A DNA stretch of 32,000 nucleotides from Geotalea daltonii FRC-32 (GTDB lineage Bacteria > Desulfobacterota > Desulfuromonadia > Geobacterales > Geobacteraceae): assembly GCF_000022265.1 (NCBI RefSeq), contig NC_011979.1, positions 3,750,001-3,782,000 on the forward strand, read 5' to 3'. The first letter of the stretch is position 1. Each line of letters begins with the position of its first letter. Below are positions 1 through 32,000 of the stretch, piece by piece. The notes beneath the pieces were generated by a model that saw only the letters and a list, made by a program, of their open reading frames with translations, made no database searches and had not been told where the DNA came from. The position numbers and the translations under genes were made by a program.

Positions 1-1802
1 GCCACTCGCTCCCGCTTGCTGGTGTGCAGGCCGGTCTCCGGCAGGGTTGAGGCCAGGTTTTCCCTGTCTTTTTCACCGATCTTTTTGGCCAGCTGTTTTT
101 TCAGTATCCGGTGCACCACCAGGTCCGGATAGCGGCGTATGGGAGAGGTAAAATGGGTATAGGAAGCGGCAGCCAGGCCGAAATGGCCGACATTTTCCGC
201 AGAGTAGCGTGCCTGCTTCATGCAGCGCAACAGCACCTCGTTTATCATTCGCTCTTCCGGTTTCCCTTGGGCCTGGTCAAGTATCCGCTGGAACTCTCCA
301 GGGCTTACCTTTTCTTCCTGCAGACGCAGCTCATAGCCGAAATTGAAGATGAACTCCTTGAAATCCTGCAGCTTGGCAAACTCGGGTGTCTCATGGATCC
401 GGTAAAGGAAGGGAAGCTCCCGCTCTTCAATATGGGAGGCAACCGCCTCGTTGGCGGCAAGCATGAATTCTTCGATGATCTTGTGGGCCAGGTTGCGCTC
501 GGCCCGGACAATGGCCGTGATGCCGCCGGTCAGATCCAGCAGGATCTCCGGTTCGGGCAGGTCGAAATCGATGCTCCCCCTTTTCCGGCGCTTGGCCATC
601 AGGCGCAGGGCCAGTTCCTCCATGGTTTTAAGCTCGGGCACCAGTTCCGCATATTCCTTGACCAGCTCTGGGTCGTTGTCGACAACGATCTTTTTCACCT
701 TGGTATAGGTGAGCCTGGCCACACTCCTGATGACGCTGGGGTAAAAGGCCGCTTCCAGTATGGTGCCGCTTCCATCGAAGAGCATCTCCGCCGTCATCGT
801 CAGGCGGTCCACCTGGGGATTCAAGGAACAAATGCCGTTGGAAAGCTCTTCCGGAAGCATGGGAATGCAGCGGTCGGGGAAATAGACCGAAGTGCCCCGC
901 AGGTATGCCTCCTTGTCCAGGGGAGAGCCGGGCTTCACATAATGGGAAACGTCGGCGATGGAGACCCAGAGGCGAATGGCGCCCTTTCCCTCTTTTTTCA
1001 CGGAAACCGCATCGTCGAAATCCTTGGCCGTCTCCCCGTCGATGGTTACCGTCAGCTGGCCACGCAGGTCGGTCCGCCCCTCGAGTTCTGAATCCTGGAT
1101 AGTCTCAGGAACCGCCCGGGCAGCCTTCAGGACCGATGGCGGAAAAACGTCGGGAAGTTCGTGCTTTCTGATGATGGTCTGCACTTCCACTTCCGGCTCA
1201 TCGGGCCAGCCGAGAACCTCGATGATCCGTCCTTCCATGGAACGGCCGGCACCGGCGTAGGAGGTTATCTCGGCGACGACCACCTGGCCATTTGTCGCCT
1301 TGCCTGCGGCTTTCGCCGGAATTATGATGTCCTTGCCGATACGGACCTCATCGGGTATGACGCGGGAGACCTTAGCTCCCTTTTCAAAGCGGCCGACGAG
1401 TTTCGAAAAACCACGCTCCAGCGTTTTGACGATTCGCCCTTCCTGCTTACCGTCCCGCTTTTTGGCCACGATCTGCACCTCGACCCGGTCGCCGTGCATG
1501 TTTTCCCTGAGATAACGGGCGGGAATGAATACATCCTCCCCTTCTTCCGGCATGACGAAACCGTAGCCGTCACGGTGGACGCTCAACTTGCCGGTCAGGC
1601 CGGTGCCGGAGGCCGGCAGAATGAAAAGTCGCCCCCTCAAGCGCAGAAGCGCCCCTTCGTCGACGAAACCGTCGATGATCGCTTTGAACTTTGGGCGCTC
1701 AGCCTTGCTGATGCCGAAAGCCTGCATCATTTCCCTGAATTCCATGGGAACTCCGGCATTATTCTTCAGCAGTTTTACAACGGCTTCTTTTTTTATCTTC
1801 AT
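1..1802 (-). CDS. rnr: Ribonuclease R (3'-5' exoribonuclease), N-terminal ~600 aa; the 3' end runs off the window
   Basis: The reverse-strand frame is open from pos 1 to the ATG at 1802..1800 (MKIKKEAVVKLLKNNAGVPMEF...). Hand translation gives a cold-shock-domain motif VHRDGYGFV (~1560-1590), the RNB motif AKDFDDAVS (~995-1020) and GHFGLAAASYTHFTSPIRRYPDLVVH (~110-190). The listed + ORFs 111..1091 and 1161..1928 are antisense shadows of this gene. Confidence 0.88.
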   Translation of the reverse strand, partial: MKIKKEAVVKLLKNNAGVPMEFREMMQAFGISKAERPKFKAIIDGFVDEGALLRLRGRLFILPASGTGLTGKLSVHRDGYGFVMPEEGEDVFIPARYLRENMHGDRVEVQIVAKKRDGKQEGRIVKTLERGFSKLVGRFEKGAKVSRVIPDEVRIGKDIIIPAKAAGKATNGQVVVAEITSYAGAGRSMEGRIIEVLGWPDEPEVEVQTIIRKHELPDVFPPSVLKAARAVPETIQDSELEGRTDLRGQLTVTIDGETAKDFDDAVSVKKEGKGAIRLWVSIADVSHYVKPGSPLDKEAYLRGTSVYFPDRCIPMLPEELSNGICSLNPQVDRLTMTAEMLFDGSGTILEAAFYPSVIRSVARLTYTKVKKIVVDNDPELVKEYAELVPELKTMEELALRLMAKRRKRGSIDFDLPEPEILLDLTGGITAIVRAERNLAHKIIEEFMLAANEAVASHIEERELPFLYRIHETPEFAKLQDFKEFIFNFGYELRLQEEKVSPGEFQRILDQAQGKPEERMINEVLLRCMKQARYSAENVGHFGLAAASYTHFTSPIRRYPDLVVHRILKKQLAKKIGEKDRENLASTLPETGLHTSKRERV

Positions 1803-2006
1803 ATGACCCTCTCATGCTCATTAAAAAAAACTGTACTCAATATGCTAAAATTTCTTCAGGCTTGTCAAACATTTTACACGTTTAAGGCAAAAAGCTTTGC
1901 ATTTTTACGGACGATGCAGTTAGTATAAGCAGCTGTGTGACCCTAATTCATTGTAATGACTACTAATTTACCACTTCAAATGAATTTGTCATAAAAGGAG
2001 TTTTCG

Positions 2007-4160
2007 ATGTTGTTCCGCAGTCTCACCGCCCTTGCCCTGATCATCCTTTTTTCCATCTCCGCTTCGGGCACGACCCTTTTTCCACTGCCCGACGAGGCGT
2101 TGCAGGAGGCATCGAAACATTTCCGCGACAAGGATTATGGCCCCGCCCGGGAATCGGCACTGAAAGCGCCCCAAAGCGGCATCCGCGACTTCATTCTCGG
2201 CATGGCTGCCATAAAACTGGAACAGTGGCAGGAGGCCATCTCCTATCTTGGCTATGCCGCCCATAATTTCCCCCTCCTTGGAGATTACGCTCTCTATAAT
2301 CAGGCAACGGCTTTTTCCAGACAGGACAAACATCCTGAGGCACTTGCTTCTCTGGGAAAGATGCTGAAGGTCTATCCGGAAAGCCCGATCAACCGGGCCG
2401 CCATTTATCTCAAGGGGAACGAACTCTATGCCAGCGGCAATTTCATTGACGCCTTGAAGACCTACACCGACTTCATCGAAAGATATCCCCAGGGGGCAGA
2501 TTCCCTGACAGCACTTTACAGGTCGGCACTCTGCCGGGAGCAGCTTGGCGACCCCGCCGCTGCAGCCTCCATTCTGCGCTCCATCCCCATCAATTATCCC
2601 GCCTCCTCGCTGACTCCCAAGGCATCCCTCGACCTGGAGCGGCTGGCACAGACGGGAATTAAAATCGAGCCTCTTTCCACCAATGAGATTTTTCGCCAGG
2701 GAACCATACTCTTTGATCTGGGTAAATATGCTCAGGCCATAAAGACCTTTGACTCGGTACTACAGAAGTCCTCAAATCCCGAAATCAACGTCAGATTCCA
2801 GTTCAAAAAGGCGCAGGCGCTTTTCAAATCCAGACACTACAAGGATGCGGAACAGCTGTTCACAGCACTGGGGAAAGTGAACTCAGGAAAAGTGCTGAAT
2901 GGGGAAATCCGCTTCTGGCTGGCAAGAACACTGGCAAAAAACGGCAAGGAAGATGAAGCTGTCAGTGCATACCTGCTGCTGGCCGATACCTGGCCCAAAG
3001 CTGCTCTTGCCGACGATGCCCTGCTGGAAGCGGCCCAGATCAGGAAATCGCAGAAAAAGACCGATGAAGCCCAACAGCTGCTGCAAAGATCACTCTTCCT
3101 TTATCCGGAGTCCGGCCTGAAAAAGAGCCTGCTCTGGGAGATCGCCTGGGAACGGTACCAGGCAAAAGACTACAAGGCTGCAAGCGACTGGTTCGGCAAA
3201 CTGGCCGGTTATGAAAATGCCCGCGACCGGGCCCTTTACTGGCGAGGGAAATCCCTGGCGGCAGCCGGCGACCAGGAAGGAGCCAAGGCCTCATTTTCCC
3301 AACTGATGACCGAATTCCCCCTGGGTTATTATGCCCTTACCCATGCCAAAGAAGCCGGAATCGCCAGTACCGAAACAACTCTGCCGCCAGTTGACCTGAC
3401 CGAAGCTTTGCCGGTACCGGCCGGTTTCGAGCGGGTAAAGGCACTGATAACCCTCGGCTTTTATGATGAGGCCCAAAAGGAACTCTCCGGCCAGAAAAAG
3501 CCGAAAATGCAGCAGGGAATCGCCCGTCTCTACCTGGAAATGGGCAACTACAACGCGGTGGTCCATCTGTTTAAAAAGGAGCCTCTGAGCCGACTGGACA
3601 AGGAATCCGCCCTGGCATGGGGACTCAACTACCCCCTTGCCTTCAGGGACTATGTCACCAAGAATGCCGGCGACAGCAACCTGCCCGAAAGCCTTGTGTA
3701 CGCCATAATCCGCGCCGAGAGCACCTATTCCCCCACGGCCCTCTCGCCGGTGGGAGCAGTGGGGTTGATGCAGCTGATGCCAGCAACCGCCTCAGCCGTC
3801 GCCAGGGGCAAACTGGACAGAAACAGCCTCACCGTGCCGGCCGTTAACATCCGTTTCGGCTCGAAACATCTGAAAGACCTGCTCGACTACCACAACGGCG
3901 ACCTGGTCAAGGTGATTGCCGCCTACAACGCCGGCTCAGGCAACGTGGGCAAATGGGAAAAAAGGCTGGGGGATATGCCCAGAGATCAATTCATCGAGAA
4001 TATTCCCTTCGGCGAAACCAGGGAATACGTGAAAAAGGTACTGGCGGGCATGGAACTGTATCAGCGGTTTTATGGGCTGGACCGGAAACCGGTGGAAAAA
4101 GCTGCGACCCCCGCGGAGAAGACAGCAGCGGTTCAGTCGGAACTGCAGCCGGCCCAATAA
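2007..4160 (+). CDS. slt: Soluble lytic murein transglycosylase (signal peptide, long TPR/superhelical region, C-terminal SLT domain)
   Basis: 717-aa ORF with RBS AAAGGAG upstream. The N-terminus is hydrophobic (MLFRSLTALALIILFSISASG). The C-terminal catalytic block is AIIRAESTYSPTALSPVGAVGLMQLMPATA...AAYNAGSGNV, typical of family-1 lytic transglycosylases. Confidence 0.85.
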   Translation: MLFRSLTALALIILFSISASGTTLFPLPDEALQEASKHFRDKDYGPARESALKAPQSGIRDFILGMAAIKLEQWQEAISYLGYAAHNFPLLGDYALYNQATAFSRQDKHPEALASLGKMLKVYPESPINRAAIYLKGNELYASGNFIDALKTYTDFIERYPQGADSLTALYRSALCREQLGDPAAAASILRSIPINYPASSLTPKASLDLERLAQTGIKIEPLSTNEIFRQGTILFDLGKYAQAIKTFDSVLQKSSNPEINVRFQFKKAQALFKSRHYKDAEQLFTALGKVNSGKVLNGEIRFWLARTLAKNGKEDEAVSAYLLLADTWPKAALADDALLEAAQIRKSQKKTDEAQQLLQRSLFLYPESGLKKSLLWEIAWERYQAKDYKAASDWFGKLAGYENARDRALYWRGKSLAAAGDQEGAKASFSQLMTEFPLGYYALTHAKEAGIASTETTLPPVDLTEALPVPAGFERVKALITLGFYDEAQKELSGQKKPKMQQGIARLYLEMGNYNAVVHLFKKEPLSRLDKESALAWGLNYPLAFRDYVTKNAGDSNLPESLVYAIIRAESTYSPTALSPVGAVGLMQLMPATASAVARGKLDRNSLTVPAVNIRFGSKHLKDLLDYHNGDLVKVIAAYNAGSGNVGKWEKRLGDMPRDQFIENIPFGETREYVKKVLAGMELYQRFYGLDRKPVEKAATPAEKTAAVQSELQPAQ

Positions 4161-4266
4161 CACCCACTGCTCGCTCCGCTCGCTTCCCCCCTATGAAATA
4201 AACAACACCCCACTGCTCACTACGTTCGCTTCCCCCCTATGAAATAGAGGGGACTGAGGGGGGTCC
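4161..4266. repeat. Intergenic C-run/G-run repeat family, copy A (1.5 tandem units), immediately after the slt stop
   Basis: cacccactgctcgctccgctcgcttcccccctatgaaata is followed by caccccactgctcactacgttcgcttcccccctatgaaatagaggggactgaggggggtccc. The same core (CTGCTCAC-N-GTTCGCTTCCCCCCTATGRAA...GGGG..GAGGGGGGT) recurs at 6839-6903 and 12218-12278, and partly at 28615-28660. The C-runs can pair with the G-runs. Confidence 0.8.
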
Positions 4267-4968
4267 CTACAGCATCCCCTTCAGGTAGCCCTGCCGCCGT
4301 TCCTCGGCAAAGCGCTCAATGGCATAGCGGAGCATGGTTCTGGGCATCTGCCGGTAATGGGCGGCAAGAAACGCCTCTTCCGCCTGCAGGTCGCGCTTGC
4401 CCACTTCCCTGAGCATCCAGCCCACCGCCTTGTGGATCAGGTCTTCCCTGTCCTGCAGCAACATCTCCGCAATTTCCAGGGTCTTATCAAACCTGCCCCG
4501 GCGGATAAAATGGAACGTCGCCATGATGGCGATCCTTCTTTCCCAGATTATGCCGGACCGGGCCAGCCCATGGAGCGGCCCGCAATCCCTCTCCAGAAGA
4601 TAACCGCCGACGATATGCTCCGCCGAGGCATCTACCAGATCCCAGTTATTGATGAAGCGGGTGTTCTGAAGATAGAGCCGATAGATGGCATCCCGCTCCG
4701 CCTCTCCCCCCAGCTTGAACTTGCCCACCAGGATCAGGAGCGCCAGAAGCCGGTCCTCGTGATAGCTGCTGGATAAAAGCAGCGCTGCCTGCCCCATGGG
4801 CATAGCCAGGTAAGCCGCCGCAAGCTTGCGCAAGGGCGGCACTCGAATACCGCGAAACATGTCCCCTTCCCCATACTGGCCGGGGCCGGTCTTGAAGAAG
4901 CGCTGCAAGAAGAGGCCGTCGGCTTCATCGGCAAGTGCGGCAAGTTCGTTTTTAATTTCCTCGATCAT
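4267..4968 (-). CDS. DNA alkylation repair protein (AlkD/HEAT-repeat-like family)
   Basis: 233-aa ORF. FFKTGPGQYGEGDMFRGIRVPPLRKLA...NNWDLVD...HKAVGWMLREVGK matches my memory of the 'DNA alkylation repair enzyme' family. Confidence 0.7.
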   Translation of the reverse strand: MIEEIKNELAALADEADGLFLQRFFKTGPGQYGEGDMFRGIRVPPLRKLAAAYLAMPMGQAALLLSSSYHEDRLLALLILVGKFKLGGEAERDAIYRLYLQNTRFINNWDLVDASAEHIVGGYLLERDCGPLHGLARSGIIWERRIAIMATFHFIRRGRFDKTLEIAEMLLQDREDLIHKAVGWMLREVGKRDLQAEEAFLAAHYRQMPRTMLRYAIERFAEERRQGYLKGML

Positions 4969-5136
4969 GTGGCCCTCAATTTAGCGTGGAAATATAATCC
5001 GCCTGCAATTCAAAGTCAAAGGAGATTACCTGCTGCTTTTTGTCCCGACCTCCTTCACCTTAAAAAACTTGGGCTGACAGATTGACAGCATACTGACCAT
5101 GTGGTTGAATGTGCCTTATTTATGAAGGATTACGCA

Positions 5137-5550
5137 ATGATAGACATGGAAAAAAATGTCGGTTTTCTATTGGCAAAGGCATACCAGAGAGCCTGTGCCA
5201 TATTTAAGGAAATGTTCGAGGGATATGATTTGACCACGCAGCAGTTCGGTCTGCTCGGCTTTCTCTGGCAGGAAGACGGGCTTTCCCAGGCGGAGCTGTC
5301 GACACGAAGCCAGATTGACCGCACCACCATGGGCGGGCTGATAGATCGGCTGGAAAAAGAGGGACTGGTCCAGAGACTGCCCCATCCCAAAGACCGCCGT
5401 GCTTATCAGATCTGCCTGACCGAACAGGGAAAAGCCATGAAAGAGGAGCTTTCGCCCCTGGCAATGAAGGCGCTGGCCCGTTTTACCGCTCCCCTTACCG
5501 ACCAGGAAGTGGAAACCCTGAGACAATTGCTGCAGAAACTCCGCCGCTGA
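5137..5550 (+). CDS. MarR-family transcriptional regulator
   Basis: The ORF is open from 5101 (GTG). I prefer the ATG at 5137, preceded by AAGGAT. The winged-HTH signature is LTTQQFGLLGFLWQEDGLSQAELSTRSQIDRTTMGGLIDRLEKEGLVQRLPHPKDRRAY. The start codon is uncertain (5101, 5122, 5137 or 5146). Confidence 0.8.
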   Translation: MIDMEKNVGFLLAKAYQRACAIFKEMFEGYDLTTQQFGLLGFLWQEDGLSQAELSTRSQIDRTTMGGLIDRLEKEGLVQRLPHPKDRRAYQICLTEQGKAMKEELSPLAMKALARFTAPLTDQEVETLRQLLQKLRR

Positions 5551-5562
5551 TCTGGAGAAACC

Positions 5563-6837
5563 ATGATGAAACCGACCGTAGTCGCCATACTGACAGTGGC
5601 CCAGCTGTACCTGAGCGCCACATCGGCCTTTGCACTGACCTTGAAAGACTGTTTGACGCGGGCGGCTGTTGCCAATAGCCAGCTCAAGGCATCATCCCAT
5701 GATGAGCAGGTGGCCACCGAAGCTGTCGGAATAGCCACGAGCGGTTACCTGCCACGGGTGGACCTGCAGGCGGGGTACACGGCACAGCAGGCTCCCCAGG
5801 CGGTGAAATTCACCGCGGAACCCATACCGACCCAGCAGGCTGATTATGCCTTCGCCAACCTGTCCATTTACCAGACCCTCTATGATTTCGGCCGCACGCG
5901 GGCTCGCAGGGAACAGGCGATCATGGCCAGCGAGGCGGCTCAACAGGCCTACCGGGGAGAGGAGCAGGATGTCTTTCTCCAAGTGGTCAGGGCCTACTAC
6001 GGCATTCTCGCCGGGCAGAAATACCTGGTCACTGCGGATGATGAGGTAAAGCAGATGACCCATCACCGGAAAGTGGCCCAGGACATGTACGAACAGGGAG
6101 TGGTGACGCGCAACGACCTGCTCCAGGCCCAGGTGAAACTGGCCAACAGCAAACAAAAGCGGCTCTCTGCCGCCAACAGCCTGGAAAACAGCTGGCTCTA
6201 TCTGAATTTTCTCACCGGGCAGGAAACAGGCTTTCGTTCTGAACTGGAAGAACCGGAACAGCGCACGGAAACGGCCGATCTGCATATGATGATGGAGATT
6301 GCCCTGCGCAAGCGACCGGAAATTGCCGCCCTGAAGAAAACCATTTTGGCCGATGAAGCCGCCATCAGGGAATACAGGAGCAACTATTATCCGGAGCTGT
6401 ACGCCAAGCTGGCCATGGACTATCTGGAAAATAACCGGGTCCAGGAACAGACGATTCTATCGGCAACGGTCGGCTTCAAGATCAACCTCTTCGATGGTCT
6501 GGCCACTACCTCCCGCAAACGGCAGGCGGTGAAGATCAGGTCGCGGGAAGAGGAGCGGCTGCGTAACCTGGAAGCAAGTGTCCGCCTTGAGCTGGAGACC
6601 GCTCTGAATGACCTTAAGGTTGCCGAAGAGCGCATTTTGGTCTCGGAGACCGCCATCCGCCAGAGCGAGGAAAACCTGCGCATCAACAATGACCGCTATG
6701 TGGAAAAGGTGGGGACGGCCACCGACGTCATCGATGCCCAGACCCTGCTCACCCAGACGCGGAACGACTACTTCAGCTCGATTTTCGATTACCAGGTGGC
6801 GGCGGCGAGGGTGAAGCGGGCGGTGGGTGAGTTGTAG
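5563..6837 (+). CDS. TolC-family outer membrane efflux protein
   Basis: 424 aa with a signal-like N-terminus. Two-repeat coiled-coil architecture with typical blocks (LTLKDCLTRA..., YLPRVDLQAGY, LLQAQVKLANS..., DVIDAQTLLTQTRNDYFSSIFDYQVAAARVKRAVG). It lies 12 nt downstream of marR, so co-transcription is likely. Confidence 0.8.
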   Translation: MMKPTVVAILTVAQLYLSATSAFALTLKDCLTRAAVANSQLKASSHDEQVATEAVGIATSGYLPRVDLQAGYTAQQAPQAVKFTAEPIPTQQADYAFANLSIYQTLYDFGRTRARREQAIMASEAAQQAYRGEEQDVFLQVVRAYYGILAGQKYLVTADDEVKQMTHHRKVAQDMYEQGVVTRNDLLQAQVKLANSKQKRLSAANSLENSWLYLNFLTGQETGFRSELEEPEQRTETADLHMMMEIALRKRPEIAALKKTILADEAAIREYRSNYYPELYAKLAMDYLENNRVQEQTILSATVGFKINLFDGLATTSRKRQAVKIRSREEERLRNLEASVRLELETALNDLKVAEERILVSETAIRQSEENLRINNDRYVEKVGTATDVIDAQTLLTQTRNDYFSSIFDYQVAAARVKRAVGEL

Positions 6838-6838
6838 T

Positions 6839-6903
6839 ACCCACCCCCCTGCTCACCGGGTTCGCTTCCCCCCTATGGAATATGGGGGATAGATGGGGGT
6901 CTC
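6839..6903. repeat. Intergenic C-run/G-run repeat family, copy B, immediately after the tolC-like stop
   Basis: cccacccccctgctcaccgggttcgcttcccccctatggaatatgggggatagatgggggtctc aligns with copies at 4206-4266 and 12218-12278. Confidence 0.8.
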
Positions 6904-6971
6904 TGGCATCCAACAGAATCTGCGGTATAATTAAATCATTATAATTATAATCTGCCACTGCCGGGTGCCCA

Positions 6972-9275
6972 ATGCTCCGCTGGCCTGGACGCGTAAAACT
7001 GACCCCCATGTCAATTGTGCTCATCTACACCCTTACCGGTGTCCTATGGGCAATTACGGCCATTAATCTGCACACGGGCGATCTGGGGCAATATTTTACC
7101 TTCATCAGGTTCGAAATCGCCAACCACACCTTCTTCATCCTGGTCACCGCCCTGATGCTTTACTTCCTCATCCATCACAGCCTTGAAGAAATACTGCAGC
7201 GGGAAGAATCCCTGCACCGGGTGGGCCGGGCCTTTAAATCCCTGAGCGAGTGCAACAAGGCGCTCATCCATGCTGCCGACGAGGTACAGCTGATGGAGCA
7301 GATCTGTCGCACCTTTGTGGAGATCGGTGGCTACCGCCTGGCCTGGGTGGGCATTGCCGAACATGATGAGGAAAGGACCGTAAGGCCGGTTGCCCAATGG
7401 GGAGACCGGAATGGCTACCTGAAGAACCTGAAGCTATCCTGGTTTGATAACGAATGGGGACGGGGACCGACCGGCACGGCCATCCGCAACTGCAGCACAA
7501 TCGTCGTCCAGCATATACCATCCGATCCCACCTGGAGACTGTGGCGTGACCGTGCCATGGAGCATGGCTTTGCGGCATCCATTTCCCTTCCCCTATCGGG
7601 AGATGAAGGCCCTTTTGCGGCTCTGGTCATCCTTGCCGGTGAAGAGGGGGCCTTTGACAACACCGAGGTGAAGCTCCTGGAAGAACTGGCCGCTGATCTT
7701 TCCTTCGGTATTCGGGCACTGCGCAGGGATGCAGAACGGAAAAAGGCGGAAAAGGAACGCACCCTTTTCGCATCGGTAATCCAGCAGGCCCAGGAGGGTA
7801 TCATTCTCATGGACGACAGCGGCCTGATCCGCTATGCCAACCCGGCAGTGGAGGCAATCATCGGCCATGCACCGGAGACCATGACCGGCAGGAACATCCG
7901 GGAGATCGACTGCGAGCCCCAAATGCACGGCTTTTACACCGCCATCTGGGATGCCGTTTCCCGCGGGGACATGCGCATCACCAACGCCATCCAGAGGGGG
8001 GGAGAGCCGCTGCCGTACTATTTCGATGCCACCCTCTGGTCCATCTCCGATGAAGCGGGTATTGCCAATACCTATGCGGCCCTGATCAGGGATGTGACCC
8101 ACGAGATCCTGCTGGAGCGCCAACTGAGCCAGGCCCAGCGCATGGAAGCCATCGGTACCCTGGCCGGCGGCATTGCCCATGATTTCAACAACAGCCTGGC
8201 GTCCATCATCACCTGTACGGAATTGGCACGGGATGATGTGGCGGAAGACGACCCGGTGAGGGAACTTCTGGACGTGGTGCTCAAATCAAGCTACCGGGGC
8301 AGAAACCTGGTCAAGCAGATCCTCACCTTCAGCTGCCAGGTTGAACAGGAACGGCAACCGGTCCATGTGGAGCGCATTATCCATGAATGCCTCAAACTTC
8401 TGCGCGCCTCCTTCCCCACCTCCATTACCATCCGCCACGACATCTGCAGTCAGCCCGGCATGGTCATGGCCGATCCCACCCAGATCCACCAGATCATCAT
8501 GAACCTGTGCACCAATTCAGGCCATGCCATGCATGACAGCGGCGGCTTTCTGGACATCAGGCTGGCAAATGTGGATCTGGATACCGCCGCCGTCTCCGGC
8601 TTCCCCGACCTTCCTTCGGGACGTTACCTGAGATTGAGCGTCCAGGACACCGGGCACGGCATGGACCAGGCTACCATGGAGCGGATCTTCGACCCGTTCT
8701 TCACCACCAAGACCAGGGGGGAAGGAACCGGGCTGGGGCTGTCGGTAGTCCACGGCATCGTCAAAAACCATGGCGGATCGATCATGGTTACGAGCGAACC
8801 AGGCAAGGGAGCGTCCTTTCACATTTTTCTACCCCGCACCGACACCCCGGAGACGTCACTCGCCGAAACCTGGCAGCCTCCGCCGCTCCATGGGCAGGAA
8901 AGAATCCTTTTTGTGGATGACGAAGAGGACCTGCTCTTTGCCGGCAAAAAGATGCTGGAGCGGCTGGGATACCAGGTGGAAGCGTGCCGTGACGGCAATG
9001 AAGCGCTGCAGACTTTCAGGCTGCAACCCCATTGTTTTGACCTGGTGATCACCGATCAGACCATGCCCCAGATGACCGGTACAGAACTTACCAGGGCAAT
9101 TCTGCAGATCAGGGAGGACGTGCCGGTGATCCTCTGCACCGGCTTCGGCCATGCATCCAAAGAGTTCGCAACCCGGGAAGGCCAGGCGGCAACCGGAATC
9201 CGCGAGCTGGCCCTGAAGCCTTTCGAGCGGGCGGAAATGGCGAAGCTGATCCGCCGGGTGCTGGATCAAGGATAA
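6972..9275 (+). CDS. Hybrid sensor histidine kinase (2 TM, GAF, PAS, HisKA, HATPase_c, C-terminal receiver)
   Basis: 767 aa. H-box GGIAHDFNNSLASI; ATPase G-boxes DTGHGMD and GEGTGLGLSVVHGIV; receiver ILFVDDEEDL...DLVITDQTMPQMTG...KP. The start may instead be the internal ATG at ~7008 (MSIVLIY). Confidence 0.85.
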   Translation: MLRWPGRVKLTPMSIVLIYTLTGVLWAITAINLHTGDLGQYFTFIRFEIANHTFFILVTALMLYFLIHHSLEEILQREESLHRVGRAFKSLSECNKALIHAADEVQLMEQICRTFVEIGGYRLAWVGIAEHDEERTVRPVAQWGDRNGYLKNLKLSWFDNEWGRGPTGTAIRNCSTIVVQHIPSDPTWRLWRDRAMEHGFAASISLPLSGDEGPFAALVILAGEEGAFDNTEVKLLEELAADLSFGIRALRRDAERKKAEKERTLFASVIQQAQEGIILMDDSGLIRYANPAVEAIIGHAPETMTGRNIREIDCEPQMHGFYTAIWDAVSRGDMRITNAIQRGGEPLPYYFDATLWSISDEAGIANTYAALIRDVTHEILLERQLSQAQRMEAIGTLAGGIAHDFNNSLASIITCTELARDDVAEDDPVRELLDVVLKSSYRGRNLVKQILTFSCQVEQERQPVHVERIIHECLKLLRASFPTSITIRHDICSQPGMVMADPTQIHQIIMNLCTNSGHAMHDSGGFLDIRLANVDLDTAAVSGFPDLPSGRYLRLSVQDTGHGMDQATMERIFDPFFTTKTRGEGTGLGLSVVHGIVKNHGGSIMVTSEPGKGASFHIFLPRTDTPETSLAETWQPPPLHGQERILFVDDEEDLLFAGKKMLERLGYQVEACRDGNEALQTFRLQPHCFDLVITDQTMPQMTGTELTRAILQIREDVPVILCTGFGHASKEFATREGQAATGIRELALKPFERAEMAKLIRRVLDQG

Positions 9276-9288
9276 AATAAAGAAATTT

Positions 9289-9420
9289 AGCCACGAATGA
9301 CACGAATCAACACGAATAAAACCTTTTCTCTTCATTTTCCATCCGCAACCTGATTCTCCTGCAGTGGGAGGGGGAACAGAAGAACGATGTTAAATTCGTG
9401 ACCATTCGTGTCATTCGTGG
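9289..9420. repeat. MITE-like or structured inverted-repeat element built from CACGAAT triplets
   Basis: Left arm gccacgaatgacacgaatcaacacgaat (9289-9316). Right arm attcgtgaccattcgtgtcattcgtggc (9393-9420). The outer 18 bp are perfectly complementary. Each arm carries 3 direct CACGAAT heptamers. The 76-bp centre is non-repetitive. Confidence 0.75.
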
Positions 9421-9441
9421 CGAAAAAGGGTTTTCAACATT

Positions 9442-10851
9442 ATGGCGAACATCCTCATCATCGACGACGACGACCTGATGTGCCAGTCACTGTCCCACGT
9501 GGCGAAACGGTGGGGGCACGAGGTAACCTGCACCCATACCCTGGCGGCAGGGCAAAAGCAGGTTTCAGACCATGATTTTGACGTGGTTTTCCTTGATGTG
9601 CGGATGCCCGATGGAAATGGGTTGATGGTTCTTCCCCTCATCCAGGCTGCCTCTTCGGCGCCGGAAATCATCATCATGACCGGCTACGGCAATCCGACCG
9701 GTGCAGAACTGGCCATCAACAACGGCGCCTGGGACTACATCGAAAAAGGTTCTTCCGTAAAAGAAATTACCCTTTCCCTGGTACGGGCACTGGAATACCG
9801 CAAGCAGAAGCAGAACAGCAACGCAGCAAGAAACGTGGTGATGCTCAAGCGGGATGGCATTATCGGCTCAAGCCCGCGCATCAACGCTTGTCTGGAGCAG
9901 GTAGCTCAGGCTGCAGGCAGTGACGCCGGTATCCTCATTACCGGCGAAACCGGCTCGGGCAAGGAACTCTTTGCCCGAGCCACCCACGCCAACAGCAGAC
10001 GGGCGGAAAAGCCGTTTGTCGTTGTGGACTGCGCAGCCCTGCCCGACACCCTGGTGGAGAGCCTGCTTTTCGGCCATGAAAGAGGTGCCTTTACCGGAGC
10101 GGAGCAGGCGCGCCCTGGGCTTGTTGCCCAAGCAGACGGCGGTACCCTCTTTCTCGATGAAGTGGGCGAGCTTCCCCTTACCATGCAGAAAGCCTTTCTG
10201 CGTGTTTTGCAGGAACACAGATTCCGTCCGGTGGGCAGCCAGCGGGAAGTTACCAGCGATTTCCGGCTGATTGCCGCCACCAACCGAAACCTGGACGAGA
10301 TGGTGGACAGGGGAAGCTTCCGTCAGGACCTGCTCTATCGCCTCCGTACCTTTGCCATCGAACTTCCCCCCTTGCGAGAGCGTCGGGAAGACCTTAAAAT
10401 CCTTGCCAGAGGATGTGTAGACAGGCTTTGTGACCGGTACTCCCTTGGCGCCAAGGGCTTTGCGCCCGATTTCCTGAGGATGCTCGTCTCGTATCCGTGG
10501 CCGGGAAACGTGCGAGAGCTGTTCAATGCCATGGAACGTACTGTTGCCGCTGCAGGCACCGAGGCCATCCTTTTCCCCAAGCATCTGCCCACCCACATTC
10601 GCATTCATGTTACCAAAGCCACCGTCGGCAATGGCCAGCCCCATGCAGAATCCCCTCCCCGGTCCATGGCTCCCTTTCCCAAATACCATGATTTCCGCGA
10701 GTCAATCCAGGTCCAGGCGGAAAGGCAATACTTCCTGGACCTGCTATCCCTTTCACAGGAGAACATTGCCGAAGCTTGCCGCATCTCCGGCCTCTCCCAA
10801 TCCCGCCTCTATGCATTGCTGAAAAAACTGGAGCTGCCGAAAAACTGCTGA
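9442..10851 (+). CDS. Sigma-54-dependent Fis-family response regulator (NtrC class enhancer-binding protein)
   Basis: 469 aa. Receiver ILIIDDDD...VVFLDVRMPDGNG; AAA+ Walker A GETGSGKE; sigma-54 contact loop GAFTGA (ERGAFTGAEQ); C-terminal HTH IAEACRISGLSQSRLYALLKK. Its position matches bccR of the G. sulfurreducens cbcBA locus (from memory, unverified). Confidence 0.9.
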   Translation: MANILIIDDDDLMCQSLSHVAKRWGHEVTCTHTLAAGQKQVSDHDFDVVFLDVRMPDGNGLMVLPLIQAASSAPEIIIMTGYGNPTGAELAINNGAWDYIEKGSSVKEITLSLVRALEYRKQKQNSNAARNVVMLKRDGIIGSSPRINACLEQVAQAAGSDAGILITGETGSGKELFARATHANSRRAEKPFVVVDCAALPDTLVESLLFGHERGAFTGAEQARPGLVAQADGGTLFLDEVGELPLTMQKAFLRVLQEHRFRPVGSQREVTSDFRLIAATNRNLDEMVDRGSFRQDLLYRLRTFAIELPPLRERREDLKILARGCVDRLCDRYSLGAKGFAPDFLRMLVSYPWPGNVRELFNAMERTVAAAGTEAILFPKHLPTHIRIHVTKATVGNGQPHAESPPRSMAPFPKYHDFRESIQVQAERQYFLDLLSLSQENIAEACRISGLSQSRLYALLKKLELPKNC

Positions 10852-10860
10852 AAGTTACCT

Positions 10861-11040
10861 GGTTTCCATCCGGAAAGGGTTCTTTTCTGCCCTGGCGGCG
10901 TCAATCTGCGGGCTTTCTTGTGCGACGTACCGATGTACGTCTCCGCGCAAGCCCTTGATTTCCTTGTCAGAACAAAAAACCCCCTCTTTCCGAATCGGAA
11001 ACCACCAGTTTCTCATCCGGAGTTTCCAGATGGAAACTAC
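10861..11040 (+). repeat. Left copy of a ~180-bp inverted duplication; carries TTTCC-N4/5-GGAAA dyads (candidate enhancer/UAS sites) and a central hairpin
   Basis: The reverse complement of 10861-11040 aligns base by base with 12288-12467 (about 13 mismatches in 180 by hand alignment). Dyads: GTTTCCATCCGGAAAG (10862-10877), TTTCCGAATCGGAAACC (10987-11003) and GTTTCCAGATGGAAAC (11022-11037). Central hairpin: GACGTAC-cgat-GTACGTC (~10924-10941). Confidence 0.85.
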
Positions 11041-11242
11041 CTGCCAGGGATCATTCCTGTGCAACGGGAATTTCCCGAAATGCAGGAATGATCTAACCAG
11101 CTGATAAGGCGATACTTTCATCATAAGCCTCGTTCGATCAAATCCATCCGTAGGAATTGTCCTGATTAATCCAGCTATCCACCATTGCCATAACCAACCG
11201 AAATCATTAACTAATTTGTAAAAAATTAATTTGAATTAATTA

Positions 11243-11258
11243 TGGCATTACCGTTGCT
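11243..11258 (+). promoter_or_regulatory. Sigma-54 (-24/-12) promoter TGGCAT-N5-TTGCT
   Basis: tGGcattaccgttGCt has GG-N10-GC spacing identical to the consensus TGGCAC-N5-TTGCW. It lies ~45 nt upstream of the ATG at 11302, ~205 bp downstream of the dyad cluster, and directly downstream of a sigma-54 activator gene. AT-rich, possibly bent DNA lies in between (11150-11240). Confidence 0.8.
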
Positions 11259-11301
11259 CTACCCTGGTTGAGACCAACGTAAATCGTGAAAGGAGAGCGT
11301 C

Positions 11302-11550
11302 ATGAAAAATCCAGCCGAAAACAGCAAGACCTGGAAAATCGCCAGCGCCCTGATAGTCGGGCTGATTGCAACCGGCACCCTGCTCGTGGCGGGGGTGGCA
11401 AATATGCCCGCCGATAGCGGGATGCTGGGCAATCTCTTCATCTTCTTCATCGGCGCCATCATTGCCCTGCAGCTGGTGCCGGGGCTGATGCTCTTCGGCG
11501 CCATGGCCAAGGGTGTCTACAACGCGCTGCGCAAGGAAAAAGAACTCTGA
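11302..11550 (+). CDS. Small membrane protein (82 aa, two predicted TM helices)
   Basis: Strong RBS GAAAGGAGAG 7 nt before the ATG. Hydrophobic segments IASALIVGLIATGTLLVAGV and LFIFFIGAIIALQLVPGLMLFGA. First gene after the sigma-54 promoter. Confidence 0.6.
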   Translation: MKNPAENSKTWKIASALIVGLIATGTLLVAGVANMPADSGMLGNLFIFFIGAIIALQLVPGLMLFGAMAKGVYNALRKEKEL

Positions 11551-11561
11551 AGGAGAAGACC

Positions 11562-11963
11562 ATGAACGAGCGGGAAATCCTCATAGCCGACAGGGACAGT
11601 GAATTCCGTAACCAGATCGCTGAGTATTTCCGACAGGCGGGTTACCAGGTGGAAACAACCGATTCCGCTATCCATGCCTTCTGCAGCATCCTTGAAAAGC
11701 ACATCCCCGTAATTCTTCTTGGAGATGATTTCGATGGCAAACTCGCTTCTGCCGACCTGGTTCCTCTCCTGAAAAAATGCAACCGGCAGCTGGCCATAAT
11801 TGTCGTATCCGACGAAATGCCCCTGTCGATGGCCAGGAAAATCAGGCAAGAGGGCATTTTTTATCACGCCTTTAAACCAGCCGGTCCAGCCGACCGGGAA
11901 GAGCTGCACCAGGCAGTCAGATGCGCCCTGAAGAAAACCTTTGCAAGGAGCCGGATTGATTAA
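11562..11963 (+). CDS. Stand-alone receiver-domain protein (atypical CheY-like)
   Basis: 133 aa, RBS GAAGGAGAAG. Receiver-like beta-alpha pattern: ILIADRD..., PVILLGDDFDG, IIVVSDE, FKP. The acidic pocket and the loop after beta-3 deviate from the canonical DD...D-x-x-MP-x-x-DG. Confidence 0.65.
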   Translation: MNEREILIADRDSEFRNQIAEYFRQAGYQVETTDSAIHAFCSILEKHIPVILLGDDFDGKLASADLVPLLKKCNRQLAIIVVSDEMPLSMARKIRQEGIFYHAFKPAGPADREELHQAVRCALKKTFARSRID

Positions 11964-11984
11964 ACTTCCAGGGAGGAACAGACC

Positions 11985-12218
11985 ATGAGACTAAAAGCTG
12001 AAATCATTGGGGTAGTTGCAGGTACGGCCACCTCCACTTTCGCGGCAGGTGAGCCAAGGGAGGATGGCAGCGGCCTGGCTGTCATCATCTTTCTTGCTTT
12101 CTGCGCCCTGATTGTTGTCGGCCAGCTGCTGCCAATCTTCCGCACCCGCATCAACCAGAGGAGAGCGCAACTGGCTGCAAAAGAGGCCGTCACCGGTGAC
12201 AATGGAGAGGATCGATGA
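11985..12218 (+). CDS. Small membrane/secreted protein (77 aa)
   Basis: RBS GGGAGGAAC upstream. One clear TM segment (LAVIIFLAFCALIVVGQLLPIF) followed by a basic stretch RTRINQRR. No family recognised. Confidence 0.5.
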   Translation: MRLKAEIIGVVAGTATSTFAAGEPREDGSGLAVIIFLAFCALIVVGQLLPIFRTRINQRRAQLAAKEAVTGDNGEDR

Positions 12219-12278
12219 CCCCCCTGCTCACCTGCGTTCGCTTCCCTCCTATGGAACAGTGGGGATCGAGGGGGGTAT
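12218..12278. repeat. Intergenic C-run/G-run repeat family, copy C, immediately after the stop of the 77-aa ORF
   Basis: acccccctgctcacctgcgttcgcttccctcctatggaacagtggggatcgaggggggtatgg aligns with copies A and B. Confidence 0.8.
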
Positions 12279-12287
12279 GGAAACTAA

Positions 12288-12467
12288 CTAGTTTCCATCC
12301 GGAAACTCCGGAAGAGAAACTAGTGGTTTCCGATTCGGAAAGAGGGGATTTTTTGTTCTGGCTAGGAAATCAAGGGCTTGAGCGGAGACGTACATCGGTA
12401 CGTCGCACAAGTAAGCCCGCAGATTGACGCCGCCAGAGCAGAAAAGCACCCTTTCCGGAGAAACTAA
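12288..12467 (-). repeat. Right copy (inverted) of the ~180-bp duplication with TTTCC-N4/5-GGAAA dyads
   Basis: Aligns with the reverse complement of 10861-11040. Contains the perfect dyad GTTTCCATCCGGAAAC (12291-12306), GGTTTCCGATTCGGAAA (12326-12342) and the hairpin GACGTAC-atcg-GTACGTC (~12387-12404). Together with repeat copy C it fills almost the entire 272-bp gap before the cytochrome gene. Confidence 0.85.
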
Positions 12468-12489
12468 CTATTTTGTGAGGAGGTAAACC

Positions 12490-13584
12490 GTGAAAGATAT
12501 AGAAATTGCACCCTTGAATATCTTGCTTACACTTGCCGGCCTTGCTTTCTGTGCCGTGGCCACCAGTGCCGACGCCGAGAGTTTTTCCTATGGCGGCACG
12601 GACGGCAAAAGCAGCAACTGCCTGGTCTGCCATGAAAATAGCAAAACCATCGGCGCACGCTATGCCATCGATCGCGAGCAATACAGCCACACCAGTCACG
12701 CCAGGATTGGCTGTGTCGCCTGCCACGACACGGTTTCACCAAAACATCCGGCCGACGGCATCGCCTCGAAAAGATCCGAATGCAGCCAATGCCACGATGA
12801 CACGGCTGGGGAATATGCCAGCAGCAAGCACGCCGCCAAGGCCTCCTGCCGAGACTGCCACAACCCCCATCGGGTCAGCGCCCCCAAGGAAATATCCGGC
12901 CAGGAAATGAACAGGATGTGCGCCGGCTGCCACAATCGGGAAAGCATGGAAGCCAGGCATGCAACGTGGCTGCCCCAGGCCGACCTGCACCTGGGCATGC
13001 TCCCTTGCGTCACCTGCCACACCGCTTCCGAGAACTACCTGATCACTCTCCATGTCATAAAAAGGGATGGGAACAACCGCTACGGCGAGTTCAGGCTGGC
13101 CACATTCGCAGAGCTGGACAAGCTGGCAGGAGGAAAGGATATTCGCTCCCTGGTCGACACCAACGGCGATACATATATTTCCCTGGCGGAACTGCGGCTG
13201 TTCAACGAAAAGCAGGATCAGAGGATGTTCAGGCTCCAGGGGGTGATGGTTCCCGAGAAGGTGACCCATGACTTCCAGACCCTGGAGAATCGCTGGGACT
13301 GCACCTTCTGCCATGCATCAGGTCCCCGGGCCATGCAGAGGAGCACCCTGGCCCTGCCGGAGAAAAACGGCACCTTCACCCGCATTGACGTGGAAAAGGG
13401 AGCCGTCCTAGAGGCGCTGGGAAGCACACCGGATTTCTATATGACTGGAGCCACCCGCAACGGGGCCCTGGACAGGATCGGCCTGGCAATCATCGCCGGA
13501 GGGCTGGTAATGCCGGTGGGGCACGGCTTCCTGCGATTTCTGACACGAAAAAACAGAAAAGAAAGGAGTCATCGCCATGAGTGA
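12490..13584 (+). CDS. cbcA: Seven-heme c-type cytochrome with N-terminal signal/anchor and C-terminal TM helix (CbcA-like)
   Basis: GTG start with RBS GAGGAGG. Seven CxxCH motifs: CLVCH, CVACH, CSQCH, CRDCH, CAGCH, CVTCH, CTFCH. C-terminal hydrophobic IGLAIIAGGLVMPVG. It overlaps the next gene by 8 nt. The symbol is assigned by synteny with the G. sulfurreducens Cbc5/CbcBA cluster, from memory. Confidence 0.8.
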   Translation: MKDIEIAPLNILLTLAGLAFCAVATSADAESFSYGGTDGKSSNCLVCHENSKTIGARYAIDREQYSHTSHARIGCVACHDTVSPKHPADGIASKRSECSQCHDDTAGEYASSKHAAKASCRDCHNPHRVSAPKEISGQEMNRMCAGCHNRESMEARHATWLPQADLHLGMLPCVTCHTASENYLITLHVIKRDGNNRYGEFRLATFAELDKLAGGKDIRSLVDTNGDTYISLAELRLFNEKQDQRMFRLQGVMVPEKVTHDFQTLENRWDCTFCHASGPRAMQRSTLALPEKNGTFTRIDVEKGAVLEALGSTPDFYMTGATRNGALDRIGLAIIAGGLVMPVGHGFLRFLTRKNRKERSHRHE

Positions 13585-14290
13585 AAAGAGGATGATCTAC
13601 CTGCAGCCGACCCCGGTACGCATATGGCACTGGCTCAATGCCCTGGGCATCATCACTCTCTGCGTCACCGGCATTCAGATTCGCTTTCCCGAATTCCTGG
13701 CCATCTTCGGCAGCTACAAGACGGCCATCATGCTCCATAATACCGCCGGCATCGTCGTCTCCCTCTCCTTCTCCCTCTGGTTTTTCTACTACAAATTATC
13801 GGGGAAGCTGGCGAAGATCTATGTGCCCAATTCCGACGAGCTCAAATACGGGTTGGCGCGCCAGGCATTCTTCTATTTCTTCAGGTACTTCCGTGGCGAT
13901 CCCAGCCCCCATCACGCCACGCCGGACAACAAGTTCAACCCCATGCAGAAGTCGGCCTACCTGGCTATCATGTTCGTCCTCATGCCGCTGGTGGCCCTGA
14001 CCGGCATTCTGCTCATGAACGTATCGCCGCTACGCGAGCTGGTGCTGTTAAGCGGCGGCCTGAAGATCCTCGTCACCGTTCATTTCCTGCTCGCCTGCTC
14101 CCTGTGCGCCTTCCTCTTCACCCATGTCTACCTGGCGACCTTGGGGCACACCCCCATGGCATACATCAAGCCCATGTGGAGCGGCTGGGAGGAAACGGAA
14201 GGGGATGAGGCAGTAACTCACCAGACCATAGGGAAAAGGAAGAATCCAGGATCAGTGCCGGAACCCGTTGAAGAAAGGAGGTTGCCATGA
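13577..14290 (+). CDS. cbcB: Di-heme b-type cytochrome membrane subunit (PhsC / FdnI / Ni-Fe hydrogenase cytochrome b family; CbcB-like)
   Basis: 237 aa with about 5 TM segments. Conserved His in TM helices (IWHWLNA, MLHNTAG, VTVHFLLA, FTHVYLA). Translationally coupled to the flanking genes. Confidence 0.75.
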   Translation: MSEKRMIYLQPTPVRIWHWLNALGIITLCVTGIQIRFPEFLAIFGSYKTAIMLHNTAGIVVSLSFSLWFFYYKLSGKLAKIYVPNSDELKYGLARQAFFYFFRYFRGDPSPHHATPDNKFNPMQKSAYLAIMFVLMPLVALTGILLMNVSPLRELVLLSGGLKILVTVHFLLACSLCAFLFTHVYLATLGHTPMAYIKPMWSGWEETEGDEAVTHQTIGKRKNPGSVPEPVEERRLP

Positions 14291-14769
14291 CAGGACAGAT
14301 AACCGACACCAAGCAGGGGAACAAATATATCAAGCAACAGGAAAATGAAAAGGCTCTGACCTCCCATTCCCGCCGGGGCCTGTGGGGCATGGTCCTCTTT
14401 CTCGGCATCAGCCTCGGTGCACTGGCATTACGGGATGCGCAGCTCCTCGCCGCCCTGCCGGACACGGTGCGGGCACTTTTAGGAGATACCCCGCCACCGG
14501 TGCTGGTCCACCTTGCCCTGGCAGCTTCCACCGTTTCGGCGCTGATCCTCATCCTGGGCAGGATCACCGGCCACACCCGGCCAGACTACAACTGGATCAA
14601 CATCGCCCTGCCGGTCCTCTTTTACCCCCTCTATCTCATCGCCGATACGGACCGCAGCAGCTTTATCTCCGTCATGGCGGTGGGGCTAACCCTGTTGTTG
14701 CTGGAACATCTCACCGTGCGGCACTGTGCGGTTAGAGAAGATAAGAAATCGTCGAGTGATATGCATTGA
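14287..14769 (+). CDS. Integral membrane protein, unknown function (sits where cbcC does in the Cbc5 cluster)
   Basis: 160 aa. ATGA overlap with the preceding gene and RBS AAAGGAGG. Three to four hydrophobic helices. Confidence 0.55.
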   Translation: MTGQITDTKQGNKYIKQQENEKALTSHSRRGLWGMVLFLGISLGALALRDAQLLAALPDTVRALLGDTPPPVLVHLALAASTVSALILILGRITGHTRPDYNWINIALPVLFYPLYLIADTDRSSFISVMAVGLTLLLLEHLTVRHCAVREDKKSSSDMH

Positions 14770-14770
14770 T

Positions 14771-14960
14771 TGTAGGGGCGATCCTTGTGATCGCCCGGTT
14801 TTCAATAGTCCCGTGGTCCGTAGGGGCGAACCTTGTGATCGCCCGGTTTTTCAATGGCAATCGGATCAGGGCGAACACAAGGTTCGGCAACACCCAAAGG
14901 CGGGCGAACACAAGGTTCGGCAACACCCAAAGGCGGGCGAACACAAGGTTCGCCCCTACC
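14771..14960. repeat. Cluster of REP-type hairpins, including a 33-bp unit in about 2.7 tandem copies
   Basis: Hairpins: GGGCGATC-cttgt-GATCGCCC (14776-14796), GGGCGA..TCGCCC (14824-14844) and GGGCGAAC-acaag-GTTCGCCC (14935-14955). The tandem unit gggcgaacacaaggttcggcaacacccaaaggc occurs at 14869-14901 and 14902-14934, plus a partial third copy. The motif GTAGGGGCG..CGCCCC is the classic REP partner of RAYT transposases. Confidence 0.85.
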
Positions 14961-15002
14961 GGACATGACGATAATTCCGTGGAAATGGTTGGGCATGACC
15001 AC
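14802..15002 (-). pseudogene. Remnant of a REP-associated tyrosine (IS200/IS605 Y1-like, RAYT) transposase
   Basis: The minus-strand frame reads ...EYVVMPNHFHGIIVMSGRGEPCVRP...GDHKVRPY. VMPNHFHGII is the HUH motif block. Both the N-terminal part and the C-terminal catalytic-Tyr part (WQRNYYEHIIR-type) are absent, and the frame dissolves into translated REP units. Confidence 0.65.
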
Positions 15003-15036
15003 GTATTCATCCCATTCCCGCGCAACCTCGCAAATA

Positions 15037-15065
15037 TTGACAGACAGAACAAATTGAGATACAAA
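15037..15065 (+). promoter_or_regulatory. Candidate sigma-70 promoter and operator of the toxin-antitoxin pair
   Basis: TTGACA (15037-15042), a 17-nt spacer, then TACAAA (15060-15065). The dyad TACAAAATGTA and a repeated TACAAAA overlap the -10 region, as expected for RHH-antitoxin autoregulation. Confidence 0.4.
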
Positions 15066-15097
15066 ATGTATTACAAAACAGAGTACAGGAGTTACTT

Positions 15098-15415
15098 ATG
15101 CCTGCATTGAGCCTGCGCCTGCCCGAAGATCTTGATAATCGACTGGATGAAGAAGCCAATCGGGAGGGCCTGCCCAGATCAGAAGTAGCCCGCCAGGCCA
15201 TATCCGAGTATATTACCCGCCGTGAAAAAGAACGTTTCATGGCCGAACTGGTGGCCGAGGCCAGCGCGGGCTATGCAAACGAGGCTATCCGCAACGAATC
15301 CATCGAAATCACGGAAGAATTCCTTCCACTGGACAACGAGGCCCTCGATATCGCCGAAAGTCGCAAGCCTGGTGAACCCCGCCCCGAGGAAACAGGCGAG
15401 CGGTGGTGGAAATGA
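15098..15415 (+). CDS. Ribbon-helix-helix (CopG/MazE-like) antitoxin
   Basis: 105 aa. N-terminal RHH signature LSLRLPEDLDNRLDEEANREGLPRSEVARQAISEYI and an acidic C-terminal tail. The stop overlaps the toxin start (ATGA at 15412-15415). Confidence 0.8.
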   Translation: MPALSLRLPEDLDNRLDEEANREGLPRSEVARQAISEYITRREKERFMAELVAEASAGYANEAIRNESIEITEEFLPLDNEALDIAESRKPGEPRPEETGERWWK

Positions 15416-15756
15416 AGCGGCGCGGCGAGATATGGACAGCCAACCTCACCCCCGGACGCGGTCGTGAAATCGCCAAAATACGGCCTGTTCTGGTCATCCA
15501 GGATAACGCCCTTACGGCAAGAGGCACGCCGATGGTGGTTATTCTGCCACTTACCACACAAGTTTACCCATCCTTCAAACTCTGGCGCATAATGATCGAG
15601 CCGCGAGACCGGCTGCTCAAGCCTTGCCAGGTCGTCGTCGACCAGCCAAGAGCCCTCGATCTCGATCGTTTCGGCGATGGCCCTTTGACCAGCCTCACCC
15701 CAGAAGAAATGGCAGCGGTGGAGAAGAGCCTAAAAGGGGTGCTGGGGCTGCTTTAA
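15412..15756 (+). CDS. mazF: MazF/PemK-family type II toxin (endoribonuclease)
   Basis: MKRRGEIWTANLTPGRGREIAKIRPVLVIQDN...VVILPLTTQ is a typical PemK/MazF N-terminus. The ORF track opens at GTG 15403; I prefer ATG 15412 because of the ATGA coupling. Confidence 0.8.
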   Translation: MKRRGEIWTANLTPGRGREIAKIRPVLVIQDNALTARGTPMVVILPLTTQVYPSFKLWRIMIEPRDRLLKPCQVVVDQPRALDLDRFGDGPLTSLTPEEMAAVEKSLKGVLGLL

Positions 15757-15796
15757 CGTCTGGGCGATTTTATGGTCGGCAGTGGCGCCCCGCTGG

Positions 15797-17698
15797 AGGT
15801 TCAATCCTCGTCCGCCTTTGCAGACGGGCGCTACAATTACAAGGAGGAGCGGAGAGATGGAACCTATTGTTTCAATCCTCGCCCGCCTTTACAGACGGGC
15901 GCTACGTGGTAGTTTCAAAGACATGGTGTTACCCCCTGAGTTTCAATCCTCGCCCGCCTTTACAGACGGGCGCTACGAGAGAGCCAGCCGGGGGCGTGAC
16001 AGCAGGCACAGTGTTTCAATCCTCGCCCGCCTTTACAGACGGGCGCTACGTCCCCGATTTTGCTGACACTGACAAGTAGATAGTTTCAATCCTCGCCCGC
16101 CTTTACAGACGGGCGCTACTAAGGGTATTATTACCAAGGCTCTATCCGATGTAGTTTCAATCCTCGCCCGCCTTTACAGACGGGCGCTACACAAGGCAGC
16201 CGATGATCCGAACTCCCAGCACACCAGTTTCAATCCTCGCCCGCCTTTACAGACGGGCGCTACTGCAGAAGAGTTCCTCGTCGGCGTGTTCTTTGTAGTT
16301 TCAATCCTCGCCCGCCTTTACAGACGGGCGCTACCCTTGTTATCGCCGCCGTAGTTGGCGTTGGTGATGTTTCAATCCTCGCCCGCCTTTACAGACGGGC
16401 GCTACAGTTCCCTATGCTCCATGCTGTGCTGGTGGATCTGTTTCAATCCTCGCCCGCCTTTACAGACGGGCGCTACAATGGACATCAACCGCACTTAAAG
16501 CATCGACGGTGTTTCAATCCTCGCCCGCCTTTACAGACGGGCGCTACATGATGTGCCTCCTGCCCGTCGCCGGGTGTGATGTGTTTCAATCCTCGCCCGC
16601 CTTTACAGACGGGCGCTACGCTGACGCCGAATTTGCCGTCGCGGTAGGTTTTGGTTTCAATCCTCGCCCGCCTTTACAGACGGGCGCTACTTCGGTGATT
16701 GCACCGTTGAAGGTATATCCTGCCGGTTTCAATCCTCGCCCGCCTTTACAGACGGGCGCTACATGAGGGCGGCCCGGCTGGCGCTGTAGGATGCGGTGTT
16801 TCAATCCTCGCCCGCCTTTACAGACGGGCGCTACCTTTGATAGCAAAGGGATATCCGAACAAATAGTGGTTTCAATCCTCGCCCGCCTTTACAGACGGGC
16901 GCTACGAACAAAAAGGGATCATCCAAAAGGGGCATGGCTTGTTTCAATCCTCGCCCGCCTTTACAGACGGGCGCTACGCGCTGGAGGTCTGCGCGCTGGC
17001 CGCCTTCCTTACAGTTTCAATCCTCGCCCGCCTTTACAGACGGGCGCTACGCCCACGCCAAGGCCTTCACCGTCGCCAAGGTGATGTTTCAATCCTCGCC
17101 CGCCTTTACAGACGGGCGCTACTTCGGTGATTGCACCGTTGAAGGTATATCCTGCCGGTTTCAATCCTCGCCCGCCTTTACAGACGGGCGCTACATGGTC
17201 CGCCATTTGCTGGGAGGTGACGAAATTGTTTCAATCCTCGCCCGCCTTTACAGACGGGCGCTACATGATAAATCACCTCCGTAGATAACCACTCGCCGGT
17301 TTCAATCCTCGCCCGCCTTTACAGACGGGCGCTACCTACCGTACCGTGGGCCGGCAGAAATCACCTGACCCAGGGGTTTCAATCCTCGCACGCCTTTACA
17401 GACGGGCGCTACGTAGTTTTCCCGCCGCTTGTAGATATCGACCTCTTGTTTCAATCCTCGCCCGCCTTTACAGACGGGCGCTACCAGGCTCAGAAGCTCA
17501 TTGGCACTGCCGGCATTGAGTTTCAATCCTCGCCCGCCTTTACAGACGGGCGCTACCGGCGGTGCCGGACGTACCGCTCCTAATACTGACCTGTTTCAAT
17601 CCTCGCCCGCCTTTACAGACGGGCGCTACCCCCAAGCCCACGCATGCCCGGTACGTTGCAACGTTTCAATCCTCGCCCGCCTTTACAGACGGGCGCTA
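15797..17698 (-). CRISPR. CRISPR array with 27 repeats (37 nt) and 26 spacers (33-36 nt, plus one of 40 nt)
   Basis: The + strand repeat is GTTTCAATCCTCGCCCGCCTTTACAGACGGGCGCTAC. On the minus strand it reads GTAGCGCCCGTCTGTAAAGGCGGGCGAGGATTGAAAC, ending in the ATTGAAAC handle. Transcription is therefore minus-strand, from the cas2-proximal leader. The terminal repeat at 15797-15833 is degenerate (3 mismatches), consistent with the trailer end. Repeat 23 (17375-17411) has a C-to-A change at 17389. Repeat starts: 15797, 15868, 15939, 16012, 16082, 16153, 16226, 16297, 16368, 16439, 16510, 16582, 16653, 16725, 16797, 16868, 16940, 17013, 17085, 17157, 17227, 17298, 17375, 17447, 17519, 17592, 17662. 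Confidence 0.97.
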
Positions 17699-17877
17699 CC
17701 GCCCCCTCTAAAAGGGGTCAGTTTCCAGCATGTTACCAGCCTGTTTTCGCGAAACAGGCGTTTGCAGCCTAAAAACAACTTTCTGCCAAAAATTGCAGCG
17801 GCAAAAACACTGTAATTCATGACAGTTACAATTCCGCGAATCCCCCCGGTTTTCCGCATGTGCAACAGGTTCGCGTT
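17699..17877 (-). promoter_or_regulatory. CRISPR leader (between the cas2 stop and the first repeat)
   Basis: A 179-bp non-coding, comparatively AT-rich stretch next to the newest-end repeat. It contains the small hairpin CCCCT-ctaaa-AGGGG abutting the first repeat. The promoter itself was not pinpointed. Confidence 0.6.
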
Positions 17878-18171
17878 TCATACGATCAGCGGATCATCAT
17901 CAAAAAATACCTGCTCAAAAATCCCAAACGTCTCCACGTTCTTTTCACGTGGCTCGGTCAGCCGATACAACCTGAGGTTATCCTCCTTCTCTTCGATCTC
18001 CCGGAGCAGCTTGCGGCGCAGGTCTTCCAGCTTCATCTCATTCACCTGACATTCAAATACCGACTTCTGCACCCGCTGACCGTAGTTCTTGCACACCTGG
18101 GCCACTCGGCGCAGCCTTTTCCTTCCCTGCCTCGTTTCCGTGTTCACATCATAACAGACGACAATCCACAT
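17878..18171 (-). CDS. cas2: CRISPR-associated endoribonuclease Cas2
   Basis: 97 aa. [41 protein letters not shown] is the canonical Cas2 N-terminus. Confidence 0.95.
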
Positions 18172-18188
18172 ATATCCCCCGCTACAGC

Positions 18189-19223
18189 TCAGGTATATAA
18201 AACCGGCGTATATTCCTCCAGATCGCCGCGCAAGTGGCGGGCCAACAACCGGGCCTGCACGTGGGGTACGATGCCGAATGCAACCTTTTCCCCAAGGATC
18301 GGATGAAAGAACTCTTCCTGTTTCCGCTTCTGATAGGCGACCACAACTGTCTTGCGACCGTCTTCATTGAGATATACCGCCCCGCCGGGACGTGGTTCGA
18401 AATCCTTCTCGGTGATCTGTTTGCGGTTGATGAGGGTCAGTGCCAGCCTATCGGCAATGACTGCTCGGAATTCTTCCATGAGATCCAATCCCAGGGACGG
18501 CCTGCCGGGACGCAAGGCATGCAGGAACCCCATTTGACTGTCCAGCCCCACGCTCTCCACCGCGCTGATGCAATCGTTCAGTACCAGGGTATATAGAAAG
18601 GAAAGCAGGGCATTCATGGGATCAAGGGGGGGCCGCCGGTTGCGGTTATCCATGGCAAAGGCCGCCCGATCCCCATCCTTGACCATCTGATCGAACACGG
18701 CAAAATATGCCGCTGCCGACTCCCCTTCCAGGCCGCGCACCTGATCTATTTCGCAAATGCTTTTGAGCCTGAAAAGCGTATCCGCATGGATTTCCGAGGC
18801 CTTGCGCAAGGCCGTTTCCTCTTCGGGGCTATCGCTCTCACGGGCGCCGCGCATGAGCACCTGGCGGGCATTCTTCACCTTGCCTGCAACCATATTCCGG
18901 GCAATCGCTGCCGCTTTTCCCTTATCCCGCACCGCCTCGTACTGGGCCTGGCGCAGCAGGACGTTGCCGCTGGTCTTGCCCACCATGCGGCATTTGTACC
19001 GCCCGCTCCGGCTGAGAATCACCACCGGCCTGCCGTCATCGGCACATTTGCCGAGGAAAAAGGGACTGATCATCACATTGCCGAAGGTAACGACAGAACC
19101 AAGATGGTGAAGGGGCACCTGCATCTGCAGCTTGCCATTCACCTCCACCCGCACGGTTTCATGATCCAGGCTCAGGTATGAACCTTGAGTCATGACATAT
19201 AAGGTATTCAGAAGCTGTTTCAT
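18189..19223 (-). CDS. cas1: CRISPR-associated integrase Cas1 (I-C type)
   Basis: 344 aa. [22 protein letters not shown]... plus the conserved C-terminal acidic/His region ([22 protein letters not shown]). 4-nt overlap with cas4. Confidence 0.95.
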
Positions 19224-19843
19224 GGTTTCACCTCGAATAATTCCCGGTAAGCCAGACGTTCACGATCTTTTTCCGCCACTACTGACGGCAGACACGATTC
19301 CTTCAATGAACAGCCCTCACAGCGTTTGTCGTTGACCGGCGGCGGCACAATGCCCTTTTCCAGCATCTCCCCAACGGCGGCAACCACTCGCACAACCTGC
19401 TCCCGCATGGCAGCAGTCATGCCGACTTCCTTCCGCTCCCGAGAACTGTGCCAGTAGAGCGCCCCTGTTTCTACCGGCACACCGAACATCTCCTCCAGAC
19501 AGATCGCCTGGGCACACAGCTGAAGAGTCTCAGGGTCGCCCCGGCGCCGTCGTCCGGATTTATATTCCACCGGATAAGGAACATTGTCATGAAACTCAAC
19601 CAGATCCGCCTTGCCTACCAAGTTGAGTCTTCTGCACCAGATTGGGAGCGCCCGCTCATATCGCACCCCCGCCAATTCATGGGCCGAGACTTCGTCCACT
19701 CGCTCGTGCACGTCACGCCCGCGCATGGTGTAAATGTTCTCGCTCCACACCTGTTCCACATGAATTAGGGCACACTGACGCGGGCAGTAGGCGTAGTGCT
19801 CCAGGGCCGAGATCATGACTGGATCGACATTGTCAGGTGTCAT
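19220..19843 (-). CDS. cas4: CRISPR-associated exonuclease Cas4 (RecB-like nuclease with a 4-Cys cluster)
   Basis: 207 aa. N-terminal Cys (YCPRQC), the C-terminal CEGCSLKESC cluster, and the nuclease core DLVEF...YKSG. Confidence 0.9.
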   Translation of the reverse strand: MTPDNVDPVMISALEHYAYCPRQCALIHVEQVWSENIYTMRGRDVHERVDEVSAHELAGVRYERALPIWCRRLNLVGKADLVEFHDNVPYPVEYKSGRRRRGDPETLQLCAQAICLEEMFGVPVETGALYWHSSRERKEVGMTAAMREQVVRVVAAVGEMLEKGIVPPPVNDKRCEGCSLKESCLPSVVAEKDRERLAYRELFEVKP

Positions 19844-20886
19844 TAATTCTCCCCCGGCTTTTGCCGTGCTTCCATCTGCTTCAGTGCCTCCAGAAAATCC
19901 CTGTCAACCGGGCGGGGCAATGCATCGATCATGATACGATATCGTTCATATTCCAGTTCCGCCTTTTCTTTTGCAGCTTCAGCTGTAATCGTACCGGCAT
20001 GATCCAGTAGGTCATGCTCCGAGAGCTTCAGGAAATCATCCAGCTTGCCGATCCAGTTATGCATGGTCATCGGCTTGCGACGTAGCGCTTGGAGTTCGGC
20101 GAAGTCGAGATACGCTGCCACAATACGGTTCAGCGCCTGAAGTTCCTCTCCCGTAAGGTAGTTCTTGGCGATGGCAACATCCTCTTTCCGCACTATGCCG
20201 CCGGGGCGGGTCGAAACAAGCCCCATGTGCGGCTTGTCTGCATCTGGCCGCCGGTAAATCACCTCTGCCGCCGTCTGACCATGACAGGCCCAATGCATCT
20301 TGTTCTGCACAGCGGCAAAGAATTGCTGTGACAGATCAATATTCGGCGAATAGTCAACGCTGGTCGCATAAATATCGAGTACCTTCTGATAAAATCGTCG
20401 CTCGGAAGAGCGGATGTCACGAATCCGCTCCAACTGTTCATCGAAATAATCCTTCTGCCCTTTTCCCGGCGGATTTTTCAGGCGTTCGTCATCCATGGTG
20501 AAACCTTTGAGCAGGTATTCACCCAAGAGTGCCGTTGCCCACTGGCGGAACTGGGTGCCACGATGACTGCGGACCCTGTAACCGACGGCAAGGATGGCCT
20601 CAAGCCGGTAATGCCGCAAGCTACGGGAAACATCCCGGCCCCCCTCCTGACGAACTTGTAAGTAATCCTTACAGGTTGCCCCTTCGTCCAATTCACCCTC
20701 GGCAAAGATGGCTTTAAGGTGGAGCGTCACGTTCTGGGGTGTCGTCTGAAACAGCTCTCCAATCTGCGCCTGGGTCAGCCATATGGTTTCGTCGGCAAAG
20801 CGGCACTGAATACGAGTGCGCCCATCTTCGGTCTGGTAGAGAAGGAATTCGCCGGAGGAGGGGATGAGGTCTTTCTGTTTTTTCAT
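19843..20886 (-). CDS. RhuM-family protein (Virulence_RhuM-like; putative DNA-binding N-terminus) embedded in the cas operon
   Basis: 347 aa. FLLYQTEDGRTRIQCRFADETIWLTQAQIGELFQTTPQNVTLHLKAIFAEGEL...RHYRLEAILAVGYRVRSHRGTQFRQWAT..L.EYLLKGFTMDDERLKN...RFYQKVLDIYATS.DY matches my memory of RhuM-family proteins closely. The stop TAA overlaps the cas4 ATG (TAATG, 19841-19845). Confidence 0.8.
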   Translation of the reverse strand: MKKQKDLIPSSGEFLLYQTEDGRTRIQCRFADETIWLTQAQIGELFQTTPQNVTLHLKAIFAEGELDEGATCKDYLQVRQEGGRDVSRSLRHYRLEAILAVGYRVRSHRGTQFRQWATALLGEYLLKGFTMDDERLKNPPGKGQKDYFDEQLERIRDIRSSERRFYQKVLDIYATSVDYSPNIDLSQQFFAAVQNKMHWACHGQTAAEVIYRRPDADKPHMGLVSTRPGGIVRKEDVAIAKNYLTGEELQALNRIVAAYLDFAELQALRRKPMTMHNWIGKLDDFLKLSEHDLLDHAGTITAEAAKEKAELEYERYRIMIDALPRPVDRDFLEALKQMEARQKPGEN

Positions 20887-20902
20887 GTGAGTTGCCTTTG
20901 TA

Positions 20903-20926
20903 GGGGCGGCCCCCTGTGGCCGCCCC
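20903..20926. repeat. REP hairpin in the cas7-rhuM intergenic gap
   Basis: tGTAGGGGCGGCC-ccctgt-GGCCGCCCCgg has a 9-bp GC stem and a 6-nt loop. It belongs to the same GTAGGGGCG...CGCCCCGG(T/A)TTT family as the hairpins at 14771-14960. It lies 17 nt upstream of the rhuM-like ATG. Confidence 0.8.
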
Positions 20927-20961
20927 GGATTTTGGGCGTTGCGTGGACGCTCCCCGCAATC

Positions 20962-21828
20962 TCAGACCCCGTCAATTATTTCAGGTACCGGCCCATTCAG
21001 TTCATTGAACGAAATCAATAAATTCAGATCGTCAGTGTCCATGACGTTCAAGCTTCTGTGCACCTTGGCGGAAGAGCATTGGCCACTTGCGCAGTTGTGC
21101 TGCCACCATACCACTTTCAAAACCTCCATACTTCCTTCGGGACGGGCGGATGAGGCGTCATTCTCGAACAAGCGAGGGAGGACAGCCTTGATAGCCGCTG
21201 CGTCAGCATCACTGAATCCGGTCTTGACGGCCAGTTGCGGGTTCATACTGCCGTAAAAGGTATAAATGCCACGATCCACGCGGTGTTTCATCCCCATGGT
21301 GTCAGAACCACGCTTGGTGCCGTCACCTTCGCCGCTAACACTCTTGGTGATCTGGGTGCTGGTCAGGCTGACCGGGGAAATACTGAATGCCGACTGAACG
21401 CTGACAGGACCGCGAATGCCGATAGATACGCCTTTATCATCGCCGGGCTCTTCTCCCTCTTTGGCCTTGCCTTTCTTGCCACCGGCTGCCTTGAAAGCAA
21501 AGAGCTGCCCAAATGCACGGACATCAAACCAGGTTTCACAGGCTTTTTTCGCTTTCTCATCTGCTGCCTTTATCCCATCAAGCACTTCATCGGCGCGCGA
21601 TTTGAGGCTTGGATGCTTGTCGTTTTTGCTGTCATCGGACTGAACAAAAATTCGTTGTCCCGCCTCCATCAAACGGTTGCGAATCTTGCGCTTGATGCAG
21701 ACATCGGAAACCTCACCGTTTCCTTCGTAGATGGTGCGGGGACGGTTGCCGTTGAGGGGGTCACCGTTCGGGTTGGCGTTGGTCACTTTGAAAACTACTG
21801 CGAAATCGATTTTGTTTGACAGGCTCAT
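20962..21828 (-). CDS. cas7: Type I-C Cascade backbone subunit Cas7c (Csd2)
   Basis: 288 aa. IDFAVVFKVTNANPNGDPLNGNRPR is the Csd2/Cas7c N-terminal signature. Confidence 0.92.
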   Translation of the reverse strand: MSLSNKIDFAVVFKVTNANPNGDPLNGNRPRTIYEGNGEVSDVCIKRKIRNRLMEAGQRIFVQSDDSKNDKHPSLKSRADEVLDGIKAADEKAKKACETWFDVRAFGQLFAFKAAGGKKGKAKEGEEPGDDKGVSIGIRGPVSVQSAFSISPVSLTSTQITKSVSGEGDGTKRGSDTMGMKHRVDRGIYTFYGSMNPQLAVKTGFSDADAAAIKAVLPRLFENDASSARPEGSMEVLKVVWWQHNCASGQCSSAKVHRSLNVMDTDDLNLLISFNELNGPVPEIIDGV

Positions 21829-21857
21829 ATTCGTTCTCCTTTTATGTGATTTGTTGG

Positions 21858-22262
21858 TTAGTCGTCAGAATTATCGAGGTCATCATTGGCCCCGGTTGCC
21901 TCGCTCGCGACAGCTGGTTTCAGTGCTGCTCGCTGGCAGTGGTAACCCAGCAGGAATTCGCCGCTCAACCTGTCGTCTCTGGTGAATTCCTCGGGCGGGT
22001 CAAACTTGACATGAACGGCGTCCAACAACGATTTAACCTTGTGCGCCTTGTCACCCAGCCTGACTTTATAAGGGAGCAGCGAAAGTTCGAGAGTCCGCCA
22101 TGTGCTATAAGGTCGATCAGCAAAGCGCTGCATCATCCTTTCCGCGTTGGTCGGCCTGCTTTCACCTGCCGTCCGAATCGCCCAGTGTTCCAAGTTCTCC
22201 GCTAGTGCCAGCAACCTGCCATACAGATAATCCCGAGTCGTTCGATTCTCATCAAGCGCCAT
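21858..22262 (-). CDS. cas11: Probable internally translated small subunit Cas11c (134 aa, in frame within the cas8c 3' end)
   Basis: The in-frame ATG at 22262..22260 is preceded by GAAAAGGAGGGGTACACT (an AAGGAGG Shine-Dalgarno, 8-nt spacer) inside the coding sequence. Type I-C systems are known to make Cas11 this way. Confidence 0.55.
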   Translation of the reverse strand: MALDENRTTRDYLYGRLLALAENLEHWAIRTAGESRPTNAERMMQRFADRPYSTWRTLELSLLPYKVRLGDKAHKVKSLLDAVHVKFDPPEEFTRDDRLSGEFLLGYHCQRAALKPAVASEATGANDDLDNSDD

Positions 22263-23759
22263 AGTGTACCCCTCCTTTTCATGTCGTTTTCGATAAAGCG
22301 CACAAGCTATTCCAAGGGCCTTTTCCCATTCCCAGTACTCGATTCCGTTTTTATTGCTTGCCCGCCTGACGCACGATTCCACGAGGTCGCGAGGGATGGG
22401 CGCGCCATCCACGATGCATGGGAGCAATCGTTCTATGGTTGCTTTTCGTAACTTGTCGTCAATGCGTCGGCCATATGCCACTTCGGCAATGTCACGCGGC
22501 GCAGGTGCGCCGACGAAAATCCTGTCTTTACCGAAATATTGCAGCCAGCAACAGCTGGTATGCCACGACTCGATCCGCTCAAGGAACTCGGAGCCTAGCA
22601 GTTCACGGTAGTAGCTGATGGCCATACGACCAGGTGTGGCGGAGTCAAGTCCGAGGACAACGACCTCGTCAGTTGGTTTCAGCTTTGCCCCATAGCCAGC
22701 CAACTTTTTCGACAATGCCACGCCAACTTCCTGAGCGGTGTAGCCGGTCTTTGGCGACGCCGGTGCATCCTTGCCTCCGAACAAGAAAGCAAAGGTGTCC
22801 GCCTGAGGATCTGGGACATCCGCCCCGGACACGGCCCAGGCAACCACAGCTTGATCTCCGTCACGTCTGCCTTGGCGCTCAATCAGCCACCGCAAAGCAC
22901 TATGAGCTTTTTGCGTTACCTCAATCCCTATTCCACAGGCTTCCGCATCAGTTGTGAATCGCCCCAGATAGGTAAATCCTTCCGAATCGTTTGACGAAAT
23001 CAGTTTTGCTCCGTCACCGGGATAGCGAATGTTTTTCGGATGATTAGAAGCAAGGCCAGCTGTTCCACCCGTAACCATACAAAGATCGCGGTTGGTCTGC
23101 AGGCCCGCATAGTAACTGCGCCAAGAGTCCCAAAGCGATGCATCCTTCCACAGTTCGGACTGAGTATCTCCGGAGATCTCAACAGAAAACCTGACAAAAG
23201 CTTCAAATTGGCCCTTTTTGTTGGCTTGCTTGATAATCTTGAAAACAGGCGGAGCATCTGCTTCATCTATCCACTCTGCAGCCAGTTGCCCGCTGTTGTC
23301 GGCATAAAGCACTTTCTTTTCAATCAAGTCCTTTATGAGTCGCCCCTGTTTCAAGTAAGCAAACACCGACTGCAATTTCCGATGTTGTGAGCTATCAACC
23401 CATGCTTTTAGCCCTTTCAGATACGGCTCAAAACCTGATTCGTTTTTCTTTTTATTGGGATTCCCCCCATACTCCAAATAATCACCGGCTACATATTGCA
23501 ACGTGTCACAGAGCGCATGGGGAGCAATTTTAGCTCCTGAACGCCCGGCTGATGCCTCCGTTGCCGGAATAATGGTCTGTGCGTCATCTTTCATCACAAC
23601 AGATGCGTCCAGCAAATTACCTTGTCCATCTAGCACGACATGGAGTTGTGCATTTTGCGTACTGTGGAAAAGAGGCAGTAAAGGAACTGCATCCTTTGGA
23701 TTGGCAATGTTCCCGAGGTTATTCTCATACGTCTGATGCAGCTTCTCAATCCAGCTCAT
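21858..23759 (-). CDS. cas8c: Type I-C large subunit Cas8c (Csd1)
   Basis: 633 aa, positioned between cas5 and cas7. MSWIEKLHQTYENN... is a typical Csd1 N-terminus. It overlaps the cas5 end by 14 nt. Confidence 0.88.
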   Translation of the reverse strand: MSWIEKLHQTYENNLGNIANPKDAVPLLPLFHSTQNAQLHVVLDGQGNLLDASVVMKDDAQTIIPATEASAGRSGAKIAPHALCDTLQYVAGDYLEYGGNPNKKKNESGFEPYLKGLKAWVDSSQHRKLQSVFAYLKQGRLIKDLIEKKVLYADNSGQLAAEWIDEADAPPVFKIIKQANKKGQFEAFVRFSVEISGDTQSELWKDASLWDSWRSYYAGLQTNRDLCMVTGGTAGLASNHPKNIRYPGDGAKLISSNDSEGFTYLGRFTTDAEACGIGIEVTQKAHSALRWLIERQGRRDGDQAVVAWAVSGADVPDPQADTFAFLFGGKDAPASPKTGYTAQEVGVALSKKLAGYGAKLKPTDEVVVLGLDSATPGRMAISYYRELLGSEFLERIESWHTSCCWLQYFGKDRIFVGAPAPRDIAEVAYGRRIDDKLRKATIERLLPCIVDGAPIPRDLVESCVRRASNKNGIEYWEWEKALGIACALYRKRHEKEGYTMALDENRTTRDYLYGRLLALAENLEHWAIRTAGESRPTNAERMMQRFADRPYSTWRTLELSLLPYKVRLGDKAHKVKSLLDAVHVKFDPPEEFTRDDRLSGEFLLGYHCQRAALKPAVASEATGANDDLDNSDD

Positions 23760-24456
23760 CTAACAGTCCCTCCTCTCGCAGCCCGTTGGAGCTGGGTGGA
23801 TTAGGGATCATCTCCCGTACAAACTTGCGCACCGTACAATCTTCCGGCGTAGTAAACTCCACCACACCATCCTTCATGACCGGCCGCCAGAACCGGCTAT
23901 GCAGTTCTTTCGTGCCGGTTTCATCCGGATAATCGAATCCATGAAACATCAACCCGTATTCCAGATTGCCGTACCCGTCATACTCCCCCTTCTCTTCACC
24001 GAATGTGCACGGTTCAACATATCCCTGACATTCCCTCGTTCCAAGGAATACATCCTGACGTCCACCCTTTGCAACCATCCGCTTGGCGACATGCCAATGT
24101 TTGTCGGGATCGCGGTCATCGGCCAGGTCTTCACGGTGCACGTTCCACTCGAAATGAGCCTGTACCTGGTACTCCACGTCAGCCAGATAGGTGTAAATAG
24201 CCAGCGTATTACCCTCTTTATGATAGTTAAGCGGTTTCATGCTCTTTGACTGAGTACGGATGCGCTTCATTACCCGCACCTTGTCGATCACCCAGACAAA
24301 TGTCGGTTTCCAGTAAATGGACTTGGCGACCCCCTTGAGCGCCTCGTACGTCGGAATATGATACGAACATTTTTCCCCGCCTATTTTGGTCAGCGGGTCG
24401 GTGAACAGGGCAAAGCGTCCCGTCACCTTGAAGTCAATACGGCTCTTCATTGTCAC
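23746..24456 (-). CDS. cas5: Type I-C Cas5d (crRNA endoribonuclease / Cascade subunit)
   Basis: 236 aa. FKVTGRFALFTDPLTKIGGEKCSYHIPTYEALKGVAKSIYWKP is the Cas5d signature. Confidence 0.92.
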   Translation of the reverse strand: MTMKSRIDFKVTGRFALFTDPLTKIGGEKCSYHIPTYEALKGVAKSIYWKPTFVWVIDKVRVMKRIRTQSKSMKPLNYHKEGNTLAIYTYLADVEYQVQAHFEWNVHREDLADDRDPDKHWHVAKRMVAKGGRQDVFLGTRECQGYVEPCTFGEEKGEYDGYGNLEYGLMFHGFDYPDETGTKELHSRFWRPVMKDGVVEFTTPEDCTVRKFVREMIPNPPSSNGLREEGLLDELD

Positions 24457-26902
24457 CTCCTGAAACGATGAGTAACTTCATGTCTGCAACCGGTTCCATG
24501 CTTACGCCGAACTCCTCACTGTAATGGCGCTCATCAAGGCAGTAGATGCCGCTGCCGCTCCAAACCTCATACAGCCGCCGTTGTTCCTTCAACTTTTCCA
24601 GCTCGTAGGGAAACAGGTTAACCGAATATCTCTGCGCCTCCTTGAGCAGACGCCCTTTGTCATCGAAACCGGAGGCGGAAAGGTCGGCGATGATCCGTTC
24701 CCCGGCGCCGTATGGCACTATCACCCCCTGAGAGGGGGAGTCGATAGCCTTGAAGGCCCTGGCAGCGCTCATGAACGATTGGCGGAGATAAAGCGAAGGA
24801 GCCTGTTTGTGCTCATTCAGATAAATTTGGACGGAGTCTTCATTTTTTGAAAGCAGATTCAAAAGAGTATCTCGTTGTCTGGGCATATTCCTAATGTCCC
24901 TGTCAGATACTGGAAAATCCATTTCTCCGGCACGTTGAAAGAAGTAATAATCGTAGTAACGCTCCAAGGATTTTGGACTCTGCAAGTCGCGATTGAAGAA
25001 GTCTGGGTTGTCCTTGAACTCGCGCAGCACCCGCTTTGTCACGTCCTGCGCGTTCCTGATTTCCGGCAGCCTGTCCAGCCCCTCGTTTGCCGGATTGACG
25101 ATCAACACCCTGCCAATCTTTCGCAAACCATTGCGGTTGCACCGCCCTGCCGCTTGAGCAATAGAGTCCAGACCAGCCAGATAGCGGATCACCGTGCCGA
25201 AGTCCACATCAACACCGGCTTCTATCAGTTGGGTACTGATGCAGATAACCGGTAGCGGATTTTCCGGGTTGAGGCAGGCTTTAACCTTGTCGAGGATAGC
25301 CGTGCGATGAGCGGGACACATACTCGTACTCAGGTGATAGACATGGTCCAGCTTGTCGTGCAGGCGCTGATAGAGCGCCTTTGCCTGGGTCTTCTTGTTG
25401 ACGATGATGAGCACGCTGCCGGATGACTCAAGCTCTTGGAGCGCGGTTTCCGCCACCGCCTCTTCCGTCCACCCGGTGTCTTTGCAGTGGTCTTCAATCC
25501 TGGCACGATGCAGGTCCCGGAACAGTTCGCCCACGTTCGGCATCATCTCCGCATCGGACGCAAGCCGCGCCGCCCCTTTCTTCGGATCAACCCTGTCCAG
25601 AATCGGCTGCGTCGCAGTGCAAAACACGACTGTCGAACCGCATTGCCCAACCATAAAATTGATGGCGTTGTTGAACAGGTGAATCGTACGGATCGGAATG
25701 GTCTGTATTTCGTCGAAGATGATAACGGCATTAGCAAGCTGGTGGAGCCGCCGTACACCTCGGGTTCCGGCGGCAAAGAGCGTTTCAAGAAATTGTACGG
25801 CAGTGGTATAGATGATGGGTACATTCCAGTTCTCAGCCAGTAGTTTGCTCTCGTTGGTGTCCTGCTCCGGGGTAAGATTTGAGTGATGCTCCAGCACGAT
25901 TTGCCTGCCGTTTTTTTCAAGTGCGGCAAACACGGACCGGGCAACACGGGCATTCTGGTCAATTATGGAGGTGTAAGGGACAACGTAAATGATGCGGTCC
26001 ATCCCATGCTTGGCGGCATGATGCAGGGCAAAACGGAGGCTTGCCAGTGTTTTGCCGCCACCGGTGGGGACGGTAAGTTGAATTAACCCTTTCCCCCTGG
26101 CAGCAGATTGCAGGCATGATTCGGAAATATCAGCCCTGATCTCATCTATCCGATTTCTGACCGTAAAACCTGCAAGATGGATTTCGAGTAAGTCTATCAG
26201 TGGTTGCCAATCGGGTTTATTTGCAGGTTTACGCTCCGCTGAATTCAGACGGTCTGCATCGATCAAAGCACTGAAGAGAAAGCGCGTCAGGAAGCCGAGC
26301 ATGAACTGACCGATTTCCAGAGAAGGCATGTCTTTACCAAGCCGTTCAAGGAGACGACGCATTTCATTTTCTATCTGAGTTGAAGTCAGTAAAGCCTGAA
26401 CACGGTTTCGCACCTGTTCTTCCAGATTCCGATCCACTTCAGCGAAATGAGTCTTATCTCCAGGCTTTTGCATACGCTTTGTGAACACATCCGCACCATC
26501 AGACGCAAGACAGTCGATCAATCCGGAATGGTGCGATGCAATGCAAAGCGCCATGATGTCCGTGGCTATCTGCCAAAACCGGGAATCCTTCTTTCCCTGT
26601 TCACGCAGATACTGAGCCCCGGCTGTGGAATGGTCAATTTTGCCTTTCATCCGACCGGCATCGACATACTCCTCCTCGTCCGGCTCAATCTTCCCTTCTG
26701 AGGATTGGAGATAGGACTGGAAGGCCGCTGAGTACTTGCCAAGATCATGAAGCAGCCCCATTAGCTCACCTATAGTCGGAAGCCCTATTTTGCCGGTATA
26801 GCTCGCGGCGAGCGTGGAAACACCTTCAAGGTGATCTTGCACACTTTGCGGCATTCCATCGGAATCACGATACCTGGCGACATATTGACTGTCATGCCTC
26901 AA
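24434..26902 (-). CDS. cas3: Cas3 helicase-nuclease (N-terminal HD domain plus SF2 helicase)
   Basis: 822 aa. HD motifs LHDLGKYSAAFQ, ASHHSGL and DADR. Helicase motifs VPTGGGKT (I), FDEIQ (II) and TATQP (III). RBS AGGAGG upstream. Confidence 0.95.
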   Translation of the reverse strand: MRHDSQYVARYRDSDGMPQSVQDHLEGVSTLAASYTGKIGLPTIGELMGLLHDLGKYSAAFQSYLQSSEGKIEPDEEEYVDAGRMKGKIDHSTAGAQYLREQGKKDSRFWQIATDIMALCIASHHSGLIDCLASDGADVFTKRMQKPGDKTHFAEVDRNLEEQVRNRVQALLTSTQIENEMRRLLERLGKDMPSLEIGQFMLGFLTRFLFSALIDADRLNSAERKPANKPDWQPLIDLLEIHLAGFTVRNRIDEIRADISESCLQSAARGKGLIQLTVPTGGGKTLASLRFALHHAAKHGMDRIIYVVPYTSIIDQNARVARSVFAALEKNGRQIVLEHHSNLTPEQDTNESKLLAENWNVPIIYTTAVQFLETLFAAGTRGVRRLHQLANAVIIFDEIQTIPIRTIHLFNNAINFMVGQCGSTVVFCTATQPILDRVDPKKGAARLASDAEMMPNVGELFRDLHRARIEDHCKDTGWTEEAVAETALQELESSGSVLIIVNKKTQAKALYQRLHDKLDHVYHLSTSMCPAHRTAILDKVKACLNPENPLPVICISTQLIEAGVDVDFGTVIRYLAGLDSIAQAAGRCNRNGLRKIGRVLIVNPANEGLDRLPEIRNAQDVTKRVLREFKDNPDFFNRDLQSPKSLERYYDYYFFQRAGEMDFPVSDRDIRNMPRQRDTLLNLLSKNEDSVQIYLNEHKQAPSLYLRQSFMSAARAFKAIDSPSQGVIVPYGAGERIIADLSASGFDDKGRLLKEAQRYSVNLFPYELEKLKEQRRLYEVWSGSGIYCLDERHYSEEFGVSMEPVADMKLLIVSGGDNEEPY

Positions 26903-26935
26903 AACAACCTCCTAAAGATTTCACTTATGCTCTCA

Positions 26936-26972
26936 CTGTAAAAAATTTTTACAGTGTAAAAATTTTTTACAG
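26936..26972. promoter_or_regulatory. 37-bp AT-only nested palindrome (candidate operator) 34-70 bp upstream of the cas3 start
   Basis: CTGTAAAAAATTTTTACA-G-TGTAAAAATTTTTTACAG has 18-bp arms that are exact reverse complements, and each arm is itself a near-palindrome TGTAAAAA/TTTTTACA. Confidence 0.55.
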
Positions 26973-27418
26973 TTCTTTCAGCCAGTTACACAACCCCAGC
27001 CTTTTTATAGTCCCATCATCCGCCCCCTTACAAGCCCAAAATGATCCAATCCACATTATTTATTTTTTATTTTTCAGACGTAGTGTAACCTTGCATTGCG
27101 ACAGAATACGTCTTTTTGATAAATATTTTTCTAACATCCCGGTTTCCAACTACGGTGCGTTATGCTAAATTGCGTCCATCATAATGGTGAACGGGGGGAA
27201 CTTGTCGCGGCACCTCTTTAATCTGTTTACGAGAAAATCAACGCATGGAAAAAATAGCGGACGTCATCATTTTAGCCGCTGCTACCAATAAGCCGGTAAA
27301 ATCTTCCACACCTTCTACTTTTTCCAGTCATATTCACGCCCTTCTTTCGCCTTGACCTTCTCACCACCTATTGTTAGATTCGTTTGCATAAATTTGTTCT
27401 GATGCTTTACCCGCAAAA

Positions 27419-28615
27419 ATGAGGTCACCGCCCATGAGTGAGATTGTCAAAATCACAAAAGAGACGGCTTTACCCACCGCCAGAGGCCGCAACATAACCG
27501 CCGCCAAGAATGATGGGCGGCGCAAACTGCTTCTTGAAAGCGCCATTCCTGCCATGATCGAGGCGATACCCGATTATGTGCTGGTCCTGGACCGGCAGTA
27601 CCAGGTGCTGGCCGTGAACAGCCGGCTGCTTGACGCCTTCGGCATCGATGATCCGCAAATGCTCGTCGGCCTTAAGCCTGGCGAGGCGCTGCACTGCATC
27701 CATGCCGATCAGAACCCCGATGGTTGCGGCTCCGGCAGGCACTGCCAGAAATGCGCGGCAGTCCTGTCCATTATCGAAAGCGAGCAGACCAATGCCCAGG
27801 TGGCGAAGGAATACCGTATTACCATCGATAACGGCCAATGGAGCGCCCTGGATCTTGAAGTGGTTGTTTCTCCCCTGAAAATCGGTGATCTGCAGCTGAT
27901 CCTTTTCGTTCTGAAGGACATCAGTGCCGAGAAGCGACGGAAGGTGCTGGAACAGGTCTTCTTCCATGATGTGATCAATACGGCGGGAGGGATTCGCGGC
28001 ATGGCAGAGGTGCTGGCCAAGGGAATGCTGCAGACTGCCGAGGACGAAAAATACTATAAGGAGTCGATGGTAAGCCTCTCTGCCAGACTGATTGATGAGA
28101 TCGTCTACCAGCGGCACCTGCTTGCTGCGGAAAAGGGGGAGTTCAGGCCGGACCCGGGCATGGTGGATGTGCCAAGGCTGCTGCAGGAGGTGCAAACCCT
28201 TTATGCAAACCATGATGTGGCAGAAGGGCGGAACCTGGTGCTGAACTGTTCGACCAATGCCAACATCATCACCGATGCTGCCATTCTGCGACGGATCCTG
28301 GGGAATATGGTCAAAAACGCCCTGGAAGCCTGCGGCCCTGGAGAGACGGTTACCCTTTCGTGCACCGAAGACGAGGAGTCCATCACCTTCATGGTCAACA
28401 ATCCGGGAGTTATGTCAGAGGATGTGCAGCTGCAAATGTTCCAGCGTTCGTTCAGCACCAAGTCGGCCGAAGGGAGAGGTATCGGCACTTACAGCATCAA
28501 GCTGTTCGGCGAGCGCTACCTGAAGGGCAAGGTTTCCTTCACCAGCAACGACAAGGAAGGAACGACCTTCAGCTTTACCATTCCCAGATATTTTTCTATG
28601 AAGGGGGATGAATAG
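27419..28615 (+). CDS. Sensor histidine kinase with an N-terminal Cys-rich PAS-like domain (no receiver, no TM)
   Basis: 398 aa. Phospho-His region FFHDVINTAGGI; ATPase NMVKNALEA...; GRGIGTYSIKL. Cys cluster HCIHADQNPDGCGSGRHCQKC. The start may be ATG 27434, which has a GAGG 8 nt upstream. Confidence 0.8.
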   Translation: MRSPPMSEIVKITKETALPTARGRNITAAKNDGRRKLLLESAIPAMIEAIPDYVLVLDRQYQVLAVNSRLLDAFGIDDPQMLVGLKPGEALHCIHADQNPDGCGSGRHCQKCAAVLSIIESEQTNAQVAKEYRITIDNGQWSALDLEVVVSPLKIGDLQLILFVLKDISAEKRRKVLEQVFFHDVINTAGGIRGMAEVLAKGMLQTAEDEKYYKESMVSLSARLIDEIVYQRHLLAAEKGEFRPDPGMVDVPRLLQEVQTLYANHDVAEGRNLVLNCSTNANIITDAAILRRILGNMVKNALEACGPGETVTLSCTEDEESITFMVNNPGVMSEDVQLQMFQRSFSTKSAEGRGIGTYSIKLFGERYLKGKVSFTSNDKEGTTFSFTIPRYFSMKGDE

Positions 28616-28660
28616 TGATTGGGGATTGGGGATTGGGGATGGGGATTGAGGGGGGTCGGC
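28615..28660. repeat. G-rich heptamer tandem (GATTGGG x3 plus variants) ending in GAGGGGGGT
   Basis: gtgattggggattggggattggggatggggattgaggggggtcggc lies directly after the kinase stop. The 3' part resembles the G-arm of the C-run/G-run repeat family. There are at least 5 G-runs of 4 or more. Confidence 0.7.
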
Positions 28661-28816
28661 TGATGGGCCTTTTCTGAACGCATAGCGCCTGATCAGACGG
28701 AGCCGGATTCGAGATGATAACAAGGCGGCAAGGAGAAAACGACGGAGCCAACGCAGATATCGGCATAAGGTGAATTCGAGAAAAGCTCCAGCTGCAAGGC
28801 TTGCTAGTCCTGAGGA

Positions 28817-28843
28817 CTGAGGCGTACATCAGGTACGCCTCAG
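28817..28843. terminator. Strong hairpin between the convergent kinase and pdxJ genes (possible bidirectional terminator or REP)
   Basis: CTGAGGCGTAC-atcag-GTACGCCTCAG has an 11-bp stem and no U-tract on either side. It is nested inside the inverted repeat gtgaattcgagaaaa / ttttatcgaattcac (~28769-28888). Confidence 0.4.
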
Positions 28844-28886
28844 GTACGAAGGGTGAGCGTAACGCAGCAGATGGATTTTATCGAAT

Positions 28887-29606
28887 TCACGAATATTTGA
28901 CCAGGTCGACCATGTCTCTAACCGCCCGATCCAACCCCACCAGCACTGCCTTTGAAATGATGGAGTGACCGATGTTGTACTCTTCGATCCCCCCAAGTGC
29001 GGCAACCTTCCTGATGTTGCTGTAATTGAGCCCGTGGCCGGCGTTGACTCCCAAGCCCAGCTTTCCGGCCAGCTTGATGGCATTTTCGATCTTTTTCAAC
29101 TCTTCCTGCTCTGCTTTCCAATCGGACGCCTCGGCAAAAGCGCCGGTATGTATCTCGATGTAATCGGCGCCGCTCTTGTCGGCGGCCTTGATCTGATCGG
29201 TATCGGGGTCGATGAAGAGGCTCACGATGAGCCCTCCATCCTGGAGTTTCTGCACTGCGCCCCTGATTGCATCTAGGTGGAGCCGTACATCGAGACCGCC
29301 TTCAGTGGTGAGTTCCTGGCGTTTTTCCGGTACCAGGGTACACATGTCCGGCTTGACGGAAAGGGCGATGGAAACCATTTCGTCGGTGGCGGCCATTTCC
29401 AGGTTCAGGCGGGTCTTGATCGTCTGACGCAGAAGACGCAAGTCCCGGTCCTGGATGTGGCGGCGATCTTCGCGCAGATGAATGGTGATGCCGTCGGCGC
29501 CGGCCAGCTCGGCAATGGCAGCTGCAGCCACCGGGTCCGGTTCTGCTCCCCCTCTTGCCTGGCGGATGGTTGCCACATGGTCGATATTCACTCCGAGTCT
29601 AGCCAA
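28887..29606 (-). CDS. pdxJ: Pyridoxine 5'-phosphate synthase
   Basis: [22 protein letters not shown]...[17 protein letters not shown] is a PdxJ hallmark. The ORF is open to 29633. I prefer TTG 29606 ([15 protein letters not shown] 8 nt upstream), which avoids a 35-nt overlap with glmM. Confidence 0.9.
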
Positions 29607-30963
29607 CTTTACTTCCTCCAATGTTCTTTTCAACCAGATCGGCTATCTCTTTGGCCCAGCCGGAAATCTGGTACTTATCCTGCCCCTCCAGCATGATGCG
29701 CAACAGCGGTTCGGTGCCGGAGTAACGGATAAGAATTCTCCCCTCGTCCTTTACCTTTGCTTCGATGTCGCCGATGAGGCCGGCCACTGCAGGGATGGTC
29801 ATCACATCACGCTTTTCCGCCACCCGCACATTTACCAACACCTGGGGCAGGGCAAACATTACTTCGGCCAGCTCGGAAAGGCGCTTGCCCTGGCGCTGCA
29901 TCACCGCCAGCACCTGGAGGGCGGACAGGATGCCGTCACCGGTGGTATTGTGGTCGAGGAAGATCATGTGGCCCGACTGCTCGCCCCCGAGGTTATAGCC
30001 ACCCTTCTGCATCTCTTCCACCACGTAGCGGTCGCCGACAGCGGTCTTTATTACCCGCCCCCCTGCTCTTTTCACGGCAATGTCCAGCCCCATATTGCTC
30101 ATGACCGTAGCCACAAGTGTCTGTTTGTTCAGCGTACCCTTCTGCAGCATGTCGGTAGCGCAGATGGCCATGATGTTGTCGCCATTCACCTCATTGCCGA
30201 ATTCATCGACGAATATGACCCGGTCCGCATCGCCGTCCAGGGCAATCCCCAGGTCGGCGCCATGTTCTTTCACCGCTGCGCTGATCACCTCCGGGTGCAG
30301 GGAGCCGCAGCCGGCATTGATGTTGGTGCCGTTTGGCTTGACGCCGATGGCGATCACTTCGGCCCCAAGTTCCTCGAAAACGGCAGGGGCAACCTTGTAG
30401 GCAGCACCGTTGGCGCAATCGAGAACGATCTTCAGGCCGGAGAGGTCCATATCCTTGGGAAAGGTGCTCTTGAGGAAGACAACGAATCGCCCGGCGGCGT
30501 CGTCGATGCGGTATGCCTTACCCACTTCGTTGGCAATGGGGCGCATGGAGTCCATGTCTCCGGAAAAAATGAGCTCTTCGATGCGCAGTTCCATTTCATC
30601 GGGCAGTTTGAAACCGTCACGGCAAAAGAACTTGATGCCGTTGTCCTGAAAAGGATTGTGGGATGCGGAAATAACCACCCCGGCATCGGCCCGCATGGAA
30701 GAGGTAATGTTGGCAATGCCGGGGGTAGGAAGGGGTCCCACCTGAAGCACATCCACGCCCATGGAGCATATGCCTGCGACCAGTGCATTTTCAATCATGT
30801 AGCCGGAAAGCCGGGTATCCTTGCCGATAACAATCCTGTGCCTGCTCTTGCCGTTCCTGAAAATATGTGCGGCTGCCCTGCCAATCTGCATGGCCATTTC
30901 CGTTGTCATCGGGTAAACATTGGCCACCCCCCTGACGCCATCCGTGCCGAAAAGTTTTTTCAT
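29599..30963 (-). CDS. glmM: Phosphoglucosamine mutase
   Basis: 454 aa. [15 protein letters not shown]..., active-site SASHNP, and the Mg-binding DGDADR. Confidence 0.95.
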
Positions 30964-31037
30964 CGTCTGAACCTCCTGAGCTTTTAGGAGAAGTGAACTC
31001 TACTCTACACCTAATTTATATACTACAGCTTTGCTTT

Positions 31038-31439
31038 TTAATCTGGCTTTTTTGGCTCCGATGGCTGAGCCATTATATCAACTGCCGTCAACACTGTTTT
31101 CACCCGCAATTCATCATCCAGGGGGATAAATCTCTCAGGTTCGGCAAACCGGTTCACTCCGGCATGCAGCCCATGGAGGTCCAACTGCAGCTTTAAGCCT
31201 GTAATTTTTGCCTTGAGCAGCAGAATGCGCGGACCGGCTAAAACCATTTCAACGTAAGCAGGAGGCTTGGTTACCAGTGTCAGCCCGGCAGGCACATTAC
31301 CATATTCCACCGGCACCTTCACTCTCTTTTCGCCTTGGGTCTCGCTCGTGATGAAGAGAAAGACAAGCCCCGCCAGCAGAAGGGATAGAACCCTGAGCAA
31401 GATTTTCTTCTCTGCCTGATCCATGGTCATGACAGCCAC
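31038..31439 (-). CDS. YbbR-domain protein (short CdaR-like regulator of diadenylate cyclase), N-terminal TM anchor
   Basis: 133 aa with TM LLRVLSLLLAGLVFLFI. It sits between cdaA and glmM as in the conserved cdaA-cdaR-glmM operon and overlaps the cdaA end by 13 nt. The family assignment is mostly positional. Confidence 0.55.
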   Translation of the reverse strand: MAVMTMDQAEKKILLRVLSLLLAGLVFLFITSETQGEKRVKVPVEYGNVPAGLTLVTKPPAYVEMVLAGPRILLLKAKITGLKLQLDLHGLHAGVNRFAEPERFIPLDDELRVKTVLTAVDIMAQPSEPKKPD

Positions 31440-32000
31440 CTGGGTTCTATGAGCTTGCGCAACACCTTACGGAGAGTGATGGAGTCCAGATCATCCGATT
31501 TGTGCCCCCCGACGACAAGCGAAATGGATCCCGTTTCTTCCGACACGACCAGCACAACGGCATCCACCAGCTCAGTCAGGCCGATGGCGGCCCTGTGCCT
31601 GGTCCCCAGGTTCTTGCTGATGTCCGGGTTCTGGGTCAGAGGCAGAAAGCAGCCGGCCCTGGTCAGCTTCCCCTTCTGGATGATCACCGCACCATCATGA
31701 ATGGGAGAATAGGGGAGAAATATGGAAGAAATCAGTTCGCTGGTGACCTTGGCGTCGATGTCGGTGCCTACGGCAATGAAATTGTCAATGGACATGGACC
31801 GCTCGATGACTATCAATGCACCGATCTGCCTGCCGGCGAGAGACTCTGCAGCAGTGGCCAGTTCTTCGATAATGGAATCCACCTCTTCCACTTCCCGCTC
31901 TTTCCCCTGGCGTCCCCGATTCATGGTAGCGAACGCCAGCCTGATATCCGTCTGGAAAATCACAACGAGAGCAACGAAGGAGGAGGCAATTACGGCCTTC
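31427..32000 (-). CDS. cdaA: Diadenylate cyclase CdaA (DisA_N domain); the N-terminal TM part lies beyond the window
   Basis: GALIVIER...IHDGAVII...GTRHRAAIGLTE..DAVVLVVSEETGSISL is the DAC domain (DGA and RHR motifs). The frame stays open to pos 32000. Confidence 0.88.
   Translation of the reverse strand, partial: KAVIASSFVALVVIFQTDIRLAFATMNRGRQGKEREVEEVDSIIEELATAAESLAGRQIGALIVIERSMSIDNFIAVGTDIDAKVTSELISSIFLPYSPIHDGAVIIQKGKLTRAGCFLPLTQNPDISKNLGTRHRAAIGLTELVDAVVLVVSEETGSISLVVGGHKSDDLDSITLRKVLRKLIEPRWLS

Follow-up and report, generated by a model that had tools for sequence, protein, structure and literature searches.

A RhuM-family gene embedded at the cas7-cas4 junction in a type I-C CRISPR-cas operon of Geotalea daltonii, probably a stand-alone anti-phage gene

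We examined the RhuM-family gene (rhuM) that lies at the cas7-cas4 junction of a type I-C CRISPR-cas operon in Geotalea daltonii FRC-32, in a stretch of 32,000 nucleotides (hereafter the window, to which all coordinates refer). We consider it probable, at roughly 60%, that rhuM is an autonomous single-protein anti-phage gene embedded at this junction, most likely co-transcribed with the cas genes and coupled to cas4, and probably acting outside CRISPR interference and adaptation. On present evidence, rhuM does not reveal a new CRISPR component. The preliminary description of this DNA had left two readings side by side, an accessory factor for spacer acquisition or abortive signalling and a hitch-hiking defence or anti-defence gene. 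The second is favoured here and the first is less supported, because the relatives of rhuM occur in restriction-modification (R-M) operons or alone, because related loci carry other passengers or nothing at the junction, and because a gene of the same family (PDC-S05) protects by itself.

The operon that hosts rhuM makes up a complete type I-C locus, with the canonical gene order around the insertion (cas3-cas5-cas8-cas7-rhuM-cas4-cas1-cas2), all on the minus strand. Upstream of rhuM we identified cas3 with HD and helicase domains (24434..26902; Cas3_HD, DEAD and Cas3-like_C_2, TIGR01587 and TIGR01596), cas5c (23746..24456; TIGR01876, 254.2 bits, cut-off 85), cas8c or csd1 (21858..23759; TIGR01863, 396.5 bits, cut-off 218.65) and cas7c or csd2 (20962..21828; TIGR02589, 307.9 bits, cut-off 182). 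Downstream follow cas4 (19220..19843; Pfam Cas_Cas4 and TIGR00372), the type I-C cas1 (18189..19223; TIGR03640 cas1_DVULG, 504.9 bits, cut-off 385) and cas2 (17878..18171; Pfam CRISPR_Cas2 and TIGR01573), so that Cas8c/Csd1, Cas5c, Cas7/Csd2 and Cas1c all scored above their NCBIfam cut-offs. The CRISPR array (15798..17699, minus strand) comprises 27 repeats of 37 nt, with a degenerate terminal repeat at 15798; the repeats fit Rfam CRISPR-DR9 on the minus strand, which is the cas direction, and end in ATTGAAAC.

The rhuM gene (19843..20886, minus strand, ATG start) was delimited by its open reading frame and its Pfam and PADLOC matches, and its position as a 347-aa same-strand frame at the cas7/cas4 junction is as first described. 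Its product is 100% identical to an annotated 'RhuM family protein' of G. daltonii FRC-32. The RhuM assignment, originally made from sequence character, was borne out by the HMM search: Pfam Virulence_RhuM (PF13310) matched with E=4.7e-111 and 370.5 bits (cut-off 33.7), over aa 70–318 and profile positions 1–246 of 252, and the PADLOC model PDC-S05 matched at near full length (aa 6–342 on positions 6–339 of 346, E=9.5e-142). PDC-S05 is a single-gene model that takes in the N-terminal domain lying outside the Pfam model. The PF13310 RhuM family corresponds to COG3943 and to this PADLOC 'phage defence candidate', and the window protein shares its two-domain architecture. We know of no RhuM with an established biochemical activity.

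On the cas4 side, the TAA of rhuM (19845-19843) and the ATG of cas4 (19843-19841) have one base in common, which confirms the previously reported TAATG stop/start overlap (19841..19845, minus strand); a Shine-Dalgarno-like GGGGGAG lies within the 3' end of rhuM. The spacer between cas7 and rhuM measures 75 nt against the 1-nt overlap with cas4, and no further reading frame lies between these genes in the window. The GC content of rhuM showed no compositional anomaly relative to the cas genes. A scan for sigma-70-like promoter and intrinsic-terminator consensus sequences found nothing separating cas7, rhuM and cas4, and its promoter and terminator counts did not exceed those of shuffled sequence. 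The gene is thus probably co-transcribed with the cas genes, and the earlier claim that it belongs to the adaptation-module transcript is plausible.

The cas7-rhuM spacer has a fold energy of -34 kcal/mol and holds a REP-like GC-rich hairpin, GGGGCGGCC-ACAGG-GGCCGCCCC (20903..20926, minus strand). It is followed by a 5' leader, TACAAAGGCAACTCAC (20887..20902, minus strand), directly before ATGAAAAAA. A hairpin precedes rhuM in 10 of the 11 cas-embedded loci described below, with varying stem sequence, and was missing from the upstream sequence of L029. We had considered the hairpin as an element specific to the rhuM cassette and rejected this, as it belongs to a generic palindrome family found at many intergenic sites of these Geobacter loci. 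The 16-nt leader is conserved or nearly so upstream of rhuM in nine of the ten other cas-embedded loci (more divergent in L028, lacking in L029), irrespective of effector clade or RhuM N-domain type, and no such sequence precedes cas4 in L093 and L095, two relatives that lack RhuM; the leader therefore appears to travel with rhuM.

We found rhuM between cas7 and cas4 in 11 type I-C loci, namely the window locus and ten other Geobacter/Desulfuromonadales loci (L004, L010, L024, L025, L026, L028, L029, L030, L069 and L088). The effectors of these loci are all of type I-C and fall into three clades that are 22–35% identical to each other, and their cas4, cas1 and cas2 are about 68–80% identical to those of the window. 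For rhuM we obtained dN/dS values of about 0.06–0.15 at dS of about 0.7–1.4, similar to those of cas4 and cas1, and the comparison shows the embedded arrangement to be conserved under purifying selection in this lineage. The rhuM-cas4 junctions are always tight, and their form varies (TAGtATG in L004; an 11-nt overlap in L025, L028, L029, L030, L069 and L088).

That rhuM is no passive insertion, as had been proposed, holds to the extent that the insertion is not a recent one, since its position has been kept in 11 loci over this divergence and under this selection. RhuM was absent from L091, L093 and L095, whose Cas1 and Cas4 belong to the same clade: L091 has a Bro-N gene in place of rhuM, and the cas7-cas4 junctions of L093 and L095 are empty. 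As a counterpoint to the autonomous reading, synteny is stable in at least 11 loci with three effector clades, and the tight cas4 junctions would also fit a link to adaptation. Distant RhuM lineages, too, adjoin adaptation genes, upstream of cas4 in L149 and L168, between cas4 and cas1 in L157 and L158, and in Bacteroides fragilis.

These absences from close adaptation modules (L093, L095, and L091 with its Bro-N) tell against a reading in which rhuM is a true adaptation accessory, either a DdrC- or Bro-N-like DNA binder that catches or shields DNA ends and Cas3 degradation fragments and hands them to Cas4-Cas1-Cas2, or a modulator of host repair that couples interference with primed adaptation. 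Such a role would be consistent with the place of rhuM exactly at the interference/adaptation boundary, overlapping cas4, with its retention beside cas4-cas1-cas2 across the three effector clades, and with the further RhuM lineages beside cas4 or cas1 (L149, L157, L158, L168 and the B. fragilis type II-C loci). It would also suit the leading PDB fold match, since DdrC is a protein that binds damaged DNA, compacting and protecting it, and the adjacency of RhuM to the DNA-cleaving HsdR subunit in R-M operons. We nevertheless regard an adaptation accessory as unlikely: many unrelated passengers occupy the same cas7-cas4 junction, 71 of the 80 nearest homologues lie outside cas loci, one family member is effective alone in E. 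coli, and cas-embedded RhuMs carry no cas-specific sequence signature, given that N-domains are 79–88% identical to those of copies in non-cas loci (L011, L012 and L079) and that the stand-alone L006 falls within the C-domain clade.

It had been stated at the outset that no cas-embedded RhuM was known; two published observations contradict this. RhuM-domain reading frames lie between cas1 and cas9 in type II-C loci of B. fragilis (PMC5704556), and Fic genes in type I cas loci include some with a Virulence_RhuM domain (PMC3936711). Both resemble the window in having a RhuM coding sequence inside a cas cluster near adaptation genes. The window differs from them in subtype (I-C), in the junction occupied (cas7-cas4) and in having a single intact RhuM without a Fic domain. 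What comparison of the loci shows beyond these earlier reports is a conserved, mosaic arrangement under purifying selection across a lineage.

We then counted extra genes at each junction of the Cas4-related type I-C loci. They were present at 30 of 66 cas7-cas4 junctions and at 8 of 70 cas4-cas1 junctions, and the remaining cas junctions had 0 of 37, 0 of 41, 3 of 53 and 1 of 53, with almost none in the interference module. The cas7-cas4 junctions contained HEPN and MNT, 23S_rRNA_IVP, Bro-N, Fic, YhcG, ParE, Uma2 and RhuM genes. Judged by these contents, the I-C cas7-cas4 junction is a general hot spot where small defence or toxin genes of unrelated kinds insert. As this junction often hosts unrelated passengers, rhuM most likely represents a defence gene that works on its own and has become embedded, and no new CRISPR component.

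The hot spot is also common to classic toxin-antitoxin genes (HEPN/MNT, ParE and Fic), which brings in a reading of rhuM as a selfish toxin or addiction-type module that stabilises itself and its host locus, or as a last-resort suicide gene for when CRISPR fails, rather than as a direct antiviral effector. Anantharaman et al. (PMC3710099) proposed that RhuM is a toxin domain which takes the place of DOC in R-M loci and is often fused to it, and the gene that comes first after the arrays of L001 (the window locus) and L004 gave weak PemK or MazE antitoxin matches. The direct flanks of rhuM, however, are cas7 and cas4, with no antitoxin-like partner adjoining it; the protein has no Fic/DOC or other enzyme-toxin signature in Pfam (E<=10) or in its fold, which is predicted to be of the DNA-binding-regulator type; and a RhuM gene also occurs alone in an ordinary chromosomal context, without a partner. 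A toxin module is accordingly quite improbable.

Outside the cas loci, the relatives of rhuM support the reading as an embedded stand-alone gene. When we took the 80 nearest homologues from species representatives, only 9 were cas-embedded and 71 were not, and among these 80 we found no preferential or exclusive occurrence of the family or a subclade in cas loci. Many non-cas homologues belong to type I R-M operons, where hsdS and hsdR flank them, and others to further defence or ordinary chromosomal contexts. Taking as neighbour the largest same-strand reading frame within 1.5 kb of rhuM, we found HsdS upstream in 15 of 67 non-cas loci and an HsdR-like protein downstream in about 16 of 59; MmeI, GmrSD, AbiEii-like or Schlafen proteins were also among the neighbours, and the chosen downstream frame overlapped rhuM by 4 nt in 16 non-cas loci. 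One RhuM that is 85% identical (P0012) stands alone in an ordinary chromosomal context with no partner. The surveyed loci show close relatives of rhuM occupying type I R-M operons or standing alone.

The recurrent placement next to hsdR and cas4/cas1 in several independent lineages would be explained if RhuM were a DdrC- or Bro-N-like protein that senses and binds ends or nicks in DNA and works together with the break-making nucleases HsdR and Cas3. At the boundary of interference and adaptation it would then deal with degradation products, for instance by blocking their repair or by channelling them to Cas4-Cas1-Cas2. In a weaker version, the cas7-cas4 junction with its REP-like hairpins would be a true cassette-exchange site for defence genes. 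We give these ideas a low probability.

Experimental data exist for one member of the family. A single PDC-S05 gene in E. coli B cut the plating of T7 and T5 by about 1000-fold and that of T4 by about 10-fold; the gene was one unrelated representative, over-expressed from a vector induced with IPTG (PMC12881386). The PDC set goes back to genes found inside type I R-M, BREX and DISARM systems, 96.7% of embedded genes having the orientation of the host system, a principle termed 'guilt-by-embedding' (Payne et al. 2024, bioRxiv 10.1101/2024.01.29.577857); CRISPR-Cas is not mentioned in the text of that preprint. Like the PDC-S05 members, rhuM lies on the same strand as the surrounding genes of a multi-gene defence operon and is closely spaced among them, and like guilt-by-embedding genes in general it is nested in the same orientation, probably with regulation and transfer in common with the host system. 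Unlike in the PDC source set, the host operon in the window is a type I-C CRISPR-cas operon rather than type I R-M, BREX or DISARM. The strong bias towards the I-C cas7-cas4 junction, quantified here as 30/66 compared with about 0 for junctions inside the interference module, also goes beyond the preprint.

The structure of the RhuM protein was taken from a confident AlphaFold (AF2) model built on a diverse alignment (pLDDT 89.2), which replaced an earlier model from 58 close homologues of 75–90% identity (pLDDT 51). An N-terminal beta-hairpin and winged-helix domain of Bro-N/KilA-N-like type (about aa 10–105; 20572..20859, minus strand; AF2 secondary structure and Foldseek) is followed by an all-helical C-terminal domain (about aa 108–342; 19861..20565, minus strand). 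The latter has many invariant polar residues and includes a near-invariant core (aa 121–180; 20347-20526, minus strand) that is 88–100% identical in all compared RhuMs. Among the invariant residues are R159/S161/E162, D178/Y179, Q194/N195, E208, K241/N242/Y243 and E264. Foldseek against BFVD returned 26 matches at E<=1e-3 (best 1e-7), mostly Bro-N, KilA-N, repressor-domain and Ant proteins, and these matches often extend along most of the protein. Among PDB structures the best fold matches were DdrC of Deinococcus radiodurans (8u0g_B and 7qvb_A; E=0.01–0.03, TM 0.29–0.43), the top two and the only ones with a probability of 0.99, although these matches are modest. A PDB sequence search with RhuM gave no match, and neither did the Pfam Bro-N/KilA-N profiles. 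DdrC binds, compacts and protects DNA (PMC9303277) and, like RhuM, combines a winged helix at the N-terminus with a helical bundle behind it (PDB 7qvb, 8u0g); RhuM is about 130 aa longer, with 10–12% identity and no sequence-level relationship, so the similarity may be one of fold only.

The preliminary description had pointed to Fic/DOC-associated domains for structural comparison. Kinship with Fic/DOC was rejected on both sequence and predicted fold: Fic (PF02661; motif HxFx(D/E)GNGRxxR) gave no Pfam match in either half of the protein even at E<=10, and no Fic/DOC structure was among the Foldseek PDB matches. The fold is predicted to be a Bro-N/KilA-N-like winged-helix N-domain joined to a helical DdrC-like domain, not Fic.

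In a further reading RhuM would respond to infection by controlling transcription of the cas operon, or of the adaptation half alone, as a regulator or an antirepressor-like protein. The winged-helix N-domain, whose fold resembles those of phage repressor-domain, Ant and KilA-N proteins, a weak Crp-type match (HTH_Crp_2) and the conserved hairpin and leader just upstream of the gene could point to this. Such a regulator is very unlikely. The family is large and widespread (28,821 clusters at 50% identity), and its core hardly changes between phyla or between settings (R-M, cas and stand-alone), which is not expected of an operon-specific regulator; the hairpin belongs to a palindrome family spread genome-wide; and the sizeable, conserved helical domain, rich in invariant polar residues, does not suit this role.

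The N-domain is the variable part of the protein. Its types among cas-embedded RhuMs are about 50% identical, against 80–100% for the remaining protein, and the N-domain of the window RhuM is 79–88% identical to those of Verrucomicrobiota/Nitrosovibrio copies (L011, L012 and L079), whose neighbourhoods are not resolved individually. The C-terminal two-thirds of all cas-embedded RhuMs group with a stand-alone Geobacteraceae gene (L006; 63.5% bootstrap). From these patterns we infer that the N-domain is a recombining part with at least three ancient allelic types. A whole-protein NJ tree had pointed to RhuM entering cas loci twice, independently; this was dropped because region-wise identities and bootstraps indicate a mosaic in which N-domains were swapped by recombination.

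For the favoured reading of rhuM as an autonomous anti-phage gene, we propose that the variable N-domain would recognise phage-derived DNA or a DNA-protein target, with allelic types exchanged by recombination, and that the conserved helical domain, through its invariant polar residues, would dimerise or act on nucleic acid, its action blocking phage replication or triggering abortive infection. Embedding would provide co-regulation and co-transfer with the host system, and the position after a REP-like hairpin may lower rhuM expression. If this reading is true, the locus would be a clean, conserved case of an immune gene nested in the operon of another immune system, guilt-by-embedding would extend from R-M, BREX and DISARM to type I-C CRISPR-Cas, and the cas7-cas4 junction would be a place to look for new defence genes. 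The large RhuM family gains a predicted fold, exchangeable N-domain allelic types and a short list of invariant residues.

Finally, a BLASTP test for direct homology of RhuM to the neighbouring Bro-N proteins found none, with no similarity to the co-resident Bro-N protein (E=2.3). The N-domain is a structural match to phage Bro-N/KilA-N/Ant proteins, Bro-N-RhuM fusions exist (P0139 and P0191), and separate Bro-N genes are present at the cas4-cas1 junction of four loci (L004, L010, L026 and L028).

A complete type I-C CRISPR-cas locus was identified on the minus strand with Pfam and NCBIfam models, comprising cas3 (24434-26902), cas5c (23746-24456), cas8c (21858-23759), cas7c (20962-21828), cas4 (19220-19843), cas1c (18189-19223) and cas2 (17878-18171), and an array of 27 repeats (15798-17699, cas-gene strand) that match Rfam CRISPR-DR9. 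Between cas7c and cas4, on the same strand, lies a 347-aa rhuM ORF (19843-20886). Its product matched the Pfam Virulence_RhuM domain (PF13310; E=4.7e-111) and the PADLOC phage defence candidate model PDC-S05 (E=9.5e-142, aa 6-342), as a full-length RhuM protein; no NCBIfam model corresponded to it, and it is identical to an annotated "RhuM family protein" of Geotalea daltonii FRC-32. The TAA stop of rhuM and the ATG of cas4 share one base (TAATG, 19841-19845). Gene order, HMM matches and this overlap thus confirm in every detail the observation made in the preliminary description, namely a RhuM-family gene at the cas7/cas4 boundary whose stop codon overlaps the cas4 start. The same rhuM/cas locus was also present in metagenome assemblies, and the remaining genes of the window are ordinary chromosomal ones (cytochromes, histidine kinases, a sigma-54 activator). 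The repeat farthest from cas2 (15798-15834) is degenerate, with 3 mismatches, consistent with a leader adjoining cas2 (17700-17877); a repeat inside the array (17376-17412) carries one mismatch.

Using the RhuM protein as a query against one genome per species, we recovered 80 loci, and in 9 of them rhuM was located between cas7 and cas4 (L010, L024, L025, L026, L028, L029, L030, L069 and L088). All nine belonged to Geobacter, Desulfuromonadales or "Deltaproteobacteria", and a tenth such locus was metagenomic (L004/L005). All 10 were typed as I-C by NCBIfam. The rhuM-bearing loci comprised at least three effector clades with a mutual identity of only 22–35%, and their Cas4, Cas1 and Cas2 were about 68–80% identical to those of the window; rhuM thus stays with the adaptation half (cas4-cas1-cas2) of an operon whose effector modules (cas3-cas5-cas8c-cas7) are shuffled. 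This shuffling was extensive in L010, L024, L025, L028 and L088, where cas3, cas5, cas8c and cas7 were only 22–35% identical to their counterparts in the window (operon at 17878-26902). The rhuM gene was intact in every cas-embedded copy and under purifying selection (dN/dS 0.06–0.15 at dS 0.7–1.4), with comparable values for cas4 and cas1 (about 0.13). Judged from these sequences, it is not a decaying recent insertion here. The junction with cas4 was tight in all rhuM-bearing loci and took the form of TAATG, TAGtATG or an 11-nt overlap; rhuM is probably transcribed together with the cas genes, and its translation is probably coupled to that of cas4. A GC-rich hairpin with a variable stem sequence was found just upstream of rhuM in 10 of the 11 cas-embedded loci, followed in 9 of the 10 other loci by (C)TACAAAGGCAAC(T)GAC or a near variant and then by ATGAAAAAA. 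This upstream region was more divergent in L028, and L029 had neither hairpin nor leader.

In the whole-protein tree the cas-embedded copies formed two distant groups, because different regions of the gene differ in their relatedness. The first 120 residues fell into at least three types with a mutual identity of only about 50%: one in the window, L004 and L010, a second in L025, L028, L029, L030 and L069, and a third in L024, L026 and L088. Every type had near counterparts in genomes of other phyla, and the N-domain of the window was 79–88% identical to Verrucomicrobiota/Nitrosovibrio copies (L011, L012, L079). Residues 121-347 of the cas-embedded copies were 64–100% identical (mostly 80–100%, lowest in the C-terminal tail), and residues 121-180 were 88–100% identical in all RhuMs compared. 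All cas-embedded copies and the stand-alone copy of L006 formed one clade in the tree of the C-terminal two-thirds (63.5% bootstrap), and did not in the tree of the N-domain. The loci L010 and L025 share an effector type and their Cas1 proteins are nearly identical, but they differ in N-domain type; dS between their rhuM genes was 1.46 in the N-domain, compared with 0.56 over the remaining part. The simplest history would be one old capture in this lineage, after which N-domains were exchanged by recombination. We infer that the exchangeable N-domain is a specificity determinant and the invariant core an effector.

A reciprocal survey with the Cas4 of the window against metagenomes provided 80 related I-C loci (L090-L169), in which we measured each inter-cas junction, corrected for unaligned ends, and counted it as occupied when it held 300 nt or more of additional DNA. 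The cas7-cas4 junction (20887-20961 in the window) was occupied in 30 out of 66 loci, compared with 0/37 for cas3-cas5, 0/41 for cas5-cas8c, 3/53 for cas8c-cas7, 8/70 for cas4-cas1 and 1/53 for cas1-cas2, which makes it a marked insertion hot spot. Its inserts were varied: HEPN and nucleotidyltransferase (MNT) pairs, 23S_rRNA_IVP four-helix proteins, Bro-N, Fic/DOC, YhcG/DUF1016 nucleases, ParE, Uma2 and RhuM. RhuM itself occurred at only a few sites: in L090 (the same contig as L004), in L092 (which resembles L088), as a RhuM-like stretch of 40% identity in L149, as a 56%-identical copy just upstream of cas4 in L168, and between cas4 and cas1 in L157 and L158. One Cas1/Cas4 clade held all RhuM-bearing loci together with close relatives that lack the gene. 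As to recurrence of the arrangement in related I-C loci, a survey suggested in the preliminary description, cas7-rhuM-cas4 was present in the 10 other loci, and within the clade the junction was empty in L093 and L095 and held a Bro-N gene in L091 (4102-5001). The position of rhuM is thus explained by a general property of the junction, and its presence is polymorphic. Further Bro-N genes were located at cas4-cas1 in L004 (9672-10256), L010 (11611-12522), L026 (12313-13176) and L028 (11663-12487), and a 23S_rRNA_IVP (bAvd-like four-helix) gene between cas1 and cas2 in L028 (13671-14129).

By its distribution, rhuM is not cas-specific: 71 of the 80 nearest species-level homologues lay outside cas loci. 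Taking the largest same-strand ORF within 1.5 kb, the upstream neighbour was HsdS in 15 of 67 non-cas loci and the downstream one HsdR-like in about 16 of 59; others were MmeI, GmrSD, AbiEii-like ATPases, Schlafen/AlbA_2 and HipA. In 16 non-cas loci the ORF taken as the downstream neighbour overlapped rhuM by 4 nt, so tight operonic packing is a habit of the family and not specific to cas4. The protein P0012 of L006 (Geobacteraceae), 85% identical to the RhuM of the window, stands alone among housekeeping genes. The family is very large (28,821 clusters at 50% identity, E<=1e-3). Homologues also turned up, at low frequency, in phage records (51 of 50,697) and in plasmid records (129 of 72,556), several of them adjacent to hsdM. 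In the representative homologues P0169, P0171 and P0270, RhuM is oddly fused to pieces of glycogen phosphorylase, phosphotransacetylase and HsdM; these may be chimeras of gene calling or assembly, or cases in which a rhuM insertion has disrupted another gene. The non-cas relatives, the polymorphic presence, the shared hot spot and the missing signatures of a partner or an enzyme all weigh against three rival readings: an accessory of adaptation that acts on DNA ends, which we consider unlikely, a selfish toxin or suicide module, an improbable reading, and a regulator of the cas genes, which we hold to be very improbable.

We favour an autonomous RhuM/PDC-S05 defence gene embedded at the insertion-tolerant interference/adaptation boundary of the I-C operon (probability about 0.6). 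RhuM has been proposed as a toxin-like domain in multilevel defence linked to restriction-modification (PMC3710099). The PADLOC PDC candidates, including PDC-S05, were drawn from genes nested within BREX, DISARM and type I restriction-modification systems, 96.7% of embedded genes share the orientation of their host system, and CRISPR-Cas is absent from the text of that study (bioRxiv 10.1101/2024.01.29.577857). One PDC-S05 gene that encodes a Virulence_RhuM domain was tested on its own in E. coli B, with expression induced by IPTG from a vector; phage plating fell about 1000-fold for both T7 and T5, and about 10-fold for T4 (PMC12881386). The preliminary description knew of no cas-embedded RhuM, but earlier reports exist: RhuM coding sequences lie between cas1 and cas9 in II-C loci of B. 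fragilis (PMC5704556), and type I cas loci contain Fic genes, some of which also encode a RhuM domain (PMC3936711). On present evidence the gene is not a new CRISPR component; we regard it as a useful, well-conserved example of an embedded RhuM gene.

A sequence search for solved structures of RhuM homologues returned none. An AlphaFold model from a diverse alignment (pLDDT 89.2, pTM 0.73), which would be the first fold-level description of RhuM, predicted a beta-hairpin and winged helix at about aa 13-104 and an all-helical domain at aa 108-342. The only high-probability PDB matches were to DdrC of D. radiodurans (8u0g_B, E=0.01; 7qvb_A, E=0.03; TM 0.29–0.43), a DNA-damage protein with a winged helix and a four-helix bundle that binds, compacts and protects DNA (PMC9303277). 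Among predicted viral structures there were 26 matches at E<=1e-3 (best 1e-7), mostly Bro-N, KilA-N, "repressor domain" and Ant-like antirepressor proteins, and the alignments often covered most of the protein. The Bro-N genes in the Geobacter-type I-C loci and the Bro-N-RhuM fusion proteins that exist elsewhere (P0139, P0191) hint at a link between the two families; pairwise comparison of RhuM with the neighbouring Bro-N proteins detected no sequence similarity. The variable Bro-N-like domain would probably recognise DNA or nucleoprotein, and the conserved helical domain would probably be the effector or oligomerisation part. A likeness to Fic/DOC, suggested in the preliminary description, was found neither by sequence (E<=10) nor by fold.

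A tandem pair of AT-rich palindromes, CTGTAAAAA(A)TTTTTACAG (26937-26973), lies directly upstream of the ribosome-binding site of cas3 (start at 26902) in a low-GC (0.41) intergenic region and looks like a putative operator; none of the related loci searched carries it. A REP-like family of short GC-rich palindromes, GGGCGnnCACAnGGnnCGCCCCTAC, occurs in both orientations in the window and at many intergenic sites in L004, L010, L024, L025 and L030, between operon genes and upstream of cas3. In the window, members lie at 20903-20926 and, as a group of three, at 14777-14954 (TRF period 33, 14869-14952).
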